Source: Candidatus Borrarchaeum weybense (lineage in GTDB: Archaea; Asgardarchaeota; Sifarchaeia; Borrarchaeales; Borrarchaeaceae). From it: a stretch of 64,000 nucleotides of DNA. The stretch covers positions 517,038-581,037 of the forward strand of contig JAHQJS010000006.1 in the NCBI GenBank assembly GCA_019057385.1, read 5' to 3'. The position numbers and the translations under genes are program-made. Under the pieces are notes generated by a model, which saw only the letters and a program-made list of their open reading frames with translations, had not been told where the DNA came from and made no database searches. Of the stretch, positions 1 through 64,000 are shown piece after piece; positions within the stretch are counted from its first letter, which is position 1; each line of letters opens with the position of its first letter.

Positions 1-3000
1 CAGTTGTTTTCTTGGTAGTTGTCGTTTCTTTATCTTTAGTTGATACGAAATTTTCGATTTTCTTTGTTGTCGTTTCTTTTGCTTTTCTTCCTTTTTTCTT
101 TTTTAGGGCGAGTTCTTCATCTTTTATCATTTCATCTATCATATCGTTGATAATTGGCTGAACAACAGTCATTATTTCAAGTTTTTCATCAATTATGTGT
201 TTAACAGTTTTTCTTATTTTTGTTATTGAAAATTCCTTCTTTATTGACTCCTTAGACACTTTTTCGAGTAGTAATCTGATATCTTCCTTTAGAATTGTCT
301 CGATTTTTGCCTTTTCGTTGCTTTTTTCAAACTTAGTTTTGATTTTCTGTTCATATTCTACACTCTTTGATGAGACGTCATCTACTAGGGTATCTTTTAC
401 ACTTGTATTGATATATTCTTTCTTAAGAGCAGATATTTTATTATAAACTGAATTTGGAAGTTTCTTTGCGATCGAATTTAAAATTTTCACATTTTTCTGC
501 TTAACTTGAATTAAAGAGTCATCGACAATTTCTACAACACTTTTTGCACAATCTTTCTGAGATATTTCTGCTACTTGTATGATTAGTTCATTCTTTATAC
601 GTTCTTCAGATTTTGTTGCGCATTCATTCAATTTTTCAGTTTCTATTTTGCCTTTCTTACTCTTTTTAATAGGAGTGATAAACTCGCTTTTAATCAATCT
701 TAATGAAGTAGATACAGCCTTTTGAATAGGCATATCAAACTTTTGAACAACTTCTTTTGTTAATTCTTCTTTTAACTTACCCAGTTTCAATTTATCTGTA
801 GTTATTTCAGTATTAATCATGTTCCTTATCACTTGATTGATGATTGAGTTTTCGTCTATCGAATTTTGCAGTTCTTCGATAAAATCAGCTCTACTTTTTT
901 CATTTATAATATTTTGAACATTTTCTTTGATTTGCACAATCAATGATTGTTCTAGATCCGCTACGATTTCTTTGCTGATGCCTCGCATGAATTTCTTTGT
1001 GAATTCTTTAGCAACCATTTTTGCAGCTTTTTCTTTTAAAGAACTAAGTATCTTATTTTGGAAGTGTTTTTTAACGAAATTGTTGATTTCAGCTCTAGCA
1101 GCATCTTTTAGCATTTTTGGAATGTCATTTTGCAGTTTTTCAGATATTGCAGTATCTTCAGATTTTATTTCCGCTTTGACACGATCCACTGAATTTTTAA
1201 TGGTTTCATCCTTGAGGAGTGTCAATTTTTCTATGAATGCCTCTTTGACTTCCTTTAAAATCGGTCTTTCAGTTTCTTTAAGAACATGCGATTTGAGATC
1301 GTTAAAAGACTTTTCTACGAATTTTTTACTGTTTTTAATCAGATTTTGTTTGAACTTTTCATTAACTTTCTCTACATAGATTTTAGAGGCATGAGTAATC
1401 TCCTCTTTAATAATCTCTCTTAGTATCTTTGTTGAAATCTGCCCCTTTCTTTCAACGCTAAGGGATGCATTTAATTTCCTTTCTATGTTGTTTAAAGATA
1501 TTCTTACACGTTCTAGTGAAATCTCTTTGGAATTTTGAAGAATATCAGGCTTAATTTCTGTAGCTATATTCGCAATTAGATTACCTTTGCCATTATTAAT
1601 GATTGTTTGAATAGTGTAGTTTACTATCTTATCGAGAATGTCTTCTACGTTGATATCTTCATCTAAAGTTTCTGGCAACTTTAGAATGAGACGAATCTGT
1701 TGAAGATCGATGTTTTGTTTAAGAGTGGTAAGTCTCTTTGTTGATAGTTGTGTAATTTGAGCCAGATCTTTATTCGGACATAAAAGAAACTCCTTGAGAT
1801 TGTTAATCTCTGCTTCCTTCAAAGGATCTATTAACTCAAGCGGTAATAGTAAATCAATTGGTGTTTCTGTAACTTCCTTAATGAGTTTTAAGTCTATTTG
1901 ACCTTTTAACTGTTGTATTTCCTCGTCAGTTTTCTTCAAGAGCGATGTTAAACGTTGGTTTGGCCAATAAATAAGCATTTTAATAGTTTTTATTCCATCT
2001 TTTTCTAGAGCTTTCCGATAATCCTTAGTCAGGTGAGGAACGATATGTATTGGGAGTGCCAAAATGTTCTTTGTTTCTTCAAGGACATTCCAGTCAATTT
2101 TTTCTTTGATAATAGCTTCTTCTTCAAGTGGAATCAATTCTTCATACGTTAGAACACCTAATCTGTTTATTCTTTTGATAATTGATTTTATTTCTTTTCT
2201 AGAGGCTGCCATTGTGGAAAGAGGAATGGCATGTTCTCTGATTTCTCGTATTTCTAACGGGTTCAAGAAGTCTTTTATTTGATCTATTTCTTGAATTGAA
2301 AGTTGTGTCAACTCTTGAATTGATAGTCCTGGTGTTTGAAGAAATTGTTTAATTGTAGTAATTTCTGCTTCGTGAAGCGATTCAATGACTTCTGGGAATG
2401 AAAATCTAAGTGCAGGAATGTAAGATAACGGGCAATTAAGTTTTTCCTCTATTATTGAGAAATTTAAATTGAGTTTTATAGAACTGATTGATTCTTTGCT
2501 AAAACCTGAAATTTCAGCTAAATCTTCAGCAGGCCAATAAAGGAAAGCTAATATGGATCTGACTCCCCGTTGAACTAAAGATGCAATTGTTTCTGATGAT
2601 TTTGAGTATAATTCGCCAATAAGTGAGACTGGAGAATTGAGCACAGCTTTAATATTTTGGAGAGTCTTCCATGTATCAGAAGGTAACTCATACATCTCTT
2701 GTGTAGCAATCACAACTTCCTCTAGGGTATCAATGTCTATTTCGCTGAGAATACGTCTAACAGAGGAATCTAGACGCGACAAAGAATCAATGGGAATGCC
2801 TTTTTTGATTCTTAGTTCCTTTTTAAACTGTATTATTCGTTCTGCATCTAAATTAGTCACTTGTGCTAGTTCCTCATTAGGCCAATAAAGAAATTGAAAG
2901 ATCGTAGAAATTCCTCTCTGAACCAATTTTCTTATTGCATGAACAGGAACATTTTCCATAATCATTACTGGAGATTCCAGTATTTCTTTAACCCTACTTA

Positions 3001-6000
3001 TTTTTTCCCAAGGAATGTGCGCCGTGAACTGTTCTTTAGTGAGAATGAAGCATTCATCAATTGTGAAAATTCCAGATTGTTCCAAGGCTTTTAGTTCCTT
3101 TTCATCAAATCCTATACTAAGAGGTATGGAAGTACCATACTTCATTTTTTCTTGCTGAATAGCTAAGGGATCTATCTGAATCTTTTTTCTCAACTGCACA
3201 ATCTCGTTGTCATTTACATTTGTTATTTCTTGTAAACTGCTTAATGGAGAAAGAATGAAGTGAATTATTGTCGTAATCCCATTTTTCAGTAATTTCTCTA
3301 CAATTTCAAGATGCTTTTTTAATGAAGGTAAAATTGTAATTGGAGCATTCAAAGTTTCTCTTATTTTGGAAATTAAATCAAGATCTGCACTATGATGTTC
3401 AAGCGTTTCATGTGGAGTGAAATATGCTTCTTCAATTGTATTAATACCCATTTTTTCGAGTTTCTTGAGGGTATTTGAATCTAGATCCAAAAAATTCAGG
3501 GGAGTTCCTTTTTGCTTATTTGAAAGAATTTCTTGCATATCTATTGAATCTTTTAGCGAATCTATTTCTTTTGAACTAATACCTAATTGTTCTAGTTCAT
3601 TTTTTGGCCAAATTAAAAAGTCAATGACCGAATTTATTCCAAATTGAGAAAGTAGAATCTTAGTATGAGGAATCACCCCTGGAAGTGTACCGATATGGGC
3701 GTCTAGGACATCATATATAGGCTTAATTTCTTTCCTTTTCGGATCATTAAGTACTTTAAGTAGCCTTGTTTTTGAGAAATAGAGATCTTCAATTGAAAAT
3801 ATATTGTGTGATCTAAATTCCTGCATTATTTCTTCACTAAAAAGCGCATCTTCAGATATTAAACTTTCAAAAGGCGTCCCGATATTCTTTTTTATTCGTT
3901 TAATCTTTGTAATTGTAAGTCCGTTTATTTTAGATAATTTCTGTACATCTGTAATAAGGAAATCATAGATAGTTCTAATACCTTCTTCTTCAAGGGCATT
4001 CTTGACATGAGGTTCTATCCACATCATTTCTGAGAGCGACTTTGGATGGGTACTATTAAGTTCCTGTACTACCTTTTCTTTAATGTATTGAATAATATTT
4101 GGAATTAAATCTTTGTCTCTTGCGAGATGGGAGTTTGGGTAAAGTAAAAAGTCAAGCTGTGTTAAGATTTTCCGTTTTGTAAACTTCTTATTGATACTTG
4201 ATGTATACCATTTAAATTGGCTAAGTTGTGGCATCCTTTCTTGAGAAATTTGAGCGATTAAATGTTTTTTAAAACTGTCAATGATTTTTAAAGCTATTCG
4301 ATCGATACTTTCGAGTTCATGGGTTGAGAATATGAGAAATTCAGAAACTGTACTAATCCCCATCTCTCTAAGTGAGTTTTCTATATAGTTATCCATCCAC
4401 TCAATTTCATGTATATCTATTTGATGGTCTTGGAAGATTTCCATTATCTTCTTTTTTTCGTTTTCAATCAAAATATGAATCAATTCAGTAACGAATGATA
4501 AATGTGAACTTGGTGTAATGATTAAATCAAGAATCGTGTGAATCTCCTGGCTTTTAAGCTTATTAAATAATTCTTGATCGATCCATGTGATCTCAGAAAG
4601 AGAAAATGAATAGTTCTTGTTTAGATTCTTAATGACATCCTGTTTTATGAAATTAATAAGTCTGATGTTTATTCCCGGAATTGAGGCAATAGTTTGATTT
4701 GGTGTCACTATAAAATCATAGATTGTCCTCATCCATTTCTTATTAAGATATACTTCAATTTCAGAGTCTACCCACTCTAACTGTGCGATACCAGGCGCAT
4801 CTGGGCTTTGTGAGAATATCTTTAGGTTATCACGTTTTACTTGTTCAACGCGATGTGGTGTAAATTTTTCTATTATCGTCAGTTCTTCAGTGGGTGTAGC
4901 TAAGAATTCAAATGCTGATTTGATTCCTATTTTTGATAATTCTTTTTTAATACCGGGATCAAGCCAGTAACCAACATGCGATATGGGTGAAGAGACTGGA
5001 TGTTTTCGTTCAATAATAAGTGGATACCCTGTCATTAACGCCTTTTCAATTTTCTTAGCTTCACTTGACAAATCAACAGGAAGAGTGGTCGGATCCTCTT
5101 GAGTGATTGCAAATAGATTTTGAAGAGTTATACTTGCCCATTTTTCAAATTGAGATGATCTTTTTCTCTCTCGGCGAGCACGCTCAATTCTTGAAAGAAA
5201 GATCCTTACTTGTCTTCCGAGGGCCTGAAGTGCCTTGGTGATTTCATCCCTAATTTCATCTACATCAGCAATATATTCTTTTGAAGTCTCAGGAAATGGA
5301 ATCTTAGTAGAAACAAGCGATACTGCAATGGCCAGAGGATTGTTATCAATATTTATTTTGTACGTTTTCCACTCGACTTCTTTATGAACTACTTTGGAAA
5401 TTACGTCATTCCCTGCACCAAAAAGTAATGGAATTCGATTTGCATATCGATAAATCGTCACACCACTCTTGAGATTGCCTCCGTAAGCAAGGGCAGCTTC
5501 AACAATAAAGGGATGTCCTGCATATGCTGATGCTGGCCGAGTAACTGCAGCAACGAATTCAGGATTGACTCTTTCCTTAAGTCCCTTTTCCAGATTTTCT
5601 GCTGTAAGTGGTGAGAGAGCTACCCCTTCAGGGCTTAAGAAAGTAAATTTTCTTTCAGTTTTTTCTTTTTCTTTTTTAATCTTTTTTTCATCAGGCTTTG
5701 ACTGCAAAAATCCGTCATGAATTATCCTTCGGATCTCTTCACTTGTTAGGTCTCTTGGGTTTTTATTAGGATCGACATTAACTAGTGAAAGAAATTGTTC
5801 TGCCTTTTTTTTACTAACACGTTGGAAATGACGCATCAAAAATTCAATCATATTAGTTGTACCTGTAATATGCGTCGCTGCAATTTCACGTTTTAGTTGA
5901 GTTATATCACATCCCCATGGATGTATCTTTGTGAGTTTTGGATAGGGCGGCATTTCATCAATAACACATTCATAAACGATTGGCTCTTCCTGATCTGGAG

Positions 6001-6766
6001 TTTGAATTTCAAAGCCAGCATAGGGGGTAATAATTGCCAATTCATGAAAATATTCTAGAACCCATTTTTTAGCAAGACGCCAGGAGCCAGTAAACGTGAC
6101 CGTTACTTCAGTTCCTGGTTCACTTAATGCTTCAGGATCTGTTACATCAAGCTTATTTCCTGTGCCTCCTACGATAATTGGTTCATTTTTAGCAAGGTCT
6201 ATCAGGATCTTGAATTTTGAGGTAAATTTTTGAGAAAAATGCCTGCTTTTTACTCTTATGGGAAGATCAACGGTTGCCATGGCATTTAATAAAACCATCT
6301 TTACGCCTAGTCCAAACCTACCCCTTGCCTGTCTTGCACCATAATTAGACCCAGTCAAGACTCGACCAAATAAAGTGGGTATATCGTTAAAAGGCACGCC
6401 AATACCATTGTCTTTTACTGTAAGTTCTAAAAAGTCGAGATGACTCTCAAGGCCCCGAAGTTTGTCTACTTTCAGCAATTCTGCTACTTGATGGCTCTCA
6501 AGAATTTTTAAATTAACGTAAATATTGGGTCGTCTTTTAGCCCATGTTACTAGTTCCTCAGGGATTGCTTTTTCCTGTTTTTTTAATGTTTCGAGCTCTT
6601 TCTCAGCCCGTGCAACTGCTTTTTCAGCAGCATCCAGACCATTTTCAACGAGCTCACGGACTGAAGTAAAAACGCACTTCATGCTGTTGTCGAAACCGGC
6701 GATTGCTTTGTTATCATGGAAGAAATCTGCCGCACTTCTTATTTGAACTTCATCTAATAAGGCCAT
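1..6766 (-). CDS. top6B: Giant DNA topoisomerase VI subunit B paralogue (>2255 aa, runs off the window start): GHKL ATPase and transducer, about 18 tandem HhH/alphaCTD-like repeats, then a long helical tail
   Basis: Absent from the ORF track, consistent with no stop inside the window. ATG at 6766 follows AGAGGA. It reads MALLDEVQIRSAADFFHDNKAIAGFDN..SVRELVENGLDA..VKDNGIGV..TGSNYGARQARGRFGLGVK..YRYANRIPLL..PFPETSKEYIAD. The frame was open in every segment I translated and is still open at position 2. Confidence 0.88.
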   Translation of the reverse strand, partial: MALLDEVQIRSAADFFHDNKAIAGFDNSMKCVFTSVRELVENGLDAAEKAVARAEKELETLKKQEKAIPEELVTWAKRRPNIYVNLKILESHQVAELLKVDKLRGLESHLDFLELTVKDNGIGVPFNDIPTLFGRVLTGSNYGARQARGRFGLGVKMVLLNAMATVDLPIRVKSRHFSQKFTSKFKILIDLAKNEPIIVGGTGNKLDVTDPEALSEPGTEVTVTFTGSWRLAKKWVLEYFHELAIITPYAGFEIQTPDQEEPIVYECVIDEMPPYPKLTKIHPWGCDITQLKREIAATHITGTTNMIEFLMRHFQRVSKKKAEQFLSLVNVDPNKNPRDLTSEEIRRIIHDGFLQSKPDEKKIKKEKEKTERKFTFLSPEGVALSPLTAENLEKGLKERVNPEFVAAVTRPASAYAGHPFIVEAALAYGGNLKSGVTIYRYANRIPLLFGAGNDVISKVVHKEVEWKTYKINIDNNPLAIAVSLVSTKIPFPETSKEYIADVDEIRDEITKALQALGRQVRIFLSRIERARRERKRSSQFEKWASITLQNLFAITQEDPTTLPVDLSSEAKKIEKALMTGYPLIIERKHPVSSPISHVGYWLDPGIKKELSKIGIKSAFEFLATPTEELTIIEKFTPHRVEQVKRDNLKIFSQSPDAPGIAQLEWVDSEIEVYLNKKWMRTIYDFIVTPNQTIASIPGINIRLINFIKQDVIKNLNKNYSFSLSEITWIDQELFNKLKSQEIHTILDLIITPSSHLSFVTELIHILIENEKKKIMEIFQDHQIDIHEIEWMDNYIENSLREMGISTVSEFLIFSTHELESIDRIALKIIDSFKKHLIAQISQERMPQLSQFKWYTSSINKKFTKRKILTQLDFLLYPNSHLARDKDLIPNIIQYIKEKVVQELNSTHPKSLSEMMWIEPHVKNALEEEGIRTIYDFLITDVQKLSKINGLTITKIKRIKKNIGTPFESLISEDALFSEEIMQEFRSHNIFSIEDLYFSKTRLLKVLNDPKRKEIKPIYDVLDAHIGTLPGVIPHTKILLSQFGINSVIDFLIWPKNELEQLGISSKEIDSLKDSIDMQEILSNKQKGTPLNFLDLDSNTLKKLEKMGINTIEEAYFTPHETLEHHSADLDLISKIRETLNAPITILPSLKKHLEIVEKLLKNGITTIIHFILSPLSSLQEITNVNDNEIVQLRKKIQIDPLAIQQEKMKYGTSIPLSIGFDEKELKALEQSGIFTIDECFILTKEQFTAHIPWEKISRVKEILESPVMIMENVPVHAIRKLVQRGISTIFQFLYWPNEELAQVTNLDAERIIQFKKELRIKKGIPIDSLSRLDSSVRRILSEIDIDTLEEVVIATQEMYELPSDTWKTLQNIKAVLNSPVSLIGELYSKSSETIASLVQRGVRSILAFLYWPAEDLAEISGFSKESISSIKLNLNFSIIEEKLNCPLSYIPALRFSFPEVIESLHEAEITTIKQFLQTPGLSIQELTQLSIQEIDQIKDFLNPLEIREIREHAIPLSTMAASRKEIKSIIKRINRLGVLTYEELIPLEEEAIIKEKIDWNVLEETKNILALPIHIVPHLTKDYRKALEKDGIKTIKMLIYWPNQRLTSLLKKTDEEIQQLKGQIDLKLIKEVTETPIDLLLPLELIDPLKEAEINNLKEFLLCPNKDLAQITQLSTKRLTTLKQNIDLQQIRLILKLPETLDEDINVEDILDKIVNYTIQTIINNGKGNLIANIATEIKPDILQNSKEISLERVRISLNNIERKLNASLSVERKGQISTKILREIIKEEITHASKIYVEKVNEKFKQNLIKNSKKFVEKSFNDLKSHVLKETERPILKEVKEAFIEKLTLLKDETIKNSVDRVKAEIKSEDTAISEKLQNDIPKMLKDAARAEINNFVKKHFQNKILSSLKEKAAKMVAKEFTKKFMRGISKEIVADLEQSLIVQIKENVQNIINEKSRADFIEELQNSIDENSIINQVIRNMINTEITTDKLKLGKLKEELTKEVVQKFDMPIQKAVSTSLRLIKSEFITPIKKSKKGKIETEKLNECATKSEERIKNELIIQVAEISQKDCAKSVVEIVDDSLIQVKQKNVKILNSIAKKLPNSVYNKISALKKEYINTSVKDTLVDDVSSKSVEYEQKIKTKFEKSNEKAKIETILKEDIRLLLEKVSKESIKKEFSITKIRKTVKHIIDEKLEIMTVVQPIINDMIDEMIKDEELALKKKKGRKAKETTTKKIENFVSTKDKETTTTKKTT
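1700..4995 (-). repeat. About 18 tandem 55-60 aa protein repeats inside the giant Top6B (HhH-type, RNAP alphaCTD / RadA-Rad51 N-domain-like)
   Basis: Recurring pattern P(I/L)..l...d....k.L...GI.TI..FL..P..eL..i....i..iK, e.g. KKELSKIGIKSAFEFLATP, KNALEEEGIRTIYDFLITD, KKLEKMGINTIEEAYFTP, RKLVQRGISTIFQFLYWP, RKALEKDGIKTIKMLIYWP. Boundaries are approximate. Confidence 0.8.
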
Positions 6767-6791
6767 TGTATTTCCTCTTTAATTAACACGT

Positions 6792-9698
6792 TTAATCAAT
6801 TTCTTCCTTATTATTATCAACTTTTTTCCTTTTTGCTCGTTCTCTTAAACGTTTGATTCGAAAAGCGAAATCTCTGAATTCTTTTTCTCCTTCAAGAATC
6901 TTATGCATGGTCGAAAACTCTTTTCCACGAGAAATCGAAAGAAGTACTTTAGCTATTTCTTTTTCTCCAATTTTTAAAAGAGCAATTTTCGCATTTTCAG
7001 CGATTTCTTTGGGTTCGTTAAGAGCATGTAAAAGAGGTATTATTGATTTAGGTGTCATTTCAGACAATAAGGTTATAAGAATACGTTTTAAATTCGTTGA
7101 ATCCCCTTCAAATGCATTAATTAATGAAGGTATACTGTCTTCACCCATTTTATAGAGAATTTTCATCATATTTTCTTTTATTTCTTTGCTTTTCTCTTGC
7201 TCTAGAGAGGAGATAAGTGGCTGTATAGCATCATCACCTATATTATACAGAATGCGCATTGCATTTAGTTTGATGGTTTCATTTTTATTTCCAAGCGCTT
7301 TGATTAAAGGTCCACTTGCATTTGAATCAAAAGAAGTCAATATTTTCATGACATTTTCAATAAATTTTTTATCTGGATGGTCTAATGACTTGATCAAAGG
7401 TCTAATTGCAGGTGTGCCAATCTGCGATAAGATGTCCTTAATATGCTCAAATAGGGTCTCATCACTTTCTTCTAGTTGTTCTATAAGTGGTTTGATCGTG
7501 TCTTTGCCCAGTTTCACTAAGGTCATTTTGACATTTTTTGCGGAATCAGTATCTTCCACTTCTTTAAGCGTCTCAATAAGAGGAATGATTGTGGGATTAC
7601 CAATTTTATCTAACGCATAAGATGACCAAAGTGCAATATTTTCGTCTGAATCCTTCACACCTTCAAGTAAAGCATCTATAGTATCCTGATCACATTTCTT
7701 TCCCAGTCCTATGACACTCATCCAACGAACATGTTTTTCGTAAGATGGATTTTTTATTCTATCCGCAAAGAAATTCAGGACTTTTTCGTTAATATGATTT
7801 CTTAAGCTCCATGCAGTTATCCAACGAATACGAGGGTTTATATCTTCTGCCATATTGAGTAGATATTGGGTTATTTTTGCATCTTCAAATTTACCTAGAA
7901 GTAAAATCAAATTTTCTCGCAGGTAGTTTAGTTCGGGAAATACATCATTAAGGAATAAAAAGAATTCTTCTTCTTCTTGAATATTAAAAATATCCATTAG
8001 TTTGTAAATTAATTGCTCATAAGTTAATTTACCCATTTCATATTGCTGACATGATTCCTCTAAAGTATCAAATAATTCAAACTCAGGGTACCTCTCCATA
8101 ATCAGTTGCTTTTTTGAATCTGTAAGTGTAATTCTTGGCTTAGGCGGGTCTTGAAGTATTTTAATTAACTTTTCAATAATCACATCCTTATCTAAAAACA
8201 TACCATCAAAATGATAAATGACGTCTTCCTCAGGTAAGTTAAGTACAGTTCCAATCTCTTTAAGTAGCCCCTCGCTTGAGATGCTTCCTGTTTTGTATTG
8301 TTTGAGAATATCTTCAATCGATGGAAATTGCTTGAACTCAGGGAAAATCTTTAAGATAATTTCTTTTTTTTCTTCGACTGAACGGAATTTATCTATTCTT
8401 AATCGAGACACAACGTCTCTCGCATCAGCTCGTATCTGCCATGAGGGCGAATCTAAAAGGCCAATAAGTGGATCTAAAACAATTGGCTCACCGATTTCTC
8501 CCAAAGCTTTGATAGCGCATCTTTGAACATCTATATCATCACTATAATGAAGAAATGGAAGTAATGTATTAATTGATTGACTTACAATCTGAGCATTAAC
8601 TTTAGCGTCCGTTTTTATTTCTGATGGGGCTTCTAGATCATTTAAAAAGACTTGCGTATCCTTTGAAGAACTTATTTCTCCTAATAAGTTAATAGATTCT
8701 ATAAGCTTATCGCTTTTCATTGAAGTCTTTTCACTCTTTTGCAGACTCTCGACCAATGGTTTAATGCCAATTTGACCCATTTGTCGAATGATGTTTTTTG
8801 CGAGAGTTGAAACATCCTTATCCTTATCTTTGACAACATTTAGTAAAAGGGGTGTACTGGCTTCACCTATATGAAGAAGGAGTTTCTCTACATTCCGCCT
8901 GATTATCGGATCAGGTTCTTTCAATCCTTTGATAAGTGTTTTAACACCAGTCTCTCCTATTTCTAGTATAATCTTCTCAATTTCTTCCGCGGTTACATTA
9001 GAAAGACTAGGTTCTTTCAGGACATTCATTAAAGGGCGTACTACCGGTTCTCCGATGTTGATTAAAATTTCTCTAACATCTTGCTTTGTTTTTTGTTTTG
9101 CTATTAGTAGGAGTTCTAATAAAGGATCTACTGCTGGTTTGCCAATTAGAGTCAAGATTTCTTTCGAAGTGTTTCTGATTTCCACACTAGGGTCATCTAA
9201 TGCTTGTATTAGTGATGTGACCCCTGGTTTGCCAATTTGGGTCAAGATTTCTTTAGAAATATTCCTGATTTCTACATTTGGATCTTCTAATGCTCGTATT
9301 AATGAAGGAACTGAAGTCTTTCCTAATTGAATCAAAATGCTTTTTGAAGAATTCCTAATTTCTTCGCTTGGATCATCTAATGCATGTATAAGAGGAATAA
9401 CTGAAGGTTTTCCTATTTCCAATAAAATATCTACAACATTAACATAGATTTGATCATGTGATGTGTTCAAGACTTGAATATAAGTATCAACTGCAAATTG
9501 CCCACGTCTTATGAGGAGTTTTTTAATCCGTGTCACAATTTTTTCATCTTTGTTTTTTAACTCATCAATGAGCCGTTCAATAGTTGAGATATCTTCTTCT
9601 AAGAGTTTCTGTTCAATATCATTAAATGACAAAGCCTTAGGAGATGATTGTTTTTTTTCCGACTTCATTTCATCATTTGACAATTTAAAATCACACAA
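6792..9698 (-). CDS. Large HEAT/PBS-lyase-type repeat protein (968 aa)
   Basis: Many 31-aa repeats such as LIxALxDPxxEIRNxSKxILxxIGK. Sits between top6A and the giant top6B on the same strand. Confidence 0.9.
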   Translation of the reverse strand: MCDFKLSNDEMKSEKKQSSPKALSFNDIEQKLLEEDISTIERLIDELKNKDEKIVTRIKKLLIRRGQFAVDTYIQVLNTSHDQIYVNVVDILLEIGKPSVIPLIHALDDPSEEIRNSSKSILIQLGKTSVPSLIRALEDPNVEIRNISKEILTQIGKPGVTSLIQALDDPSVEIRNTSKEILTLIGKPAVDPLLELLLIAKQKTKQDVREILINIGEPVVRPLMNVLKEPSLSNVTAEEIEKIILEIGETGVKTLIKGLKEPDPIIRRNVEKLLLHIGEASTPLLLNVVKDKDKDVSTLAKNIIRQMGQIGIKPLVESLQKSEKTSMKSDKLIESINLLGEISSSKDTQVFLNDLEAPSEIKTDAKVNAQIVSQSINTLLPFLHYSDDIDVQRCAIKALGEIGEPIVLDPLIGLLDSPSWQIRADARDVVSRLRIDKFRSVEEKKEIILKIFPEFKQFPSIEDILKQYKTGSISSEGLLKEIGTVLNLPEEDVIYHFDGMFLDKDVIIEKLIKILQDPPKPRITLTDSKKQLIMERYPEFELFDTLEESCQQYEMGKLTYEQLIYKLMDIFNIQEEEEFFLFLNDVFPELNYLRENLILLLGKFEDAKITQYLLNMAEDINPRIRWITAWSLRNHINEKVLNFFADRIKNPSYEKHVRWMSVIGLGKKCDQDTIDALLEGVKDSDENIALWSSYALDKIGNPTIIPLIETLKEVEDTDSAKNVKMTLVKLGKDTIKPLIEQLEESDETLFEHIKDILSQIGTPAIRPLIKSLDHPDKKFIENVMKILTSFDSNASGPLIKALGNKNETIKLNAMRILYNIGDDAIQPLISSLEQEKSKEIKENMMKILYKMGEDSIPSLINAFEGDSTNLKRILITLLSEMTPKSIIPLLHALNEPKEIAENAKIALLKIGEKEIAKVLLSISRGKEFSTMHKILEGEKEFRDFAFRIKRLRERAKRKKVDNNKEEID

Positions 9699-9734
9699 AT
9701 CTTTTTTTGTTTAATTTAATTAGAGTAACGCATT

Positions 9735-10898
9735 TTATATCCAATCTGCACTTTCAAGTTTTTGAGGTAGATATTGTTCAGTCATATATTCGAAACCTTT
9801 TGAGGCGAGAGCTTGAATTTCGGCTTTCACACCACTTTTCAACATTGTTTTCAGTTGTTCTGACCATTTTGGTTTATTTTGTAGCCAGGTTTCTTCCAAA
9901 AGTTCTTTTCCTTTTTTCTTGTCAGCGTCCGTTAGAGGAATATAAACCTCTTTCGGTATTTTGTAATTTTCCATATCCTCTGGACGTAAACCTAGCCAGT
10001 ACATATTTTCTGTGACAAGCCAAGGGGTTTCATAACCCAATGCTTTACTCCCAAAGGTATAACTGCGTAAAATCTCAAGTCCGTAAGGATCTGCATCCAT
10101 AATAGCAAATACAGGAATTCCTGTTTCATTTACGATCTTTCGAAGCATCATTCGTGTAGCAATGTCTGGTTGCCCAATGCCAGTTATGAGTATGCATGGA
10201 TATCTCTCATAGATTTTTGCTTCTGAAAGACTCATAAAGGCCGCGTCTTTCTCTACGAGAAGCACAAATTCAGCATCAGTATCGATATTTTCTATTTGAT
10301 CCTGAAATGGTGTGATAGCTTTTCCGCCTGTTCCCATTTTAGAACAATCGATAAGATCACCACTTTCAACAAAACTAATTCTACCAATAATTTTCCCTTT
10401 GGCAGATGCAACAATATTAGTAGCATTTCTAATAGTTCTCAAGGTGACTGCAAGATCTTCTATCGCACGATCGCTGACAGTTTGATCTTCGAAAAGATTT
10501 ACATCGGTATAAAAGAGTTCACGTTTAGTAGAATGACGTCCTAAAGTGAGAAGTTCATGAATTCCATCAGCTACACGAATCAAAACAGCTAATTGCCTAA
10601 CACTTGCTGGTGTTAGCGATCGAGTTACCATATTATGACCAAGAAAAATATGTCCTGTCTCTTCATCAACAATTGTATTCTGTGCACTTCTAATTGGGAC
10701 TGATACACGAGGTTTTTCATCAAAGTCAAGTAAACTTAATAGATTTAATGCAATATCCTCGATACTCTGTTTTGTTTCTTCTAGTGAAAGTTCTTGGATT
10801 TTCAATGCATCTTTTGGTGCCTTTATCATTTCTTTTTCTACTTGTTTTAATTGCTTTATTCCTTCAATTAACTTCAAGTTTTCATCTGAATGGCTCAT
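9735..10898 (-). CDS. top6A: DNA topoisomerase VI subunit A (Spo11 family)
   Basis: STKRELFY (catalytic Tyr), TOPRIM motifs VEKDAAF and DADPYG, KAEIQAL. Overlaps top6B by 4 nt. Confidence 0.96.
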   Translation of the reverse strand: MSHSDENLKLIEGIKQLKQVEKEMIKAPKDALKIQELSLEETKQSIEDIALNLLSLLDFDEKPRVSVPIRSAQNTIVDEETGHIFLGHNMVTRSLTPASVRQLAVLIRVADGIHELLTLGRHSTKRELFYTDVNLFEDQTVSDRAIEDLAVTLRTIRNATNIVASAKGKIIGRISFVESGDLIDCSKMGTGGKAITPFQDQIENIDTDAEFVLLVEKDAAFMSLSEAKIYERYPCILITGIGQPDIATRMMLRKIVNETGIPVFAIMDADPYGLEILRSYTFGSKALGYETPWLVTENMYWLGLRPEDMENYKIPKEVYIPLTDADKKKGKELLEETWLQNKPKWSEQLKTMLKSGVKAEIQALASKGFEYMTEQYLPQKLESADWI

Positions 10899-12568
10899 GA
10901 ATACTCACTCTCGATTATTTTAATCAATTTTTGATTTATTTCAGATTCAGACATTGGTATTCCTTTTGTTATTCTTGCTAAGGATATTGCTAGTTGATTA
11001 GCATGATCGATTAGTTTTTCAAGTTCTTTTTCTTTCTTTTTTTCGGCCTCTTTACGTGATATGTATGTCTTAACGCCCCTGAAAGCCTTTTGCATGCTTA
11101 ATTTGATTGTTTCGCGTAACTCATCATAATCTGCAATGAAATCTTTCGCAGCATCTTGATAGGGTATTCTTGTTGACACAACACTCACCATAACTGTGAC
11201 CCCGTGCACATTTATGTCGATATAGCGTTTAATGTTAGCCTCTTCAAGTGCCTTATAGCAAACATCACTTCGCTCTTTGAAGAGAAGTGGAATTCGATTC
11301 GCAAATCTATAAAGTGCGACACCAACTGGAATTTTGCCTCCCCATGCTACGGAAGTAGTAATATGCACAGGATGTCCTTTAATAGAAATAATTTTACCCG
11401 TAACACTGTTAATGTATTCTGGCTCTAAAAGATAACTCGCTGCTTTTTCTAAACTTTCATGAGGCAAAATTGAAAGACAACTGCTATCTGGAGCTGGAAA
11501 ATCTTCGTAAGAGGACATTGCTTGTGACAATTTAAAAATATGAACGTCATTTAATTCATTAAGAGGCATATTTGGATCTATTTCTACTTTGTAACGCAAG
11601 AATTTTTTTGCTGTCCCTTCTCCAATGCCTTGGAAATCAAGCATGAGAAACTCTGCTAAAGTAGGGTATCCCTCTTTTTGTTCGCTTTTAAAAACATATT
11701 TTTTTGGGTATCGTTTCACCATTTCTTTCAATTCTTCAATATCAATTCCATGTGGATGAGATTTCGTTTCTGTCGGGAGAGGGGGAATTTCATCCGTTAC
11801 TCGTCTAAAGAGGTACTTCTCATCACCAATCACTAACCGAAAATTTACATAAGGTGTAACTAGAGCTAATTGCCTAAAATATTCCAAAATGCGTTGCTTC
11901 GCCCAAACCAAATTGCCACCGAAGTATAGTCGCATTCTTAAGCCATGCCAAGGTTTGTCTGGAATAATGCGTTGTGCTGAATAAATCGGAGAATTCGATT
12001 TAAGATCTATTCTGATACGAAAATAACTTTCTTCTGCCTCTTCTCTTGTAGCCGACCAGATTTCCGTATCCAAACCCGTTGTTCTTTGAGCATGTATCAT
12101 CGCCATCTTAGCACCCATACCAAACCGTCCTCTTCCTTGTTTGATTCCGTATTTCGTGCCTGTAAAAACAGTGCCAAAGACTAAGCTAACGAATTCATGA
12201 TGGATTCCAGGGCCATTATCTTCCACTTCGATAACATAGTTTTTTTCACTTGGATCAAAATCAGTCTCGAATTCCTCAATGCCGTCTAAGCCCGACCCAG
12301 ATCCAATATCATCCAAGTTTGCTAGTATTTTTTTACGAATGAGTTCATGACTGACTGGTTGGATGACAATATTGATGTTTGGATATATTATTTCCTCTCC
12401 GCGTATCTGAAGCTTTTGAATATCTTCGTCACATGCATCTAGACTGTTTTCGACCAATTCTCTTACACTAGTAAAAGTGCTCTTTCCAGGATTGTCAAAA
12501 CCTGCAATTTCGGAATTTTCTTTAAACCATTGGGCTGCCGATAGGGTTTCTACTTTATTCGAAGTCAT
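10895..12568 (-). CDS. top6B: DNA topoisomerase VI subunit B (canonical length)
   Basis: ELVENSLDA, EDNGPGI, GTKYGIKQGRGRFGMGAK, YRFANRIPLL, and transducer Lys motif AAKDFIAD. Confidence 0.95.
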   Translation of the reverse strand: MTSNKVETLSAAQWFKENSEIAGFDNPGKSTFTSVRELVENSLDACDEDIQKLQIRGEEIIYPNINIVIQPVSHELIRKKILANLDDIGSGSGLDGIEEFETDFDPSEKNYVIEVEDNGPGIHHEFVSLVFGTVFTGTKYGIKQGRGRFGMGAKMAMIHAQRTTGLDTEIWSATREEAEESYFRIRIDLKSNSPIYSAQRIIPDKPWHGLRMRLYFGGNLVWAKQRILEYFRQLALVTPYVNFRLVIGDEKYLFRRVTDEIPPLPTETKSHPHGIDIEELKEMVKRYPKKYVFKSEQKEGYPTLAEFLMLDFQGIGEGTAKKFLRYKVEIDPNMPLNELNDVHIFKLSQAMSSYEDFPAPDSSCLSILPHESLEKAASYLLEPEYINSVTGKIISIKGHPVHITTSVAWGGKIPVGVALYRFANRIPLLFKERSDVCYKALEEANIKRYIDINVHGVTVMVSVVSTRIPYQDAAKDFIADYDELRETIKLSMQKAFRGVKTYISRKEAEKKKEKELEKLIDHANQLAISLARITKGIPMSESEINQKLIKIIESEYS

Positions 12569-12635
12569 AGCATTACCTACTTTAATTGACTATCTTGAAA
12601 GTAGTTATATGTGCTTTTAATCAAAAAAATGAGAA

Positions 12636-13340
12636 CTATACTTCCTTAGAACTGTTATCATCCTCTATTTGAACCTTAAAAATCTTACTAATGAGATTTG
12701 CTCTCGCATTTAGAATGTTCTCATCCCATAGCCTATTAACAAAGAGCTTAAACACATGTTCCATCGCATATGCTACATGTCCTCTTCCAATAGTCCTTCT
12801 TTGAGTGAGAAACATAATACTAACCAGTTCTTGACACAAAGCATCAAGCATTTCCTTAAGGTATTGGTCAGAAACCTCTATAAGTGCCTTTTTAGCCTCT
12901 CCACTTGTGTAGAAACTTGTATTAGCTATATCTGCCATTTTTGCTCTCACATAATTCACAATTGGTGACATAAATACAAGGCGGCGAGTGAGTGCTTCCT
13001 CATCGAATACATCTTCGTCTAATTCTAAACTGAGTTCATCATCAAAATCAATGTCAAAGCTGGATTCCTCTGTTGATGCTTCACCATCCAGAGGTAACTC
13101 ATCGCCTTCTTTCAATTCAGATTCATCAGGTATCTTTTCATCGGTGTGAAATTCTTCATTGTTATTTGAAATTCTATCCACCTCCACTGTTTCAGAAACA
13201 TATTGGATATAAACACCAACATTTATCAAGTTTCCGCTCTGAAAACTAATTATATCTGGCTTGTAAACGAGTTTTTCAATTAAATCTCGTATATCATGCA
13301 CGTATATATACTTAGAAAAATGAAGAGATGCTATGAGCAC
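12636..13340 (-). CDS. Histone-fold protein with an acidic N-terminal extension (true start probably near 13170)
   Basis: LVFMSPIVNYVR...SGEAKKAL...ELVSIMFLTQRRTIGRGHVAYAM resembles the archaeal histone pattern (P...I...S.eA..AL...A.RKTI...DI..A). It is preceded by a D/E-rich tract, and a GGAGGTG SD-like motif lies near 13180. Confidence 0.6.
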   Translation of the reverse strand: MLIASLHFSKYIYVHDIRDLIEKLVYKPDIISFQSGNLINVGVYIQYVSETVEVDRISNNNEEFHTDEKIPDESELKEGDELPLDGEASTEESSFDIDFDDELSLELDEDVFDEEALTRRLVFMSPIVNYVRAKMADIANTSFYTSGEAKKALIEVSDQYLKEMLDALCQELVSIMFLTQRRTIGRGHVAYAMEHVFKLFVNRLWDENILNARANLISKIFKVQIEDDNSSKEV

Positions 13341-13544
13341 GATAGAGTTCGTATTTTCAATCTTAGACTATGGGCTTCCTCTGATGATTTTAGGGAAACC
13401 CCTTTCGAATCGTGATTCTATTCATCTTTTAAAGCATTTATTATTTCATAAAATAAAAATACACTTCTAAACGAACATATAATTCATTGAAATCGCCTCT
13501 GGAGATTCTTTCCTTGTAAGGTGGAGAGGAAAGAGGCGAAGAAA

Positions 13545-14747
13545 CTAAGATAAAGTGAATAATAACCCTTTTCTATATTTTACCAACTTCACGTTTGTAA
13601 TTGAAACACTTGGATTTTTTCCTTTAGGATTCTGCAACATAACCCGTTTTCCGTAGCAATGGACACCTTTCACTCTATATGTTCTATTTCTAAACTTGAC
13701 AAGGTCATACGGTTGCAATTCGTATCGCTGTCTCCTAATAGACGGCTTAAAACCTTTTCTATTCTTCTGGAGCGAACGATTATTGCGCCTGACTTGAATC
13801 ACCTCATAAGAACGACACCGTTCTTGATTCGTTCCTTCAGCAATAACAAACGCATCATTAATATGCGACTTTTCCAGCCCTAACTTGTTACGCTGACATT
13901 TGGTAACGTATCCGTAAGTATGTTCTGCCCCTAACTGCTCTACTATCCTCCAACGGATGATATTCAGACAGGCAGGTGCTTTAAGAGGTTGCTTTGCCTT
14001 GTGCTGGATGTGAGGATAGCCAAACTCCTCGGCGGTCTGATCTCCTTTCTTTTGATTGCATGTTCTATATGATAACGTCAAATTCGATACTCTGTCAGTT
14101 CCACCTCGGCTCTTAGGGACGATATGCTCGACTTCTAAGGGAACGGTTGTTTTACCACAATAGGCACACTTTCGCTCCCATTTGTCTAACAGATATTCTT
14201 TGACTTCGTAGCCCTGAAGTTCACCCTGCTGATATGCTATTCCTGTAATTTCTGGGTGCTGCATTTTCTGAGTGTCGAAATTGGCTACTTCTACTTTTTT
14301 ATAGCTTATCGGAAGCAGCTTTGCAAGCCTTTCAACTAATCGAATATGTGAGTCATGTCTATGCTGAGTACTGGGGGTTAACCATCCTTCAGGGCGATTT
14401 CGATTATTAAAGCGAGATGGGCGATACCCTAATCTACCTCTACGCGCTCTACGATACATCCGTTTTTCGTCTAGCTTTTTAGAGACATCCTTGCGTAAGG
14501 TCAGCATCCCGCTGATGAGTTCTAACTTATCGGTCTTGGCACTAAACCCGAGTTTCGTATACCCGATGTCCACTCCTAGTTTAATCGGTTGCCTAGTTTC
14601 TCCGGTTGCATAGTTCAACTGAATGGTAAAAGGGCATCGCTGAAAAACTTTTGCCTTTCCTTCCTTTAATAATTTCTTTCCTTTATGTTGTGTGGTAGGC
14701 ATGAGCGGTTGCCCTCTGATGTTTAACACATAGATAGGTACTCTCAA
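13545..14747 (-). CDS. iscB: RNA-guided endonuclease IscB
   Basis: GQPLMPT (PLMP), GVDIG (RuvC-I), RRARRGR bridge helix, EVANFD (RuvC-II), HNH CAYCG..EVEHIVPKSRGG..N, HINDA (RuvC-III). Confidence 0.96.
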   Translation of the reverse strand: MRVPIYVLNIRGQPLMPTTQHKGKKLLKEGKAKVFQRCPFTIQLNYATGETRQPIKLGVDIGYTKLGFSAKTDKLELISGMLTLRKDVSKKLDEKRMYRRARRGRLGYRPSRFNNRNRPEGWLTPSTQHRHDSHIRLVERLAKLLPISYKKVEVANFDTQKMQHPEITGIAYQQGELQGYEVKEYLLDKWERKCAYCGKTTVPLEVEHIVPKSRGGTDRVSNLTLSYRTCNQKKGDQTAEEFGYPHIQHKAKQPLKAPACLNIIRWRIVEQLGAEHTYGYVTKCQRNKLGLEKSHINDAFVIAEGTNQERCRSYEVIQVRRNNRSLQKNRKGFKPSIRRQRYELQPYDLVKFRNRTYRVKGVHCYGKRVMLQNPKGKNPSVSITNVKLVKYRKGLLFTLS

Positions 14748-14754
14748 GTCCTAT

Positions 14755-15020
14755 CTCCTCCTTTAACGTGTGTTAAAGTAGTTTGGTTCTCTTCGCCAAG
14801 GTTATCAGTCAGTACTATACGATGATCACTGAGAGTTTCCTCTCTGTTTAAACCACCATTTACAGAGCAAGGGACTAGAGAAGCATCCCTTGGTGTGTTC
14901 TTGAACTCTCCTGATAACATAGATACCGCCATAAATTATATGGCCTCTCTTAGGCTAATCAACTAATTACTCTTGCTCCTCACGGAACAAGCCCCATCCT
15001 TTTAGGGTGGGGTAATTGAC
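14755..15020 (-). ncRNA. omegaRNA scaffold of IscB
   Basis: About 265 nt upstream of iscB, with typical blocks: GTCAA..CCCC..GGGGCTTG, TAGTTGATTAG, ACACC..GGATGCTTCTCTAGTCCC..GCTCTG, TTAAACAG, AACCTTGGCGAAGAG. The guide would come from the flank at 15021-15040. Confidence 0.85.
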
Positions 15021-15742
15021 TTTAACGCAATACCTTGTCCTTCTGTTATACTGAAATCTGTATATCGCATAGAATGCTCTTTGTCTCTCATCTTTTTTAT
15101 TAAAAGTCTGCGTTTTAGCCCTTCATCTGTTTTTATCAATCCCAATTCGATCACACCATCTACTAGAAATTGTTCCAATTGTGGATGGTCATTAGTTGTT
15201 TCTACCTCCGTGAAAATGACAGTTACTCCTTGATTTTTCAAGAATTCGCTCATCCTGATTAAAGCTGTCCTTTGTTTGATTGTTTGTCTTTCTACCCCTT
15301 CTTTACTCTTGCTTGAAACAGTGCGTGTTGGAATTAACAGTGATGTAATGCTATCGACAACAACTCTACTTGTACCACTTTTTTTTATCATTGGAGCGAT
15401 TTTAAGTAACAGATAATCAACATCTGGTCTTGTTGTGTTGATTTCTTTGCTTTTTATACCGATTCGCGGATAAAAACCATCTATTAGTGTAAATAATCCT
15501 ACATCTTCCAGATCCTGTAAATCCCATCCCATTTGTTCTGAGCGTCTTCGCAATGCATTTGGCTTTTCATCAAAAGTGACATATATTCCATGTCTCCCTG
15601 CATTGCATCCTTTAAGAATCCATTGAAGTGAAAAACAAGTCTTGCCAGATCCCTCTGGACCAGTTAAAAGTATACTGTAACCACTTGGAATTAATTCAGT
15701 TATATCCATCGCCATTAGTGATTCACTCCTCAATTTTCTCAA
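15002..15742 (-). CDS. KaiC/RAD55-family RecA-superfamily ATPase
   Basis: Walker A GPEGSGKT, YVTFDE, Walker B VVVDS, FLVDGVIEL, KKMR. The last five residues (SITPP*) are read from the IscB element end. Confidence 0.9.
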   Translation of the reverse strand: MRKLRSESLMAMDITELIPSGYSILLTGPEGSGKTCFSLQWILKGCNAGRHGIYVTFDEKPNALRRRSEQMGWDLQDLEDVGLFTLIDGFYPRIGIKSKEINTTRPDVDYLLLKIAPMIKKSGTSRVVVDSITSLLIPTRTVSSKSKEGVERQTIKQRTALIRMSEFLKNQGVTVIFTEVETTNDHPQLEQFLVDGVIELGLIKTDEGLKRRLLIKKMRDKEHSMRYTDFSITEGQGIALKSITPP

Positions 15743-15751
15743 TCAATCTTG

Positions 15752-16513
15752 TTAGACAATTCTTTCCTTTGTGTCAATTCTAACTTGATAATTATCAGAG
15801 ACGACAATCGGATATTCCCTTGCACGTTGCTCTCTTAAAATCCGTGTTCCTAGTTTCGGAATTTGAATAAAATTGGCAACTCTCTCTCCAGATTGTTTTT
15901 GACGGAGACTAAAAACTACATCTGCAAAATGGGCAATTGTGTTTTCAATATGTTCTTCTTGAAGTCCTCTTGTCATAATCCAGAAGTGAATACCGTCTAT
16001 CTTTGTAATCCGGTGGGTAAATTCCTTTATGAATATCGAATATAAGTCATCTATATCAACACCCCATTCAGGAATTTGGTGAAGGAACGTGCTCAAAGAA
16101 TCAATTACTGATACTATTCGTCTACTTCCTACTACCTTTTCGTTAAAACAATCATCCATATATTCAGAAAGTAAAACTGATAATGGGTTCATTTCTAGTA
16201 TGTCTGGAATGGGCTCCTCTTTGTACATATCAATAATTTTCCATCTGTCCTCAGGAAGATTTGAAATATCCATTCTGATTTCCTTAAATATGCTCTTAAG
16301 TTCTTCAGCTGTATAATCATATAATACATATTTAACTGCCGTATTTACTGATTGATCTCCTGAAAGGTGATACACAATACTCTGTACAAGTAGTCTATGA
16401 ATATAACCAACATCTCCCACAACGAGCACTAAAGAACGATTAGGGATACCACCTTCGCCTATTACCACATCTAAAGTTCGAATTCCAGTAGATAATACCG
16501 TGTTTCCTTCCAT
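15752..16513 (-). CDS. KaiC/RAD55-like protein with a degenerate Walker A (probably inactive)
   Basis: STGIRTLD..GGIP..SLVLVVGDVGYIHR (no GKT), VIDSLS, HFADVVFSL. Confidence 0.8.
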   Translation of the reverse strand: MEGNTVLSTGIRTLDVVIGEGGIPNRSLVLVVGDVGYIHRLLVQSIVYHLSGDQSVNTAVKYVLYDYTAEELKSIFKEIRMDISNLPEDRWKIIDMYKEEPIPDILEMNPLSVLLSEYMDDCFNEKVVGSRRIVSVIDSLSTFLHQIPEWGVDIDDLYSIFIKEFTHRITKIDGIHFWIMTRGLQEEHIENTIAHFADVVFSLRQKQSGERVANFIQIPKLGTRILREQRAREYPIVVSDNYQVRIDTKERIV

Positions 16514-16735
16514 TTTGTTGCCTCCTGAAAAATTAAAGTCATCATTGTATTGAATATGATGTAATAAGGTATGTTACTCATCGTTTTGGATCTTATTAAA
16601 TATATCTCAGTTTGTTCTTCTTAAAAATAATGAGCGATAGAGTCACGGCGCTAAATCTAAGGTGCTTTAAAAAGAGTACTTAGAGCTCTAAACGTATACA
16701 ATAATAGTACGCTCACAAAATTTGCTCTAAAACTT

Positions 16736-16774
16736 ATCAAGAAATCACCAATGCTTTAGCACGAGGTAGCCCAC
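16736..16774 (+). mobile_element. Tiny IS200/IS605 end remnant
   Basis: GCTTTAGCACGAGGTAGCCCAC matches the right end of the 24537-24740 element (GCTTTAGCACGAGGTAACTCAC). Confidence 0.55.
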
Positions 16775-16785
16775 TCTAAAACTTG

Positions 16786-16820
16786 GAAAAAGAAAGAAAA
16801 GAAAGAAAAGAAAGAAAAAA
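16786..16820 (-). terminator. T-rich pyrimidine tract, likely terminator of gldA
   Basis: GAAA/GAAAA run on the + strand about 25 nt past the gldA stop; reads as oligo-T blocks on the coding strand. Confidence 0.45.
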
Positions 16821-16842
16821 AGGGTGAAAATGTAGGATCTGC

Positions 16843-18177
16843 TTAGTAGGATCCAGGTGTGGACAAAGATTTCATGCCAGTATACTCTGGATGACTGATG
16901 TCTGGGAATGCTTCACCCATTGCATTGACAGCTTTCATAGCATCGCGTATTGCTGTCCATGGGTAGAAGTGCCCCTCAGCATCTGGCTCTGGGTATGCTC
17001 TGTTCATGGTTGATAAGAGCACGTCTTTTGCACTAGCATGGGCTGCTGCTTCTATGTCATTCTCGGTTATGCCTTTCAAACCTATATCTGCCCAGGTTGA
17101 TGGTAGACCAACAGTCTTGCAGAATCTCATCACGCTGCGAATAAACTCGGAGTCTCTGTCTTCGAGTACCATTTCACACTGCGTACCGAAAGCTACAAGC
17201 TCACCATGCATCGGGGGTCTCTTGAGACCGGCATAATCGATGTCTTTCATTTTGGCTTCTAATGCAGTCATACCGTTGTGGATACCATGTGCTGCTGAAA
17301 GTCCTCCAGATTCGAATCCGAGACCGCTAAGCAGGATGTTTGCTTCAACTACCTTTTCCATCGCTGGGGTTGTTGCATTTGCTTCAACCGCTATTCTAGC
17401 TTGTACACCATATCTCAATAATGTGTCGAAGCAGAGTCTGGCAATAGCTAGAGCGGTCATTGGCGGACTGCCGCCTGGCATGTTCACACCATTGGTTCGG
17501 TAGCACATATCTGCCTCAAACCAGGTGGCTAGAGCGTCACCCATACCGCTTACTAAAAAGCGCGCAGGAGCCGAAGCTATGATGTTTGTGTCTACTGCAA
17601 CCATTGTTGGGTTGGTCGGATACACAAGGAAAGTCTGGTATACATGTTCCCAGCTATACATAACCGTAAGTGCGCTGCAGGGCGCGTCGGTAGCCGCAAT
17701 AGTAGGCACAACGATCTTTGGTACATCTGCACCAAATTTAGACAGTTTTCCTTGTAACGAGTATCGTTCTAGCTTGTCTTTGGGGAAACTCGACATTCGG
17801 TTTGCAGGAACTACACCGATGTCAATAGCAGTGCCAGTTGCCGCTGCTTTACCAGCATCAATTCCTTTACCGCCACCAATTGAGATGATGGCGTCACACT
17901 CTTTTGATACACATACTTCGGCAATTCGTGCGACTTCGTCATAGGTACATTCACGTTTAAATTCTGTTGACTCAGTTTCGATACCTTTTTCAGTACAGCC
18001 TGCATCAATAAGTGGCTTTGAAACGCTTAAACTCGTTGGTCCTCCCATAAGGAGCGGTCTTTTGATCCCAAGTACTTCAAGTTGTCCAGCTAGCAAACCC
18101 AATGCTCCAGGTCCTTGTACATATCGGCTTGGAGCAATTAAGATTCGTAGAGGTCCAGCGTCTTGTAATCCAGTCAT
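16843..18177 (-). CDS. gldA: Glycerol dehydrogenase family (Zn/Fe-containing alcohol dehydrogenase)
   Basis: APSRYVQGPG, IGGGKGID, VPTIAATDAPCSAL, GMGDALATWFEA, GLGFESGGLSAAHGIHNG, HGELVAFG. Confidence 0.9.
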   Translation of the reverse strand: MTGLQDAGPLRILIAPSRYVQGPGALGLLAGQLEVLGIKRPLLMGGPTSLSVSKPLIDAGCTEKGIETESTEFKRECTYDEVARIAEVCVSKECDAIISIGGGKGIDAGKAAATGTAIDIGVVPANRMSSFPKDKLERYSLQGKLSKFGADVPKIVVPTIAATDAPCSALTVMYSWEHVYQTFLVYPTNPTMVAVDTNIIASAPARFLVSGMGDALATWFEADMCYRTNGVNMPGGSPPMTALAIARLCFDTLLRYGVQARIAVEANATTPAMEKVVEANILLSGLGFESGGLSAAHGIHNGMTALEAKMKDIDYAGLKRPPMHGELVAFGTQCEMVLEDRDSEFIRSVMRFCKTVGLPSTWADIGLKGITENDIEAAAHASAKDVLLSTMNRAYPEPDAEGHFYPWTAIRDAMKAVNAMGEAFPDISHPEYTGMKSLSTPGSY

Positions 18178-18786
18178 TTCATATTACCTCATATATTTTT
18201 AGATATTTTTTTTGTAGAAATAGATACCTTTTAAGGTATGTGAATCACAATATTACACATAGGTTATATATAAATATTAATAACTGAGTCTAATAAGCTC
18301 TGAAAGACCCGATATTAAAACGCGCCGTTTGTAATGCGACTAAAGGTTAATTTCCTTTTGCTTATTCTCTATATGTTAAATTATATTTTGTATCAGCCTT
18401 TTCAAATGTGTGCTACGCTATGATATGTGCATCAATTGAAGTTGTGATGTATCTTAAGAGCCAGTGTTCTGAATAAATACTACAAATAAATTTAGTATTC
18501 TACTCTTTGTAGTCTCAAAAGTTAGTTATCCTCAATTCTAACCATAGAAAAATAGAATTAAAAACGATAATAATTATTACTCTCGATTAATTCATATTTA
18601 GAAACCTAAAATAATGCAATTGTTATTTTTTAAGAATATGTTCCGAAAATACAACTTAAGGCTAAACATAAGGCGAAAAAAACAAAAAATATTGAAAAAA
18701 TTGAATAATAAAGAAATAAAATCAATCATAGGAGTTCAAAATGGATAGAGTCGCATGTATTTGGCATATCAAGTTTTAAAAACGAG

Positions 18787-19344
18787 TTATTGATAAACTG
18801 CCTCAAGAATATGATCTATCAACCTTGCCGCAATTTTCGGGCTGAATAACCTGTGAATTGAGGTAACAACCTCATCTATACGACGTTTTTTGTTGATGAT
18901 AAGTTCCTGAAATGTTTTTCCATATTTTTCCAAAACATACTGCCAAACGATGTCATCCAATTCTTTATAAAACACTTTAAAGACGCTTAAATCACCTGTA
19001 TATTCTTCAATATCGGTTCTATGAGCCTCCATGAATTTGTTTTTAATTTTACGAAGTATAAATTCAATTTTTTTGGAATCTTCTTCGCGATCTACGCAGA
19101 CAGCGAAAATTATTGGATCTTGTGTGCTGGTATCTAAAGCGTAAACGAATTTCATATTCTTCATAATAAGGCTTTCAACGCTTTCCGCACCTATTTCCTC
19201 TGCAAAGCTAGATATCGCCGATAAAAAACCAGTAATTAGAGACTCATCTACTTCAATGCTTCCATAGTAACTATGGAGAAGGCTTTCTCCAGTTTTTTTC
19301 AGAATGTAGACATTATGAATCAACTGTGATGCGCTTCCTCTCAC
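18787..19344 (-). CDS. Longin-domain protein (Asgard type), paralogue 2
   Basis: IHNVYILKKTGESLLHSYY..DESLITGFLSAISSFAEE, the typical longin beta-beta-alpha signature. The start may be the TTG near 19323. Confidence 0.82.
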   Translation of the reverse strand: MRGSASQLIHNVYILKKTGESLLHSYYGSIEVDESLITGFLSAISSFAEEIGAESVESLIMKNMKFVYALDTSTQDPIIFAVCVDREEDSKKIEFILRKIKNKFMEAHRTDIEEYTGDLSVFKVFYKELDDIVWQYVLEKYGKTFQELIINKKRRIDEVVTSIHRLFSPKIAARLIDHILEAVYQ

Positions 19345-19516
19345 ACCTCACTAGTACGATAATATGAACTCTATGTATTCTATTAACTCTATAATATATC
19401 TAATGGGTGCTGTTCTAGGTGGGACATCAGAGATCAACAAGAGAAACAAATACTTGAAAAACTAACCTTGTGAGTTTTTTAAACAGAAAACAGAATTAAG
19501 GGGTCTGTTATTGTTG

Positions 19517-20056
19517 CTATTGTACGATCTTCTCAAGAATTTGATCTATTAGTTTTTGCGCAATTTTCGGGGAGAAAAGATGATAGATCAATGAAATAAC
19601 TTCGTCAATAGTTTGTTCTTTATTCGTAACAAGTTTATGAAAGGCTTTTAAGTATTTGTTTACGACGTATTCCCATACAATTACGTCTAGGTCATTGTAA
19701 AATGGAGCAAATGCCTTTATATCTCCAGTCCAATCTTCGAGGTCAGACTTATGTTTTCCAACAAAAATTTCTTTGATTTCGATTAGTATTTCCTTAATTT
19801 TCTGCTCGTCTTCTTCACGATCCACACTCACTGCAAATATTAGAGGATCGTCTGGCAAGCTTGTGTCCATTGCATAGACAAACTTCATATTCTTCATCAC
19901 AAGGCTTTCAACGCTTTCCGCACCTATCTCCTCTGCAAAAGACGATATTGCAGATAAAAAACCAGTAATAAGGGTCTCATCTACTTCGATAGATCCATAA
20001 TACCCATGAATCAGGCTTTCCCCTGTCTTTTTTAGTATATAGACGTTATGAATCAT
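19517..20056 (-). CDS. Longin-domain protein (Asgard type), paralogue 1
   Basis: MIHNVYILKKTGESLIHGYY..DETLITGFLSAISSFAEE; clear tandem duplicate of 18787-19344. Confidence 0.82.
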   Translation of the reverse strand: MIHNVYILKKTGESLIHGYYGSIEVDETLITGFLSAISSFAEEIGAESVESLVMKNMKFVYAMDTSLPDDPLIFAVSVDREEDEQKIKEILIEIKEIFVGKHKSDLEDWTGDIKAFAPFYNDLDVIVWEYVVNKYLKAFHKLVTNKEQTIDEVISLIYHLFSPKIAQKLIDQILEKIVQ

Positions 20057-20300
20057 CTGTGAGTCGCTTCCTCAGACCCCTCAAATTTATACTTTATAGT
20101 ATTTTACACATATAACTCTTTAGTTAATACTGTGTTCGGTCATATTTATAATTTCTCTGTGAGAACTTCCCCCAACGTGTTGGGGGGATAAATTGCGTGT
20201 TTTGCTTGTTTCACTTTCATCGTAGTGTCCCCTAACTTTAAATAGGTTTTTGGGATAGTAACCCTAGTGACATGAATCTCAGGGGAACATAGGGATAAGT

Positions 20301-21455
20301 GTGATGAAACGGACTTACCTATTTCGCTTGTATCCAACCATACAACAGACTACTACATTAATTCAATGGCTCACTACCTGTCGCATGTTATATAATAAGG
20401 GTTTGGCAGAGCGAAGAAATCAATGGGAAACTCATCAATACTCAGTTAACTATTGTGAGCAAGCCACTCAACTAACGGCTGCGAAACAGACTAACCATTT
20501 TTTGAAAGCGATTCACTCGCAAGTACTTCAAGACGTGCTGAGAAGACTGGATAAGACCTTCAAGAACTTCTTCAGGCGTATTAAGAAGGGTGAAAAAGTA
20601 GGATACCCACGCTTCAAAGGGAAAAACAGGTATGACTCCTTTACCTACCCTCAAAGCGGTTTTGTTCTTGAAAAGAAGAAACTTCGTCTCTCGAAAATCG
20701 GGGCTATTAACATCAAACTACACCGCTCGATACCAGCTGAAGGCGTGATCAAGACTTGTACCATTAAGCGAGATGTAGACCACTGGTATGCTTGTTTTTC
20801 GGTAGCACTTCCCGATCCCGAGTCGCAGAGGGAAATCCAGACAGCGATAGGGGTGGATGTCGGGTTGAAGAGTTTACTGACATTAAATAATGGGGGCACC
20901 ATAGCAAACCCCCGCTGGTTCAGAAACTCAGAGAAAAAATTAGCGAACGCACAACGAAGGAAAGATAGGAAAGTTATAGGTTCAAATAACCGTCACAAGC
21001 AGAACAAAAAGGTAGCACAACTACACAGGAAGATACGCCATCAGCGAAAGGATTTTCATCACAAGCTCAGTAGGAAACTGGTCGATAGCTATGACCTGAT
21101 CGTGTATGAAAACTTACAGATTACAAACATGGTAAAGAGCCATCATGTGGCCAAGTCGATTAGTGACGCCGGCTGGGGACAACTCATGTGTTTTACGGAG
21201 TACAAAGCGGAGGAAGCTGGTACTCTAGTAGAATATGTGAGTGCCTATAATACCACACAACTGTGCAGTAGTTGTGGGAAAGTTGTTCCGAAAACACTAG
21301 CAACACGTATCCACAGCTGTCCTTACTGCGGTCTTGATATAGCGAGAGACCATAACTCTGCAATCACAATTTTACACCGATCCCGCTATTATGGAGAATC
21401 ACAATCACAATTATCATCATCATCAGGGCAGGGACTGCCCGTAGAGCCTGTTTGA
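20301..21455 (+). CDS. tnpB: RNA-guided endonuclease TnpB
   Basis: RTYLFRLYPT HTH, GYPRFK, GVDVG (RuvC-I), VYENL (RuvC-II), SISDAGWG, CSSCG..CPYCG zinc finger, RDHNSA (RuvC-III). Confidence 0.96.
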   Translation: MMKRTYLFRLYPTIQQTTTLIQWLTTCRMLYNKGLAERRNQWETHQYSVNYCEQATQLTAAKQTNHFLKAIHSQVLQDVLRRLDKTFKNFFRRIKKGEKVGYPRFKGKNRYDSFTYPQSGFVLEKKKLRLSKIGAINIKLHRSIPAEGVIKTCTIKRDVDHWYACFSVALPDPESQREIQTAIGVDVGLKSLLTLNNGGTIANPRWFRNSEKKLANAQRRKDRKVIGSNNRHKQNKKVAQLHRKIRHQRKDFHHKLSRKLVDSYDLIVYENLQITNMVKSHHVAKSISDAGWGQLMCFTEYKAEEAGTLVEYVSAYNTTQLCSSCGKVVPKTLATRIHSCPYCGLDIARDHNSAITILHRSRYYGESQSQLSSSSGQGLPVEPV

Positions 21456-21516
21456 CATATCCCGTTGGGGAATGAATGATTCAGGAAGCCAGCCTACTTG
21501 TAGGATGGTAGTTCAC
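21420..21516 (+). ncRNA. TnpB right-end RNA (omegaRNA) scaffold; guide from the flank starting at 21517
   Basis: Hairpin GGGCAG-GGA-CTGCCC, then AGCCTG..CAGGAAGCC..TAGTTCAC, overlapping the tnpB 3' end as in known TnpB loci. Confidence 0.7.
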
Positions 21517-21674
21517 TAAGTTACTTATTTTCGCACGCTAATCTTCTATGGCATTATAAGATACTGATTTATTCTTTAACTTCTGTTTTAAAGACGTTTG
21601 AAGCATATGTAATCTAAATAGTCAATTAACTTCTTTCATATTAGATTCGTCGGCATGTCATATAATTGGAATGT

Positions 21675-22178
21675 TTAAAAATATCTTTTAAGCACGAAGC
21701 TAATATTTTCTTTGAAGAATTGTTTAAGTTGTTGTCTTGTTCTCAGCCCATGGGGAAACTCCTCAGTTAATGTGTCAACCAAATCGTCTTGTAACTTCTC
21801 TTTGATTTCTTCTGCTGATTGCATCCCTTTTTTTTCTTTCTTGGATGGTTTTTTCGTTAGTTCTTTCTTTAGTTCTCTATTTTCTTTTTCTACATCTCTC
21901 AGTTTTTTATTTTCGCTTTCAAGTTTCGCAATACGCTTTTTTAAATCCCCATTTTCGTCGCTAACTGTGGCTGATGCTTCAGAAGATCCTCTTCCCCAAA
22001 CAACAGCTATACGGCTGACGGTTTTTGATCCAAATTTATCAGGATTGTCTTTAAGCAATTTTCCAATTATTTTCTTAAGTTCTGGACGTGATTTCGTTTT
22101 TGTCAGTTTTAGCAATTCGGTATACGAGAAGGGTTCACCAGGATGCTCTTGTAAGATTTTTATAAGCAGTTCTTCCAC
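21675..22178 (-). CDS. Hypothetical protein (possible N-terminal winged helix plus coiled coil)
   Basis: 167-aa ORF with an SD-like AGGTG before the GTG start; K/E heptads (LKKRIAKLESENKKL). Confidence 0.6.
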   Translation of the reverse strand: MEELLIKILQEHPGEPFSYTELLKLTKTKSRPELKKIIGKLLKDNPDKFGSKTVSRIAVVWGRGSSEASATVSDENGDLKKRIAKLESENKKLRDVEKENRELKKELTKKPSKKEKKGMQSAEEIKEKLQDDLVDTLTEEFPHGLRTRQQLKQFFKENISFVLKRYF

Positions 22179-22365
22179 ATTTTCACCTTCTAATCTAATT
22201 CAATTTTGTCACTAAGTATTTGTGCTGTACTTTAGAATCTAGTTGTTTTATTTTTTTCTAGATTACACGAATCATGGAAATAATTTCATGGTCCAAATAT
22301 CTAAGTAGAGTCTTTGTGGATATGAATGAAGGAAAAAGAGTTGAGTATTGAAACAGAATCTAATT

Positions 22366-23403
22366 TCATTTGAGTTCGGATACCCAAGAGATGAAATTTT
22401 TCAGTCCTGTATGAAGATCTACCTTTGGAGACCAATTCAATATCGTTTTTGCCTTTGTAACGTTAGGACATCGTCTTTTTGGGTCACCTTCCGGTAATTT
22501 GCTAAATACGAACTCTGAGTCTGAGTTTGTTTGTTCCTTGACTATTTTGGCTAGCTGGAGGACTGTCATTTCCTTATCATTTCCAATGTTGAAAATTTCC
22601 CCAGAAGCACTATCTAAGATTGCAGCACGAAGAATACCTTCAACAGTATCTGTGGCATAACTAAAACTTCTCGTCTGAGCGCCGTCGCCGAAAACAGTAA
22701 TCGGGTCGCCAATTAAGGCTTGGTTAACAAATCGAGGAACAACACGCCCATATACTCCATCCGCACGTATTCTTGGACCGTATGTATTGAAAATACGTAC
22801 GATTCGCGTATTAATTCCATATTGACGTAGATACGCTGCCATAAAAGCCTCACCAGAACGTTTTCCTTCTTCATAACAACTTCTTATTCCGGTGCTAATG
22901 ACGCTTCCTGCGTAAGTCTCTGGTGTCGGCACAAACTGCGGGTCAGGATCTCCATACGTCTCCGAAGTCGAAGTAAACAGAATTTTTGCGTTAGACCGCT
23001 TAGCTAACTCAAGGGTGTTCATTGTCCCTATCGTATTTGTGCTTAAGATGGCAATAGGATATTTCTCAAATTCCATAGGTGCAGCGCGACTAGCAAGGTG
23101 AAGAATTACGTCAAATTGATCCTCAATTTCTAAAACAGATGCATCTACAATATCTTGTCTCATAAATGTGAATTGGTCTTCTTTTTGGTCAATTAAATCT
23201 TGAATATTTTCAAGTCTTCCACTTGAGAGATTATCAACACAAAATACTGTTGCACCCATTTCAATTAGAACATCACAAATGTAACTGCCAAGAAAGCCTG
23301 CGCCTCCTGATATAAGAACGCGAAGTCCTTTATAATCAATAGATGAATCTTTTAGCGAATTAATTATTGTTTTCACGTCTTTCTCTATCTGCACATTGTT
23401 CAC
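22366..23403 (-). CDS. UDP-glucuronate decarboxylase (UXS)-like extended SDR
   Basis: GGAGFLGS, STSETYGDP, RSCYEEGKR (YxxxK), RIFNTYGPR, GDGAQTRSF. Confidence 0.9.
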   Translation of the reverse strand: MNNVQIEKDVKTIINSLKDSSIDYKGLRVLISGGAGFLGSYICDVLIEMGATVFCVDNLSSGRLENIQDLIDQKEDQFTFMRQDIVDASVLEIEDQFDVILHLASRAAPMEFEKYPIAILSTNTIGTMNTLELAKRSNAKILFTSTSETYGDPDPQFVPTPETYAGSVISTGIRSCYEEGKRSGEAFMAAYLRQYGINTRIVRIFNTYGPRIRADGVYGRVVPRFVNQALIGDPITVFGDGAQTRSFSYATDTVEGILRAAILDSASGEIFNIGNDKEMTVLQLAKIVKEQTNSDSEFVFSKLPEGDPKRRCPNVTKAKTILNWSPKVDLHTGLKNFISWVSELK

Positions 23404-23580
23404 CTATAGCTAATTATGATTAGATTGAAACCCCTGTTGATTAAATATAGAGATATCGATACCTGTAAAACTGAGTCTTATGAATTTTGCTGTTTCATAA
23501 TCTCACCAAATAAATAACAGCATTATTCCAACACAATCTTCATTTTTTTTCTTTTTCATTTTTTATACGATTTAAAGTTA

Positions 23581-23940
23581 TCAATCTGTCTTCCAAAGTT
23601 TCTCAAGTTCTTCAATGGCTTTCGCAGCTTGTGTTGTAGCCTTTGAAATTGCTGTTGAAATGAATTCTACTGCCTCTTCCGCTTTACCCACCACAAACGC
23701 TTTTTCAGCACTACTAATTAATTCTGTGATAGCCATGATATAGTCTGTCTTATTCACGTTTGATAAGAGTGTGATTTCACTTATTAACGCCTCTAAAAAC
23801 CAGTTTATTACCTCTTTACCATCAATATTTTTAATTGGAAGACTTTTATACCTTAAAAGAACATTGGATGCAATAATAAGCAGAGATTTGATTCTATCAC
23901 CGATGCTATAGTCAATTATGTTCTCTTTGATTCTGACCAT
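23581..23940 (-). CDS. Hypothetical helical protein
   Basis: 119-aa ORF with an ATG start and protein-like composition. Confidence 0.6.
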   Translation of the reverse strand: MVRIKENIIDYSIGDRIKSLLIIASNVLLRYKSLPIKNIDGKEVINWFLEALISEITLLSNVNKTDYIMAITELISSAEKAFVVGKAEEAVEFISTAISKATTQAAKAIEELEKLWKTD

Positions 23941-24053
23941 GATTTTTCAACTCTTGATTCAATACTTATGTAGATGAGATAGTTGTCGGTTATCTTTATA
24001 TTTCCACTTATGTACAAGAAATAACGAATTCTAGTAGATGGTGATAAACCTCA

Positions 24054-24506
24054 ATGACTAAAGAAGCAGGTGAGATAATCAAAGATATTAAGAAACGCTA
24101 CGATGAGGATAAAGACGATTGGAGCATACTTGGTGGCAAAGACTCAAAAGGACATTATGATACGTTTATAGCACAACCTCCCCGCCTTTGGCAGATAAAA
24201 TCCGAACCTATCAACCCCTTTCAGGCTATTGGTCTAGGTGTCGGCCCTACACGTAATATTGATGAGGAGATTCAACGCGCTGTAATGAAACTAGGCAAAC
24301 CTATTAATTTTCATGCACTTTTCCCGCAACCTAAGGATGACAGCGCTATTTTCGTGAGAGGTATTGAAAGGTTTTCAACTACTGCGACAAATCGGTTGAA
24401 GAAAGAGTATGATAATAAACAAAACAAAGTGGACTCTAAATTAACTAAAGAACTTGAAGAACTGGTTAATAAGAAATACCCTTCCCGTAAGACAATGTAT
24501 CTTTGA
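24054..24506 (+). CDS. Hypothetical protein
   Basis: 150-aa ORF with a GGTGA SD 8 nt upstream of the ATG. Confidence 0.7.
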   Translation: MTKEAGEIIKDIKKRYDEDKDDWSILGGKDSKGHYDTFIAQPPRLWQIKSEPINPFQAIGLGVGPTRNIDEEIQRAVMKLGKPINFHALFPQPKDDSAIFVRGIERFSTTATNRLKKEYDNKQNKVDSKLTKELEELVNKKYPSRKTMYL

Positions 24507-24536
24507 GATACACAGATTTTAAGGTTATTTACTTAC

Positions 24537-24740
24537 AAGTAGCTAAGCAAGAAAGCACCACAGCTTCAGCGTGGTGATGAATTGCGTTAGGTTAATATAG
24601 TTTGTTATCAATAGAGGTTTTAGTACCTACGGGGCGTAGGTATGTTAAGCCTGTGGAGATAAGACCTCCGTAACCCGTCAAGGGGATCGAGTCTGTCGTA
24701 GAAGCAGAAAGCCTCGAGGCTTTAGCACGAGGTAACTCAC
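24537..24740 (+). mobile_element. ORF-less IS200/IS605 derivative (left end, omegaRNA scaffold, right end)
   Basis: Preceded by TTAC. Left end AGTAGCTAAGCAAGAAAGCACCACAGCTTCAGCGTGGTGATGAATTGCG; about 120-nt scaffold ending GAGGTAACTCAC. Near-identical to the inverted copy at 32189-32502. Confidence 0.85.
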
Positions 24741-25366
24741 TGTAATTTCAGTTCATTATCAAAAGCAACAAAAACATCCTTTTGAAGTTCAATTAAATCT
24801 ATGCTTTCAAGGAGTCTTTTTGCCAAACTTTTGAACTCTTTAACTTTTTCATCCACTTCAGGTGATTCTTGCTGATTTGCAAGTTCCAGTAGCGTAGTGA
24901 TACCTAGTTTTTGAAAACGATTATTATATCTTCCTGCCTCAATGAGTCTGAAATCAACTAGTTGTTCTAAAGGTAACGCAACAGGTATTTTAATATCTAG
25001 AAGTTTGCTCGCAGCAACATATGCATGTTTATCCAAGTTATGCCATTCGTCAACTAAAATAGCATAATCACCATTAATTTTTATTGTAGCGAATTTATTG
25101 CGTGCAGCAGGCAGTATAGTCATCTTAAAATGTGAGCACTCACAAGCATAGCGCAAATATAATGTTCCTTTATAATGTTCCTTTGCAACCCATACGAGGT
25201 ACCCTAAACTGGTTTCGCTTTCAATAAGAGCTCTAGAAAGATTTTCTGAGTATTTTGTAACGCTTATCATCCTCCGGGTTGCAATATCTTTCCATCGTTT
25301 ATAGTCAATATAAACTTTAGAATACGGTATCATAACCCAGTTTTTTCTGGGAATTTTCCCATCCAA
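24737..25366 (-). CDS. Hypothetical protein with a SWIM-like Zn motif and a C-terminal HhH-like motif
   Basis: YACECSHF...LDKHAYVAA and RFQKLGITTLLELAN. The stop codon is supplied by the adjacent IS end. Confidence 0.6.
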   Translation of the reverse strand: MDGKIPRKNWVMIPYSKVYIDYKRWKDIATRRMISVTKYSENLSRALIESETSLGYLVWVAKEHYKGTLYLRYACECSHFKMTILPAARNKFATIKINGDYAILVDEWHNLDKHAYVAASKLLDIKIPVALPLEQLVDFRLIEAGRYNNRFQKLGITTLLELANQQESPEVDEKVKEFKSLAKRLLESIDLIELQKDVFVAFDNELKLQ

Positions 25367-25469
25367 CTACGATCCACACGCCCTGCAATTCAGTTTTACC
25401 AGTTCATTCCTTTTCATTAAGGCGCCATTTTGAAAAAATCATAAATTCAAAATTTTTCTATAACTGTTG

Positions 25470-25506
25470 GTTATATATATAACTTATAAACGGACTTTAT
25501 ATACCA
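25470..25506. promoter_or_regulatory. Putative divergent archaeal promoter region (TATA boxes) between the SWIM-like gene and tbp
   Basis: TTATATATATAA and TTTATATA boxes lie in the intergenic space between two divergent genes. Confidence 0.4.
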
Positions 25507-25609
25507 TTACTCCAGCGATCCATACTAAGTTTTTTCTACGGAAACTTAAAATCATGGTGGGGATTCTTAGCAAAAAATCAACAGTTTGTAGACATTTAGT
25601 TAAAAGTGG

Positions 25610-26274
25610 GTGGTTCTTATTACAAAACCAATAATTGAAGTCCAAAATGTAGTTGCTTCTGGCGAATTCGATCAAAAAATTGACCTTCTACATATAGCAG
25701 CATCATTAGACAGAGCGGAGTACAATCCTGAGAGCTTCCCAGGCTTAGTCCTGCGAGTTTCAGACCCCAAGGCGGTCTTTCTGCTTTTTAGCACAGGCAA
25801 ACTCGTCTGCACATTTAGGAGCCATCAGTTCTTAAAGCAGAATGGAGGTAAAAGTAAGGAAGACGTCTATGCGGCAATAGAAACGCTTGTAAAACAACTG
25901 AGAAGTATTGATATTAATGTAAATAGCCCTCCGAAGGTAAAAATCCAGAATATGGTCGCATCTGTTACCCTTGATTTCAGCATAAATTTAGAAACGATAG
26001 CACTGACTCTGGAGAACAGTCTATACCTTAAGAGACATTATTCTTCCTCTTAGGGAGGCAGATGAGCCAGAGCAGTTTCCAGGACTCATTTACAGGATGG
26101 CAGTGCCAAAGGTTGTTATCCTCATTTTTGGATCTGGAAAACTCGTCTGTACATTTAGTAGGTGTATTGCTCCTAAAGCAGAATGGAGCTAAAAGTGAGG
26201 AACAAATACACGAAGCCGTGGATATTCTTGTAAAAGAATTAAAGGAAATCGGAGCAACAGAAGAACCTAAATAG
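25610..26274 (+). CDS. tbp: TATA-box-binding protein with 4 exons (25610-25812, 25843-26024, 26062-26152, 26184-26274), 188 aa after splicing
   Basis: Both TBP repeats are present: [26 protein letters not shown]|GGKS and QNMVAS..ENSLY|[19 protein letters not shown]|GAKS. 665 nt minus 30+37+31 nt gives 567 nt, or 189 codons including TAG. Confidence 0.93.
25813..25842 (+). other. BHB intron 1 of tbp (30 nt, in frame)
   Basis: CTGC-ACA(bulge)-TTTAGGAGC-catca-GTTCTTAAA-GCAG-AAT(bulge). Cutting after the 2nd nt of each bulge gives TGC AC|T GGA (C-T-G). Confidence 0.88.
26025..26061 (+). other. BHB intron 2 of tbp (37 nt, contains an in-frame TAG)
   Basis: GTCT-ATA(bulge)-CCTTAAGAG..CTCTTAGGG-AGGC-AGA(bulge), with exon stems CA/TG and CTCTGG/CCAGAG. 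Splicing gives CTA T|AT GAG CCA (L-Y-E-P). Confidence 0.88.
26153..26183 (+). other. BHB intron 3 of tbp (31 nt, frameshifting)
   Basis: CTGT-ACA(bulge)-TTTAG..CTAAA-GCAG-AAT(bulge). Splicing gives TGT AC|T GGA GCT (C-T-G-A). Confidence 0.88.
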
Positions 26275-26411
26275 GAATTATTTAACACATTATTTCTTTT
26301 TTTTTATTTTCATTGCCTTACATTTTCATATACGCAAAATGGATAGATTAACTCCCCTTATTTCTTGTTTGAATTCAAAACCCTGTATTTTTGCATTTTT
26401 TTAGAGTTTTA

Positions 26412-27266
26412 TTAAGTGCGTTCAATTTTGTTTCCACAGTTAGGGCACCACAAAGAATCGAGAGGGATTTTTATACCGCAATGTGGACAGAACATAGAAC
26501 TCATTGGCTCTTCTAGAGGAATCTTTATTGGCATTTGTGTGTCTTGATTTTCCATCAGTTCATTTATTTGAAATTCTATAAACATTTGCTCCTCTTTGTA
26601 TTGTTCGTACAATTTTGAAAATTCTTCAGCGCCAATAGTTCCTTGATCAAATTTCGATTCCAATTTCTTCAAAATGTCTTCGATAACTTGTTTTCTTTTA
26701 ATTAGACCGTCAACAGATTCAACTTCTTCTTCTTCTTGTACTTTTTCTATGAAGTCTACTGATGTTGTATCTCTTATAAAACAAAATTCTGCAGGTTGCA
26801 AACGTGATATCGCTAATGGGATCTTGCTTTTTTCAAGCTGAACAACAATCATGTCTCCAGGCGACACAGGTATCCCCATCAATTTTCGCTTCAGGATTTG
26901 CTTAAAATCATCTGACCGCAGTGGAAGTGCTGTTAAACGGAATGATATACTCTGGGCAGGTATTGGGCGCACTCGCCTTACTGAAACATACTCTCCTACG
27001 GAAACTCCACAATTCTTTCGAATAAATCTGTCCATACGAATTAAATCTTTAGCTGTTTCTGATAAGAATAAGGGTCGTACAATTGCGGCAGTTACCTTCC
27101 TTCCGTATAGCCCTACAATACCTCCTGAACTTTTAATTCCTAAGATCTTTAAGATATCATCATTGATCCGGACCTTAAACTTTCCAACATCTTGTGGATA
27201 AGCCTCTTTAACTTTGAGCTCAACAGATCTTGCATTTTTTTTATTTCCCATTTGATCTACGCTCAT
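26412..27266 (-). CDS. CDC48/VAT N-domain protein without the ATPase, fused to a steadiness-box-like helical hairpin and a double zinc ribbon
   Basis: LKVKEAYPQDVGK..IRMDRFIRKNCGVSVGEYVSV (CDC48_N); VIEDILKKL..GTI..F.K; CPHCG..CPNCG. Confidence 0.8.
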   Translation of the reverse strand: MSVDQMGNKKNARSVELKVKEAYPQDVGKFKVRINDDILKILGIKSSGGIVGLYGRKVTAAIVRPLFLSETAKDLIRMDRFIRKNCGVSVGEYVSVRRVRPIPAQSISFRLTALPLRSDDFKQILKRKLMGIPVSPGDMIVVQLEKSKIPLAISRLQPAEFCFIRDTTSVDFIEKVQEEEEVESVDGLIKRKQVIEDILKKLESKFDQGTIGAEEFSKLYEQYKEEQMFIEFQINELMENQDTQMPIKIPLEEPMSSMFCPHCGIKIPLDSLWCPNCGNKIERT

Positions 27267-27501
27267 TTTTTTAATTCAAATCTCTAGAATCAGTGAATTG
27301 AGCAACGAATTTCTTTACAATGCTTTTGAATTGTTTATTTTCTCGTTCTGCCAAGAGCTTTAACTTAATTACTGGGCTATGTTTTTTTATTTTAGCATAT
27401 AAAAAATGGAACTAGGGTTTATATTGGTTAAGAATCTTAAAGAGAAACGTACACTCTTGCTTATTGGGATCCATACATCAACAAAAGGAGGAAAAAAATC
27501 T

Positions 27502-28116
27502 ATGATGGATGCCGTTAATGTAAAGGTCTTTGTTAGTGATGAGACTAAATGCCCATTTTGTCCTGATGCTATTAGTTTAGTCAACCTAGACACTAAAAAC
27601 TTATCCAATGAACTCAAGATAAATCTTGAAGTCATCAATCTCGATCAAAATCCTGAACTCACTGAAAAATACAATATATCTGGTGTACCAACGATTCTAA
27701 TTGGAGATAACATCAAGTATGTGGGCTTGCCTGTAGGATTGGAACGGCGTGTTTTCACAAATACTCTAAAACTGGTAGCAGGAGGAGGAAAAGGGACAAG
27801 AGTAACACAAGAACAGAAAACAAAACTAACGGGGATAAAAAACCCAGCTACTGTCAAAGTAATAACGACTTCAAGTTGCCCGTATTGTCCCAAGGTGGTG
27901 TTTATGAGCAACACGCTTGCGGTTGCTTCTGATGGAAAGGTAACCTCAGAAATTGTTAATAGTACGGAACTGCCAGAACTTGCAGCAAAATATCGTGTGA
28001 CTGCAGTACCTACAACAGTTATTAATGAAAAGGTACGATTTCAAGGAGTACCTCAATTAGACGCGTTTATCGAGGAACTTACCCGGAAACCTCCTGTCCT
28101 TAGTTATTACATCTAG
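27502..28116 (+). CDS. Protein disulfide oxidoreductase (two thioredoxin folds)
   Basis: CPFC and CPYC, cis-Pro motifs GVPT and AVPT, AGGAGG SD before the ATG at 27502. Confidence 0.88.
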   Translation: MMDAVNVKVFVSDETKCPFCPDAISLVNLDTKNLSNELKINLEVINLDQNPELTEKYNISGVPTILIGDNIKYVGLPVGLERRVFTNTLKLVAGGGKGTRVTQEQKTKLTGIKNPATVKVITTSSCPYCPKVVFMSNTLAVASDGKVTSEIVNSTELPELAAKYRVTAVPTTVINEKVRFQGVPQLDAFIEELTRKPPVLSYYI

Positions 28117-28129
28117 GTAGGTGAAAAGA

Positions 28130-28309
28130 ATGAGCGAAAAAAAGATTGTTCATGAATTGGAATTGGAAAAGGACATGAAGGTAATAGTAACTGTTTTCAG
28201 AGAAACTGTATGCGTTGAGTTGGTTGATCCTATTAAAGAACTCACCTGTGTCAATTACTTCAAATTGGATGCGGCAAAAAAATTAGGAGAACTTTTAAGT
28301 TCTCTCTGA
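28130..28309 (+). CDS. Small hypothetical protein
   Basis: AGGTGA SD, then MSEKKIVHELEL..; co-oriented with the oxidoreductase. Confidence 0.6.
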   Translation: MSEKKIVHELELEKDMKVIVTVFRETVCVELVDPIKELTCVNYFKLDAAKKLGELLSSL

Positions 28310-28354
28310 ACCTACATTCCCGAATTAAAACTCTAGTGGCTTGGGGTTAAGCGA

Positions 28355-29809
28355 TTGAATAGAAATAACCCGATATCTTTAAAAGAACTCAACATGCATT
28401 CAGTTGAAAAAATGAAGAACCTGCTAAGTGAAATACTTCTATTTGTCGACGAACTTCGAGTTCAGCCACTAAGTCCTTTGGAAATCGCTGGTATTCCTCC
28501 CGAAGAACTTCGAGAATACCTAAAGCCAGGAAATGTCTTCACACTTGACAAAATCACGAGATTTTTTGAATTTGTACCAATTCTAGATCAAATTAGGCGT
28601 TTGAATGTTGACTACCCCACCATAGAGTCATTAATTAAATCTGGAAACTATGCCGATGCGTTTCAAATGATTATACCTCTTCTAAATGATTTTCATCAAG
28701 CCCTTTCATTAACCCTTCCAAAAATAAAAGATGAGAGTGTTCGCCTTTCACTAATGAAGTTTGTTACACATCTTTATGTGCCTGTATATGTATTGGCGGG
28801 GATTACTAGCGGTCTTTCTGGCAATTTAAATTTTGTATTGAGTAATTTCGAAAAATCGGTTGATTTATCATTGTTATTCCTCTCTAAGAAACGAAATTTC
28901 CATGCTGAGGCTGCCTATCTTTTAGCTAGAGCCATGTCTGCTTTAGAACATACCCCACAGAGAGAAGAATCAACCTTGCCATGGCAATCTATATTTCGAC
29001 TAAAACAGGCGATTATTTTATTTACAAATACACTTAGATTGGCTGAGGATTTTAATTTTCCATGGCTTCAAATAAAATGCCTCATTGGTATAGCTGATGC
29101 TTATTTTGATCTAAGGAGTTTTGAAGAGGCAGAATATATTCTTGAAGATGCGATCGAACGTGCAGAAGATATGAGCAAAGAGTTGATAGATGTCCTCTTG
29201 AATTATGGAGATGAGAGGTATCGTTTAGTTGACTCAGAAATTGCATCAATTTATCTTTCAAAAGCAGTTAGTACAGCGTTTGCCTTAAAAGATCTCAATC
29301 TCATCAGTAAAACGCTGACCAAACATGGAGACTCATCTAATATCGATGAGTATATTGAGCAAGCGATAGAGTTAGCGGAAAAGGCCGACCGGCGAGAGTT
29401 TGTAGTGCATTTCAAACTAATTAAAGAAAAACGAAAGATTCCACAAAAGCCGTTTAAATATTCTTTTAACAACTATACGGATGTAGGTGAACTACCCGAC
29501 GATCTTCAAAACTGGATGGTATTTTCACGGACTCATAAACTAGATGAAGATCAAAAAAATGTTCTGGTTGTTTGCTGGAATGGTAAACTTGGTTCTAATC
29601 TCGCAATATATGAAACTGAAGAGCGATTGAGGGATCTTCTTGCTGTTAAATCACTGAAAATGATTAGATTGGATGAAGGTGATTATAAAGTCAAGGATGC
29701 TCCCGATAGCCTAAAAAAAGAATATAGAATCCATGCACTGATTCAGCCAGGAAACGATGCCAAAATCAGTGTGAAAACAGAACAGGAAACATTTGTCATT
29801 TCCATCTAA
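28355..29809 (+). CDS. TPR-like helical repeat protein
   Basis: TPR-type segment CLIGIADAYFDLRSFEEAEYILEDAIERAE in a 484-aa ORF. Confidence 0.65.
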   Translation: MNRNNPISLKELNMHSVEKMKNLLSEILLFVDELRVQPLSPLEIAGIPPEELREYLKPGNVFTLDKITRFFEFVPILDQIRRLNVDYPTIESLIKSGNYADAFQMIIPLLNDFHQALSLTLPKIKDESVRLSLMKFVTHLYVPVYVLAGITSGLSGNLNFVLSNFEKSVDLSLLFLSKKRNFHAEAAYLLARAMSALEHTPQREESTLPWQSIFRLKQAIILFTNTLRLAEDFNFPWLQIKCLIGIADAYFDLRSFEEAEYILEDAIERAEDMSKELIDVLLNYGDERYRLVDSEIASIYLSKAVSTAFALKDLNLISKTLTKHGDSSNIDEYIEQAIELAEKADRREFVVHFKLIKEKRKIPQKPFKYSFNNYTDVGELPDDLQNWMVFSRTHKLDEDQKNVLVVCWNGKLGSNLAIYETEERLRDLLAVKSLKMIRLDEGDYKVKDAPDSLKKEYRIHALIQPGNDAKISVKTEQETFVISI

Positions 29810-29877
29810 ATTTGAAAAACCATCATCGAAAATGAAAATAAAAATAAAAAAAGTGTAGTGGCTTTAGGCACTGATTC

Positions 29878-30189
29878 TTAATCCTCGGATTCTTCCATTT
29901 CAAATTCTTCTTCAAAGTCTTCTGCGTCTATTGGTGCAGGCGCAGGGGTAGTAGCCATAGTCCAGCCGATCCATGCTGCAATAAGTAGGATAACTAAAAC
30001 AGCAATGTAAACTGGGATACGAATCGCCCAGATTGAGTTTTCAGCTGTCAAGAATGGAATCCATGCTGTAAGTCCGATACTAGGGAAGATTGGTAGTATA
30101 ATTGCCCAATACGAGTAGCCCAGAAGGATTAAGATCGATATAATAAAGATAATGCCTCCATAAGCTTTGTCCTTGGCCAGCTTTGTCAT
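29878..30189 (-). CDS. Small two-TM membrane protein, DPM2-like, with an acidic tail
   Basis: D..YG..I..IS..I..GY..W.IILP...F....AIRIP.......WIGWTM resembles the pattern of eukaryotic DPM2. Confidence 0.6.
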   Translation of the reverse strand: MTKLAKDKAYGGIIFIISILILLGYSYWAIILPIFPSIGLTAWIPFLTAENSIWAIRIPVYIAVLVILLIAAWIGWTMATTPAPAPIDAEDFEEEFEMEESED

Positions 30190-30263
30190 CTCCTTGTTTT
30201 CTTTTATTTGAGATCGGAAAGATCGTCTTTCTTTTTTTATTGGTTGGAAAGATCGTTTCTCCC

Positions 30264-30292
30264 TTGTTCATTTGCAATTTGTTCATTTGCAA
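30264..30292. repeat. Short tandem repeat TTGTTCATTTGCAA x2 upstream of the DPM2-like gene; GGAAAGATCGT also occurs twice at about 30216-30256
   Basis: Directly visible repeats. Confidence 0.6.
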
Positions 30293-30497
30293 CTGTTTTA
30301 AGTCCATCATTCACAAAACAATATTAAAAAGTATCGATTTTTGAGATCTCTACTGTTTTAGTCAGATCCAGAAAGAGAGTTTGTGAAAACAGTTAGTTAT
30401 AACAAGAATGTTTAGTTGCCAATTTTCTACCTAAAAGTAACATTATAAAAAACAATCCAAATATTATTTTTACAAAAATTCCTAATAACTGATAGTA

Positions 30498-32192
30498 TTG
30501 GAGGTTATTCTATTGTCTGAGAAGGAAAATCTATTTAATACCCTTCTTAATTCCGTACAATCCCTTAAATCACCTTATACTCAAGCAATTACGTTAACGC
30601 ATATTTCTGAACAATTTTTAAAAATGAATGATACAAGAAGTGAAGAGTTTTTTAATCAAGCACTCAGTATTGCGGAACAGATGCCTAATAATTTAGAACA
30701 ACTTGACGTAATGCAAAATCTGATAGGCACTGCAGTTAGCGCAGTTAGAGCTACAAATGATATTGAAAAAATTGAAACAACAATAAATATTGCCAAATCA
30801 ATATATCTCCCTTATAACAAGTTCTATAATCTTGTAGATATTCTTAAGGTATTTTTTCATCTCATAGGAAAAGACAAAACGCTGAAGCTTATTAACGACG
30901 ATATATTGCCGGCAATTGATGAAATTACCAGTAAATCGTATCGGTTTGAGATTTTAAGCGAAATTATTACTGTTTTAAGCGATATGAGCGCTGCTTTCAA
31001 TGATATTGAATTAATTAACCAAGCACAACAGAATCTTGATCTAATAGAAGTATCCTCATTCTACTATATCGCTTTAATCTCGATTGCAAAGGCATTTTTG
31101 AGTTATGCTGAAGCTAATCAGGATCAACATTGGATTTCAAATGCTCTTGAATCTCTGATGAAATTACCTGAAATGTCCTCGCTTACGACTGCACTTATTG
31201 ATGTATCAATTACCTTGCTAAGGATGAAAAATGAAAAACAAGCTGAAGAAATAATTGAAAAAGCAATTAATTATACTGAACAAATCGAGGAGTCTTCAAG
31301 ACAATCTGTTGCGCTTTCATACATTGCTAAAGCATTCATAAAATTTAATGAACCCAATAAGGCAAAACAGCAACTCTTAAGAGCTGTCGAAGCAGCGTAT
31401 ACTATAACAGATCAGAAATTGTTAAACTTGGCATGGCAAAGTATCATTGAAGCACTAAACGAACTAAGTTCCAGTGATAAACTCTCTTTAATTCAAAAGA
31501 TTGTTGAAGCAATTGAAAACTTATCAAACATTACACTACGTGCTTTTGCCTTTAATCACATAATTACAGCGCTCAACAATGGTGGTCAGAGTGCGAAATC
31601 ATTTTTTCAAGAAATACTACAAAAAGCTGTTGCTACAGTTAAATCTATTCGAAACAAATTAGTTCGCGAAACAGCAGCAATAACTCTTGCAGACATTTTG
31701 ATAGAAAAAAGTTCATCAATAACAGATATTTTTCTTGTGAACTTAATCTATGAGTTAGCGAAGGAAATAAAAGATCCGAAAAACTCAATTTATCTTCTTA
31801 TGGATATTGCGAAGATAGAACATTCACTTGAACGAAAAAAAGAGGTTAAAGATTTATTAGACGGCACGAGACCATTTTTAAATCTGATTTCTAACGTTTT
31901 TGAGCACTTCTACGCACTTCTTTATGTAGCGAAAGGATGTTCAGAACTCGGGCTTCAGGATAAATTTAACGATTTAATTGCAGAACTCACGGAATTAGTT
32001 AACGAAATCAAAGCACCAAAGGAACTTGCTATCGCTTTAACTACTATTGCAAAATTACTTGCCCATAGTAATGAAAAAAATCGTGCACAGTTATTGCTTT
32101 ATCAAGCATTAGAAGTCTCAAATGAACTTCCAAACGAACTTGAAAAAATGGGTGCGCTAACTGCTATAACAGAAGTTGTGTTATCTCTGTGA
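30498..32192 (+). CDS. Alpha-solenoid (TPR-like) repeat protein
   Basis: Repeats such as ALSYIAKAF..A...L..A..AA..I. The likely start is TTG at 30513 after GGAGG. The stop is supplied by an IS end. Confidence 0.75.
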   Translation: MEVILLSEKENLFNTLLNSVQSLKSPYTQAITLTHISEQFLKMNDTRSEEFFNQALSIAEQMPNNLEQLDVMQNLIGTAVSAVRATNDIEKIETTINIAKSIYLPYNKFYNLVDILKVFFHLIGKDKTLKLINDDILPAIDEITSKSYRFEILSEIITVLSDMSAAFNDIELINQAQQNLDLIEVSSFYYIALISIAKAFLSYAEANQDQHWISNALESLMKLPEMSSLTTALIDVSITLLRMKNEKQAEEIIEKAINYTEQIEESSRQSVALSYIAKAFIKFNEPNKAKQQLLRAVEAAYTITDQKLLNLAWQSIIEALNELSSSDKLSLIQKIVEAIENLSNITLRAFAFNHIITALNNGGQSAKSFFQEILQKAVATVKSIRNKLVRETAAITLADILIEKSSSITDIFLVNLIYELAKEIKDPKNSIYLLMDIAKIEHSLERKKEVKDLLDGTRPFLNLISNVFEHFYALLYVAKGCSELGLQDKFNDLIAELTELVNEIKAPKELAIALTTIAKLLAHSNEKNRAQLLLYQALEVSNELPNELEKMGALTAITEVVLSL

Positions 32193-32502
32193 GCTACCTC
32201 GTGCTCAAGCATCGAGGCTTCCTGCTTCTACGACAGACTCGATCCCCTTGACGGGTTACGGAGGTCTTATCTCCACAGGCTTAACATCTCTACGCCCCGT
32301 AGGTACTGCTAACGATGGGATACAATCGGAGTATGCACCTTGTCTACAAGTGTGCGTAGTAGCCCTCCAATTGTTGTTGATACCTTCCTCATTCCACCTA
32401 TATAACTTGAGGGAGGCCTCTCAATGCAAGTGTTGAAAGTGAATACTACTCACGCAATTCATCATCACGCTGAAGCTGTAGTGCTTTCTTGCTTAGCTAC
32501 TC
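32189..32502 (-). mobile_element. ORF-less IS200/IS605 derivative, inverted sister of 24537-24740
   Basis: Same left end and omegaRNA/right-end blocks (GTACCTACGGGGCGTAG..AAGCCTGTGGAGATAAGACCTCCG..GAGGTAGCTCAC). TTAC target at 32503-32506 on the minus strand. Confidence 0.85.
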
Positions 32503-32549
32503 GTAAACGACCCCACCCTAAAGGGAAGGGGTTTCCAGAGGCGAGAGTC
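32503..32549 (+). mobile_element. 47-bp IscB-type end-only mini element
   Basis: GTAAACGACCCCACCCTAAAGGGAAGGGG resembles the IscB left end. It is joined to CCAGAGGCGA, shared with the IscB right end, and followed by GTGA. Confidence 0.7.
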
Positions 32550-32557
32550 GTGAAGAA

Positions 32558-33721
32558 TCATAGCGTAGGACCAGCTCTCAAGATTGATAGTTCGTCAAGA
32601 CCCAAAATCTCTGCTTTGGTTTTCTTTCCAGAAGCAACAGCAATTAGTTCTTCAAATAGTTCCTTACCAGTTTCTTCAATGGTTTTCTTTCCTTGAACTA
32701 TTAGGGATCCGTCAATATCCATGATTTCTTCACTAATTTTTTGTGCATTCGGATTACCTGTCAATTTGAGAGTAGGTACTAACATAGATGCCGTCGGGAT
32801 TCCACGGCCAGTAGTTACAACCATTGCCTGAGCCCCAGCAGCAAACATACCTGTTATTGACTCGGGATCACGACCTGGAGTGTCCATAACGAGCAAACCT
32901 TTTTTTGATGGACGATATGAATAGTCTAAGACTTCCTGAAGTGGTGTGGAACCAGCTTTCTCAATTGCACCAAGTGATTTCTCCTCAATAGAACTTAGTC
33001 CTCCTGCAATGTTTCCAGATGTTGGTTGACTTCCTCGTATATCAACACCCATGTTCTTCGCGTTTTCCTCGAAACGATTTACGATCCGAATGAGATCATT
33101 AGCAACTTCTTCATTTACAGCTCTTCGCGCAAGAATATGTTCTGCGCCAATAATTTCTGTGGTTTCTGAAAGTATTACAGATCCACCTTCTGTGACGACC
33201 ATATCTGACATTACGCCTACAGCAGGGTTTGCTGCTATTCCAGATGTGGTATCACTTCCTCCGCATTGAAGTGCAATTATCAATCCACTAAGATCCATTG
33301 GTTCTCTTTGTAGTGTTGATGCTTTTCGAACCATTTCTTGAGCAATTGCAGAACCTTTTTCAATGCTCTTAAGCAGTCCACCCGAATCTTGAACGATCAT
33401 CCATTCTACTGGAAAATCACGCATAGATTTGATCTTTGCGGCGAGTTCGTTAGCGAGGACATTTTCGCATCCCCATCCAACAACTAGAATCGAAGCCAAA
33501 TTAGGGTGCGTTCCTAAACCGACTAAGGTTCGAACTGTTTGTTCATAGTCAGCCCCAATTTGAGCACATCCCTCTCTGTGAGTTATAGGAAGTGTGCCAT
33601 CCACCGCATCTGTAATCTTTTGTACAACACTATTCGCGCAGGTAACACTCGACATAACACCGACATAGTTCCGGATACCAACCCGACCATCCTCTCTTTT
33701 GTATCCCCAAAATTCCGCCAA
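32558..33721 (-). CDS. UxaA family dehydratase/lyase large subunit (altronate/galactarate dehydratase or SuyB-like)
   Basis: GYKREDGRVGIRN, HPNL..VGWGCE, LQCGGSD..SG..ANP, GGLSSIEEKSLG, TTGRG. Confidence 0.9.
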   Translation of the reverse strand: MAEFWGYKREDGRVGIRNYVGVMSSVTCANSVVQKITDAVDGTLPITHREGCAQIGADYEQTVRTLVGLGTHPNLASILVVGWGCENVLANELAAKIKSMRDFPVEWMIVQDSGGLLKSIEKGSAIAQEMVRKASTLQREPMDLSGLIIALQCGGSDTTSGIAANPAVGVMSDMVVTEGGSVILSETTEIIGAEHILARRAVNEEVANDLIRIVNRFEENAKNMGVDIRGSQPTSGNIAGGLSSIEEKSLGAIEKAGSTPLQEVLDYSYRPSKKGLLVMDTPGRDPESITGMFAAGAQAMVVTTGRGIPTASMLVPTLKLTGNPNAQKISEEIMDIDGSLIVQGKKTIEETGKELFEELIAVASGKKTKAEILGLDELSILRAGPTL

Positions 33722-33737
33722 AACTATGCCTCCTTAG

Positions 33738-34028
33738 TTATAGGTCACCTCTACCTCTTAAACTCTCAATGTTCTGAATATGTGCATGTTCTCCGATAGT
33801 AATAGGGGCTGTTGCTCGTCCAATTACTTCGCCATATTTGATTATTTCGTCACCTTCTGTGATCGACTTAACGGCGAATTTGTGACCAAATTTAATGTCG
33901 TTTATTACAGTCACTTTATCTTCTGAATCCCCCATTCTTACAATAACGATATCTCCTGCCTTAACGTCTGATATTAAAGTTGCTACGTTATCTTTTTCGT
34001 TAATAACAATTGCACGCTTTTCTGACAA
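33738..34028 (-). CDS. SAF-domain small subunit of a UxaA-family enzyme
   Basis: DNVAT..IKFGHKFA..I..G..IIKYGEVIGRA...I..GEHAH..N. Confidence 0.9.
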   Translation of the reverse strand: MSEKRAIVINEKDNVATLISDVKAGDIVIVRMGDSEDKVTVINDIKFGHKFAVKSITEGDEIIKYGEVIGRATAPITIGEHAHIQNIESLRGRGDL

Positions 34029-34188
34029 AAAAACTCCTCCTGTATAAGATTATTTTCTACATTATACCAATTTAACAGACTTTGAATGCATTTCAAACTA
34101 TTATTATTAAATAAATTATGCTTAAGTCTTCAAAATAACTTACATTTTTTTAAATTTAAATTGAGTTTTTCTGGTTTGAGGTGATCTT

Positions 34189-34590
34189 ATGGGTGAAAAA
34201 TCAAAGAATGGATATTTGGATTTCGAAATTGATCTTAAACTTAAGGAGTCTCCATTTCAGTTTGAAGTGGATTTCAAGGTGCCAGAAGTAGAAAAATTTG
34301 TTGTTGATGAACCACCAGACACTGGAGGCGAAGGTAAGGGATCAAATGCATCACGCCTTCTTGCATCGGCAACAGGATTCTGTTTAAGTGCAAACCTTGC
34401 TTTTTGAATGAGAAAATCGAGATTAGAAGTTGAAGATCTGAAAACAAAAGCACGTGATACCATCGTGCGAAATGAGGAAGGATATTGGAGAATATAAAGC
34501 ATTCAGGTGGAGGTTTCTCCCACTATTAATCCTGAAGAGGAGACTAGCAAGATCGAAAGATGCAAAGAAATATTCGAAAAATTTCTCAAA
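34189..34590 (+). pseudogene. OsmC/Ohr-family peroxiredoxin-like gene, disrupted
   Basis: DEPP..GG.G.G..ASRLL..A.G.CLSA.L.F, then TGA (34405-34407) in frame with MRKSRL..RNEEGYWRI, then TAA (34495-34497), then ..ERCKEIFEKF without the usual following Cys segment. Confidence 0.7.
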
Positions 34591-34619
34591 AATTTATCAT
34601 TTCTCCGCAAGAAGATCCC

Positions 34620-34979
34620 CTATTCCTTTAATTTCTCTTTTCTCGATTTAGGAAAACAAGTAAGTTCTGGTTTATTCCTTAAAGTTATACAGACTTCACA
34701 TATGTTTTGTGCGACTTCTGATATTTTTTGTTCATCACCTTTATATTTCATGAAAAACTCTTCAATTGAGTTAATTAACTCTTCATCTTTGCTGAAATCA
34801 GTTAATCCACGTTGTTCTTTGATGTATCTTGAAATAGCAGACTGAGTAAGCCCGAGTTTTTTTGCTGCTTCTTCTTGTGTCATACCCTGGTTTTCGACAA
34901 GTTCTTTCGCGAGAAAGGCACGAATCATTGGTAAAATATATTTCACAATCGTTTCACATGGAGGGCGCAAGTGTATCAC
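34620..34979 (-). CDS. Archaeal HTH (XRE-like) transcriptional regulator
   Basis: PPCE....ILP.IR..LA.EL....GMTQEEAAKKLGLTQSAISRY....RG, with a C-terminal CxxC. Confidence 0.85.
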   Translation of the reverse strand: MIHLRPPCETIVKYILPMIRAFLAKELVENQGMTQEEAAKKLGLTQSAISRYIKEQRGLTDFSKDEELINSIEEFFMKYKGDEQKISEVAQNICEVCITLRNKPELTCFPKSRKEKLKE

Positions 34980-35085
34980 TCTTCCTTTTTATTAGGATAG
35001 CAATGATAGTATTCATTTATGCCTATGACATATAAATGGTTCTATTTGACTATACTTATTTTTCTTTCTCCAACAAATGTGTTGC

Positions 35086-35420
35086 GTGAACTACCTCACG
35101 CTAAAGCAGTGAGGCTTCCTGTTTCTGCGACCATTTGCCTTAACGTAGGCTATCTGATTCAGATACTCCAACGCTAACGTAGAGGTATTAGTCTCCGCAG
35201 GCGTGACTTCGGTAGGTCCCCTACCTAGGGTTTTATATGCTTCGTGTTCTAGTACACAACTGCTGTTATAATCACGGTCTATCACCAAACCGCAGTGATG
35301 ACACACATAGGTGCGTTCGGCTAAACTCAACAAAACTTATTAAGAAGTTTGAAACGTAATATTTTGACCCAATTCATCTCTAGGCTCAAGCTATGGGGCT
35401 TTCTTTTGTCTTAACATTTA
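35086..35420 (-). mobile_element. Internally deleted IS605/tnpB element with left end, tnpB 3' fragment and right end
   Basis: On the minus strand: TTAC target, then AAAGCCCCATAGCTTGAGCCTAGAGATGAATTG (left end), the fragment LSLAERTYVCHHCGLVIDRDYNSS (TnpB Zn finger/RuvC-III), and GAGGTAGTTCAC (right end). Confidence 0.82.
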
Positions 35421-35525
35421 GTAATAACAAAGCTTTTTACAGTTTGGTGAATACTTATATTGTAATTGTCAAATAAATTATAAATCATCACAATACAAGT
35501 ACAAATTCTTAGAAGGGGAAAACAA

Positions 35526-36785
35526 ATGGCAGATAACCCTAAAAAAGAAGAGAAGGATGAACTTGAGGAGAATGAGTCTAGTTTTGTTATGCTCTCCAAT
35601 TCGCTTGCTCAGATATTCAAAGATTTTCATGATAACCAAGTAACACTTACAAAAGAGCATGACGCTCTAACTAAAGATGTCTCGTCTCTTGATAAAAATT
35701 ATGCGAGCCTTTCAAAGGATATTACAAAATTGAATAAGGATGTTCTTGATAGTTTAAAAGAACTTAAAAAAAGTACTGAGACGGATGCAAAGAAATCAAT
35801 TGAAAGTCTTGAAGCACTAAATGAGCTAATCAGCAATGTTACTTCAACAATTGAAGCTAAACTTGAAGATACAAGCAATAGTAGTTTACAGGCGCTAGAA
35901 GTTAATAAGGAAGAACTTATTCAAAATATAGGGATATTAAAAGAGTTTATTTCCAGCAATGTTGAAACTATGATTACTGAAACAAAGAATACAAAAGAAA
36001 TTGTTCAAGAGCAGATTGATGCGTTGCCAACTTCCGTAGATGAAGTTCTACAACAAATGAAACAAGATTATTCAGCTAGATTTGAAAAGCTTGAAAAAGA
36101 CTTTGCCGAAGTAATGACACCTCTAAATGAAAGAGTTGATAATATAAAGAGTACACAGGAAACATTGACGGAACATGTTACAGATTTACATGCTGAATTA
36201 GCTAAGTCAGTTACTGAGAACAAAGAAACTTTTGTTGAAAAGTTTAATACCCAATCTGAAATTATAACAGAAATGAGTCAGAATTCTACCGAAAAACTAG
36301 GAGTAATTGGTTCAGAAGTTGAAAAACTGAAGATCGCGTACTTTGATAGTGTGATTGGACAATTCGATGGTCTCTCAAAACGCATAGGTGAACTGGAGAC
36401 AGCAATTAATGAACTAAATAAACGGGATACGACGCCTCCCACAGAGCTTATGAGTCGCTTGGAAGCAATTGAAAGAATAATTTTACCAAGAAGTGACTTT
36501 GAGAATAATATCGAGGCACTAACCAAGAACCTCTCTAAACAATTAAGTGCCATAAAAGTTGCAATGATCCGCGCATTTCCGGAAATAGAGGGTAAAAAAG
36601 AGGACGTAGTTGAGGAAGACGAAGAGGAAACAGAAGAAGAGGAAACAGAAGGAGAAGAGGAAACAGGAGAAGAGGAAACAGAAGGAGAAGAGGAAACAGA
36701 AGGAGAAGAGGAAACAGAAGGAGAAGAGGAAACAGAAGACACTCCTACAAAAACACGACGTGGCAGATCAAGAAGAACTAGTTAA
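35526..36785 (+). CDS. Long coiled-coil protein with acidic EEETEG repeats and a basic C-terminal tip
   Basis: 419-aa heptad-rich ORF ending ..EEETEGEEETEDTPTKTRRGRSRRTS. Confidence 0.8.
   Translation: MADNPKKEEKDELEENESSFVMLSNSLAQIFKDFHDNQVTLTKEHDALTKDVSSLDKNYASLSKDITKLNKDVLDSLKELKKSTETDAKKSIESLEALNELISNVTSTIEAKLEDTSNSSLQALEVNKEELIQNIGILKEFISSNVETMITETKNTKEIVQEQIDALPTSVDEVLQQMKQDYSARFEKLEKDFAEVMTPLNERVDNIKSTQETLTEHVTDLHAELAKSVTENKETFVEKFNTQSEIITEMSQNSTEKLGVIGSEVEKLKIAYFDSVIGQFDGLSKRIGELETAINELNKRDTTPPTELMSRLEAIERIILPRSDFENNIEALTKNLSKQLSAIKVAMIRAFPEIEGKKEDVVEEDEEETEEEETEGEEETGEEETEGEEETEGEEETEGEEETEDTPTKTRRGRSRRTS
36621..36738 (+). repeat. Coding minisatellite GAAGAGGAAACAGAAGGA (18/15-bp units, about 7 copies)
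   Basis: Directly visible; encodes EEETEG/EEETE/EEETG units. Confidence 0.9.
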
Positions 36786-36822
36786 TCTTGAAGTCAAAGA
36801 TTTTATTTAGGCAAGAATAGAA

Positions 36823-36868
36823 GTCAATTACCCCTCCCTGACGGAAGGGGTCTTCTCGCTGATATCAA
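36823..36868 (+). mobile_element. 46-bp IscB-type end-only mini element
   Basis: GTCAATTACCCC.CCCT..GGA.GGGG matches the IscB left end (first 12 nt identical). Followed by ATAAA. Confidence 0.7.
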
Positions 36869-37089
36869 ATAAATTCTAAGAATTTACTCTTCATTATTTT
36901 TTATTGCTTAGCTGAAAAAGAGATTCCCTTAGGTGCAGAACGGTACTACAGTATTTAGAAACTTTGAGAATTATGATGATAGATCTTTAACATTTCAGGT
37001 GTATCGACATTTAAGTTTAAAAAGGCAACTTACTACACATCTCAATTAAGGAATCTTATCACATGTAACAAACTTCAATCATATTCGAG

Positions 37090-37737
37090 GTGAATGATGT
37101 GATTATAACTAGCAAAAAAAACATTGAAGACATTTTAGAAATGTTAAAACCCTATAATAAGATTTTCGTGGGTGGCTGTGGCACTTGTGCAACAAGCTGT
37201 ATGACTGGTGGCGAAGAACAGGTCAATGAAATGGTTGAACTTCTTGGCGATCGCGCTGTTGCTGGCTATGTGTTTGAGGAACCTTGCGATATTAGGCTGG
37301 TCAAACGCGACTTGAAAGAAGTAAAAGATAAGATCGAAGAAGCAGAAGTTATTTTGGAACTTAGCTGTGGCGCAGGCGCTCAGGTTGTATCAGAGGCTAC
37401 TGAAAAATTTGTCTTGCCTGGTTGTGATACTATTTTTCTTGGCGAAACCATAAGGATCGGACGCTTCCAAGAACTGTGTAAGATGTGCGGTGAATGTGTA
37501 CTTCATGAAACTGGTACTATCTGTCCTCTAACTCGTTGCGCGAAAGGACTAATTAATGGTCCTTGCGGAGGTTATGCAGAAGGAAAATGTGAAGTCGGAA
37601 ACTACGAAAACGACTGTGCATGGTGTCTGATCTATGAACAACTCAAGAAATTTGATAGGCTTGATTTGTTTGTGAAACCGACGTTACCACGTGACTGGAG
37701 CATTAAATCATCACCACAAAAGATTATGTTGCGATGA
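37090..37737 (+). CDS. metV: Methylenetetrahydrofolate reductase Fe-S/Zn subunit (MetV-like)
   Basis: GCGTCATSC.TGG, LSCGAG.Q, CKMCGEC.L..TG.ICP...CAKGLINGPCGG...KCEV....CAW. Confidence 0.88.
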   Translation: MNDVIITSKKNIEDILEMLKPYNKIFVGGCGTCATSCMTGGEEQVNEMVELLGDRAVAGYVFEEPCDIRLVKRDLKEVKDKIEEAEVILELSCGAGAQVVSEATEKFVLPGCDTIFLGETIRIGRFQELCKMCGECVLHETGTICPLTRCAKGLINGPCGGYAEGKCEVGNYENDCAWCLIYEQLKKFDRLDLFVKPTLPRDWSIKSSPQKIMLR

Positions 37738-37747
37738 GGTGAAGAAA

Positions 37748-38686
37748 ATGAGAGAAGCATATAGCGAGTTAATGAAAAAAATAAATGCTGGGGAGTTCGT
37801 GTTCACGGGTGAACTTGAACCTGAAAAGACTACTGATCTACATGAGGTCATAGAGCAAGCAAGAGCACTTAAAGGTTATGTGACCGCCTGCAATGTAACT
37901 GATAATCCAAAATCATGTGCATACACATCTCCCTTAGCAGCTTCCTACATGGTTCAGAGGGACTCAGGAATGGAGGCAGTATATCAATGTACAGTCAGAG
38001 ACCGAAATAGACTTGCTTTAGTGTCTGATTTGCTTGCTGCAGGCTCTTTAGGTCTAAAAAACGTTCTCGCCTTGAGCGGCGACCATACTACTCTTGGTGA
38101 CAATCCTGGGGCGTTACCAGTCTATGATGTTGATTCACTTGGATTAGTGTATATGGCAAGAAAAATGGTCGTAGATGGGACTGACTTAGTAGGTCTTGAA
38201 ATAGAAAAACCACCAAAATTTAATATCGCCATGGCTGGAAATCCTAATGCTGATCCTCTAGAGCCAGAAGTGCTTAAGTGTGAAAGAAAAACACTTGGTC
38301 TTGGAGAATATGGGGCAGATTTCATACAGACCCAGGTCGTCTTTGAAATCGAAAAGGCAAAAACATGGCTTAAAGAGATTGAATATCTCAATACGCCGTG
38401 CATCATCGGGATTTTCCCCATAAAATCTTACGGCATGGCAAAATTCTTCAATACCGCAATCCCTGGTGTTTCAGTACCTGATTTCCTAATGGAAATGTTT
38501 AAAGAGGCTAAGAAAACCGAAGACAAACAGAAGAAAAAAGAAAAGTATCTAGAGATCAATATCGAATATTTCACAGATTTTTGCAGAGAGATCTACAAAA
38601 CAACCAAAGCCGCGGGTATCCACATCATGGCAGTCAACTACGTCCAGTGCACACCGCCGCTTGTTGAAGCAGTATTAAAAGCTTAA
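37748..38686 (+). CDS. metF: Methylenetetrahydrofolate reductase
   Basis: FTGELEP, NVTDNP, TVRDRNR, LALSGDH, GADFIQTQ, GIHIM; GAGGTGA SD before the ATG at 37748. Confidence 0.9.
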   Translation: MREAYSELMKKINAGEFVFTGELEPEKTTDLHEVIEQARALKGYVTACNVTDNPKSCAYTSPLAASYMVQRDSGMEAVYQCTVRDRNRLALVSDLLAAGSLGLKNVLALSGDHTTLGDNPGALPVYDVDSLGLVYMARKMVVDGTDLVGLEIEKPPKFNIAMAGNPNADPLEPEVLKCERKTLGLGEYGADFIQTQVVFEIEKAKTWLKEIEYLNTPCIIGIFPIKSYGMAKFFNTAIPGVSVPDFLMEMFKEAKKTEDKQKKKEKYLEINIEYFTDFCREIYKTTKAAGIHIMAVNYVQCTPPLVEAVLKA

Positions 38687-38712
38687 GGGATTCCCTTTCC
38701 TTTTTTTGTTTT
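38685..38712 (+). terminator. Hairpin plus T-tract after metF
   Basis: AAGGG-GATT-CCCTT followed by TCCTTTTTTTGTTTTT. Confidence 0.5.
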
Positions 38713-38869
38713 TGAAATTTTGATTTTAGGCTTTGTTTTTGATTAAAAAAGTCAATAATGTTAAGTTACAACTTATACAAGACGATTAATATTCACAAGA
38801 TAATATGTGTTCTTATGTCGCGATATATTTTTTCTAGTGTTCATATACAATTGATTAAAAATTCTTAAC

Positions 38870-38912
38870 TAATCGGTGGGAAGCCCCCATCCTCCAGGGT
38901 GGGGTAGTTCAC
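38870..38912 (+). mobile_element. IS200/IS605 right-end remnant
   Basis: GGAAGCCCCCATCCTCCAGGGTGGGGTAGTTCAC has the same architecture as the tnpB right end at 21516. Confidence 0.65.
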
Positions 38913-38969
38913 TGAAGCATTTAAATATCCTTGCGATTACTATGAGAAAACCTATTATAATAGTCTATT

Positions 38970-40646
38970 TTGGTGAATGGTATGTCAAACCGTGAAAAAA
39001 GTGAACCTCGACTTGAAGGTATAGAGTCAATACATCATCGTGCGCTTTATAGGGCAACAGGGCTCACTGATGAAGATTTTAAGAAGCCGTTTATTGCCGT
39101 TGCAAACTCATGGAATGAGATTGTACCAGGTCATATTCATTTGAATAAACTTGCAGCTAAAGTTAAAGACGGAATTCGTGATGCTGGTGGAGTTCCTTTT
39201 GAATTTAATACGATTGCTATTTGCGATGGAATTGCCATGGGCCACATTGGTATGTCATCTTCGTTGCCTAGTCGTGATCTTATAGCAGACTCTGTTGAGC
39301 TGATGGTTTCTGCACATGGATTTGACGGTCTAGTGTGCCTAGCTAGCTGTGATAAAATTGTTCCCGGTATGTTGATGGCAATTGCCCGTCTTAATGTACC
39401 TTCTATCGTGGTCACAGGAGGCCCTATGCTTCCAGGCAGATTTAAGGGTAAGCCTGTAGCAATAACTGACGCCTTCTTAGCAACTGGCTGGGTTAAATCT
39501 GGGAAAATGACTTTGGAAGAGGCTGATGCCTTAGAAAAAGCAGCGTGCCCGGGTCCTGGCTCCTGTGCAGGTATGTATACTGCGAATACCATGTCATTAA
39601 TTACAGAAGCTCTTGGTCTCAGCTTACCAGGAAGTGCCACTGAGCATGCAATAGATGTAAGAAAAGAGCGAACTGCTCTTCAAAGTGGTCGCCAGATCAT
39701 GAAACTAATAGCAGATAATATTACAGCACATGAGATTATGACAAAAGACGCGTTTGAAAATGCAATTCGTTTAGCTTTAGCTGTTGGTGGATCTTCCAAT
39801 ATTATACTTCATCTTCCTGCAATAGCTAAGGAAGTTGGATATGAGTTAAAATTAGAGGTTTTTGACGAACTGAGCAAAGACACACCTCATATTATCGATA
39901 CTGTTCCTGGTGGACCTTATACACTAAAAGACGTAGATGAGGCAGGAGGAGTTCCTGCGATATTAAAAGTACTTGGAAATAAAATTCATCTTAATTCACT
40001 CACAGTGACTGGCAAAACTATTGGAGAGAACATAGAAGATGCCAAAGTGTTGAGATCTGACGTAATAAGACCCCTAGAAGATCCTGTGCATAAGGAAGGA
40101 GGCTATGCTATTTTGAAAGGGAACTTGGGGGTAGCAGTTGTTAAACAAAGCGCTGTCAAATCTGATATGATGGCTCATAAAGGACCTGCAAAAGTTTTTA
40201 ACTTAGAAGAAGATGCGCTCGCTGCAATTCTTGATGGACGCATTCCCAATGGCTCAGTTGTCGTAATTCGTTACGAGGGACCAAAGGGAGGTCCTGGTAT
40301 GCGTGAAATGTTAGCCCCTACCTCCGCGATAGTAAGCATGGGTTTAGATAAAGTTGCACTCATCACTGATGGACGATTCTCTGGAGGAACGAAGGGCCCT
40401 GCGCTAGGACATCTATCGCCAGAAGCTGCAGAGGGCGGAACTATTGCGGTAGTCGAAGATGACGACCTTATCGCTATAGACATTCCTAATCGAAAATTAG
40501 AACTTCTTATCTCCGATAATGATCTTCAGGAACGCCTCGGCAGATGGAAACCTCCCAAGAAAAAGATTAGAAAGGGTTATCTGGCTCGATACGCGCTACT
40601 CGCCAACTCTGCGGATAAAGGTGCCTATCTGCAGGACAAAATTTAA
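38970..40646 (+). CDS. ilvD: Dihydroxy-acid dehydratase
   Basis: PGHIHL, ICDGIAMGH.GM, SCDKIVPG, CPGPGSCAGMYTANTM, YEGPKGGPGMREM, ITDGRFSGG. The start is probably ATG at 38982. Confidence 0.96.
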   Translation: MVNGMSNREKSEPRLEGIESIHHRALYRATGLTDEDFKKPFIAVANSWNEIVPGHIHLNKLAAKVKDGIRDAGGVPFEFNTIAICDGIAMGHIGMSSSLPSRDLIADSVELMVSAHGFDGLVCLASCDKIVPGMLMAIARLNVPSIVVTGGPMLPGRFKGKPVAITDAFLATGWVKSGKMTLEEADALEKAACPGPGSCAGMYTANTMSLITEALGLSLPGSATEHAIDVRKERTALQSGRQIMKLIADNITAHEIMTKDAFENAIRLALAVGGSSNIILHLPAIAKEVGYELKLEVFDELSKDTPHIIDTVPGGPYTLKDVDEAGGVPAILKVLGNKIHLNSLTVTGKTIGENIEDAKVLRSDVIRPLEDPVHKEGGYAILKGNLGVAVVKQSAVKSDMMAHKGPAKVFNLEEDALAAILDGRIPNGSVVVIRYEGPKGGPGMREMLAPTSAIVSMGLDKVALITDGRFSGGTKGPALGHLSPEAAEGGTIAVVEDDDLIAIDIPNRKLELLISDNDLQERLGRWKPPKKKIRKGYLARYALLANSADKGAYLQDKI

Positions 40647-40680
40647 AGCAGTTAGAAAACTCGATGGGCTTCTATAAGCC

Positions 40681-42060
40681 TCATTTTTTCACAATTATTA
40701 GGTCTCTTGGCTTAGTAACAGAACCCACGAAGAATATATTTTTTCGTATGAATTTCTTCTCTTCCTGAATTTCTCCTTTAATCCAATGACTGGCTAGCAT
40801 CTTGTTAATGACTCTTTTCAGCTGTTCTTCGCTGAAAACATTCGCCATTAATTCATTTAAATAGATCTGATGCTCTTGCTCTCTTGATAATTGCTTAAGA
40901 ATTTTTCTTATAATTTGTTCTTCGTCTGAATTCAAAGAGTACAAAAAATCTTCCAACAACTCTTTTTCGTTTACTACTTCCACGTTTATGCCTTCACGAG
41001 ATAACTGTTGAACAAGATTTCTGACAAAACTTGCGGATACGTTGTATTTCTTTGCTGTTTTAGAGAGCAGATATCGCCCCTTCTTTTTCAGCAGTTGTTC
41101 TTTGATTTTCGGCTTCGCGAAGTATTCCAATGTTCTCGCAATGAGACGCCTGGTTTCTTTTTGTGTGGTTTTACGTTTTAGTTTAGTCAATTTTGAAATG
41201 ATGTCCTTTTCCATATGAGGATAACTCTCGTAAATATCAATAACATACGCATACGCCAGTTCTCTTATTCTTTTTTCTTCGTCTTTAAAAAGCTCAAGAA
41301 TGAGAGGGGCAAATTCATCAACTTTTTCATTTTGCTTCTGAAGGATTATATTGATACAATTCATGGCAGAGAGTCTTACTTCAAAAAATTTCTCATTTAA
41401 TCCACTCTTTACCATGGGGAGGACGTCCTCTTTTAAAATATCTCTTGACCATAGTTGGCAAAATGCCCAAAGCCCTCCTTTTCTCATCCAAAAATCATCG
41501 GATTCCAATGCCTTTTTAAGTAACTTTTGCGCTTCATTTAAGTCCTCATCATTTTGCTGGAGATAATCAACAATTGCTCCAATTGTAAAGTATCGGGTCC
41601 AACTATCTTCGTTCTCCATTTGTTTGGCTAGAAGTTGAAAATCCGAGATACCCTCTTCGTCTTCTTGCATATATTGGGTTCTTAAAAGATCAAAAAACTT
41701 CTCCGCCGCTATATGAGGAAGATATGGGCTTTGAGATCCAATAGTTCCAAGCGCATAGAGAGCATTTTCTTGAACCTCTGCATATTTATCATTTAGGCTG
41801 GTTAAGAGCTTAGGAACCGCTATTTTAACCAGATTAGGCTCTTGTAAACCAATATCTCCCAGAACCCTTGCGATTGTAGCCCTTATGTAACTGTCATCAT
41901 CATTTAGAGTTTCTACGAGTTCTGGTATAACCTCCTTAATTTTAAGAGGATCCTCTTTTCCTATTTTTCCAATAGTCTGGGCAGAAATTCGTCGTTTTCC
42001 AACATCTTCATCAGAAAGTCCACTTAATAGTTCCTCAACATCACTTTTCAATTGATACAA
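40681..42060 (-). CDS. HEAT-repeat protein with a C-terminal PCI/winged-helix-like domain
   Basis: HEAT repeats (LNDDDSYIRATIARVLG); C-terminal LNEL....SEEQLKRVINKMLASHWIKGEI resembles a PCI winged helix. Confidence 0.75.
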   Translation of the reverse strand: MYQLKSDVEELLSGLSDEDVGKRRISAQTIGKIGKEDPLKIKEVIPELVETLNDDDSYIRATIARVLGDIGLQEPNLVKIAVPKLLTSLNDKYAEVQENALYALGTIGSQSPYLPHIAAEKFFDLLRTQYMQEDEEGISDFQLLAKQMENEDSWTRYFTIGAIVDYLQQNDEDLNEAQKLLKKALESDDFWMRKGGLWAFCQLWSRDILKEDVLPMVKSGLNEKFFEVRLSAMNCINIILQKQNEKVDEFAPLILELFKDEEKRIRELAYAYVIDIYESYPHMEKDIISKLTKLKRKTTQKETRRLIARTLEYFAKPKIKEQLLKKKGRYLLSKTAKKYNVSASFVRNLVQQLSREGINVEVVNEKELLEDFLYSLNSDEEQIIRKILKQLSREQEHQIYLNELMANVFSEEQLKRVINKMLASHWIKGEIQEEKKFIRKNIFFVGSVTKPRDLIIVKK

Positions 42061-42187
42061 CGTCCCTTGGCAAATTTTAAGTTTACATCACTCTACTTGA
42101 TAGGTAGATTTTCATTAGATCCTATGGTAAGTTAATTAGATTTACTTTTTTCTATTAAATTTAGTAAGTTATTCTTAAGGTGATAGG

Positions 42188-42430
42188 ATGAATATTTCAC
42201 GGGAGAAGATTCCGCAATTTCAGGAAAGGGAAGGTATTGCTCAAGACTTGAGCAAAGCATGGGAAAATCATTCAGATTTTTTGAAAAGATTCCCTTTTAG
42301 AAAAAATCCTGATTCCACCTAAGAATGACTAAAGAGAAACTTGGGAAGACAGGCTCTGAAGATTTTTTCTTTTATTGGCTGCAATACCCCCTAGGTTGGC
42401 TTGGGTTTTATACTGTTTGGGAAGCTCTGT
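42188..42430 (+). pseudogene. Broken gene remnant, possibly a McrB-like N-terminal domain
   Basis: GGTGA SD and ATG, then ..FLKRFPFRKNPD, stop/frameshift, TKEKL..GSEDFF, frameshift, YWLQY. Resembles the F...FP....lt.e....dsF.YWlE pattern from memory. Confidence 0.3.
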
Positions 42431-42475
42431 GAAAGATAATAGCGGGAAAAAGATTTTAGCGAAGATAAAGAAGAG

Positions 42476-43972
42476 TTAAATAACCTTTCTTAACCAATTG
42501 GTGAGATTGAAGAAATCTACGGCGTGCACATTCTTGTATTTTCTCACTAATGGGGTATATTTTGTCACGACACATGCAAATACTTTATATGTTTCTCTTT
42601 CACCGCTTATTGTGAGTTCTTCCTTAAATTTTTCAAAGTTATTTTTGAAAAATTCAACACGTTCTCGTTGTTTCAACATTTGATCTAGAAGTCTCTTTTT
42701 TTGCAGCAATTCCTGTTCTATGAGTGTCCATCCAGATATCGAAGATGGTGAAATGTCCCAATATTTTGCTTCCGCTAATACAATAGTCTTTTCGGTTTCT
42801 TTTATGGCAATTGCATCATACTCAGGACTATCTCTCGAAATTTTAACTGGTTTATCGGGAACGCTGTATCCATTTTCCGATAATAACTCTCTTACACGTT
42901 GCTCAAAGACCTTGGCGGCTTGTTGCTTTTTTTGTGCTATTGACTGTGAGGGATCATTCACATTTTCATCGTTTAAACCAAGAAGATGAAACAAAAGAAA
43001 TAGTATTGTACTAGGGTCGCAAAGGATTTGGTCTCCTTCTATTAGAACCAAAATTGGTGCCCTCGCTTTTGAAACCATATATTCGCGTAAAAAGGCATCT
43101 ATATCTAATCCATATTTTTCATAATTGAGTAAGTAACTTTTTATTCCATTTACCGTCCATTTACTCCTATTGGAAAAAAATAATCCAAGTAGCGCCGCTA
43201 TGTCTGCACTTGAAACATCATATTTAACTTGCTGTGCTGTGCGGTAATATAGACACAAAGCATATTTCGTGCGTATAATGTGTTCAAAAAATTGAACGAA
43301 GTATTTTTCAAGTTCCATGCCTTGTTCCAATTGAATATCCTCTCTTACTTGTTGATCTATTTCTGAATATCTAAATACGTCCTCAGTTATTCCAATAGAA
43401 CTACTAATAAGCCCCCAATTTCTAAGCATTAAAAATAAAGCATCCAAATACTTTATTTGAAAAACCTCATTGTCTGAGACCCTGATTAAACGACGTCTGT
43501 TTTCAAGGTCATCGATAAAATTTAATCTAGTCACATAATAGCTATATTCTTGTAATAAAGACTCAAAGTCTGGATTGGTATTGGAACGACCAATCGATGG
43601 AGAAATTGAATTGAGATCTATAAACATTTGATTTGTTGTGAAGAACTCATTTAGTATCATTCCTTTTCCTGCAAAAAATCCATCTATGAGTTTTTTACGA
43701 TAGGAAAAAATAAGAGTTTTCAGTATAGTCTCATTAAATTCTTTCATTTTGGCTAACAGGCTATTTTTCAGTTCATCGATTTCATTTTTTAACTTTTGTG
43801 CTCCTTTAACATTATAAAATTCAATTCCAACAGGAAAAAGGATGCATTTCGGATTTACACAAATTTCTTCTTTTGTGTTGAGTCCTAAATACAGTAAATG
43901 TTTACATTCTGTACATAGATAATCCGATATGGTCTCCATGATTTTATGCCATGGGTAAAACTCACTCACCAT
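42476..43972 (-). CDS. Hypothetical protein with an N-terminal Zn finger and a C-terminal PD-(D/E)xK (NERD-like) nuclease
   Basis: CTEC..CVNPKC; FEQRVRELL..GY...EYDAIAI...IVLAEAK. Confidence 0.75.
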   Translation of the reverse strand: MVSEFYPWHKIMETISDYLCTECKHLLYLGLNTKEEICVNPKCILFPVGIEFYNVKGAQKLKNEIDELKNSLLAKMKEFNETILKTLIFSYRKKLIDGFFAGKGMILNEFFTTNQMFIDLNSISPSIGRSNTNPDFESLLQEYSYYVTRLNFIDDLENRRRLIRVSDNEVFQIKYLDALFLMLRNWGLISSSIGITEDVFRYSEIDQQVREDIQLEQGMELEKYFVQFFEHIIRTKYALCLYYRTAQQVKYDVSSADIAALLGLFFSNRSKWTVNGIKSYLLNYEKYGLDIDAFLREYMVSKARAPILVLIEGDQILCDPSTILFLLFHLLGLNDENVNDPSQSIAQKKQQAAKVFEQRVRELLSENGYSVPDKPVKISRDSPEYDAIAIKETEKTIVLAEAKYWDISPSSISGWTLIEQELLQKKRLLDQMLKQRERVEFFKNNFEKFKEELTISGERETYKVFACVVTKYTPLVRKYKNVHAVDFFNLTNWLRKVI

Positions 43973-44397
43973 ATTTCAACATCCAAATTAAAAATGATAA
44001 TCTAGATTTCCATTAGTATATTCGTAATTGACTAGTAATATCGGTTTTTTTGTTTTCATTTTTTACTTGAAAGATTGAGTTTCATGTATAGACGATTGAT
44101 AACACTATAGAACAAAGATTTGTCGATTAATCTCGCTGCCTTTAAAGATCTTTATGAAACTATTTTTTTCTTGTTTCTTCTTCTGTATCTGACCATATCT
44201 TCCTAAAACATTCAAACGGATGGATAAAGGTTTTATGCACTTTTTTGTCATAGTTATCATTAGATTGAGGAGCAATAAAAGTAAAACAGCATTCCAGAAA
44301 AACGAGGATCAAAACAATGAGTAATCACCTAATGAACGTAAGCAAAAACTTGAACAATGAAAAACGGAAGAAATCCGGATAATTTTGTAAAATAATG

Positions 44398-45105
44398 CTA
44401 GATCTTTACAATATTCATCTCTCTTTTTCTATATATTTTCTTTTTCTCATATCTAAAAAACATTCCATATATAATAGAGCTTGCCACCAAAATAACAACT
44501 ATGATGATAATCATCCATAGAAGTGAAACGTAATCTGAGATCCACAACCAGTAAAGACTAAGAAACACCAAGATCAAACCCCAGAAGCGTCGTCTAAACC
44601 AAATCAAAAACCGTATTTTATGGCGTTCGATGTATGATTTTAAGAAGGTATGAATGCCGAACGTACTATCTCTTTGATAACTACTCATTTTGGTAATCCT
44701 TTTTTCAATACCTCGAACACGGGCATAAGCTATATCATCAAGACGCTTTGTTGTATAATGCACACCGAATAACCATATGGAATAAAGAAATATCGAGGCC
44801 AAAGCATCAACTAAATGAGTCTTATTCCCATTGCTTTTGATTAAAATTTCACTGAAAGTTTCACTAACAATAAGAAAGGCGGCAGCTACTAATATCGTTC
44901 CTACTACAAGCGTGATATTCTCCCTGCGCTCTATTTCATTATTTGTGCATTCATAATCTTTCAATAATACATCGATTTCGATATTCTGATTTTCATTAAA
45001 ATGATACTCGAATAAACTTGGTTTTCCAAACTCAAGTATCACGATATAGATCATTGAAAGAACAAATCCAATTACTGAAATCACAAATGTCCCCAAATCA
45101 GACAC
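44398..45105 (-). CDS. Multi-pass membrane protein of unknown function
   Basis: About 5 hydrophobic segments; Y.....EI.RR..TM..TM..R...IEK layout. Confidence 0.65.
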   Translation of the reverse strand: MSDLGTFVISVIGFVLSMIYIVILEFGKPSLFEYHFNENQNIEIDVLLKDYECTNNEIERRENITLVVGTILVAAAFLIVSETFSEILIKSNGNKTHLVDALASIFLYSIWLFGVHYTTKRLDDIAYARVRGIEKRITKMSSYQRDSTFGIHTFLKSYIERHKIRFLIWFRRRFWGLILVFLSLYWLWISDYVSLLWMIIIIVVILVASSIIYGMFFRYEKKKIYRKREMNIVKI

Positions 45106-45182
45106 AGAATATCCCCCAGCCTATTAATGGCATTTGTCTAAAATAAGTCTGCTTGTAATAAAAAAAACTTAGTATCTTTTAA

Positions 45183-45329
45183 TTAGAGTGCGTTTTCTTT
45201 TAACCATAGCCGGATAGCTTCTTCAACGGCTTTACTTAAATAACCTCTTCTAAGACCGAATTTTTTCACTCCTTTTTCACGTAATTGTTGTTCAAGGTCA
45301 TCTGGTATGGACACGCTAATACTTCCCAT
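45183..45329 (-). CDS. Ribbon-helix-helix regulator, divergent from the RAMP operon
   Basis: MGSISVSIPDDLEQQLR....FG..RG.LSKAVEEAI..WL, with a GGTGA SD. Confidence 0.85.
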   Translation of the reverse strand: MGSISVSIPDDLEQQLREKGVKKFGLRRGYLSKAVEEAIRLWLKENAL

Positions 45330-45516
45330 GCTATCACCTTGTGGACCTTTTACAGGTAGCCTTTTCATGTTTCACATATACTTTATACTATAAAACAAAC
45401 ATTCTTTTCCTTTAAAAGTATTATTATTCCACACAAAATATATAAGATAAAAGATATATGTTATAATAGATTTCTGGCAAACTAAGAGATGCTAGAAAAA
45501 TCGCGAGGTTGTAAAC

Positions 45517-46350
45517 ATGAAACAAACAAAAAAACAGATCGTGATTCGTGCCTATACACCCATAGCTAAACCTCTCAATGCGTCTATTCAAAAAAATGCA
45601 ACTATGCTTCTCCTCGGCGAAATTCCCTATGAGAATGGGTCAAAAGTATTCAATACTAAACTTTATTACATCAAAGGTGTACGTGGGATGCTGAGACATG
45701 CTTGTATGAAGTTAGCTCAGGCTTGCGGTATTGAAGTGTGTCATAGCAGTGAAAAAACGGAACTCAAAGACGGAACTAAACTTATTTCTTCGGGTTTTCA
45801 TCCGCTTGGTGCATGCAATCCTCCGTGTATTCTCAGGCGCCTTTTTGGTACCTTCCGCGAAGAGTCCTCGATTTCTGTCTTGGTTGATCCTATCGCCTCT
45901 ATCAGGCATAAAGAATATACTACTGAGGTAGTTGTTCAAAAAGTTCATATCTCCAGCGAGAATAGGATTGCCCTTGCCTATGATCGAACTCCCATTCAAG
46001 ATTTTCGTGAAAGCTATTTCAGTGGTTATTTTAGCTTCTGTATTGACGTAACCACTTTAACTGATGATGAAATCAAGTTTCTCATGGAATCACTGCTCTA
46101 CATTGAGATACTTGGTGGTGGCAAAAACGCGGGTTATGGGCGTGTCAAAATTCTGGATTTCGAAGTCCAGAAGATTGGTATCGTAAGAAACATCGAGAGA
46201 GATAATGGCGCCTACAAAATTAGTGAAAAAACTGAAGTGCAACCAATACTGCTTGAAAACATCGAGGAGTGGAGGACTGCATATATGGGAGAAAATTTGG
46301 CAGCGGTCGAACAAGAACAAATCTCTGCCCTAGTTAGTGATAAAAAATGA
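45517..46350 (+). CDS. Cas7-like RAMP-superfamily protein
   Basis: IKGVRGMLRH, Zn-type C-H..C...C.L.RLFG, thumb ENRI...FRE, and C-terminal glycine-rich loop LGGGKNAGYGRVKI. Confidence 0.85.
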   Translation: MKQTKKQIVIRAYTPIAKPLNASIQKNATMLLLGEIPYENGSKVFNTKLYYIKGVRGMLRHACMKLAQACGIEVCHSSEKTELKDGTKLISSGFHPLGACNPPCILRRLFGTFREESSISVLVDPIASIRHKEYTTEVVVQKVHISSENRIALAYDRTPIQDFRESYFSGYFSFCIDVTTLTDDEIKFLMESLLYIEILGGGKNAGYGRVKILDFEVQKIGIVRNIERDNGAYKISEKTEVQPILLENIEEWRTAYMGENLAAVEQEQISALVSDKK

Positions 46351-47150
46351 CAAAAAACTGGATAAAATTATCGGGTATAACTAAAACACCTGTTGTAAGC
46401 AAGAGAAAACGTTTTTTTCATAAATACGGTGTAATTACTATTAATGGTCGTCCTAGAGCATTTGGTAAACTTACAAAAGGAGAGAAACGCGCTCCTATGA
46501 CATTTAGAGCTAGATATGGAACAGTAGAGTTCGTTGTTCCACAGTCTAAACTTGAGCAAGCATTCACTGTTGATACCATCGGGAGATATACCCATGAAGG
46601 AATGGGGCAAATTGTCTGGAGAAGTGTGAAGCACCTCCAAAAAAAGCCCCTCTACGCTCCAAGAAAAATTAAGATTCGTAAAATGCTTCCCAAACTCTCA
46701 GATGCACAGAAAAATCTACTAAAAGCCTTTCTTTTACATGATTTCGTGCATACCGAAAAGCATCGAAGTAAAATCTACAATGAGATTGACATAATTGATG
46801 AAGAAGTTTACAAATTAGCAAAAAATCATCATAATTACAATTTTGACGAAAGAGAATTGCCTCTCCTCTCTACCCTTCACTATTATGATCGCCTTTCCGC
46901 GATGATTTCTCGAAAATTCAGATGGTCTGCCTCCTCGCGTTATCGTGTGAATGTTCAAAAGGAAATAGATTTCGATATGCTAAAAAGAGAGATAGAATCA
47001 CGCCAATATTCTCTTTGTGCCCTTTATGGTTATGTGTACAAATCTTGTGTACTTAACAAAATCAATGAGGCGCTAAAATTTGGTTTCTCTTCTTTGAAAA
47101 ACCATCTCTTATTAATGGTTAATCTCTATATTGATGACTTTCATAGGTGA
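46347..47150 (+). CDS. Cas5-like RAMP domain fused to an HD-family nuclease domain
   Basis: N-terminal glycine-rich loop IGRYTHEGMGQI; C-terminal LLHDF..H...HH..YDRLSA. ATGA overlap with the cas7-like gene. Confidence 0.75.
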   Translation: MTKNWIKLSGITKTPVVSKRKRFFHKYGVITINGRPRAFGKLTKGEKRAPMTFRARYGTVEFVVPQSKLEQAFTVDTIGRYTHEGMGQIVWRSVKHLQKKPLYAPRKIKIRKMLPKLSDAQKNLLKAFLLHDFVHTEKHRSKIYNEIDIIDEEVYKLAKNHHNYNFDERELPLLSTLHYYDRLSAMISRKFRWSASSRYRVNVQKEIDFDMLKREIESRQYSLCALYGYVYKSCVLNKINEALKFGFSSLKNHLLLMVNLYIDDFHR

Positions 47151-47330
47151 GCCCATATGCTTCAAATCATGATATTGGTATTCCTCTTTGCAGGCAAATA
47201 CACTGGATACAAGGCGGAATGTTCTTCGCACCACGCGGAGAACACGTTCTTGTGCATGAGACTGAACCCGAGAGGTCCCACGCCTCAGATGAAGGGAATG
47301 AATGACAGGCAGAGGACGAGAAAAGTGATA
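47151..47330 (+). ncRNA. Candidate structured RNA directly downstream of the Cas5-HD gene
   Basis: GC-richer than its flanks. 10-bp hairpin TGTTCTTCGC/GCGGAGAACA (47220-47244) extended by ACAAG/CTTGT, a CC-GAGA-GG tetraloop, and an outer stem TCCTCT/AGAGGA (47182-47187 with 47311-47316). Confidence 0.5.
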
Positions 47331-48292
47331 AGCCTTAGTAACTTGTTTATTATCTTATCTGCTGTTCGTGTGTCTTCTGGATTTTCTTCAACGACATCTT
47401 GGTTCAACTCAAATGATGGCAAATTTGCAAGTACAGCTACGATACTTATTATACTTTGTTTTGCGACCCAAAGATTAGATCCTCCACTTAATAAGACTAC
47501 GAGGTTATCATCACAGCTATCTTTAGCTGCTTGTGTGATTATTTTAGCCATTTCAGGAAATGCAGAGGTCGTCAAGTTGAAACCGCCATAATCCGCGTGA
47601 TGGGAGTCATGCCCAAAATTCCACAAAATCATTTCAGGCCCGAATTTTTCGGCAAGGAATGGAGTTAGTTCTTGTAAAACTCTCAGAAAGCCTTTATCAG
47701 AGATATTTGAGGGCAGAGGGATGTCAAATTTATTGGATTTTATTAAATCGTCACTAAATGAATAGCCATCGGAAAAAAAGTTTAGATGTACCACATTTTC
47801 GTCACTCTCAAAAATATTCCGTGTGCCATCTCCTGGATGGGGATCTGTGTCGATTATCATGAATCGTTTGACATTGTAAGTGTTTCTAAGATGTTGAATA
47901 AGTAACGCAGAATTGTTAATGTAGCAAAAACCCCAATATGAATTACGACTTGCATGATGCCCAGCAGTTCCAGTAAAAACAAAGGAATTTTTTACTTTCT
48001 TCGTCCAGACCATTTCTCCTGCCAGTAAAGCTCCTCCCGCTGACAGCCGTGCGGCCTCATAACATTCATCTTCTTTGACTCTTGCAAGATGTTGCGTAGT
48101 ATGTATTTGAAGAATTAATTCTTCTTTTACTCTCTCAGGTGTTTGAATAACTACTCTGTTGTCTCGGTCGTTTTCTTTTAGAAAATCCATTAAAGAATTG
48201 TATGCGGGTGCTAATCTTTCTCGTAAAAAGAGATTTCCATGCGTTGCAAACTTCGGGTGATAAATCAAGCACGTCTGGGGCATTTTAATCAA
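47285..48292 (-). CDS. Histone deacetylase (Rpd3/HDA/AcuC-like Zn amidohydrolase) family protein
   Basis: AGHHA, WGFCYIN, IDTDPHPGDGT, NFGHDSH..D; the usual EGGY appears as SGGS. Confidence 0.88.
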   Translation of the reverse strand: MIKMPQTCLIYHPKFATHGNLFLRERLAPAYNSLMDFLKENDRDNRVVIQTPERVKEELILQIHTTQHLARVKEDECYEAARLSAGGALLAGEMVWTKKVKNSFVFTGTAGHHASRNSYWGFCYINNSALLIQHLRNTYNVKRFMIIDTDPHPGDGTRNIFESDENVVHLNFFSDGYSFSDDLIKSNKFDIPLPSNISDKGFLRVLQELTPFLAEKFGPEMILWNFGHDSHHADYGGFNLTTSAFPEMAKIITQAAKDSCDDNLVVLLSGGSNLWVAKQSIISIVAVLANLPSFELNQDVVEENPEDTRTADKIINKLLRLITFLVLCLSFIPFI

Positions 48293-48349
48293 AATGGTAT
48301 GTAAGGCAACTCCTTCCTAAAAAATCTAACTGCTAGGAGAGGGTGACCT

Positions 48350-49036
48350 CTAATCTTCGATTAGCCTTTTTGTCATCAACATCTTTTCTAAAAGTTTGAT
48401 ATCTAGTTGTCTCGGAATTACTTTATTTTTTATAGCATACACCATCACACTATCATCAATTTCTTGCGCAACCAATACTCCGTAAACTTCATCGACTAAA
48501 ATGTAACTAGAACTCAAATCTACTCGACCTCTTTCTTTTATACTCTTCACATAATCCAGTATTTGATCCACGTCCTCTTTTTTAGGTTTTGTTTTCTTAA
48601 GTTCGATAACAGCCAGTTTGTTCATGGGATCTTGGGCTAAGATATCAATCCTCTTACCTTCTGATAGAGTGACTTGTCGACCCAGCACTCGATAATTCTC
48701 ATAAATAATCCCTGTCAATAAGGTTGGGTATTCTGCTAGAACTTTCTCTATATCTAATTCTGTGAAACCTTCAGTCTTGATATTGAAAGGTTCAAGATTT
48801 ATCTTATAAATTCCTTTCAACTGTTTTGCTCTTTTTATATATTCCCTTGCATGCTCATAACATTCATCGTAGAGTTTACTGTCCACTCCCATTTCCATTA
48901 TTTGAGTCAATGTTTCTGCAGCCTGCAAATAAAGTCTAATAGCTGTTTTTTTGTCGCTTTTTTTGTCGACCTCGATTGCTTTTTCTGCTGTTGATTTTGC
49001 TGTCTTTAACAGCTTTGAGATTTGGTTTTGAGACAT
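48350..49036 (-). CDS. MIT domain fused to a NucS/EndoMS-like PD-(D/E)xK nuclease domain
   Basis: A...A.KAIEVDK....AIRLY..AAE.L...EYIKRAKQLK (MIT); E..IE..L...P...GRQ..L..GKRIDIL..D....VIELK...Q..DY. Confidence 0.82.
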   Translation of the reverse strand: MSQNQISKLLKTAKSTAEKAIEVDKKSDKKTAIRLYLQAAETLTQIMEMGVDSKLYDECYEHAREYIKRAKQLKGIYKINLEPFNIKTEGFTELDIEKVLAEYPTLLTGIIYENYRVLGRQVTLSEGKRIDILAQDPMNKLAVIELKKTKPKKEDVDQILDYVKSIKERGRVDLSSSYILVDEVYGVLVAQEIDDSVMVYAIKNKVIPRQLDIKLLEKMLMTKRLIED

Positions 49037-49149
49037 TTCAATCAGTTACTTTCTAGTAGGAAAGAAGGTGATCTTTATATTTTTTGGAAGTTAATTTGTA
49101 AGAACAGGAAAAGAAGTTTTTTCAAATAGCTATTCTAGGTTGGATTCTT

Positions 49150-50775
49150 ATGAATCACGATTTTATAACAAGGAAAGTTGCATTGACTCATGGAAATGTA
49201 ATTACTATGGACGAGACGAATCCGAGGGCTCAAGCGGTTCTTGTGATAGATGATAAAATCTTCAAGGTTGGATCCGATGCGGAGATCGAAAGACTGATTG
49301 ATGGAGATACGGAGGAACTGAATCTTGAAGGGAAGACATTGATTCCAGGATTTGTAGACTGTCATGCGCATCCTATAAACTTTGGACTTGCACTCATGGC
49401 AGTTGACTGCAAGACGCCATCTGTGAATTCCATTAAGGAGATAGTGGACAGGATTCAATTGACAGCAGAAGATAAATCAGAGGGAGAATGGATAATTGGC
49501 AGAGGTTATGACGATTTCAAACTGTCTGAGAAGAGACATCCTAACAGATGGGATCTAGATGAGGCTGCACCTAACAATCCTGTCATAATTACTCGATTCT
49601 GTGAGCATATTTCAGTTGTTAATAGCCTAGCTCTAGAACTTGCAGGTATATCAAAGGATACAAAGGATCCTGAAGGAGGGCAGATTGATAGAGATCCTAA
49701 GACTGGTAAACCAACTGGAATTTTGCGGTGGGGTGCTAAGGAATTGGTATTACGAATTATTCCTCCTCCTAGCGTAGCACAATTGAGACAAGCTATAATT
49801 TTGGCTTCCGAGCAATTTCTGGCCAAAGGAGTAACTTCAGTGTCCGAAGCCGGCGAAATAAATGCCTCGGCTATGAAAGCATATCAGACTGCAATATGGG
49901 ATGACGACGTACCCCTTAGGGTTAACTTGATGATGCCAATGAGCATGCTTGGTTTTTTACGGAAACTTGGTTTTTCAACAGGTTTTGGCAATGATAAACT
50001 TCGAATAGGACCAATAAAGATCATAGCTGATGGATCAACATCAGGAAGAACTGCTGCCCTATCTGAACCTTATGAAGATTCACCTGAGAATATCGGCATG
50101 ATGTATCTTAGTCAGAATGAGTTAAATAGCATAATTCTCACCGCTCATAGCGCAGGATTCCAAGTAGGTGTTCATGCAATCGGAGATAGAGCTATTTCAG
50201 CAGTTATCGACGCAATTGAGTTAGCCTTGGAACAATTCCCAAAAACTGATCATAGACATCGAATAGAACATTGTGGAATAAATAGTTCAACCATTGTAAC
50301 AAGACTAAAGAAACTGGGCATTATACCTGTTCCGCAACCCATATTTCTTTATGGTGAGGGTGAGAGTTACAGGGCAGGCTTGGGCGAAGACAGGGTAAAA
50401 TGGGCGTATCCCCTAAAGTCGTATATCGAGAGTGGAATCACGACACCTATGAGTTCAGATTGCCCCTGTACTTCTGGATCCGAGTTAATAAGCCCCCTTC
50501 TGGGTATTTATGTAGCCATTACTAGGATGACCGATGCCGGTAGAGAAATCGGAGCTGAACAAAAAATTGGAATAAAAGATGCCCTCAAGGCATATACCCT
50601 TAATAGTGCTTATGTAACCTTCGAAGAAGGTGTAAAAGGATCCATCGAGCCAGGTAAACTCGCTGATTTTGTTGTACTATCGGATGATCCTTTTAATGTA
50701 AGAGATAATGAAATTAAGGACATATACGTGGAAATGACTATAATAGGTGGCAAGACTGTTTATGAGAAACCATAA
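49150..50775 (+). CDS. Amidohydrolase 3 (YtcJ-like)
   Basis: PGFVDCHAH, KIIADGS..GRTA, HAIGDRA, HRIEH, SSDCP, GSIEPGKLADFVVL. Confidence 0.92.
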   Translation: MNHDFITRKVALTHGNVITMDETNPRAQAVLVIDDKIFKVGSDAEIERLIDGDTEELNLEGKTLIPGFVDCHAHPINFGLALMAVDCKTPSVNSIKEIVDRIQLTAEDKSEGEWIIGRGYDDFKLSEKRHPNRWDLDEAAPNNPVIITRFCEHISVVNSLALELAGISKDTKDPEGGQIDRDPKTGKPTGILRWGAKELVLRIIPPPSVAQLRQAIILASEQFLAKGVTSVSEAGEINASAMKAYQTAIWDDDVPLRVNLMMPMSMLGFLRKLGFSTGFGNDKLRIGPIKIIADGSTSGRTAALSEPYEDSPENIGMMYLSQNELNSIILTAHSAGFQVGVHAIGDRAISAVIDAIELALEQFPKTDHRHRIEHCGINSSTIVTRLKKLGIIPVPQPIFLYGEGESYRAGLGEDRVKWAYPLKSYIESGITTPMSSDCPCTSGSELISPLLGIYVAITRMTDAGREIGAEQKIGIKDALKAYTLNSAYVTFEEGVKGSIEPGKLADFVVLSDDPFNVRDNEIKDIYVEMTIIGGKTVYEKP

Positions 50776-50882
50776 AAAGTTTTTATCGTCGTATATCTCA
50801 CTCTAAGTCCTATTTATTTTGATGGCACGCACAAAGGAAAAGTTTAAAGGCATTAAATTTACATATTTATATTATAGGTACT

Positions 50883-51911
50883 TTGTTTTTTCTAATAGAG
50901 CTGACTGAAATGTTTAGAGAAGATATACGAAAACGTTCAGAATACGGAGATGAATTCGTTCGATTGTTTATTAAAGATGGTCTTCAAGATCGTCTACTAC
51001 CTTTTTCAAAAAGTGCCTTAGAACTGTTTACAAAGTATTGCTTTGAAGAATGCAATGACTCAGACCGTCTTAAGTGTATTTTACGCCCCTGCACTGAGAT
51101 TATTGACGGAAATAATCGCCGGCTTTTAGATCTCTATATTGATTCAGGTATTAAGAAAAATGAGCTCCCTCTTTTCTGTTACAGCCAACGACAACAAATG
51201 ATAACTAAAATTCTTACTGGAAAAGAACGAAGACGAGGAAAAAATATTGACAAGAAGGTTTTTTTAGAAGATTTCCTCGATATATTATTTCCAAAAGCAG
51301 CAAAACCATTGAAAAGGGCATTACAGAGAAAACAAACGTTCATCAAAACATTCTTAGGAAGACTTGATGAAATGGATGAATTCACGCTATATTCTTCTCA
51401 AGACGATTACCTATTATTCTCAAATAACCATGACATTTTTTTTATGGACTTAAATCGAAGCATTGTAACATTGAATCCTGGTGAACACAGAATAAATGAA
51501 ATGACCGAATTAACAGGCTTCACTAAATTCTTTTCTCACAAACATGATCAACAGGCTGAATTAATTGAAAATGGATTTGGATGGAACCATATTCAATTTC
51601 AAGTTTATGAATCTAAAGAAGATTTTACTAAAGAAGAAAAATCTCGACTTCAAAAATTTCTAATAGAACTCCGTAAAGACGACACAGGCCTCTTTTCCGC
51701 ATTTTATGTTGCAGATAAGACGATACAGATCAATACAGACGTTTACTATCATAATTATGATCCTGAAGTGTATTTGACTTATAATGACAAAAAATTGCTA
51801 GTCAGATCTTTAGAGGAAATATTTTCCTCAATGAAGCGCCTTCAGGACGATATTGCACAAAAACTCATTGAAAAATCTGAGGATGTTACTAAGGAAACCT
51901 CTTCCGAATAA
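50883..51911 (+). CDS. Hypothetical protein with a Cys cluster near the N-terminus
   Basis: 342-aa ORF containing CFEEC..C..PC...FCYS. The start may be ATG at 50910. Confidence 0.7.
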   Translation: MFFLIELTEMFREDIRKRSEYGDEFVRLFIKDGLQDRLLPFSKSALELFTKYCFEECNDSDRLKCILRPCTEIIDGNNRRLLDLYIDSGIKKNELPLFCYSQRQQMITKILTGKERRRGKNIDKKVFLEDFLDILFPKAAKPLKRALQRKQTFIKTFLGRLDEMDEFTLYSSQDDYLLFSNNHDIFFMDLNRSIVTLNPGEHRINEMTELTGFTKFFSHKHDQQAELIENGFGWNHIQFQVYESKEDFTKEEKSRLQKFLIELRKDDTGLFSAFYVADKTIQINTDVYYHNYDPEVYLTYNDKKLLVRSLEEIFSSMKRLQDDIAQKLIEKSEDVTKETSSE

Positions 51912-52020
51912 ATTTATATAATAAGTGGTTCATTTTCTTCCAATAGATTTTTCGGAAATTGACAGAATTTATTATTTAATTGTGTTCTAAACAGCTATTA
52001 ACTATCTTAGAGGTTAAACT

Positions 52021-52719
52021 ATGACCGAACCGATAATAACTTCCATGGACGACTCAGATACATTTGCTAGAACACTTCTCGCATTAGAAGTTCTCGTGGT
52101 TGCCACATTTTTTGGTATCTTTCAAGCATTAATGTTTCAAGAGAGTTTATATCTCATGTTAATTGGAATTGGATTCGGTATCGCTTGTTTCATTTTATTT
52201 GGGCGTGCTATTACTCAGATGAGTCTAAAAGAACTTGGATTGGTCAAAACAGCATTAAAAAACAATGTATTTTTCGGAATTCTTATTGGAATAATACTTC
52301 ATCTAGCTTTTAGCGCATATTATTTCATTGCTTATGAAAAGGTTCTTTTCTTGTTACCTTATCGCAATTTTGTTATTATCCCAATTGCATTGCTTGTTGT
52401 ATTTTCAGAAGAATTGTTTTTTAGAGGATATATGCTTCCGAGACTGGAAGGTGCCTTTAAATCATATGCGACTGTTTTAGCGGTATTAATCAATTCCATT
52501 TTGTTTATGTTCTATCATCAAAACTCAATCTTCAATTTGATTCTTTTTGGTCCTTACTACTCTACGATAGAGACAATGTTAATCAACTTTGCTGGAAGTG
52601 TAATCCTTTCTATTATTTTTGTAAAATTCAGGAGCTTAATTTCACCAACATTAGCCCATGCTGTGTTTGATATCCTCTTCTATATTCATTTTACATTTCC
52701 GTATTGGCTAATACCTTAA
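52021..52719 (+). CDS. CPBP (CAAX protease/Abi) intramembrane metalloprotease
   Basis: EELFFRG, LFMFYH, AHAVFD motifs and multiple TM segments. Confidence 0.9.
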   Translation: MTEPIITSMDDSDTFARTLLALEVLVVATFFGIFQALMFQESLYLMLIGIGFGIACFILFGRAITQMSLKELGLVKTALKNNVFFGILIGIILHLAFSAYYFIAYEKVLFLLPYRNFVIIPIALLVVFSEELFFRGYMLPRLEGAFKSYATVLAVLINSILFMFYHQNSIFNLILFGPYYSTIETMLINFAGSVILSIIFVKFRSLISPTLAHAVFDILFYIHFTFPYWLIP

Positions 52720-53090
52720 CTTTAACGTCCATCGGGATTCTTTCACAAGCAATCGTTTCCTGATAAGAATTTTCAAAAAATTAAATAAAAATGCACAGAA
52801 AGAAGTACATATCTTGATTGAGACAAGTATCTGAATAATATATTTTTGTAACTTTCATAAATCTTAAATATCGTTGTATTGTTGGCACTACAGGCCGTAG
52901 TAGGTGCGTCTTGTAAACCAGTCATTTCAACAGCTCCTATTTATTAGCCCTACTACGGTTTAAATTAACAATTTTATGAAAAGTTTTAATTCAACTAACA
53001 TCCTATAATGTTTGAGTATTCTGATTTATAAGAAAACGATCTTGCCTAAAAAAGAGGGAAGGGCATTAATTTATAGATATGTAGGAAGGA

Positions 53091-54101
53091 GTGTATAACG
53101 AAATGGATGAAAATGTAGACGTGTGGATAACTCAATCCTTAAATTCTGTGGGTATTATTGCAAATGAATATTTACCTGTAATGGGAGGTCTTCTCGTTCA
53201 CGTTAAGCGAGAAGGAATAATATGGATACCCCGTTCAAGGGTAGCTGGGATTTTATCTAAGAGTGGTCTTTTAGACACAATTGCGAGGCATGGACAGATC
53301 GTTTTTAGTGCAATAGGGTTCATTTTCGCACCAGTTGCGACAGCTTATTCACAGTTTATTCGTCGAGGGCTTAGAATACCTCCAAATATTGTAACCTCAT
53401 ACAGTAAGTCCATCATAGAACGCGTTTTGTTAACACGTCCTACCCTTTACCAAAAAGCAGCTCAGACTCTAAGTGGAGTTAAAGAGAAATTAGTAAGTGT
53501 CATCAAAAGAGAGACTGATGAAAAAGAGGAAAAAGAGGTTACTTATTACGCACTCCGGATCATAGTAACGTTAGAAGAAATTAAGGTAGATGAACTTGCT
53601 GAATCAAGTTTCATCTCTAAAATGGAAAACGCAATTATGAGCAAACTAGAAGGCGAAGAGAGTCTTCCTGAAACACTAGAAACATTCGAAACTTCAGAAA
53701 AATTTGAACCATCTGTCGAAACCGAGATCACATCTACAGTTAATGAAGAAGATGAAAATACCGGAAAATTAGAAAAACTCTCTAAAGTCAAAGATAAAGC
53801 TGTGGAAAAACTAAAAAATGCAGGCTCTATCGCAAAAGAAAAACTCCAAGATACAGGAGCTGTTGCAAAAGAGAAATTAATAGATGTGGGTTCATACGTA
53901 GGTGACAAGATAAGTAAAATCGAGGTTAAAAAAGTTATAAGATGGCTTCAGGGCTACCCCCTCTTTCGAATACGTTTAACTGAAAGTGAGACAGATAAGT
54001 TACATAGATTTTTAAAGAGCCTACAAGATGACGGAATTGAAATAAATTCTGCTTTGGAACTTGAAGATGAATTATTAGCAGAATTTGACATAGAAAGTTA
54101 A
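53091..54101 (+). CDS. Hypothetical protein with an acidic linker and LEA-like 11-aa repeats
   Basis: KDKAVEKLKNA / AKEKLQDTGAV / AKEKLIDVGSY; AGGAAGGA SD. Confidence 0.7.
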   Translation: MYNEMDENVDVWITQSLNSVGIIANEYLPVMGGLLVHVKREGIIWIPRSRVAGILSKSGLLDTIARHGQIVFSAIGFIFAPVATAYSQFIRRGLRIPPNIVTSYSKSIIERVLLTRPTLYQKAAQTLSGVKEKLVSVIKRETDEKEEKEVTYYALRIIVTLEEIKVDELAESSFISKMENAIMSKLEGEESLPETLETFETSEKFEPSVETEITSTVNEEDENTGKLEKLSKVKDKAVEKLKNAGSIAKEKLQDTGAVAKEKLIDVGSYVGDKISKIEVKKVIRWLQGYPLFRIRLTESETDKLHRFLKSLQDDGIEINSALELEDELLAEFDIES

Positions 54102-54285
54102 TATTTGCAAACAAAAACCTTGTAATTCAACAATAAGATATCTAAAACATTTTTGCGAGAATCTTAATCTATATATAGATCTTTTACACATAAATGCTTT
54201 ACACTTTTTTTAACTCAAGCAATTTTGAGTTAGGAAGAGACACTTCCGAAATTTTAAATAATAAAAAAATGTTAGGAAGAGACAC

Positions 54286-54891
54286 TGCCAAAAACAGCGC
54301 TAATAATTATAAATATCGTTCCAAAACGACTTTTTGAGTGAAAAGGGAGCACTGGCAGGAGCTGGAATTTGGAAGAGGGCAAAAGATCACAATACGGTAG
54401 GAAAAATGAAAAAAGTACTTGAAGCTGCAAGGAAAGCAGGACCGGACAAATGTTTGATAATACATTCACCGATTGGTTTTAGAGAAGGCTACCCAGAACT
54501 TGCAAAAACGCATCCGGGTCTACTTAAAGGAGCTGAAGAAGCTGGTGGGTTCAAAAAAGGCGAATGGGGAGCTGAAATCACTGATGAGCTTAAACCACTA
54601 TCCGACGAGACTGTGCTAGATAAGCGTCGGTTATGCGGTTTCACTGATACGGAACTAGATGGCCTGTTAAAGAATTTGGGCGTTGAAAATCTGATGATAG
54701 GCGGTTTTGTAACCAATTGGTGTGTAGAAGCTACTGGTAGATCTGCATATGATAGGGGTTATCACCCAGTTTTTCTGAAAGACTGCATGGACGCTTTCAC
54801 TGATGAAGAACAAAAGTTTGCTGAAGAAAAGATCTTTCCAGTAATTGGAGAAGTCTTAACATCAGACGAAGCAATGGCGAAGTTTCTATAG
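54286..54891 (+). pseudogene. Isochorismatase-family cysteine hydrolase with a probable 5' frameshift
   Basis: The body has QNDF, GEWGAEI, DKRR..GF..T.L and GFVTNWCVEATGRSAYDRGY. The N-terminal KTALIII strand is in another frame, joined at ATC G TTC CAA, so the acidic catalytic codon appears lost. Confidence 0.6.
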
Positions 54892-54961
54892 TCGAAAATA
54901 GAGCCTTCGTCTTTTTTTTTTAATAACTTATATTTTTCTATATCTCTTTTTCTCTACTTTT

Positions 54962-55384
54962 TCAATCGTCACAAGAAACCTTGTCAAGTTTTGGAATGTA
55001 AGGTTTAATATCTATTAAAGGCGTGCCATCTATTGCGTCAATACCTCTTACTGTCAAAACATTCCCCTTACGTTCAATCAACTCTGTAGTGCATATTCCG
55101 ATAGGATTTGGTCTACCTGGTGATCTTATGGAGAATACGCCTCGCGGAGTTGGACTATCGGGTGTAGGCGTTATTAAAGTGCCTCTGTTTGCTTGATGAA
55201 GCCAATATATCAAAATAACGTGCTTACGCTTTTCAATGTCCTTTAATCCTTCAGTAAACTCAGGAAATATTTCAACAGTTCCCAATGTTTGTACAAGTCT
55301 TCCTTGTCTAGGTGCATCGCCTTTTGTTTTATAAGGTGACCTGATAATACCAATTGGTTTCAAAATAATCTCCGTTGTCTTCAT
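54962..55384 (-). CDS. trmO: tRNA (t6A37) N6-methyltransferase TrmO/TsaA family
   Basis: PIGIIRSPY..APRQG, RGVFSIRSPGRPNPIG, DAIDGTPLIDIKPY; AGGAG SD before the ATG at 55384. Confidence 0.9.
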   Translation of the reverse strand: MKTTEIILKPIGIIRSPYKTKGDAPRQGRLVQTLGTVEIFPEFTEGLKDIEKRKHVILIYWLHQANRGTLITPTPDSPTPRGVFSIRSPGRPNPIGICTTELIERKGNVLTVRGIDAIDGTPLIDIKPYIPKLDKVSCDD

Positions 55385-55500
55385 AATAAATTCTCCTAAA
55401 GGTAGGTCTTTTAGTTTTTCTACTATTCTTCCTAACACGCTTAATATCAAATGAATTTTCATAAACTAAAATTAGAATTGAAAAATACCTCTATATATGT

Positions 55501-55974
55501 TTAAAACTCTTCCAATTCTTTCAATAATTTCAATAGTCGGTCTTCTGCTCGCGTAGATATTTCTTTTTCATCGGCATGAAATTCTCTCAGTGCACGTCCA
55601 AGCCGTTTAACATTTTGTTTTATTGTAAAGCGGACAACTCCGATATTAACGGAGGGTTCTGCAATAACACATAGCACAGCTTCCTGATTAATACCTGCTG
55701 TAAAAATAACCCCAGTATCAAATTCGGAAACAACCAAATTTAAATTCCCCTCGATCTCAGTATGCTTCCCCTGTGTTTCACTGGCACAAAAAACGGCATT
55801 GCCTATGGCACCAAGACCGTCAACATCTACAGGGCGTGCGTCAAATTTTGTTACATGACCCAAAGTTAAACCTGTGCGATCTGTTAGAATCACTGTTCTA
55901 ATGGCATGGTCAGCTTTAATGAGTCCTGAAAGAACTCGATTTAATGCCTCAGATAGAGCTTTACCATCCCACAC
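55501..55974 (-). CDS. Roadblock/LC7 (MglB-like) domain protein
   Basis: IRTVILTDRTGLTL..LGAIG...E...G.I...INQEAVLCVIA....NIGVVR. Confidence 0.85.
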   Translation of the reverse strand: MWDGKALSEALNRVLSGLIKADHAIRTVILTDRTGLTLGHVTKFDARPVDVDGLGAIGNAVFCASETQGKHTEIEGNLNLVVSEFDTGVIFTAGINQEAVLCVIAEPSVNIGVVRFTIKQNVKRLGRALREFHADEKEISTRAEDRLLKLLKELEEF

Positions 55975-56208
55975 TAGAACTGCCTCTCATAATGATGCTA
56001 TGTGATGCTTATTGATATCCACGATAATAGAGTATTTCAAGGATTCGGTTGTTAAGCTAACTCGAAATCTCTACAATGCATTGTTTATATTGCAGATGCT
56101 ATTTTTTTAAAAGCTTCTCTACGAAGATTTGTGAATCCATTTTCATATAATAAAAAAAGAGAGAAAGCTGGCACGTATGCGGTGATTCATCTACATATTT
56201 TCACTGCA

Positions 56209-57090
56209 TCATGCTTTTTTAATCGGTTTTATATCAACAACGGCACGTGGCACGCCCATTCTCGCGATCTTTCTATTTAGAGCTTTCACATAGCGTCTGT
56301 GAAAAGGAAGATAGAAGAATAGAGTCCATACAATGGAATGCGAAGCGGTGCCAACTGCAATTAATATAATTAATGCTACTTGCCCTGCAAATTCTGGATT
56401 TGGTGCCGTTGCTAGTTCTATAAAGAATTTCACGAAGCCCAATATGGCAGAACCACCAACGAAGCCTTCAAGTAGTCTTTGTCCAAACCCAGAAGATTTC
56501 TCGACCTCAAGATTGCCTTTTACTCGCTGGAAATAGTAAAGTGAATAGTCCCTTAAGATAAAGAGTCCTGGCATGATTAGGCCTAAAATCACTGGGCTAA
56601 CGAAGAAAATTATTATGTTTATATTAATTAACAACTGTAAAGCTTCTTCCTGAGTGACTTGAGTTATTGCTGGGAGGAAGTCTGCGAATTTAAGTAAATT
56701 GATTGCTAGTGAAATAAGGAATAATATAGGAATCCATGGTCTTACAAGACTTTGACGTACATTACCCCAAAAACGAGTCCTTCGTGATAATTCTTCTTCG
56801 ACCAATTCTTCCTCCTCTTCTTCTTCTAAGATGAAATATCCCTTTTCTAGGCTTTCAAGATCTTTTAGATCAGTATCCGCAAGTCCTGCAACAGTACGTC
56901 CTCTAAACCATAACACAAAGCGAATGACACTTGCAGAGCTGTACACCTTACCCATCGCCACCCAGACTACAATGCCCACCAGCGTAGCTACGAGCAGGAG
57001 CAGTGCTAAAGCAGGAAGAATTCCGAATACAATGAGTCCGAAAATTAATGCGAGTATTGTAGCTAGGATCTTTGTGATTTCACTTGTCAT
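56209..57090 (-). CDS. Hypothetical multi-pass membrane protein
   Basis: Several TM segments and a poly-Glu loop. Confidence 0.75.
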   Translation of the reverse strand: MTSEITKILATILALIFGLIVFGILPALALLLLVATLVGIVVWVAMGKVYSSASVIRFVLWFRGRTVAGLADTDLKDLESLEKGYFILEEEEEEELVEEELSRRTRFWGNVRQSLVRPWIPILFLISLAINLLKFADFLPAITQVTQEEALQLLININIIIFFVSPVILGLIMPGLFILRDYSLYYFQRVKGNLEVEKSSGFGQRLLEGFVGGSAILGFVKFFIELATAPNPEFAGQVALIILIAVGTASHSIVWTLFFYLPFHRRYVKALNRKIARMGVPRAVVDIKPIKKA

Positions 57091-57260
57091 AGTCCATTAC
57101 TATCCTTTTTGGTTCTTAGAATCTCCTACGTCACGGTCTTATATGAAGCATTCGGTTATATGATAATAAGTATACGTAGAAGGAAGTAAATATCATAAAG
57201 GAAAAAATTAGAAATAAATTTTATTTTTTCGTGCGTTTCATCGAAGATTGCATCAAAAAA

Positions 57261-58547
57261 TCAGCGTTTAAGCGTTTCTTTTATCTTAATCAAAACAACA
57301 AAAAAACCTACTGCAGGCAGGATCGACATCAATAGAAACATAACTTGCATGCCTACAATTTGTGCAATTATACCGCCAAGAAGTCCGCCTACAGCACCGC
57401 CTCCAAAGATACATGTTGTTAGAAGCCCCATAGCCTCTGCTCGCTGTGTTTCAGGTGTAACGTCAGTTACATAACAGTTGTTGCCGTTCTCAAGGCATGA
57501 GAATGTAAATGCCAAAAGAAACTGAGTTGGGATAATCCATAAGAAATTAGGACTTAAAGCATAGAAAATCTCCACCATTGAAGTACCAGCGAGTCCTACA
57601 AGAATCATTGGCTTTCGTCCGATTATATCGCACAATTTTCCAGCCAAAGGTTGAAAAAACGCTCCTGCAAGCACAAAATTGATCGCTATTAATATCCCAA
57701 CCCAAAAATCGCTAGCACCTAGTATAGTACTCAGATACACTGCAAATAAGGTCCATATCCCCCAAAATGAAATATAGCGAATAAAAGTGACGCTAAAAAG
57801 AACGTGTAGATTGCCCTGCTTGACATAAGATTCACTAACATTAGTGGGAATGAATTTCCTTTTCAATATACTAAAAACTTGCCTTGGATTTAATGGAACA
57901 CTTATGACTTTGCTGTCAACACGCCTTAAGAAAATTAAACTAATAATCGCTCCTGATCCTGCCAAGATCGCTGCCAAGACCACACTCATCTGTATCGAGA
58001 TATATTGTGCAACAAATCCTCCAGAAAATGAACCAATAGCATATCCAAGAGATGTTGAAGCTGTAAGAAAACCGAAAAACTTTCCTCTCTCTCCAGTCGA
58101 AGCCAAAGAGCCAACTATCGCTAATACTGCCGGACGGAATGCAGATGCTATAAATCCGAATAACGCCATTAAAAGTACCACAATAATTGGTACTTCGACA
58201 ATTGAAGTAATGAAGAGGACAATAGCACAACCAATTAGACTTGAAGAAAGAAATATCTTCCTTTTTCCGAACGCATCAGAAAGTACTCCCCAAACAACGC
58301 TAAATATTGTGGTAGTAATATAATAAAAAGAAATCACTAATCCGGTTACTACAAGACTTGCTCCTAGTCTATTGACATATAACGGTAAAATAACAAGAGG
58401 CAAGAACGTAGCAAATGAATACATCAGATTAGTCGTAATTACTGTAGCAAAACCCCTGCGCACTTCATAGATCTCCAATAATTTCACTGTTGGGTATAGG
58501 TAGAAATTGCTTGAGGGAGAAAAGAGTACATAGTTGTACTTCTTCAA
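57261..58547 (-). CDS. MFS transporter
   Basis: Motif A copies GVLSDAFGKRK and GKLCDIIGRKP; about 12 TM segments. The true start is probably about 100 nt downstream. Confidence 0.92.
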   Translation of the reverse strand: MKKYNYVLFSPSSNFYLYPTVKLLEIYEVRRGFATVITTNLMYSFATFLPLVILPLYVNRLGASLVVTGLVISFYYITTTIFSVVWGVLSDAFGKRKIFLSSSLIGCAIVLFITSIVEVPIIVVLLMALFGFIASAFRPAVLAIVGSLASTGERGKFFGFLTASTSLGYAIGSFSGGFVAQYISIQMSVVLAAILAGSGAIISLIFLRRVDSKVISVPLNPRQVFSILKRKFIPTNVSESYVKQGNLHVLFSVTFIRYISFWGIWTLFAVYLSTILGASDFWVGILIAINFVLAGAFFQPLAGKLCDIIGRKPMILVGLAGTSMVEIFYALSPNFLWIIPTQFLLAFTFSCLENGNNCYVTDVTPETQRAEAMGLLTTCIFGGGAVGGLLGGIIAQIVGMQVMFLLMSILPAVGFFVVLIKIKETLKR

Positions 58548-58708
58548 CAGGTATGGAGTGCACTAAAAAAATCAATCCTCAAATACTTTTTCCTTACATT
58601 TTCAAATGGTAGGTAAATATTAAATTCAGTTTTAATAACATTGTGAATAACTTTATGAGTATGAACTGTCATTGAACTGCATCTAAACAAAAAATTGTTC
58701 AAAGCTTG

Positions 58709-58878
58709 GCTAGACCGAAAATCTAGCTATACATAACAGATGAAGGGTGAGCAGAGACGGTGGTGGAGAGTTTTAGTTTTATTAAAACTAGTGCCGCCTC
58801 TGCTCATGAGTTACCCTATGCGCATATATATGACTATTTTGGTAAAACTCTCCTCTTAGTCTGGTAAAACTCTCCTCT
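58709..58878. promoter_or_regulatory. Structured, repeat-bearing intergenic element between the divergent MFS and htpX genes
   Basis: Stem TGAGCAGAG/CTCTGCTCA with an inner TAGTTTT/AAAACTA stem, and a 17-bp direct repeat TGGTAAAACTCTCCTCT x2. Confidence 0.45.
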
Positions 58879-58991
58879 ATTTAAAAATAGTGCGCGCAAA
58901 ATATTTATAATAAGAAGAGCGGATTATAAGTGCATAGTACAAAAAGGAAAATACAACAAGTTTTAACAAAAATTACACAAGGGGAAACAGT

Positions 58992-60011
58992 ATGGGAGTT
59001 GCTTTGCTCAGATTGAAGTCATGGTTTTATCTCTTACTACAATTTGGATATGTATTCCTTGTTATTCTTTTTTTAGGGGTTCTTTTTCTAGGAATGACAA
59101 ATTTACTCGTTTATTTTGTGTTTGGCATAATAATTTTCGTGTTCTTCTATTTGATCTCAAATTATACTATGAAAAGAAGAATTAAAAAGAATGGAATTCA
59201 TTTAGAAGGAGAGGCACTTACACGTTCTGTGGGAGGCGGCTATACTGGAGGACAGATTTTTGACATGGTCAGCGAAGTATGTACTAAAAGCAATAAGCCT
59301 ATTCCACGGAATCTATATGTCCTAAGAGACTCAAGTCTTAATGCATTCACTTTCGGTGGAGGCAGAGGGGCATGGCTAGTAGTTCACGAAGGACTTCTGC
59401 GAGGATTACGAGAAGATGAAATAAAGGCTGTGATTGCTCATGAAGTTGGTCACATTCGCCACGGCGATGCTCGAATGATGATTGCCCTTATGGCGATTCC
59501 TTTTATTGTGGGGCTCATCGCAAGAAGTTTACTTTGGGGAGGTATTTACGGAAGTTACGGCGCTCGTAGGCAACGAGGAGGTGGAGCGGCTGTTGCAATG
59601 CTTATTGGTGGAATATTATTAGTGTCGGTATTCTTTCTCCAACTGCTCAGCTTAGCTTTTTCGAGATCTAGAGAATACTTAGCGGATGTTCATGGAGCCC
59701 GTGTAGCGGGACCAGAAGCTATGTCTAATGCCTTACTACGTATAAGTAACGGTATTTCAGTAAATGACATTGCTGCACGTCAGAGTTCAAAAATGGCAGA
59801 TTCGCTTCTCATAAGTCCACGTTACCTTTCCCATGGGCGAGAAGGTAGCTATTGGGCATCTTTTGATGTCGACAGATCGGGGGCTTTGGATACAGAAGAA
59901 CTTAGAAATGCAGCATCTCGGACAAAAAGAGTCGGTGATGGTGTTCTTTCAACACATCCTGCTATACACAATAGGATTCTAAATATCGCGAAAAATGTCT
60001 TAATGACATAA
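58992..60011 (+). CDS. htpX: M48 zinc metalloprotease HtpX family
   Basis: NAFTFG, AVIAHEVGH, FSRSREYLAD, STHP...RI. Confidence 0.92.
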   Translation: MGVALLRLKSWFYLLLQFGYVFLVILFLGVLFLGMTNLLVYFVFGIIIFVFFYLISNYTMKRRIKKNGIHLEGEALTRSVGGGYTGGQIFDMVSEVCTKSNKPIPRNLYVLRDSSLNAFTFGGGRGAWLVVHEGLLRGLREDEIKAVIAHEVGHIRHGDARMMIALMAIPFIVGLIARSLLWGGIYGSYGARRQRGGGAAVAMLIGGILLVSVFFLQLLSLAFSRSREYLADVHGARVAGPEAMSNALLRISNGISVNDIAARQSSKMADSLLISPRYLSHGREGSYWASFDVDRSGALDTEELRNAASRTKRVGDGVLSTHPAIHNRILNIAKNVLMT

Positions 60012-60061
60012 AAATTCGTTTTTTTCTTTTTCTATTTTTAATTAAAAAATAAAAAAGAGGT

Positions 60062-61885
60062 TTAATCGACAATTTGTAAACGTCGAAGCGTTTCCTGCTT
60101 TGGAATTCCGTTTTGATCCCACTCGCGTAGATCATAGTATTCGCTAAGCATCGTGTTGAAGTTTTCTTTTCCAATAACTTTTCCAGCAGCTGGGCCATTA
60201 GGCAATGGTTCTTCGAGGATTCTATAAGGTATTTTATCATCCTTTCTAGATACTCCTTGTTGTGTTGCAATATACCTCTCTGTATTGCAAATTCTTTCAC
60301 CTATCTCGCCTAGATTCCAGCTCTCGGTTCCTGTAATTGCCTTAAGGAGTGCAATGATCATATCTTCGGGAACTGCCCTGCTTCCTATTACGCAGACAAT
60401 GCAGCTATCTAATATGCTACGGAAGTGTTGCAGTCCTATCACTAAACCTGCCTTTCCGTCTGTGGAAAACCTGTCATACTCACCAGTTAAAACTTCTGCA
60501 CCGATAGTCCATGATTTCAAATGACACGCCCCCCTAGGCGATGTAGCATACCCCAATGCCATCCCCCAGACTGCGCGTGGGTCGTAGGCTGGAAATTCCA
60601 GTCCCTTCACTTGGAGTGCAAAATTCATTGAGTCTTGACCGACTTTTTCAGCGCATGCTCTCGTTCCTTCCGCAAGAACATTACCGAATCCTTCTCTATT
60701 AGCCATCATTTCAATAAGCTTTAAAATTGATTCCTCATCGCCCCATTTTAGTTCAGGCAGTTCTGCTTTCCAGTGATCTAAGTAGCCCTTTTCATAGCAT
60801 TCTAGCGCAAAGCCAGCAGTTACACCGGCAGAAATAGTATCCATTCCATATTCATCACAGAGAATGTTCGCCATAAGAGTTCCATTGAATTCATTCATAC
60901 CGCAGTTAGTCCCCAAACTCCAGAAACTTTCGTATTCAGGTCCGTCAGCAATTTTTCCTTTATGTTTTCCTTCTTTAATCTCACTTAGTTTGCCACAGAC
61001 TAGTGTGCACCCATAACAACCTGTATTTTTCGTAACATAATTAGCTACCCATGTTTCAGCGTCAAATTTACCGATGAGATCCATTTGTGCAATTTGCCCA
61101 TTTTTGCCTGTATAGACGCCGTTTTCGCTCATTGATGCAATAAGTTGAACCGTACCCAATCTATGAAAGTTTTGAGCAGCTGGATTCTCTTTTGTTTCGC
61201 GGGTCACATCTTTAATCAAAGCCTTTAATTTATCTTCGTCATGTAATTCTGGTGTTTTTGAGCCTTTTGCAACCATAGCTTTAAGGTTTTTTGAACCAAA
61301 AACCGCTCCAAGTCCTCCTCTTCCTGCTGCCCTATGATTGTGTGCTACTACGTCAAACACTGAGGCAACTTCTACTAATTTTTCTCCCGCAGGCCCTATC
61401 ATTACAGCGCTAGGAAAATTTTCCTTTTCTTCAAGTTTCTTCCGTGTTTCACTTACTTTCAACCCCCATAATTGTGAAGCGTCTTCGAAACGTATTTGAT
61501 CATCTTGAATTGCTAGATATACTGGCGTCTCTGAAGCACCAGTGAGCATTAAACCATCGTATCCACTTCGTTTTAATTCGACACCGAAGCGTCCACCAGT
61601 GTTCGTACAAAGATATATGCCAGTTAACGGACTTTTACTGACAAATTCATACCTTTGACATACTGGTATCATAGGTTTTGTGCCAGTAAATGGCCCTAGC
61701 ATACAGAAAATGGAATTTTCGGGTGAAAGTGGATCAACGTTTGGTGGAACATTGTCTAACATAAGTCGTGCGCCTAGTCCACGTCCTCCTATATAATGCT
61801 TTGCCAGTTTTTCTTCTAACGGAATTTCTTTTATCGCTTTATTTGTGAGATCAATGCTTAAGATTTTTCCCATATAACCTTTCAT
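60062..61885 (-). CDS. aor: Aldehyde:ferredoxin oxidoreductase (tungsten AOR family)
   Basis: GYMGKIL.IDL, KSPLTG, IGPAGE, AAGRGGLGAVFGSKNLKA, CYGCTLVC, GPEYE, GMDTISAG, RGACHL. Confidence 0.94.
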   Translation of the reverse strand: MKGYMGKILSIDLTNKAIKEIPLEEKLAKHYIGGRGLGARLMLDNVPPNVDPLSPENSIFCMLGPFTGTKPMIPVCQRYEFVSKSPLTGIYLCTNTGGRFGVELKRSGYDGLMLTGASETPVYLAIQDDQIRFEDASQLWGLKVSETRKKLEEKENFPSAVMIGPAGEKLVEVASVFDVVAHNHRAAGRGGLGAVFGSKNLKAMVAKGSKTPELHDEDKLKALIKDVTRETKENPAAQNFHRLGTVQLIASMSENGVYTGKNGQIAQMDLIGKFDAETWVANYVTKNTGCYGCTLVCGKLSEIKEGKHKGKIADGPEYESFWSLGTNCGMNEFNGTLMANILCDEYGMDTISAGVTAGFALECYEKGYLDHWKAELPELKWGDEESILKLIEMMANREGFGNVLAEGTRACAEKVGQDSMNFALQVKGLEFPAYDPRAVWGMALGYATSPRGACHLKSWTIGAEVLTGEYDRFSTDGKAGLVIGLQHFRSILDSCIVCVIGSRAVPEDMIIALLKAITGTESWNLGEIGERICNTERYIATQQGVSRKDDKIPYRILEEPLPNGPAAGKVIGKENFNTMLSEYYDLREWDQNGIPKQETLRRLQIVD

Positions 61886-62021
61886 TCGTGCTCACCTTTC
61901 AATTCTAATCATTTCGGTTCTTTTAGAAATCCTCTTCTTTATGTTTGTCGGTTTCTTTTTAATTGTTTGCAAAAGTAAAGTATGAAAAAGTATATTTTAG
62001 AATTAAACCACAAATCTTGAA

Positions 62022-63476
62022 TTAAATTGAACTAAAAAGAATAACAACAACTGAAATGACAAGTCCGCCTATTAATGCAACAATCACGCCCGATTTCATC
62101 AAATCCTTTCTATCTATTACACCAGTGTTAACAAGCAAGGCATTATTTGGTGTACCAAAAACAGTACAGAGTGCAAGAGATGCTGCTAATCCCACAGCCA
62201 TAACTGTGACACTTGGATTCAAGCCTAAAAGAAGTGCTATGCTTATGGCAATTGGTGTGCAAATAGCAACAGTTGCAGTATTTGCCAGTACATTGGTTAT
62301 TAAAATAGTTACAAATGTGATTAAAATAACTACTGCAAAAAGTGGAATCCCAGCTAAAGGTTGGATGAGGAGAGTAGCGATCCAGTTTGCGGTGCCAGAC
62401 ACTAAAAACGCCTTGCCTAAAGCTATGCCTGCGCCTAAGAGCAAATACATACCAAAAGCTCCCAGACGCGCATCGTCCCACTCTAACGCCCCTATGGCAA
62501 AAAGTATCACTGCAGCTGCAATACCCACCACTGCGACACTAAGGAGTGTTCGTGGCAGTCCGAAGGCAGCCTCAATCTCTGAACCTATAATCCATAGAAT
62601 CACCGTAGGTATAAACACACCTAATGTCTTTTTCTCACCATTTGACAAAGGAGGTAGGTTAGAACGCTCTTGACGAATTTCTGAAATATTTATGGAGGGT
62701 AGTTTGACAGGAAAAAGTTTTAATAAAACTAGAAGAGTTGCGATCATTATAAGAAGTGCAGATGGAAGTCCAATTTTCATCCAATCAATAAATGTAAAGG
62801 TTGTAACTTCTTCAATAAATCCTGATGCTAGTGCGTTTGGACCGGTTCCTGTAATTGTTGCCATACCGCCTAAAGCAGTACCGATGCTTGCACCAACAAG
62901 CAGTAAAATAGTTAAGTTTTTTTTATCTTGTGGATCTTCTATCTTTTCAACAATTACCAAAATTATTGGAATAAAAATTGCTAGTACTGCAGTATTTGAT
63001 ATCCACATACTCAAAAAGGTAGTTACAAATAAAAGTGCTAGAAGAACGCTTTTAATAGACCCTTTTATATTAGAAAGAATCATTAGAGAAAGACGACGAT
63101 CTAGACCATGTTTTCTTATTGCTTCAGCAATAATAATCGATGATAATAAAATATAGATTACTGGATGTGCAAAGGAAGCAAATGCTGCAGTTGCACCTTC
63201 CTCAAACACTCCATAAGCGACCAATAATACAGGTACTATAAGAGATGTAACGGGAAGAGGTAGTACTTCAAAACTCCACATAAGTGCCGCAAAGAGAAAA
63301 ATGCCTAAAGTCCATTGTATTTTCTGAGGGATCGGAAGAGGAAAAAATGTAAAGAACATCAATACAATAACTGAAATAATTAATTTCAATTTCTTCTTTT
63401 CAGTTTGGAGACGTCCTTTAAGTGCCTCTTGAAAATAACGTCCTGTAATCTTCTTTACGTCATTATTTTCTGTCAT
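62022..63476 (-). CDS. DASS/SLC13 sodium:di-/tricarboxylate or sulfate symporter
   Basis: LSMWISNTA, GGMATITGTGPN, TNVLANTA, GTPNNA. Confidence 0.92.
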   Translation of the reverse strand: MTENNDVKKITGRYFQEALKGRLQTEKKKLKLIISVIVLMFFTFFPLPIPQKIQWTLGIFLFAALMWSFEVLPLPVTSLIVPVLLVAYGVFEEGATAAFASFAHPVIYILLSSIIIAEAIRKHGLDRRLSLMILSNIKGSIKSVLLALLFVTTFLSMWISNTAVLAIFIPIILVIVEKIEDPQDKKNLTILLLVGASIGTALGGMATITGTGPNALASGFIEEVTTFTFIDWMKIGLPSALLIMIATLLVLLKLFPVKLPSINISEIRQERSNLPPLSNGEKKTLGVFIPTVILWIIGSEIEAAFGLPRTLLSVAVVGIAAAVILFAIGALEWDDARLGAFGMYLLLGAGIALGKAFLVSGTANWIATLLIQPLAGIPLFAVVILITFVTILITNVLANTATVAICTPIAISIALLLGLNPSVTVMAVGLAASLALCTVFGTPNNALLVNTGVIDRKDLMKSGVIVALIGGLVISVVVILFSSI

Positions 63477-63609
63477 ATCATTTCAACATTAGGATGTAAT
63501 TTTTATATTAAAAAAGAAATTTTAAGCTTTAATGCATCAGAAGAACTCAATTAAACAAAACAGTGACAAGAATTAGAGTATGAAATTAAGAATTATGAAT
63601 GAAGGTGAA

Positions 63610-64000
63610 CTAACCTCGATCTTCTATAATTCTTTTGGCAATTGAATACTTTGTAAGCCGATCAACAGTTTTTCTGCTGAGTACACCAACCAGTTTACCT
63701 TCGTCGTTCACAACCACTAATCTGTGCACTTTTGATTTCAAGAATTCATCATCAGAAATGTCTAAAGCGTTTTTATTCTCATGGACTGTATGGACTGGCT
63801 TCACCATAACGTCACGCGCCAATAATATAGTTGGGTTCTTCCCTTCCGCAATTAGTTTAAAAATAATACCGTCAGTAACGATACCTACTGGTTTTTCATT
63901 TTCTAAGACGACAACACTACCCACCCAATTATCTAACATCATTTTAGAAACCATGGGTATACTCTCATCAGGTCTACAGGTTACAACATTGCGCCGTGCT
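63610..64000 (-). CDS. CBS-domain pair protein (5' end outside the window)
   Basis: NVVTCRPDESI..VGSVVV..PVGIVTD..ARDVM..HRLVVVN..GKLVGVLS; the frame is open to the window end. Confidence 0.88.
   Translation of the reverse strand, partial: ARRNVVTCRPDESIPMVSKMMLDNWVGSVVVLENEKPVGIVTDGIIFKLIAEGKNPTILLARDVMVKPVHTVHENKNALDISDDEFLKSKVHRLVVVNDEGKLVGVLSRKTVDRLTKYSIAKRIIEDRG

Follow-up and report, generated by a model that had tools for sequence, protein, structure and literature searches.

The DNA analyzed here (the window), 64,000 nucleotides of a contig of Candidatus Borrarchaeum weybense, an Asgard archaeon of the Sifarchaeia type, begins with a very long reading frame that joins a topoisomerase VI (Topo VI) B subunit (Top6B) to an array of repeats. 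This raises the question whether the frame is an assembly artefact, a stray paralogue or a working form of the enzyme, and what its extension could do. Archaea rely on Topo VI as their main decatenase, and the Spo11/TOPOVIBL machinery of eukaryotic meiosis descends from it; in published work Top6B is treated as a protein of 500-800 aa.

Reading frame and catalytic core

The original prediction was a frame of more than 2255 codons hidden from the ORF listing. An open-ended listing recovers it on the minus strand, with 2255 codons from the ATG at 6766, no in-frame stop and an open 3' end; the default listing skips it because the frame runs past the window edge. The window begins right after a scaffold gap of 100 N (contig positions 516938-517037). 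Past the gap, K/T-rich sequence goes on for about 37 more codons (KKTTTKKTTG three times, ending in KNKRKTSR and a stop codon), so the gene is split by an assembly gap that falls inside a 30-nt repeat. The protein has at least 2292 residues, about four times the normal size of Top6B. A complete homologue, P0005, is 92% identical and comprises 2282 aa. The gene and the features of its 5' part are as follows.

2..6766, minus strand: giant Top6B gene, in-window part (2255 codons), continuing through the gap to the stop codon
6774..6777, minus strand: Shine-Dalgarno-like GAGG, 8 nt 5' of the giant Top6B ATG
6032..6766, minus strand: GHKL (Bergerat) ATPase domain, residues ~1-245, from profile matches and alignment
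6344..6346, minus strand: codon of Asn141 (GSNY) in the loop beside the ATP lid
5633..5938, minus strand: H2TH domain region, residues ~277-378, with a Lys-rich insert; residues ~277-352 align to the H2TH domain of 1mx0
5159..5632, minus strand: transducer domain, residues 379-536, with RYANRIPL (N443), WKxY (W466-Y469) and the switch Lys496

Just 25 nt separate the giant gene from the stop codon of the HEAT-repeat gene upstream, and this spacing, together with the Shine-Dalgarno-like site, would fit co-transcription.

Residues 1-585 form a complete Top6B core (GHKL, H2TH, transducer) with every catalytic and DNA-sensing motif present, close to the some 570 residues first proposed. Residues 7-562 match the NCBIfam Top6B model NF003218 with 429 bits (cut-off 274) and residues 379-536 match the Pfam family Topo-VIb_trans (PF09239) with 183.5 bits, while for TIGR01052 both the giant (355.4) and the short Top6B encoded nearby (318.8) stay under the cut-off of 380.7. 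The alignment to Top6B of S. shibatae (1mx0) covers all three domains with 281 bits, and places in the giant the N-box ELVENGLDA (E38, N42), the G1 box DNGIG (D119), the lid GRFGLG and a G3-type GT (PGTEV). The domains, all these boxes, the anchoring Asn, WKxY and the switch Lys are thus common to the giant and to canonical Top6B (S. shibatae 1mx0/2zbk_B, ~530 aa; M. mazei 2q2e_B, 621 aa). The difference lies at the C-terminus, where canonical proteins end in a short helix or an Ig-like domain of 100 aa, whereas the giant has ~1700 aa or more, made of 18 domains of the helix-hairpin-helix (HhH) type and a Lys-rich tail. The identity of the giant as a Topo VI B subunit is well supported.

Could a normal Top6B have been misassembled onto a separate HhH-repeat gene? 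The source genome is a metagenome-type assembly with an estimated contamination of 7%, and the gene touches a scaffold gap. However, core and repeats are joined 5 kb away from that gap, in uninterrupted sequence, and no in-frame stop, named beforehand as fatal to the prediction, separates the two parts. The stretch was found in four sediment metagenome runs of a single study, and no RNA run containing it was listed. The fusion itself recurs in 55 protein clusters, which span 31-100% of the giant query and come from many assemblies; single-contig genomes, with frames of 2312-4305 aa, are among these. We therefore give an artefact practically no weight.

The giant clade, its Top6A partner and the ATP lid

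The survey of Asgard genomes proposed for extended Top6Bs revealed one giant clade, the 27 giant cores in the tree grouping together with an SH-aLRT of 100. As counted by hand among the 150 best matches listed, ~50 of 332 Asgard genomes, from six GTDB families, have frames of 2200-4300 aa. Database entries for the homologues are labeled Heimdall group or Hodarchaeales and named just "DNA topoisomerase VI subunit B". Within the text searched, neither an Asgard Top6A/B phylogeny (PMC12680538) nor a study of Top6B C-terminal extensions (PMC9348778) describes a Top6B of 2300-4300 aa, and no paper describing the giant architecture was found in the literature searched. Mid-size Loki-type Top6Bs (1010-1250 aa, families f19-f21) were considered as short forms with an HhH array and rejected: they match neither the repeat HMM nor HhH families, and the additional residues are located ahead of the core or within it.

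The genome has two top6A and two top6B genes in total, all in one cluster on the same strand. Upstream of the giant gene the window contains:

6792..9698, minus strand: HEAT-repeat protein, 968 aa, flanked by the two Topo VI gene pairs and in the same place in a sister species
9735..10898, minus strand: short Top6A, 387 aa, paired with the short Top6B; 4-nt overlap between the genes
10895..12568, minus strand: short divergent Top6B, 557 aa, with GTKY, from profile matches and the tree

Directly downstream of the giant gene, past the assembly gap, lies the gene for a second Top6A (P0060, 463 aa). Its N-terminus is ubiquitin-like and scores above the Pfam cut-offs for Rad60-SLD (32.9 bits) and ubiquitin (31 bits), unlike the Top6A of the canonical system. 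As in canonical loci, top6A adjoins the giant gene elsewhere too, being downstream of it in five further loci from distant lineages (L006-L009, L011). With the giant-linked Top6As of three distant lineages P0060 shares 51-55% identity, compared with 46% for the Top6A of the short pair in its own genome. The pairing of a giant top6B gene with top6A is conserved across Asgard classes. Neither this ubiquitin-like partner nor the assembly gap, nor the PIP-like tail motif presented below, figured in the original prediction. A predicted complex of the ubiquitin-like domain with the first six repeat units had a score of 0.00, which gives no verdict either way.

In the tree the short Top6B sits on a very long branch amid sequences not typical of Asgard archaea, and the short pair is, judging from its sequence, a divergent extra copy. 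This reverses the polarity of the original prediction, in which the giant was the paralogue and the odd copy: the giant is the Asgard-wide form of the Topo VI B subunit, the sole Top6B in many families and accompanied by its own adjacent Top6A, rather than a stray paralogue.

The closest comparison is with the giants of the Heimdall group (~2311-2318 aa in Hodarchaeales, up to ~4300 aa in other families), which belong to the same clade, share GSNY and have top6A downstream. Their cores are ~52% identical to the core analyzed here, and their repeat units are colinear with those of the present protein at ~25% identity. They differ in that the HhH units fill the extension to the C-terminus, whereas here 18 units are followed by a Lys/Glu-rich region of ~540 aa and KKTT(G) repeats. 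In the Heimdall-group loci L006 and L008 gyrase genes lie directly upstream and there is no second Topo VI in the locus; the present genome, in contrast, has the short second pair and no GyrA match. The lack of any gyrase match in this genome is a poor fit to a proposed link between Top6B extensions and gyrase.

One residue of the ATP site sets the giants apart. The contrast of GSNY in the giant with GTKY in its short neighbor, noted at the outset, holds for the whole clade: at this position next to the lid, which aligns with K98 of S. shibatae Top6B, Asn is found in 52 of 54 giants and Lys in all 121 short Top6Bs aligned. GSNY is thus, at the level of sequence, a signature of the clade. Loop 97-106 of Top6B touches the ribose and the beta-phosphate (PMC1616964), and the contact made by the Lys was judged from this description; K103 goes unmentioned in the GyrB paper PMC4159350. 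With the Lys invariant in canonical Top6B replaced by Asn, ATPase behavior may differ or be weak, and the change probably retunes ATP turnover or dimerization.

The same substitution could mean that the giant is a non-catalytic pseudo-enzyme with a structural or chromatin role and that the short pair is the working Topo VI. The presence of that pair in the genome would agree with this, as would the neighboring HEAT protein, which hints at a structural assembly. On the other hand, the other residues for ATP binding, Mg, anchoring and switching are all invariant across the clade (E38, N42, D119, the G-loops, N443 and K496; W466-K467-x-Y469 is also conserved), and top6A adjoins the giant gene in every locus examined. 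Moreover, nearly all genomes of at least four GTDB families have no Top6B match other than the giant, so it must supply the Topo VI function there. A pseudo-enzyme is accordingly very unlikely.

The HhH arm and the basic tail

The extension consists of an arm and a tail.

1679..4975, minus strand: array of 18 (HhH)2-like units of 53-69 aa each, residues 598-1696, from a unit HMM, profile matches and fold predictions
65..1678, minus strand: Lys/Glu-rich region, residues 1697-2234, assigned to no known family and kept in the closest relatives only
44..64, minus strand: PIP-box-like motif KKIENFV in a basic context, residues 2235-2241, conserved in five of five close relatives
2..40, minus strand: start of a K/T-rich tandem tail of KKTT(T)G units, broken by the scaffold gap

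About 18 repeats had been expected at about 4995-1700, and the 18 units delimited here occupy nearly the same interval. They start at residues 598, 662, 725, 787, 850, 913, 972, 1027, 1091, 1147, 1216, 1269, 1328, 1385, 1452, 1521, 1575 and 1637. In a leave-one-out HMM analysis, for which the top score among 356 shuffles was 7.2, sixteen units reach 12-52 bits, and units 7 and 16 have 7.6 and -0.8, respectively. Units 1-6 share a Trp at position 4 and a period of 62-63 aa; among units 7-18 an FLxWP type alternates with a second type, in line with the FL.WP motif described for near-alternating units, which was seen in units 8 (FLIWP), 12 (FLYWP), 14 (FLYWP) and 17 (LIYWP).

The proposed HhH identity found backing in sequence profiles as well as in predicted folds. 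The giant protein matches the Pfam families RAD51D_N (86.3 bits, cut-off 27.3), RNA_pol_A_CTD (31.1, cut-off 23.8) and HHH_5; taken singly, seven of the 18 units match RAD51D_N. A precomputed family label is PF26169 (HHH_XRCC3_RpoA). Searched against the PDB, the unit profile found alphaCTD (1doq, E 3.5e-4), the RAD51 N-terminal domain (1b22, E 0.01) and also NusA. AF2 models of a six-unit stretch (pLDDT 89.7, pTM 0.80) and an eight-unit stretch (86.8 and 0.81) show in each unit four clear helices and a short turn that bears a Trp, with pLDDT ~90. Unit-sized structural matches include Rad51-N 3lda (Z 7.1, rmsd 2.9, 64 aa), RAD51D 9q25_D (Z 6.8), alphaCTD 4mex (Z 6.4), the NusA AR domains, DisA and XPF/Hef, all in a range of Z 5-7 that is middling for small helical domains. 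By sequence and model, the units are of the (HhH)2 type found in alphaCTD, RAD51-N and NusA-AR.

The resemblance is one of single units. AlphaCTD, the N-terminal domain of RAD51/RAD51D and NusA AR1/AR2 occur in one or two copies with DNA or partner contacts, whereas here 18 units follow head to tail in one predicted rigid body. The AF2 pTM values, the sole basis for this statement, predict an arm whose units pack into a single stiff body without breaks. A Foldseek search of the six-unit model against the PDB gave no match at E <= 0.001, and an ESM-Atlas shape search gave local HhH matches alone (TM 0.20-0.25); in these searches no solved structure resembling the array as a whole turned up.

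An array of this kind may act as a non-specific DNA-binding or wrapping device comparable to the tandem (HhH)2 domains of Topo V or to the GyrA CTD, and would then alter topological output or processivity. Topo V of Methanopyrus kandleri is a type IC enzyme with 12 tandem (HhH)2 domains, which serve as a DNA-binding and repair module, and both proteins have a topoisomerase core followed by a long tandem (HhH)2 train. The fold is further shared with the DNA-binding modules of alphaCTD, RAD51-N, XPF/Hef and Pol X. Across 322 units the G-I-x-T of the first hairpin is conserved (G in 52%, I in 80%) and a Lys/Arg near the unit end is basic in 86%; units 5, 10, 12 and 17 of the present arm are basic. 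In solved structures of Topo VI the DNA arms extend along Top6B (PMC13040014).

Most of the evidence from charge and conservation points the other way. All giants examined have a net acidic array (pI 5.0-5.7), with a charge of -23 and a pI of 5.7 here and charges of -41 to -104 in relatives. The Gly of the second hairpin is kept in only ~30% of units, and for the conserved basic residue there is a conserved acidic partner, which suggests a salt bridge with a structural role. The conserved positions thus comprise the core, the hairpin and this D/K pair, and form no basic face. Furthermore, the (HhH)2 fold makes protein-protein contacts in NusA AR2 and in RAD51 paralogues. The catalytic cores of the two topoisomerases are unrelated, no type IC catalytic domain being found in the giant, whose core is a type IIB ATPase subunit. 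The Topo V chain is absent from the 50 best structural matches of the arm, though some similarity may exist. On balance a wrapping device seems rather improbable, although the arm may bind DNA as other HhH-type domains do, and of the two roles initially proposed for the arm, scaffolding is retained and Topo V-like wrapping is not favored. Given the acidity of the arm and the structural nature of its conserved residues, we interpret it as a long spacer or a scaffold for docking.

The tail differs from the arm in composition. As had been noted for a Lys/Glu-rich stretch of over 550 aa ending in K/T-rich sequence, residues 1697-2255 contain 17.2% K and 11.4% E and have a net charge of +20, a pI of 9.3 and a K/T low-complexity end. 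The tail matches no Pfam family at E <= 0.1 and has no usable protein-atlas match. An origin of the tail from degenerate HhH units was considered and rejected, since the repeat HMM gives only two matches, both near zero bits. Compared with the PIP-box consensus Qxx[LIVM]xx[FY][FYWLM], KKIENFV is missing the Gln and the second aromatic residue; the canonical Q..L..[FY] occurs at the C-termini of P0010, P0018, P0030 and P0031. C-terminal motifs of relatives include QKSLNAF, QKSLDEY and GRLDAYM. Genes for two PCNA homologues occur in the genome.

Proposed role of the giant enzyme

In known Topo VI structures the end of the transducer sits at the junction with Top6A. The giant B subunit and the Top6A with the ubiquitin-like domain would form an A2B2 complex that uses ATP to move one DNA duplex through another, and an arm of 18 (HhH)2 domains would project from each transducer end as a long spacer or docking scaffold, not as a device that wraps DNA. 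Through its basic tail the enzyme would be anchored on DNA or chromatin, and perhaps on the sliding clamp, so that decatenation is placed where it is needed. We assign a probability of about 0.7 to this reading, that is, the giant as the ATPase subunit of an Asgard-conserved Topo VI, with its arm and tail as scaffold and tether; the roles of arm and tail are suggested by sequence features.

A more specific and tentative picture, which we hold to be well short of probable, is that this Topo VI conserved among Asgard archaea, and the only one in the sampled Heimdall-group families, might be a tethered decatenase. A stiff arm of 18 to 50 (HhH)2 domains and a basic, PIP-bearing tail could hold the enzyme on the sliding clamp or chromatin, while the ubiquitin-like domain of Top6A and the retuned loop at the ATP lid could regulate it. 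If true, the archaeal enzyme would have, built in, an equivalent of the regulatory regions (accessory and C-terminal) of type II topoisomerases in eukaryotes. The genome, in which a giant pair and a short pair stand side by side, is a natural experiment, and its shortened arm followed by a different tail makes a useful contrast to the other giants.

The giant Top6B gene and its neighbours

When open ends are allowed, ORF listing gives a minus-strand frame of 2255 codons counted from the ATG (window 2..6766), free of stops to the window edge, which confirms the original prediction of a long frame missed by the ORF track; the default listing lacks it only because the frame runs past the window end. 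Beyond the adjoining scaffold gap (C6:516938-517037), at C6:516826-516937, K/T-rich coding resumes with three copies of KKTTTKKTTG, followed by KNKRKTSR and a stop, so the assembly gap interrupts the gene within a 30-nt coding repeat. Counting the sequence past the gap, the giant protein (P0001) has at least 2292 residues; P0005, a complete homologue with 92% identity, has 2282 and the same C-terminal ending. In the present assembly the gene is therefore split or truncated at its 3' end, and gene finders would mis-call it. At its 5' end, GAGG precedes the ATG by 8 nt, and the stop of the upstream gene is only 25 nt away.

Top6A and Top6B are each encoded exactly twice in the genome, and the four genes lie in a single same-strand cluster (short top6B, short top6A, HEAT-repeat gene, giant top6B, gap, second Top6A gene):

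Window 10895..12568, minus strand: short top6B (P0004), 4-nt overlap with short top6A
Window 9735..10898, minus strand: short top6A
Window 6792..9698, minus strand: HEAT-repeat gene, 968 aa (HEAT_2, 169.9 bits)
G000:C6:516938-517037: scaffold gap of 100 N, directly before the window (C6:517038-581037)
L004:1483-2871 (G000:C6 ~515364-516752), minus strand: second Top6A (P0060), 463 aa, ~70 nt past the stop codon of the giant gene

In five loci of other lineages a Top6A of 391-471 residues directly follows the giant; the sister species (L009) repeats the arrangement of all five genes, with a 2515-residue giant that is complete. P0060 is 51-55% identical to giant-linked Top6As from three distant lineages (Ubl region included in two), versus 46% to the Top6A of the short pair in the same genome. 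Its first ~80 residues are ubiquitin/SUMO-like (Rad60-SLD, 32.9 bits; ubiquitin, 31 bits); such a Ubl is also present on the giant-linked Top6As of the Hodarchaeales-type locus and of the locus encoding a 4185-aa giant, and is absent from the Top6A beside a 3140-aa giant (L007). The HEAT protein sits between the two Topo VI gene pairs, in the same position as in the sister species, where its counterpart has a faint Cnd1/condensin-type match; it is a possible partner of either Topo VI enzyme. Directly upstream of short top6B lies an ORF (12636-13340, minus strand) originally read as encoding a histone-fold protein whose N-tail is acidic, and the sister species has a 187-aa gene at the matching position (L009:3464-4027).

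In the 60-core Top6B tree P0004 and its two close relatives share a very long stem (1.46 substitutions per site), apart from the giants, and its best matches outside this group, labelled Njordarchaeia, Korarchaeota and Thermoproteota, reach only 36-39% identity. This divergence of the short pair (9735-12568, minus strand) suggests either an old transfer or fast evolution. PMC12680538 reports a conserved Asgard Top6A/B pair closest to eukaryotes, and, in some lineages, extra copies related to other archaea; the giant as the conserved copy and the short genes as the extra pair fit this picture.

Two relatives carry gyrase genes directly upstream of the giant (gyrB-gyrA in L006, the Hodarchaeales-type locus; gyrA in L008), and the short Topo VI pair, another type II topoisomerase, occupies the upstream slot here. 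Top6B extensions were suggested to accompany gyrase (PMC9348778). GyrA (PF00521) has no match in the whole genome, estimated to be 100% complete, which does not fit this suggestion.

Top6B core and the family of giants

The core is that of a genuine Top6B. The curated model NF003218 matches residues 7-562 with 429 bits (cut-off 274), the Pfam transducer model matches residues 379-536 with 183.5 bits, and a search of solved structures aligned the core with S. shibatae Top6B over GHKL, H2TH and transducer (281 bits). When 55 giants were aligned with 121 short Top6Bs, the giants showed no exception at E38, N42, D119, the Gly loops, N443, W466/Y469 and the switch K496. The Lys of G[ST]KY, present in 121/121 short Top6Bs, is replaced by Asn in 52 of 54 giants, so that the GSNY remarked on earlier is a real, clade-defining change. 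By alignment index it corresponds to S. shibatae K98, which places the site in loop 97-106; when nucleotide binds, this loop rearranges, makes contact with ribose and beta-phosphate, and allows the N-terminal strap of the partner to lock the dimer (PMC1616964). The substitution would most likely tune ATP turnover or dimerisation, not abolish them.

Homologues of P0001 form 55 protein clusters of 1306-3590 residues covering 31-100% of it, labelled Hodarchaeales, Heimdallarchaeota and Promethearchaeota, as well as Thor and Odin, which probably reflect older binning. A transducer-model search of 332 Asgard genomes found frames of ~2200-4300 residues in ~50 genomes (hand count among the best 150 matches listed) from six GTDB families; in at least four of these, nearly every genome has the giant as its only Top6B among the matches listed. 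The 27 giants group as a single clade in the tree of 60 Top6B cores (SH-aLRT 100). The giant belongs to a family, and of the two copies in this genome it is the conserved one. Its array is colinear with those of distant giants at ~25% identity (core, ~52%), while the Lys-rich tail can be aligned within the closest relatives only; in Hodarchaeales-type proteins HhH units occupy the entire extension, and the unit HMM detects 27 units in the 4185-residue relative.

In Loki-type families the only Top6B is 1010-1250 aa long (L010, G156:C1; L012, G109:C11), with the extra length before or inside the core (transducer at 722-867 of 1126 and 935-1101 of 1249) and no HhH matches in the proteins of these two loci; this is a different route to enlargement.

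The giant sequences are public, labelled only 'DNA topoisomerase VI subunit B', with precomputed Pfam-type matches to PF26169 (HHH_XRCC3_RpoA). Villain et al. 2022 (PMC9348778) note that Asgard Top6B has lineage-specific C-terminal extensions, a 'globular domain'; Asgard TopoVIB is listed with a CTD by Brinkmeier et al. 2022, and multiple Top6A/B pairs are described in PMC12680538; a Top6B of 2000-4000 residues or an HhH array is not mentioned in the searchable text of the three. New here are the array shortened to 18 units and followed by a different Lys-rich tail, the clustering of the giant with both a HEAT protein and a further, short Topo VI pair, the lack of a detectable GyrA, and a count, set against 121 short Top6Bs, that shows the Lys-to-Asn change to be a signature of the whole clade.

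Fold of the repeat array

The array (residues 598-1696) comprises 18 units, each 53-69 residues long. Leave-one-out scoring with an HMM gave 12-52 bits for 16 of them, 7.6 for unit 7 and -0.8 for unit 16; 356 shuffled units scored 7.2 bits at best. Units 1-6 share Trp at position 4 and a period of 62-63 residues; in units 7-18 an FLxWP type (8, 12, 14 and 17) alternates with a second type, as anticipated from the sequence (about 18 repeats, FL.WP in near-alternating units).

The proposed HhH/alphaCTD-like nature of the repeats is supported by sequence profiles, predicted fold and structural matches. RAD51D_N matches the whole protein with 86.3 bits (cut-off 27.3), alongside RNA_pol_A_CTD, HHH_5 and the NusA C-terminal repeat. 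Against solved structures, the 18-unit profile hits RNA polymerase alphaCTD 1doq best (E 3.5e-4), then NusA, further alphaCTD chains and the RAD51 N-terminal domain 1b22 (E 0.01), the list being almost entirely of the alphaCTD/NusA/RAD51-N fold class. AlphaFold2 models, built from alignments of 27-30 homologues, gave mean pLDDT 89.7 and pTM 0.80 for units 1-6 (391 residues) and 86.8 and 0.81 for units 7-14 (474 residues), with four clear helices and a short Trp-bearing turn per unit. Because pTM is high over such lengths, the models suggest that the units pack as one defined body, not as beads on a string. An exhaustive structural comparison paired single units with Rad51-N 3lda (Z 7.1, rmsd 2.9 Å, 64 residues), RAD51D 9q25_D (Z 6.8) and alphaCTD 4mex (Z 6.4), and also with NusA AR, DisA, XPF/Hef and the SAM fold, a related one; on the tool's scale such Z values are middling, yet they are concordant with the sequence evidence. 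Structure searches found no counterpart of the whole array among solved or Atlas structures.

Such arrays are rare: among 1.84 billion representative proteins the profile of units 1-6 matched only 111 at E <= 1e-3 and 33 at E <= 1e-30, the longest listed having 4341 residues and many others being short enough for fragments. Among the eight mid-size matches that were scanned are one Top6B of 1074 residues, whose array is short, and three unrelated proteins in which alphaCTD domains stand in tandem, 6-10 of them in two of the three. The library proteins P0206, P0228 and P0230 (1031-1218 aa) have tandem RNA-polymerase alphaCTD domains and no Top6B core, with 10 copies in P0206, 6 in P0230 and two strong stretches in P0228; one of the three has an additional sigma-70 region 4 and a HARE-HTH domain. 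Tandem alphaCTD arrays thus occur in contexts beyond Top6B.

Possible roles of the arm and tail

The original prediction stood as an observation and in part as an interpretation: a Top6B core with an HhH array is present, but the proposed DNA-wrapping arm is disfavoured. The array is net acidic (charge -23, pI 5.7; -41 to -104 and pI ~5 in all relatives checked). Conservation over 322 units (15 giants) falls on hydrophobic core residues, the G-I-x-T of the first hairpin, Asp/Glu at position 16 and Lys/Arg at position 40, a basic residue that could pair with the acidic one at 16; the second hairpin Gly is retained in only ~30% of units. This is not the pattern of a basic train that wraps DNA. 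In this the array is like NusA AR and the RAD51 paralogues, in which the fold binds partners; weak multivalent contact of the arm with DNA is nevertheless conceivable.

The basic portions of the extension are the tail and its end. Residues 1697-2255 (K 17%, E 11%, net +20, pI 9.3) matched no Pfam family and no protein-atlas cluster. All five close relatives have [KT]x[IL][ED]xF[VIM] within a basic stretch ahead of KKTT(G) or KKTP(A) repeats, the giant's form being:

Residues 2235-2241: KKIENFV

Distant giants end in QKSLNAF, QKSLDEY or GRLDAYM after a basic run. The motif looks like a candidate PIP box, and PCNA genes are present in the genome. A normal PCNA (262 aa) is encoded on contig C8; a second, weaker PCNA_N match (46 bits; G000:C6:637907-638230, plus strand) lies within a 335-aa frame, possibly a PCNA paralogue or fusion.

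In established Topo VI structures the transducer end adjoins Top6A, so the enzyme would carry two arms that project from its base. In solved Topo VI-DNA complexes the DNA arms follow the outside of Top6B (PMC13040014). The giant is a real, conserved Topo VI B subunit of unusual architecture and probably an active one, whose arm may serve as a stiff spacer or scaffold; its basic end would then hold the enzyme to DNA, to chromatin or perhaps to the clamp.

Follow-up and report, generated by a model that had tools for sequence, protein, structure and literature searches.

The gene encoding TBP (tbp) in Candidatus Borrarchaeum weybense is interrupted by three short inserts and, when all lines of evidence are considered together, it is very probable that these are introns of the bulge-helix-bulge (BHB) type, which would be spliced out by EndA and RtcB, be copied within the gene by gene conversion and be exchanged between strains as alleles. 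According to this proposal, the tbp pre-mRNA would carry three tRNA-type BHB mini-introns, at each of which four bases of the upstream exon would pair with four bases near the intron 3' end. A heteromeric (alpha-beta)2 EndA would then cleave each bulge behind its second base, and the exons would be ligated by RtcB into an mRNA for the normal TBP of 188 residues. All three introns would have to leave, given that introns 2 and 3 change the reading frame and intron 1 adds 10 residues to the LVCTG turn. At the DNA level, introns 1 and 3 would have been copied to equivalent codons of the two TBP repeats by ectopic gene conversion, and the intron-bearing allele would move between strains by homologous recombination, alongside an intronless allele. 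The host had been taken for a probable Asgard archaeon in the preliminary description of this DNA, which agrees with its placement in the Sifarchaeia (Borrarchaeaceae), where it shares a GTDB genus with 'Ca. Borrarchaeum yapensis' and 'Ca. Sifarchaeum marinoarchaea'.

Architecture of the split tbp gene

The gene lies on the forward strand at positions 25610-26274 of the window, that is, of the whole stretch of 64,000 nucleotides that was analysed, and it is split into four pieces by inserts whose sizes and coordinates are exactly those first described (Table 1). Joining the four exons yields a stop-free frame of 567 nt that encodes 188 residues and restores the motifs LVCT-GGKS, NSLY-EPEQF and LVCT-GAKS across the three junctions. 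The Pfam TBP profile (PF00352) matches every exon and its positions continue without a break over each junction, and thus both the exon join and the profile collinearity reproduce the frame and motifs that had been proposed. In the unspliced gene, intron 1 is in frame and has no stop codon; introns 2 and 3 change the frame. It had also been expected that annotation pipelines would call such a gene a pseudogene, but the public records hold something different: the gene is annotated as a truncated protein of 147 residues that ends within intron 2 (P0135, on a contig of 964,535 nt), while the allele of L054 type, an intron-bearing relative, is annotated as a read-through product of 188 residues with a frameshifted, junk C-terminus (P0009).

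Table 1. Features of the tbp locus in window coordinates
Feature	Position	Strand	Description
Promoter region, probable TATA box	25472..25491	+	AT-rich block common to all relatives; role inferred
Extra leader segment	25570..25619	+	50 nt; apparently a diverged tandem duplicate of the start region
tbp exon 1	25610..25812	+	GTG start; first TBP repeat to LVC-T; Pfam E 6.6e-21, profile 2-62
Putative intron 1	25813..25842	+	30 nt; CTGC/GCAG helix, bulges ACA and AAT, 9-bp intron stem
tbp exon 2	25843..26024	+	End of repeat 1 and start of repeat 2 (profile 2-30); collinear with orthologues
Intron 2	26025..26061	+	37 nt; GTCT/AGGC helix, bulges ATA and AGA, 9-bp intron stem
tbp exon 3	26062..26152	+	Pfam TBP profile positions 34-62
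Intron 3	26153..26183	+	31 nt; CTGT/GCAG helix, bulges ACA and AAT, 5-bp intron stem
tbp exon 4	26184..26274	+	To TAG stop; Pfam TBP profile positions 64-84

The start codon assigned to exon 1 has a counterpart in the L054 allele, where the upstream copy of the ATG is missing and a GTG lies in frame at the corresponding position. The extra leader segment, present in G001_C50 and in the intronless allele L116 and missing in the same-genus genomes G003 and G004, was considered as a fourth intron, its removal joining a conserved ATG (25554) to give MVGILITKP as in the orthologues. No BHB of any frame-restoring length was found there, and an RNA-library contig of the L116 allele type (X18) reads through the segment, which is probably a duplication within the leader, with an upstream ORF, and not an intron. 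This ORF, of 26 codons, opens at the upstream ATG that the segment leaves in place and overlaps the tbp start.

Evidence for removal of the introns from RNA

Two contigs of 151 nt from the metatranscriptome X23 skip exactly the stretches 26025-26061 and 26153-26183. The first runs from 25912 to 26024 and resumes at 26062-26099, skipping 37 nt with a positional ambiguity of one base and differing from the window at 3 positions, and the second covers 26085-26152 and then 26184-26266, skipping 31 nt unambiguously with 1 mismatch. The junctions predicted beforehand for these two introns, CTAT-ATGAGCC and TGTAC-TGGAGC (the hyphen marking the join), are accordingly present in RNA-library contigs of this haplotype: the variants 25918C, 25957T and 25966G of the first contig are those of a DNA contig (X3-rec9) that carries introns 1 and 2. 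Over these ranges, L116 has far more differences from the window (e.g., 11 within 25912-26024 alone), so that the joined contigs do not derive from that allele, contigs of L116 type being found separately in the RNA runs X24 and X18. All DNA contigs of the intron-bearing haplotype, for their part, retain the inserts. It is nevertheless important to stress that the joined contigs have a depth of 2 in one run, that their sample differs from every DNA sample of that haplotype and that the RNA library may hold DNA. For the loss of introns 2 and 3 from the RNA at the bonds that had been predicted, the evidence is direct but thin, and the idea of a protein-coding pre-mRNA with several introns is supported by these two exact junctions together with selection and the intronless orthologues treated below.

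Intron 1 would also be removed from the mRNA, as may be deduced from its having the best BHB of the three, from its being a sister of intron 3, from the variability of the peptide that it would encode and from the invariant motif that it interrupts. The alternative, namely that introns 2 and 3 are spliced and intron 1 is at least partly kept, would give a TBP isoform with ten additional residues in the LVCT-GG turn. Such an isoform appears improbable, even though the 30 nt of intron 1 are in frame and stop-free in all alleles seen and the read-through product still matches Pfam TBP (82.6 bits); the junction itself, within 25790-25857, is without cover in three RNA runs, which says nothing either way. 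With a 9-bp stem and a z-score of -3.5, intron 1 has the most convincing BHB, and in allele L117 it has the same sequence as intron 3, an intron that has to be taken out. Translation of the 10 codons of intron 1 would yield a peptide in which 5 of the 10 residues differ between alleles of an otherwise invariant protein. Moreover, these residues would fall inside the LVCTG motif, which is invariant in all relatives, and the intronless L116 allele encodes a protein that does without them.

Structure of the BHB motifs and candidate splicing enzymes

At each insert site, the last bases of the upstream exon form a helix of 4 bp with bases near the 3' end of the intron, each helix strand being followed on its 3' side by a 3-nt bulge, so placed that the two bulges lie on opposite strands, and the intron itself closes in a hairpin of 9, 9 and 5 bp, respectively. 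When each bulge is cut behind its second base, the reading frame is restored at every one of the three sites. The exon-exon stems, in contrast, are weak, consisting of 1-2 contiguous pairs, of an offset 3-bp stem (CTC/GAG) or of a distal 6-bp stem, the last of these at intron 2 (CTCTGG/CCAGAG). When compared with the strict hBHBh' form, the inserts show an h' of 9, 9 and 5 bp and an h of only 1-2 contiguous pairs or an offset stem of 3 or 6 bp, whereas the helix with its two bulges is found at 3/3 sites of the window and at all sites of three further alleles. The motifs are relaxed BHBs with weak outer stems, which fits HBh'-like forms, and what had been claimed of each insert holds for the central helix, the bulges and the intron hairpin, the exon-exon stem being weak or offset.

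Folding of the introns with their flanks gave z-scores from -2.0 to -3.5. The BHB-type fold is the one of minimum energy in five of six cases (two alleles with three introns each), these being introns 1 and 2 here and all three of L054. For intron 1, the minimum-energy fold has a helix of 5 bp, which would misplace the 3' cut, and for intron 2 the BHB is itself the minimum-energy fold. Intron 3 of the window is the exception, with a BHB fold at -8.7 kcal/mol and a minimum-energy fold at -11.5, a gap of 2.8 kcal/mol. Chance rates were taken from the whole genome on both strands, as the fraction of pairs of position and length that have the helix, the bulges and a stem, and amount to 1.3e-3 for an intron stem of at least 3 bp, 1.8e-4 for at least 5 bp and 4.2e-6 for at least 9 bp; given these rates, three matches at the exact frame-restoring boundaries are far beyond chance. 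Group I and group II introns and inteins were discarded as candidates, since the inserts measure merely 30-37 nt and two of them change the frame.

The pairing is also kept across alleles. Intron 2 occurs elsewhere in a 38-nt version that differs at about one third of positions, and all 19 proposed pairs are kept, with one double change from C-G to U-A and three switches between G-U and A-U (100% of cells paired vs. 35-54% in slid controls). In the family formed by introns 1 and 3, 92.5% of cells are paired vs. 40-51% in slid controls, and the central helix is paired in 5/5 distinct sequences. This comparison, which had been suggested as a check on the stems, draws on 3-5 distinct sequences and by itself carries no statistical weight; it is consistent with the BHB structure and does not prove it.

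As for the enzymes, the genome contains two genes with the EndA domain (PF01974), one of which keeps the Tyr/His/Lys catalytic residues while the other is without the His, according to our own reading of the sequences, and the pair look like alpha and beta subunits. Two RtcB genes (PF01139) are present as well, and the candidate machinery named at the outset is thus encoded in the genome. The alpha-like gene is on contig C4 at L004:1156-1782, the beta-like gene is on the minus strand of contig C5 at L005:1420-2091, and an RtcB gene is at C5:145777-147087. Asgard EndA has been reported as an (alpha-beta)2 enzyme, with an L1 loop that has been linked to broad specificity (PMC5829648). The alpha2beta2 enzymes have been described as lenient (PMC4090602), and relaxed HBh'-like forms are among the substrates that they accept (PMC4090602, PMC5829648). 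The relaxed BHBs of tbp would fit this reported broad-specificity enzyme type.

EndA and RtcB would carry out the splicing of tbp. There is only a small chance, smaller still than that of intron 1 retention, that the inserts leave the RNA by another route, such as a different pair of nuclease and ligase, or that some members of the population lose them by excision from the DNA. The weak outer helices and the one site whose BHB is not the minimum-energy fold would speak for such a route, but each of the junctions observed follows the second base of a 3-nt bulge, with the bulges 4 bp apart, as demanded by the BHB rule (PMC4090602). Furthermore, the same kind of insert occurs in other genes, the enzymes are encoded in the genome, and excision at the DNA level is at odds with the DNA contigs of this haplotype, all of which keep the inserts.

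Function of the gene and selection on the spliced frame

The genome (4.18 Mb in 8 contigs, scored as 100% complete with 7% contamination) contains no second tbp. Between this genome and L054, the spliced genes differ at 51 of 567 positions, with a dS of 0.43 and a dN/dS of 0.044, and the two protein sequences agree fully from residue 8 onwards. Because the intron lengths differ between the two, the frame is kept through the exons alone and not through the inserts. An even closer comparison is offered by the NCBI MAG GCA_019058535.1, the source of L116, whose flanking genes are about 99.5% identical to those of the window and whose tbp is without all three inserts. Its tbp differs from the spliced window gene at 61 of 567 positions, every one of them synonymous and none nonsynonymous, and its product equals the spliced product of 188 residues letter for letter. 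From these comparisons, intron-bearing and intronless alleles of tbp coexist within one species, in a short recombination tract at about 25200-26400, and both are held to the same protein, with purifying selection acting on the spliced frame. As in the cbf5 type of protein-gene intron, the introns lie within the coding sequence and their removal restores a conserved frame that is under selection. A further match to the spliced protein, the exactly identical P0123 from a JGI contig of 1,182 nt, cannot discriminate between the alleles, since an intronless allele of L116 type encodes the same protein.

The coexistence of the two alleles also bears on the reading of tbp as a decaying pseudogene, with joined RNA contigs that would stem from intronless relatives. 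Intronless alleles do exist and are expressed, as the X24 and X18 contigs of L116 type indicate, and the product in the public annotation is truncated; this reading is nonetheless very unlikely, for the gene is the sole tbp of a complete genome, shows 0 nonsynonymous against 61 synonymous differences between the intron-bearing and the intronless allele and a low dN/dS between two intron-bearing lineages, and the joined X23 contigs carry the intron-bearing haplotype and not that of L116. An intact tbp elsewhere, accompanied by relaxed selection on this copy, had been named as the finding that would speak against splicing. The intact intronless copy, however, lies outside this genome, as an allele of a near-identical strain, and there it supports the function of the split gene and does not refute it.

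Distribution of the inserts and their proposed copying within tbp

All four of the same-genus genomes compared (G001-G004) have a tbp without the inserts, and in the alignment with these orthologues the inserts appear as clean gaps of 30, 37 and 31 nt, with no further indel in the coding region. Related alleles that do bear the introns come from JGI data (L054 and L055 in two metagenomes, L117 in a third sample), from an ENA assembly (L118) and from the NCBI MAG contig behind P0009, with lengths of 30/38/30 vs. 30/37/31 here and with identical sites, so that the proposed comparison of presence and absence returned both states. In addition, the DNA contig X3-rec9 (547 nt), from a marine-sediment run of 2015, spans introns 1 and 2 with 4 mismatches. 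An assembly or sequencing artefact can be dismissed as next to impossible, since the same inserts recur in contigs of independent studies and assemblers (X3 of 2015, two JGI metagenomes, the ENA assembly and the NCBI MAG). Beyond the genus, a Pfam scan of about 200 other Asgard genomes gave no obvious split tbp among the matches listed. The tbp of G014 has extra in-frame stretches.

Introns 1 and 3 split the Thr codon of the LVCTG motif between its second and third bases, in repeat 1 and repeat 2, respectively, and have their first 6 and last 10 bases in common. In allele L117 they are the same 30-mer, and just downstream of site 1 the exon bases read A GGT G, as at site 3, in place of T GGA G. 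Since these exon bases moved together with the intron, the pattern points to gene conversion at the DNA level and argues against reverse splicing, and it points to introns 1 and 3 being copies of one another that arose by conversion between the TBP repeats. A raised identity of the exon flanks between the repeats of this genome was discarded as a further sign of conversion, given that it is undistinctive, the protein motif being conserved in all relatives. The window allele is moreover a mosaic, with exons 2-4 at 4% from L054 and exon 1 at 18% from L054 and 8% from L116, from which it follows that introns travel on recombining gene segments. A blastn-short search of the genome gave no further copies of the introns and matched only the 15 nt common to introns 1 and 3.

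Short insertions in the rest of the genome

Within 15 kb of synteny around tbp, as compared with 'Ca. B. yapensis', the three inserts in tbp are the sole intragenic insertions. An unbiased alignment of 238 kb with the same genome contains 9 genome-specific insertions of 10-200 nt, most of them intergenic, of which just one is BHB-shaped and lies outside any long ORF. In contrast to this unbiased set, a selected ribosomal-protein cluster of 20 kb contains a BHB-shaped insertion of 30 nt in secY that is missing in two same-genus genomes. In the same cluster, relatives have other short insertions that are missing from this genome. From these alignments it appears that introns in mRNA genes are present elsewhere in the genome but sparse, and that three of them in 0.57 kb form a marked cluster, which copying between sites 1 and 3 would partly explain. 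The genome-wide BHB scan of apparently frameshifted genes that had been suggested did not yield a census: it combined the BHB, ORF restoration and codon-usage scoring, and candidates were as numerous at shifted offsets as at the true one (about 4,700 each), with the loose motif giving 0.19 candidates per position and adjacent genes swamping the signal. As regards tRNA genes, ARAGORN found only 17 uninterrupted ones, 12 of them on one small contig, which agrees with the report that the tRNA genes of Borrarchaeaceae are heavily interrupted (bioRxiv 10.64898/2026.10.13.758758).

Comparison with known systems

The closest parallel is the cbf5 intron of Crenarchaeota (Aeropyrum, Sulfolobales, Desulfurococcales; Watanabe 2002, Yoshinari 2006, Yokobori 2009 = PMC2738675), likewise a short intron of BHB type within a coding sequence, which is removed by the hetero-oligomeric tRNA splicing endonuclease and whose patchiness among close relatives is as in tbp. 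However, cbf5 has one intron whereas tbp has three in 567 nt, and tbp is the gene of a general transcription factor, in another phylum (Asgard). In tbp, moreover, two introns are copies of each other at matching positions of an internal repeat, and intron-bearing and intronless alleles occur within one species. The BHB introns of archaeal tRNA and rRNA genes, which are very numerous in the tRNA genes of Asgard archaea (PMC11291895; bioRxiv 10.64898/2026.10.13.758758), have the same motif, size range and presumed enzymes and have likewise been gained repeatedly and recently; the introns of tbp, on the other hand, sit in an mRNA, where the motif's exon half has to code for protein as well and the cut must restore the frame. 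Another mRNA substrate of EndA is HVO_1309 of Haloferax volcanii, with a BHB intron of 46 nt that was shown by circRNA-seq and in vitro cleavage (PMC7714728), but that intron is situated in the 5' UTR and has no frame to restore, whereas those of tbp are in the coding sequence. Finally, HAC1/XBP1 of eukaryotes (PMC4090602) offers a more distant likeness, as the mRNA of a transcription factor that is cut at small stem-loops and ligated by proteins independently of the spliceosome, the cut being made by Ire1 and the ends joined by tRNA ligase or RtcB, and removal altering the reading frame, as with introns 2 and 3 of tbp. The nuclease is nevertheless Ire1 and not the tRNA endonuclease, there is one regulated intron, and the likeness does not imply homology of the sites.

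In the literature up to 2025, cbf5 of Crenarchaeota is the only archaeal coding sequence named as having a BHB intron (PMC7714728, PMC12397907). For instance, a study of EndA substrates from 2020 gives it as the sole case in a coding sequence, besides the 5' UTR intron of Haloferax (PMC7714728), and papers of 2018 and 2025 cite just the cbf5 studies for introns of protein genes. Published work on Asgard introns concerns tRNA (PMC11291895; bioRxiv 10.64898/2026.10.13.758758), and a literature search brought up no report of a BHB intron in TBP or in an Asgard protein gene. That no case in TBP had been described, as was first suspected, thus agrees with the literature searched, which reports such introns within coding sequences for cbf5 only.

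Implications for gene expression in Asgard archaea

If the proposal holds, TBP, a core transcription factor, would need three tRNA-style splicing events per message, and this in a member of the Asgard archaea, the archaeal group nearest to eukaryotes. The route by which introns may multiply is visible here, namely gene conversion from one internal repeat to the other together with the exchange of alleles among strains, and tbp would offer a concrete and testable system for the origin and persistence of split protein genes in organisms without a spliceosome. There is also a practical side to the finding, in that standard annotation silently mistranslates split genes and would thereby bias Asgard proteomes and estimates of completeness. 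A wider reading, put forward tentatively and as somewhat less likely to be right than wrong, is that tRNA-type introns form a spreading population within the protein-coding genes of these Asgard archaea, copied between similar exon sites by gene conversion and passed between strains on recombining alleles. In that case the expression of TBP would be tied to the capacity of EndA and RtcB, and the splicing of mRNA, possibly with a regulatory role, would be a routine step of gene expression in archaea that are closely related to eukaryotes.

Short insertions in protein-coding and non-coding regions

The secY gene of the B. weybense genome (G000), which lies within a 20-kb ribosomal-protein cluster (L057), carries a 30-nt insertion that can be considered similar to a bulge-helix-bulge (BHB) intron because it presents a CCGT/GCGG helix and TTA/AAT bulges. 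Within the same 20 kb, secY of the same-genus genome G002 has a 28-nt insertion at a different site, near L057:11003, and a 37-39-nt insertion near L057:13340 is found in two further same-genus genomes (G001 and G003) and is missing from G000. On contig C4, another insertion, with a TAGT/GCTG helix and a 6-bp inner stem, is not located inside any long ORF and may represent the intron of a non-coding RNA gene. Additional stretches also occur in the TATA-binding protein (TBP) gene of a different Asgard genome, G014; these are in frame (about 39 and 132 nt) and contained in a single open frame of 285 aa, and could be either protein insertions or in-frame introns.

Coordinates of the features considered in this section
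Feature	Location	Strand	Remarks
secY 30-nt insertion	G000 C5:281845-281874 (L057:10846-10875)	minus	absent from 'Ca. B. yapensis' (G004) and G003
32-nt insertion relative to G004	G000 C4:931924-931955	minus	BHB-like shape
TBP gene with extra stretches	G014:C72:15911-16594 (L110)		Asgard genome
GC-rich hairpin inserts, 44-46 nt	window 36821-36866; window 38869-38912		intergenic
GC-rich hairpin inserts, 44-46 nt	G000 C6:391394-391437; C6:417365-417410		intergenic
Intergenic segment	window 24536-24606		absent from G001:C176
TnpB gene, IS200/IS605-type	window 20301-21455	plus	OrfB_IS605 and Cas12f1-like TNB domains
Tight six-tRNA array (uninterrupted genes); second RtcB gene of the genome	e.g. G000 C1:19435-19896, C1:13917-15008
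tbp leader region	window 25554-25634		tandem duplicate and upstream ORF

Putative mobile elements

The four GC-rich hairpin inserts of G000 are absent from 'Ca. B. yapensis', which harbors comparable inserts of 32-48 nt at different sites (L104:9727 and L105:13796), and this set of inserts resembles a family of miniature mobile elements. The motif CTAAGCAAGAAAGCACCACAGCTTCAGCGTG, present in the tabulated intergenic segment, is found again in the G004-specific insert L105:13796-13843. At a larger scale, a 1.39-kb element of the IS200/IS605 TnpB kind, present in dozens of copies in same-genus genomes, breaks the G000 ribosomal-protein cluster (L057:14492-15878). Contig C1 (179 kb), on which 12 of the 17 intron-free tRNAs of the whole assembly are located according to ARAGORN, could represent a mobile element or a virus; alternatively, it could be the contaminant responsible for the 7% contamination score.

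Leader and alleles of tbp

Upstream of tbp, a diverged 50-nt tandem duplicate of the start region of the gene (25570-25619) has left the ancestral ATG (25554) as the first codon of an upstream ORF 26 codons long, and this ORF and the GTG start of tbp overlap. Of the other intron-bearing alleles, L117 places the stop of an upstream ORF 4 nt ahead of a TTG start, and in L054 a mini-ORF of three codons ends in a TGA that shares nucleotides with the GTG start. This arrangement of duplicate and upstream ORF may reflect translational coupling or a leader intron of a non-BHB type.

When compared with L116, the intronless allele of a near-identical strain (GCA_019058535.1), the region 25200-26400 of the window forms a sharp-edged recombination tract, with flanks about 99.5% identical between both genomes, whilst tbp itself differs by 10.8%, every difference being synonymous. 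One species maintains or exchanges two old tbp alleles.

Follow-up and report, generated by a model that had tools for sequence, protein, structure and literature searches.

The pre-mRNA of cbf5 in Crenarchaeota contains a BHB intron (Watanabe et al. 2002; Yokobori et al. 2009, PMC2738675), a short tRNA-type intron in a protein-coding gene that is cut by the tRNA splicing endonuclease. It occurs once per gene, and its patchy distribution has been read as the outcome of gain and loss. In the tRNA genes of Thermoproteales, families of transposed introns have been described (Sugahara 2008; Fujishima et al. 2010, as cited in 10.64898/2026.10.13.758758); as summarised there, related BHB introns are found at different sites of one genome and are spread over many genes, and each new site needs to provide a BHB. 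Of 1,062 tRNA introns of Asgard archaea, 1.5% fall into families of at least 80% identity, against 28.3% in Thermoproteales (10.64898/2026.10.13.758758). The survey that reports these figures (bioRxiv, October 2026) examined copying, mobile elements and reverse transcription as ways for an intron to reach a new site, and none of them proved to be a general route.

Two other classes of intron provide points of comparison. The presence of group I and group II introns that spread by homing is tied to a short flanking exon haplotype, and the intron is found together with its flank as a patch on diverged backgrounds. Where spliceosomal introns occupy the same position in eukaryotic paralogues of ancient origin, they are usually read as inherited from before the duplication (Vosseberg et al. 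2022, PMC9120149).

The TBP gene of Candidatus Borrarchaeum weybense, an Asgard archaeon, resembles each of these systems in part. It lies in a stretch of 64,000 nucleotides, here called the window, which was analysed as a whole and whose first base is position 1. Like cbf5, it is a protein-coding gene with short introns of the tRNA type and a patchy distribution of them; unlike cbf5, which has one intron per gene, the sole TBP gene has three, two of which are copies at paralogous sites. The resemblance to the Thermoproteales families, as far as they are outlined in the survey cited above, lies in the related BHB introns at different sites of one genome and in the need for a BHB at the new site. 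Those introns reside in tRNA genes, whereas the TBP pair resides in an mRNA, in two internal repeats of one gene, and shows evidence of repeated exchange, with exon bases moving along with the intron. Asgard tRNA introns share the phylum, the splicing system and many recent gains with the TBP introns (10.64898/2026.10.13.758758); they show almost no copying between genes, whereas the TBP pair is a clear case of copying in the phylum. As with group I and group II introns, the TBP introns are tied to their exon flanks and lie in patches on diverged backgrounds, but the 30-nt TBP intron encodes no ribozyme, homing endonuclease or reverse transcriptase, so its spread must rely on host recombination. 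Like spliceosomal introns of paralogues, the pair shares position and phase in duplicated sequences; here, the duplication of the TBP repeats is vastly older than the introns, and the shared position therefore means copying into the paralogous site. The literature searched did not yield any account of BHB introns in TBP or in protein genes of Asgard archaea. The copying of BHB introns is itself already known; what is new is an intron copy within the internal repeats of a protein gene, with ongoing exchange.

The TBP gene and its carriers

TBP is encoded by a single gene in the window, which is also the only TBP locus of the genome (4.18 Mb in 8 contigs, completeness score 100%). Its reading frame is interrupted three times:

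25554–25609, plus strand: remnant copy of the gene's 5′ end (ATGGTGGGGATTCTTA..) and spacer, upstream of the TBP start; not an intron
25610–26274, plus strand: TBP gene with three interruptions
25610–25812, plus strand: exon 1, with a provisional GTG start at 25610 and the 3′ end ..CTC GTC TGC AC
25813–25842, plus strand: intron 1 ("G-type"), 30 nt, in frame and without a stop codon, with a predicted BHB fold
25843–26024, plus strand: exon 2, collinear with intron-less orthologues; its end at 26024 agrees with the RNA contig from X19
26025–26061, plus strand: intron 2, 37 nt, with the predicted helix GUCU/AGGC and bulges AU^A and AG^A
26062–26152, plus strand: exon 3, with the 3′ end ..CTC GTC TGT AC, represented in the RNA contig and in the Pfam TBP match
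26153–26183, plus strand: intron 3 ("T-type", a diverged copy), 31 nt, frame-shifting, sister of intron 1
26184–26274, plus strand: exon 4, ending in the stop codon TAG at 26272–26274

The region of the gene that begins with exon 1 matches the Pfam TBP family with an E value of 1.2e-32, and exon 3 (26064–26151) with 1.8e-11. Removal of 25813–25842, 26025–26061 and 26153–26183 yields a complete protein of 188 amino acids. The exon junctions (GKLVCT|GGKS, ENSLY|EPEQ and GKLVCT|GAKS) are set by five close, collinear and uninterrupted orthologues (P0002–P0006), whose identity to the query is 87–90%, the query including intron 1. Since the genome has a single TBP locus, splicing of TBP is obligatory, and the presence of spliced introns in the only gene for this core transcription factor makes tRNA-type splicing essential for all transcription in this organism.

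Three classes of intron-carrying alleles were compared: W, the allele of the window; A, found in three assemblies (L001, L282 and L283); and B, found on one contig of one sample (L281). All three carry the three introns at the same positions. The spliced protein of W is identical to that of A over 183 residues, and the DNA surrounding the gene in W is 91% identical to that in A and about 75% identical to that in B.

The 5′ end of the gene is duplicated (25554–25613): a copy of the N-terminal codons (ATGGTGGGGATTCTTA..) is followed by a spacer and then by the working start, which is GTG at 25610 in the window and TTG in allele B. The spacer measures 26, 50 or 76–77 nt, depending on the relative. 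An ATG upstream of the TBP start opens a reading frame of 26 codons that is out of frame with TBP and overlaps its start. The idea that the 50-nt insert beside the start codon is a fourth intron was dismissed, as no BHB can be drawn for it, and in allele B the removal of the 76-nt version would break the frame.

Predicted structure and splicing

Intron 1 is predicted to fold with a 5′ bulge AC^A, an inner hairpin of 9 bp, the GCAG strand of the central helix and a 3′ bulge AA^U (−14.4 to −16.0 kcal/mol). The exon strands of the central helices are located as follows:

25807–25810, plus strand: CUGC, exon strand of the 4-bp central helix of the intron 1 BHB, pairing with GCAG at 25837–25840
26147–26150, plus strand: CUGU, exon strand of the central helix of the intron 3 BHB, pairing with GCAG at 26178–26181 and including one G-U pair

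The 3-nt bulges (ACA and AAU/AAA) and the 4-bp helix that define a BHB are present in the copies of introns 1 and 3, with CUGY and GCAG pairing in six of six. Over these six aligned copies the proposed structure is 90% paired, and its central helix 100%, against 40–53% when the partners are slid; covariation statistics from six copies are too weak to add to this percentage. The inner helix (UUUAG../..YUAAA) is strong, with 5–9 bp. The outer helix has 3 bp, lies beyond a small internal loop and differs in register, being CUC/GAG in the G-type and ACU/GGU in the T-type. As modelled, introns 1 and 3 are relaxed BHB motifs of the HBh′ form. Intron 2 is unrelated to them in sequence and is likewise missing from the intron-less orthologues.

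In splicing, the exon CUGY would pair with the intron GCAG to form the central helix, the 5′ cut being placed in the bulge AC^A. The inner hairpin would close the intron, and the 3′ cut would fall in AA^U or AA^A, beside the weak and variable outer helix. The host splicing endonuclease would make both cuts, and RtcB would join the exons. The genome encodes RtcB (PF01139, 582 bits) and two EndA paralogues (PF01974, 99 and 77 bits):

G000:C4:663429–664055 (L289 1156–1782): EndA paralogue of 208 residues with a catalytic motif of the Tyr/His/Lys type
G000:C5 (L290 1420–2091), minus strand: EndA paralogue of 223 residues without the His of this motif

This pairing suggests an alpha-beta heteromer, a kind of EndA that is known for its broad substrate range. 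There is also a second RtcB-like gene (L292, G000:C1:13917–15008), which matches its Pfam family in two pieces (1–88 and 132–426) that are 36 nt apart and which may be interrupted or diverged.

Removal of introns 2 and 3 is seen in RNA. One metatranscriptome contig from X19 joins 26024 to 26062 across intron 2, and another joins 26152 to 26184 across intron 3, the latter without ambiguity and with flanks that differ from the window at 0 and 1 positions. At both introns, the joint corresponds exactly to cuts behind the second base of the predicted bulges. RNA cover extends to introns 2 and 3, and the lack of it at intron 1 is not evidence either way; two further runs, X18 and X20, contain only relatives or parts of exons and do not bridge intron 1. 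A DNA contig matching the strain type (X3) retains introns 1 and 2. As intron 1 is in frame and free of stop codons, it could in principle be retained. All 30-nt versions share this property (25813–25842 in the window, 1969–1998 in L001, and 2052–2081 and 2393–2422 in L281), and only the 31-nt version of intron 3 in the window shifts the frame. In this version, part of the interior (AGGUGUA) can pair with the intron's own 5′ splice site (UACAUUU, window 26150–26168); the alternative fold is more stable (−12.7 vs −8.7 kcal/mol) and would hide the BHB.

Relationship between introns 1 and 3

Introns 1 and 3 both split the Thr codon of GKLVCT|G(G/A)KS between its second and third base, at sites that are 340 nt apart in the gene. 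They have six bases in common at the 5′ end (ATTTAG) and ten at the 3′ end (TAAAGCAGAA), and the 27 bases of exon that flank them differ at two positions (TGC/TGT and GGT/GCT). Elsewhere, the two TBP repeats are strongly diverged, with 51% DNA identity over 219 aligned nucleotides, against 25 of 27 in the flank. Where the repeats encode the same residue, 7 of 8 codons are identical inside the flank and 13 of 32 outside it. An earlier sequence-only reading of the window had described the pair in these terms, as sister sequences at one position in two otherwise diverged repeats, and its account of position, coordinates, ends and context stands. It had also held that the introns differ only in the hairpin interior; the ends are indeed shared, but in the window the interiors are essentially unrelated, and the overall identity is 22 of 31 positions (71%).

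Common descent is therefore less well supported by the window alone than by the relatives. Of the 16 shared bases, four (GCAG) are forced by pairing with the exon CUGY, and we estimate the chance of sharing the remaining 12 at about 1e-4 or less. In allele A, introns 1 and 3 are identical at 24 of 30 positions (80%), and in allele B at 30 of 30; in both alleles, the matches include unpaired loop bases. This confirms the kinship of the two introns, and the possibility that they would prove unrelated across relatives did not materialise. If a copied family is recognised by identity of about 70–80% or more at different sites of one genome, above what shuffled sequences would give, the TBP pair belongs to one, at 100% in B, 80% in A and 71% in the window.

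The copies are not sorted by site. Intron 1 of B equals intron 3 of both A and B, and is thus of the T-type, and it differs from intron 1 of W and A, which are of the G-type, at 5–6 sites. In the single contig that represents B, the paralogous copies (0 differences) are accordingly closer than the orthologous copies of intron 1 (5–6 differences). That orthologous introns do not cluster is the signature of sequence passing from one site to the other once the lineages had separated, whether by gene conversion or by a second copying. The first exon bases on the 3′ side also follow the type of the intron and not the site, being AGGTG after the T-type and TGGAG after the G-type; in B, both sites have the same 30 nt followed by the same AGGTG. 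The Cys codon on the 5′ side follows the site, every carrier having TGC in the first repeat and TGT in the second. It lies 3 nt upstream of the intron, so that a conversion tract would have to end within 2–3 nt on this side, which is unusually tight.

Exon flanks with and without introns

Over the 27-nt flank, repeat 1 and repeat 2 differ at 2 positions in W, 4 in B and 7 in A, compared with 6–14 in 16 intron-less genes. None of the latter is as homogeneous as W, and intron-less orthologues with equally similar flanks, which were sought as counter-evidence to homogenisation, were not encountered. Nevertheless, the 5′ flanks of the two repeats agree at 12 of 14 positions in the intron-less L010, and the 5′ flank typical of carriers occurs without an intron in repeat 1 of L002 and in repeat 2 of L010. 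Ancestry or the demands of the protein sequence may therefore account for much of the likeness.

Carriers have GGA or GGT as the Gly codon behind the intron, which could pair with CUC or ACU of exon 1. At intron-less sites this codon is mostly GGC, with GGA at repeat 2 of L006 and L010. The sequence-only reading had offered homogenisation by copying, or constraint by BHB pairing, as the reason for the identical flanks. Homogenisation agrees with the low counts in W and B, but it is not general, given the 7 differences in A, the site-specific Cys codon and the 5′ flank of L010. Pairing agrees with the Gly codons of the carriers, but GGA is also present where there is no intron to pair with. Taken together, these comparisons suggest that both processes contribute to the likeness of the flanks and that part of it is simply ancestral.

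Distribution and probable exchange between species

Four other species of the genus show no interruption: TBP is uninterrupted and of full length in G001 (two copies), G003 and G004, and G002 yields fragments without stops or inserts. The TBP genes of L002–L008 are intron-less, and intron 1 is missing at exactly the same point in L002–L011. Uninterrupted genes are also found in one class-level relative and in about 50–55 other Asgard genomes. The introns are lineage-restricted, hence a recent origin fits. This upholds the core of the earlier proposal, which was that an intron had recently been copied to the paralogous site.

The distribution of differences along the gene points to short exchanged segments. 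Between allele A and the nearest intron-less allele, L002, 21 of 31 differences lie within 21 nt of the intron sites (Fisher p = 3e-6), and pairs of alleles with the same intron state show no such clustering. Between alleles A and B, the exons differ by 11.5% and the surrounding DNA by about 25%, yet introns 2 and 3 are letter-identical together with 10–25 nt of flank, in identical runs of 73 and 57 nt. In the coordinates of the window, compared with L001 and L281, these runs correspond to:

26015–26086: stretch around intron 2 that is identical in A and B
26139–26195: stretch around intron 3 that is identical in A and B

Conversely, intron 2 of W differs from that of A at 11 of 37 positions despite surroundings that are 91% alike. 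The history of the introns is decoupled from that of the exons.

Exon 1 of W groups with intron-less alleles. AU tests reject the monophyly of the carriers over the 5′ part of exon 1 (p = 0.007) but not over exons 2–4 (p = 0.48). The TBP gene is a recombinant mosaic. The simplest reading of these patterns would be that patches consisting of an intron and its flank have been exchanged between species by short-patch homologous recombination. As the gene is a mosaic and the outgroup is too distant, a TBP tree did not resolve the order of gain, and the polarity of gain versus loss is formally undistinguished by it.

A donor was proposed to be recognisable by the pair of ends ATTTAG..TAAAGCAGAA, and none emerged: no such pair and no further copy of the intron exists elsewhere in the 4.18-Mb genome. 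A search for the intron pattern in 400 Asgard genomes gave three matches, compared with two for the reversed control; all three lie in uninterrupted open frames and were dismissed as chance matches. Wide scans of genome and metagenome contigs for the intron ends returned, among the matches listed (at least 120), chance matches in AT-rich bacteria and none with a TBP context, and are uninformative on donors.

Origin of the paired introns

The explanation that we consider probable is that introns 1 and 3 are copies of one BHB intron, which was copied at the DNA level between the two repeats, and that patches have since been swapped between species. Their status as copies follows from homology; the DNA-level mechanism and the direction of copying we infer. 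The second copy would have arisen by ectopic gene conversion or template switching between the repeats, whose near-identical GKLVCTG codons would provide homology and would also offer the intron, from the outset, a sequence with which it can pair. Once the lineages had split, sequence would again have passed from one site to the other, and patches of an intron and its flank of about 50–75 nt would have been swapped between diverged species by homologous recombination. Owing to this recurrent exchange and interspecies movement, the history is not one clean copy event. The homology arms at an intron-less target measure only about 14 + 13 nt, which counts against copying at the DNA level, and no recombination intermediate or donor direction is visible.

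Convergence would make the two introns unrelated, with similar ends forced by the exon context and the preference of the endonuclease. In the window, only structure-forming ends match, and GCAG is dictated by CUGY, as convergence would have it; the identity of 30/30 in B and 24/30 in A, down to unpaired loop bases, already contradicts it, and intron 2, which is spliced despite its different sequence, indicates that the enzyme does not demand the ends of introns 1 and 3. We regard convergence as very improbable. A donor outside the sampled sequences, be it a mobile element, a virus or another gene, could have inserted at least twice independently into a target of the form ..GTCTGYAC|NGG. Both sites offer this same target, and introns on diverged backgrounds with identical copies in A and B are what a spreading element would leave behind. 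Set against this are the lack of a further copy in the own genome and in the 400 Asgard genomes and the fact that a 30-nt insert encodes nothing able to move it; the wide scans, with only chance hits among the matches listed, are not a strong negative. Such a donor seems unlikely.

The sequence-only reading had named reverse splicing as one route. In its full form, the excised intron would be reverse-spliced into the site of the other repeat in the TBP mRNA, reverse transcribed and recombined into the gene. This would account for an insertion that is exact to the base and in the equivalent codon phase, and for the untouched, site-specific Cys codon upstream, as expected if the intron alone had moved. 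The movement of 3′ exon bases with the intron type is not predicted by pure intron insertion, and we know of no demonstration that splicing by EndA and RtcB can be reversed. The route is disfavoured by the search for an RVT_1 reverse transcriptase, which found none in a genome with a completeness score of 100%; the Asgard tRNA-intron survey, too, reports no signature of reverse transcription (10.64898/2026.10.13.758758). Of similarly low probability is old vertical inheritance at both sites with precise loss of all introns in the intron-less relatives. The shared intron positions of the three carrier classes and the unrejected monophyly of carriers over exons 2–4 are in line with it, and the carrier-like 5′ flanks in repeat 1 of L002 and repeat 2 of L010 could be footprints of loss. 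It would need several precise triple losses within one genus, and it conflicts with the rejection of monophyly in the 5′ part of exon 1 and with the grouping of intron 1 of B with intron 3. Introns that are identical in A and B against a background that differs by about 25% fit slow inheritance poorly, and the original copying event would still be required. Both of these routes are improbable, and copying at the DNA level between the repeats is the reading with which we continue.

Implications for intron mobility

The TBP locus is a rare direct record of a protein gene that acquired a tRNA-type intron at a new site by copying. It makes the question of how BHB introns reach new sites testable, as donor and recipient lie in one gene, intron-free alleles exist and the copies in B are still identical. 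Tentatively, and with rather less assurance than for the copying itself, BHB mini-introns in the protein genes of Asgard archaea might be seen as passively mobile DNA: without an enzyme of their own, they would be copied to paralogous sites ready for pairing, homogenised by conversion and passed between species, through ordinary homologous recombination, as patches of 50–75 nt with their flanks. If this holds, TBP shows that introns at the same position and phase of ancient paralogues can arise by copying and not by inheritance, and does so in a living relative of the eukaryotic ancestor. This would call for caution in studies that take shared intron positions in old paralogues as proof of a pre-duplication intron.

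Other observations

Some TBP matches in other Asgard genomes resemble interrupted genes and were rejected as such. Matches in G015, G030 and G044 that contain single in-frame stops are not lengthened, hence these are not introns. The split TBP match in G014 (L293, G014:C72:15800–16800), a distant Asgard lineage with a small genome, is instead explained by an in-frame protein insertion of about 40 residues in TBP repeat 2, which is rich in Cys and Glu. Elsewhere in the window, 14781–15020 on the minus strand matches the Rfam family HEARO, an IscB-associated omega RNA, with 134.9 bits.

Follow-up and report, generated by a model that had tools for sequence, protein, structure and literature searches.

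What could guide a CRISPR-derived effector that has no CRISPR array? We met this question in a 64,000-nucleotide stretch of the Candidatus Borrarchaeum weybense genome (contig C6; hereafter the window), where a sequence-only reading had picked out a divergent RHH gene followed by genes for a Cas7-like RAMP and a short Cas5-like RAMP fused to an HD domain. It had proposed a two-protein RNA-guided nuclease, pointing to similar Asgard systems without a demonstrated guide. That pointer was correct: these are the ARAMP systems (PMC8730458), catalogued by Makarova et al. in 2020 (CRISPR J 3:156) and summarised in PMC8730458 and PMC12669027, where the passages on ARAMP present an enigmatic array-less CRISPR derivative with no RNA or mechanism assigned. 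We find that the cassette has a fourth part besides the probable RHH protein, the RAMP and the fusion protein (P2), namely a structured RNA of ~130 nt, and that it lies on a recently inserted, strain-specific island. The three protein genes are open reading frames at the coordinates originally given, and the locus is laid out as follows.

40681-42060, minus strand: HEAT-repeat gene, left neighbour of the island
42092-47334: strain-specific island, 5.24 kb, between the HEAT-repeat and HDAC genes (at the 3' end of the latter)
42476-43972, minus strand: 498-aa island cargo protein, orphan
44398-45105, minus strand: second cargo gene, for a 235-aa protein predicted to lie in the membrane, without family assignment
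45183-45368, minus strand: probable RHH (ribbon-helix-helix) regulator, divergent from the RAMP gene
45369-45516: putative divergent promoter region, with a TATA-like AAAATATATAAG at ~45437-45448, read from the sequence
45517-46350, plus strand: Cas7-like RAMP (ARAMP Cas7), 277 aa
46330-46333: deletion scar, loss of RNA-1, ~290 bp
46347-47150, plus strand: P2, small RAMP/RRM (Cas5-like) + Cas10-type HD fusion, 267 aa
47201-47333, plus strand: structured scaffold RNA (RNA-2), sole copy in the window
47335-47395, plus strand: putative 3' tail of RNA-2, variable, from host DNA
47285-48292, minus strand: HDAC-family host gene, C-terminus replaced

Assignment of the 277-aa protein to the Cas7-like RAMPs is agreed on by Pfam (RAMPs, 30.8 bits, above the cut-off of 22.1), PADLOC (Csm3, 3.4e-8) and structure prediction. 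Foldseek, the check proposed at the outset, returned 202 PDB matches at E<=1e-3 for its AF2 model (pLDDT 85.4), all of the Cas7 type and led by type VII Cas7 (8yhe_E, 1.4e-8), then Csm3 and Csf2. The motif residues that had drawn attention are conserved: across 37 homologues, C75, H76, H95, C100 and C104 of the putative Zn motif are invariant, as are G200 and G206 of the LGGGKNAGYG loop. In the same alignment the N-terminal 50 residues include no invariant acidic residue, so target RNA cutting of the Csm3 type is not expected.

P2 matches no Pfam family, its sequence found nothing meaningful among solved structures, and its weak PADLOC match to Cas5_IIId (E 5e-4) does not separate Cas5 from other RAMPs. 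Whole-protein Foldseek gave no match at E<=1e-3, and only structural alignment of the single domains was informative. The AF2 model (pLDDT 84.5) has two parts, of which residues 1-104 resemble RAMP/RRM subunits of class 1 effectors (Z 5-6.4) and residues 118-267 the N-terminal HD domain of Cas10/Csm1 (6ifk_A, Z 8.1, rmsd 3.4, 136 residues aligned; 6mua_A, Z 6.8). These alignments bear out the small RAMP plus HD architecture claimed for P2, and both proteins of the pair show predicted RAMP folds. Residues H131, D132, H139, H161, H162, D181 and H253 of P2 are invariant. The RAMP and P2 are also predicted to be in contact (ipSAE 0.62 versus 0.00 for the best control), a pass that may reflect likeness to Cas5-Cas7, because Cas5-Cas7 complexes are solved. 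Of 80 solved complexes, 58 pass the ipSAE mark applied, as do 2 of 110 mismatched pairs; at least 77% of contacts are shared between runs, the pLDDT of the partners does not fall below 75, and P2 contributes residues 8-95.

For the divergent gene, position and conservation stand, whereas its family assignment is sub-threshold (RHH_6, E 7.5e-4, 20.5 bits against a cut-off of 27). It is kept beside the cassette in three contexts, including those of the L027/L028 and L029/L030 loci, and probably starts at an internal Met at 45329 to give a protein of 48 aa; in L027 only a 47-aa form is open. The intergenic region at 45369-45516 may act as a promoter, as its sequence suggests. The stretch 45258-45473 is 85% identical to C4:562618-562831, on another contig of this genome, where the same putative promoter stands directly 5' of a solo scaffold RNA.

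Array-less is an accurate description of the locus. The window contains no CRISPR array, cas1, cas2, cas6 or cas10, whole-genome searches for Cas1, Cas2, Cas6 and Cas10 gave no match on this part of contig C6, and a Csm1 model found nothing anywhere in the genome, as expected from the earlier claim that cas1/2/6 and a large subunit were missing. The genome's sole array, of 49 repeats, is on contig C4 with a full type I-B set; this only canonical locus has its own Cas5, Cas7 and Cas6, and the window cassette does not belong to it.

A self-contained two-protein module is not supported by the analysis of homologues and their neighbourhoods that the sequence-only reading had suggested, which gave RHH-linked orthologues and fuller paralogues. 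The genome holds 11 paralogous ARAMP RAMP-P2 pairs, the window cassette among them, and the fuller form is [DEAD/Helicase_C ... Cas1-like, ~1330 aa]-RAMP-RNA-P2-RNA, adding a helicase-Cas1 protein and two RNAs. The helicase-Cas1 fusion (1330 aa; one such gene is at C4:747834-751826) stands beside six or seven of the paralogous copies; none is on the island or in the window. Named homologues come from Asgard MAGs only (Promethearchaeota, Borrarchaeum, Sifarchaeia, Heimdallarchaeota, Hodarchaeales and Thorarchaeota), and the family occurs in 17 of 201 genomes, in multiple copies of which many are truncated; such a patchy, multi-copy, fragment-rich distribution is as expected of mobile DNA. Cassettes without Cas1 form a clade of their own (98/98 support). 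The window cassette is a reduced, Cas1-less member of ARAMP, the array-less, type-III-derived relatives of CRISPR.

Reduction is also visible between the RAMP and P2 genes. Translational coupling had been claimed for them, and a 4-base ATGA overlap is indeed present, but it arose secondarily: in orthologues the two genes are 281-292 bp apart, with an RNA gene in the interval. The stretch L027:2600-2891 and its L029 equivalent have no counterpart in the window, where the alignment blocks end at 46329 and restart at 46334. The overlap thus exists because a deletion of ~290 bp removed the intergenic RNA copy (RNA-1), leaving the window copy with one of two RNA genes. Comparison of coding sequences indicates purifying selection on all three genes (dN/dS 0.19-0.34), with values of 0.19 for the RAMP against its orthologues, 0.21-0.32 for P2 and 0.34 for the RHH gene.

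The remaining RNA gene, RNA-2, bears on the guide question. The interval first described, which ended at 47330, takes in a structured RNA at 47201-47333 that was left unnamed; the phrase 'without a demonstrated guide' needs updating, since this conserved scaffold RNA is a candidate guide. An nhmmer profile built from other copies, with the window copy left out, finds RNA-2 at 88 bits (E 7e-25), and the covariance model CM R1 scores it at 141 bits. In a 24-copy alignment, 8 of the 9 pairs of helix 1 show compensatory change, with 97% of cells paired; none of 500 shuffles reached this covariation, which includes G-U intermediates. No Rfam family matches the scaffold. Upstream of RNA-2 in the window there is no strong TATA box; several other copies are preceded by TATA-like boxes and followed by hairpin-plus-T terminators. 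A model built from this single genus had no match in four Asgard genomes of other families with diverged P2, a result that says nothing on absence.

In two genomes of the same genus (G004, locus L041; G002, locus L033) the island is absent and window position ~42091 joins directly to ~47335-47340. An independent metagenome contig (X4 record 17), ~97.5% identical, likewise joins 42091 to 47335, with ATCTT between; the X2 and X3 contigs carry the island. The island therefore entered the 3' end of the HDAC gene (Pfam Hist_deacetyl, 2.5e-51) after the split from this ~97.5%-identical relative. The host gene records the event: HDAC orthologues in G004 and G002 match residues 1-324 only, the native end in G004 empty-site DNA is ...KLLKDVT*, and the last ~14 codons in the window (ITFLVLCLSFIPFI*) come from the strand antisense to the RNA scaffold. 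Homology to the empty site starts at 47335, which places the island's right border at the RNA's 3' end; a folded RNA exactly at this edge is a candidate guide for a seemingly guide-less system.

Close relatives have the cassette at other chromosomal sites. In L027/L028 an orthologous cassette lies with an MIT-NucS gene on one side and an amidohydrolase gene on the other; the window has no insertion at this site. Here again host DNA follows immediately on the final base of the scaffold (L027:3890, then 3894); L029/L030 provide a third chromosomal context. The left ends are not alike: that of the island has nothing in common with those of L027 or L029, and searches of the genome with the island's left end, its inner intergenic regions and the L027 left end found no shared terminal sequences. 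Nor is there a consistent target-site duplication or terminal repeat (a possible ACATTT(T) in L027, a 5-bp loss instead in the window). No integrase is among the island's genes, so that movement requires help in trans or another route.

With the RNA's 3' end at the island's edge, any tail of the RNA would be read from the host flank. The putative tail (47335-47395) is antisense to the last HDAC codons, with first T-runs at ~+12 and ~+50. It is host flank by position alone, as any read-through would give, and this is not evidence of guiding. A search of the whole genome with the tail gave no further match of at least 18 nt, only chance matches of 14-17 nt, and the RNA-1 tails of L027 and L029 give only chance 9-13-mers, with no guide-like match, in their own loci and the window. 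Full copies also carry a second, internal scaffold RNA between the RAMP and P2 genes, and the tail of this inner RNA repeats 39-48 nt found upstream of the copy's own RAMP gene. A repeat of 48 nt in front of another copy proved to be a palindromic hairpin and unrelated.

The island's other cargo comprises two proteins. The 498-aa protein has a Cys-rich, zinc-ribbon-like N-terminus and a PD-(D/E)XK-like C-terminal region, and matches Pfam DUF234 weakly (E 0.008). Used as query against 200 other genomes of the phylum, it retrieved no homologue at E<=1e-5, and we rejected it as a regular ARAMP companion. Its feature neighbours in an atlas hint at NERD/Hjc nuclease folds, a lead only. The predicted 235-aa membrane protein has no paralogue in the genome.

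The reading that we favour, tentatively and with slightly less than even confidence, is that the cassette encodes a Cas1-less ARAMP ribonucleoprotein, mobile or recently so, that is guided by flank sequence; its mechanism is inferred only. The RHH protein would control the operon, and the scaffold RNA would serve the Cas7-like and Cas5-HD proteins as a long 5' handle for their assembly. It would extend into the host flank, so that its 3' tail spells the sequence beside the insertion, and the complex would recognise flank-bearing nucleic acid that lacks the adjoining scaffold, that is, an unoccupied site. There the HD domain, for which we infer RNA-guided nuclease activity, might cut, or the complex might mark the site for the helicase-Cas1 of the six or seven full copies. 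The outcome would be homing, maintenance or targeted insertion, like that of transposon-encoded omega-RNA nucleases, with the window cassette as a non-autonomous representative of a mobile family addressed by RNA. A wider version, possible though in our estimation doubtful, takes ARAMP as a whole to be RNA-addressed mobile elements in which the flank-tailed RNA, Cas7/Cas5-HD and helicase-Cas1, in cis or in trans, drive homing or insertion, with the window lineage still relocating.

Other accounts can be given of the same observations. Published work sees HRAMP and ARAMP as defence by a non-CRISPR mechanism (PMC8730458, PMC12669027, in their passages on these systems), and ours could accordingly be an innate, HRAMP-like defence module on a horizontally acquired defence island, with no programmable guide or with an RNA that is structural or regulatory, for instance in autoregulation alongside the RHH protein. 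Such an island would suit both the orphan PD-(D/E)XK-like protein and the membrane protein, and the tail repeat of the inner RNA in full copies fits autoregulation or a duplicated promoter. We nevertheless think this account unlikely, since in two independent insertions the inserted DNA has its border at the 3' end of the scaffold, and eleven copies per genome, many fragments and solo RNAs fit mobile DNA better. That border position would also fit the ~130-nt element acting as DNA, as a structured end, or an attachment site, for helicase-Cas1 or the RAMP during integration, in the manner of the hairpin ends of single-strand transposons, and a single-sequence folding z-score of just -1.07 is compatible with this. 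Such a role is improbable: the internal copy in full cassettes lies between genes and not at an end, several copies have TATA-like boxes and terminators, another instance of the putative RAMP operon promoter stands immediately before the solo copy, and G-U intermediates pair in RNA but less well in DNA.

Loss of the Cas1-helicase and of one RNA gene might instead mean that the cassette is a decaying remnant whose function has gone, one of the many broken copies in this genome and its relatives. Only a slim chance can be given to this, as the dN/dS values of all three genes are low, every invariant HD and RAMP residue is retained, the Cas1-less clade occupies different sites in several organisms, and the insertion is recent. 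It is very improbable, finally, that the RAMP and P2 are loaded with crRNAs of the contig C4 array as an accessory effector of type I-B. The 49 repeats and complete gene set, Cas6 included, could supply such guides, yet type I-B brings a Cas5 and a Cas7 of its own, each of the eleven ARAMP modules has its own conserved RNA, the scaffold bears by eye no resemblance to the I-B repeat, and ARAMP-bearing contigs of relatives show no array.

The analysis gives ARAMP a concrete candidate RNA partner, exact insertion borders and natural occupied and empty sites, which make the system bench-testable. It is small: two proteins of ~270 aa and one RNA. If the RNA tail guides the complex, this would be a very compact RNA-guided nuclease of class 1 type. 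The flank-guided reading, if true, would add a second, independent case of the flank-read guide logic known from transposon omega-RNAs and bear on the links between Cas1, RAMP effectors and mobile DNA in archaeal relatives of eukaryotes. Should the mobile-element reading also hold, ARAMP would provide a counterpart of omega-RNA/TnpB with a class 1 origin, as well as a case of Cas1-linked, RNA-guided DNA movement outside Tn7.

Among known systems, ARAMP itself is the closest. The cassette shares with it the Asgard host, diverged RAMPs with type III ancestry (one Cas7-like, the other possibly Cas5-like), the missing array and an associated nuclease domain, and sister copies in this genome carry the distinct Cas1 that 'most', not all, members have (PMC8730458, passage on ARAMP). 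The window copy differs in having an RHH gene in place of Cas1, and its nuclease, an HD domain, forms one protein with the small RAMP, whereas HNH and PD-(D/E)xK are given as the most frequent associated nucleases (PMC8730458, PMC12669027). The passages on ARAMP in these two sources mention no RNA component, insertion borders or positional polymorphism, all of which are seen here; they describe ARAMP and HRAMP as nuclease-associated defence systems with mechanisms distinct from CRISPR. HRAMP of Haloarchaea (Makarova et al. 2019, FEMS Microbiol Lett 366:fnz079, cited in PMC8730458), compared here by description, is likewise predicted and array-less and combines diverged Cas5 and Cas7 homologues with nucleases, but belongs to another phylum and has no Cas1 link and no reported RNA or island border.

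With type III (Csm/Cmr) and type VII systems the cassette shares the Cas7 fold, its best structural matches being type VII Cas7 and Csm3, and, if the tail is a guide, a 5' handle-then-guide arrangement; its HD domain is like that of Cas10/Csm1. Set against these effectors, the locus lacks the Cas10 palm/cyclase, Cas11, Cas6, an array and the beta-CASP Cas14 (no island protein matches the metallo-beta-lactamase/beta-CASP family in Pfam), the HD domain sits on the Cas5-like subunit, and the putative handle is ~130 nt and not 8 nt long. Membership of type III CRISPR-Cas was rejected: there are no Cas10 palm domains and no array or Cas6 at the locus, and only the HD part has a counterpart. So was membership of type VII, with which just the Cas7 fold is in common.

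In casposons and CASTs (CRISPR-associated transposons), too, mobile DNA is associated with Cas1 or CRISPR effectors. Casposons have PolB and ~14-15-bp duplications, and CASTs have Tn7 transposases and mini-arrays; all of these are absent here. A likeness in outline exists to the OMEGA systems (TnpB/IscB) of IS200/IS605 elements. Their proteins are unrelated, being single RuvC/HNH effectors as opposed to a RAMP plus HD, and OMEGA membership is excluded by the island proteins, which include no RuvC-type domain; the logic alone is similar. That logic is a long scaffold RNA at the element's end, the position that the putative ARAMP RNA takes in two insertions, and a guide read from the flank, which the ARAMP RNA may share.

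Reading the open frames of the window delimited one divergent small gene and two overlapping genes:

45183-45368, minus strand, 61-aa ORF, candidate RHH gene
45517-46350, plus strand, 277-aa ORF, Cas7-like protein (RAMP)
46347-47150, plus strand, 267-aa ORF, P2, overlapping the RAMP gene at an ATGA

The 277-aa product is a genuine RAMP. It matches Pfam RAMPs at 30.8 bits (cut-off, 22.1) and the PADLOC Csm3 model at 3.4e-8. Its AlphaFold2 model (pLDDT 85.4, pTM 0.81; input alignment of 37 homologues) gave 202 Foldseek matches in the PDB at E<=1e-3, all 202 involving Cas7-type subunits; type VII Cas7 (8yhe_E, 1.4e-8) ranked first, followed by Csm3 and Csf2. The Pfam score and these matches bear out the Cas7-like assignment of the sequence-only reading, which had suggested this structural search, and the fold recovered is that of Cas7. 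The Cys/His cluster and glycine loop that it described are likewise conserved, with seven residues invariant among homologues (C75, H76, H95, C100 and C104 in the cluster; G200 and G206 in the loop). The divergent small ORF that it called an RHH gene is present, but the RHH_6 matches of this frame are all sub-threshold (E 7.5e-4).

P2 matches no Pfam family, and its model (pLDDT 84.5) has a two-part structure. RRM/RAMP subunits of class 1 effectors align with residues 1-104 (Z 5-6.4), and the N-terminal HD domain of Cas10/Csm1 with residues 118-267 (6ifk_A, Z 8.1, rmsd 3.4 Å, 136 residues; 6mua_A, Z 6.8), in agreement with the short RAMP-HD fusion proposed earlier. Among 42 homologues, H131, D132, H139, H161, H162, D181 and H253 are invariant. 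Complex prediction placed the glycine-loop face of the P2 RAMP domain (residues 8-95) against RAMP, with at least 77% contact agreement between runs and a partner pLDDT of at least 75. The complex score was 0.62 (best control, 0.00; 58 of 80 solved complexes attain this mark, as do 2 of 110 mismatched pairs), which may reflect likeness to known complexes because Cas5-Cas7 complexes are solved.

A RAMP-family search of the whole genome (G000; C4 and C5 are two of its contigs) returned 11 similar genes, and BLASTP gave 11 RAMP+P2 pairs at 64-79% identity, with one pair at 43%. In six or seven paralogous copies, a gene of ~1330 aa lies directly upstream on the same strand; its product carries an N-terminal DEAD/Helicase_C helicase and, in at least two copies, a Cas1-like C-terminal domain (PF01867, 36.5 bits). 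Homologues of RAMP and P2 came from Asgard archaeal assemblies only. In a sample of 201 genomes of the phylum, 17 have P2 homologues, often in multiple copies and with many fragments. The window cassette is an Asgard RAMP (ARAMP) system.

Individual copies vary. At L017:9223-15667 (G000:C4:523222-529666), the giant upstream gene encodes a 1337-aa NACHT/STAND-type protein, replacing helicase-Cas1, and the P2 gene is split in two. A divergent pair with overlapping genes (L024:8631-10275; G000:C5:80630-82274; 43% and 35% identity) is nearest to Hodarchaeales/Heimdall homologues. Locus a, which lacks Cas1 and is the nearest paralogue of the window cassette, has behind it a gene for a type IIG-like restriction-modification protein of 857 aa (N6_Mtase + HSDR_N; L015:11820-14390; G000:C4:1004819-1007392), and fragments of that family flank it.

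We found no repeat-spacer array in the 64-kb window, as the earlier description of an array-less module had held; with the ORFs, folds and motifs also in place, that observation is confirmed. The only canonical CRISPR-Cas locus of the genome is a complete type I-B locus (L025, L026), whose array counts 49 or more repeats (period ~76):

G000:C4:148433-162446, type I-B gene set: Cas1, Cas2, Cas4, Cas8b, Cas7b, Cas5b, Cas3', Cas6

Since this sole locus is of type I-B and the Csm1 model detects no Cas10 in the genome, the window genes are not part of a complete locus elsewhere, a possibility the sequence-only reading had raised.

In other copies, 254-525 bp lie between RAMP and P2, and this gap holds a strongly conserved ~135-nt element. 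An RNA profile built from eight such gaps found 25 copies in the genome, and none near the divergent L024 pair; usually one copy (RNA-1) occupies the gap and another (RNA-2) comes immediately behind P2. In the window it matches directly after P2 (47207-47331; 88 bits, E 7e-25); a covariance model places a single window copy at 47201-47333 (141 bits) and finds 21 copies in one same-genus genome. The consensus fold of a 24-copy alignment has 28 pairs. Helix 1 keeps its pairing through two-sided changes in 8 of 9 pairs, paired cells fall from 97% to 39-48% when partners are slid, and the observed covariation was reached by 0 of 500 shuffles; the other helices are uninformative because they are invariant. 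No Rfam family matches this scaffold. Conservation and covariation indicate that the cassette includes a structured RNA, and the small ORFs predicted behind P2 in other copies, which overlap the element, are probably not protein-coding.

No strong promoter lies upstream of the window RNA. Outside the window, G000:C4:562618-563050 is a solo unit without a RAMP or P2 gene, comprising in order the 5' half of an RHH pseudogene, a promoter, a scaffold RNA, an ~45-nt A-rich tail and a hairpin-plus-T terminator. Its RHH-pseudogene/promoter stretch is 85% identical to window 45258-45473, and the unit could act as a trans RNA source for the window cassette, which lost one RNA gene. In full copies, the inner RNA tail repeats 39-48 nt from 33-83 bp upstream of the copy's own RAMP start at 85-97% identity, the best figure (97% over 39 nt) coming from one locus:

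L020:10775-10813 versus L020:9713-9751 (G000:C4:422779-422817 versus 421712-421750), tail and upstream repeat; likewise in ARAMP loci g, h, i and b/e

Two readings suit this repeat: a guide directed at the promoter of its own cassette, or a promoter copy that serves P2; because it contains a TATA-like GGTTTATATC, a duplicated promoter explains it as well as a self-targeting guide does. The genus also has a palindromic repeat of 48 nt with a perfect stem (ATTCTACCTGAAA...TTTCAGGTAGAAT), located at L016:4018-4065 and at many positions across G000-G004, with several copies in each genome; it is unrelated to the scaffold RNA.

The cassette sits on an island:

42092-47334, 5.24 kb, island: 498-aa protein, 235-aa membrane protein, RHH gene, RAMP, P2 and RNA

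In two same-genus genomes (G004, G002), window ~42091 is joined straight to ~47335-47340, and an independent soil-metagenome contig, ~97.5% identical over the flanks, passes from 42091 to 47335 through the five letters ATCTT. Two runs of the source study yielded contigs that carry the island. The 498-aa protein, an orphan, has a C-terminus of PD-(D/E)XK-like type. The last scaffold position is ~47331-47333, and homology to host DNA starts at 47335; by this alignment, the right edge of the recently inserted island is the predicted 3' end of the RNA. At empty sites the HDAC C-terminus is intact (...KLLKDVT*, read from G004 DNA), and the window HDAC frame extends into the scaffold antisense, so the empty state is ancestral and the window carries an insertion. 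The last ~14 codons of the HDAC-family protein are translated from scaffold antisense (47285-47330, minus strand), the native C-terminus having been replaced, and a putative RNA tail would be complementary to the 3' end of the HDAC mRNA. We saw no clean target duplication at the window insertion and no integrase on the island.

In close relatives, the cassette occupies other positions. Metagenome contigs L027/L028 (86-91% DNA identity) carry RHH, RAMP, a 292-bp gap with RNA-1, P2 and RNA-2 between MIT-NucS and amidohydrolase genes, whose window counterparts stand side by side; this site is therefore unoccupied in the window. On L027, host DNA follows at once after the final scaffold base, 3890 (3894 = window 49033), and ACATTT(T) stands on both sides. 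Contigs L029/L030 provide a third genomic context. The window, L027 and L029 insertions share no conserved left end; with locus a, these copies form a clade in the RAMP tree (98/98 support), all without Cas1. Set against L027 and L029, the window copy has lost its RNA-1 region of ~290 bp, and this loss created the RAMP/P2 overlap reported earlier, which is real but derived. The MIT-NucS gene itself (window 48350-49036, minus strand) encodes a 228-aa fusion of a MIT domain and a NucS_C/PD-(D/E)XK nuclease domain that matches the PADLOC candidate-defence model PDC-S11 (4.8e-14); MIT domains are ESCRT-linked and eukaryote-like. The L027/L028 cassette is inserted right beside its start codon. At G004:C54:9775-9889, equivalent to ARAMP locus b of G000, there is no cassette, and a degenerate scaffold (50.9 bits) is joined to the 48-nt palindromic repeat. 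The arrangement resembles what a deletion would leave behind, which suggests that cassettes are lost as well as gained.

We propose that RAMP and P2 assemble on the scaffold as on an oversized 5' handle and that transcription would run on into host DNA, giving a 3' tail that, by position alone, spells the flank. The complex might then recognize flank sequence unjoined to the scaffold, that is, the empty site, where the HD domain or a trans-supplied helicase-Cas1 could act. We also considered that RAMP and P2 are loaded with crRNAs from the type I-B locus, or that the cassette is a guide-independent defence module. The scaffold element, lying at the island edge, might instead be a DNA-level end sequence. 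Finally, the cassette might be a decaying remnant, as the missing RNA-1 could suggest; dN/dS against orthologues is 0.19 for RAMP, 0.21-0.32 for P2 and 0.34 for RHH, so these genes are maintained under purifying selection.

HRAMP and ARAMP systems are summarized as array-less, type III-derived and typically nuclease-associated (PMC12669027), and the window genes are a Cas1-less, RHH-linked, single-RNA variant of the known but uncharacterised ARAMP kind. The summaries of the ARAMP literature available to us mention neither an RNA nor exact insertion borders; together, these two features make the ARAMP mechanism directly testable. With unrelated proteins, the logic proposed for the cassette would be that of transposon omega-RNAs.
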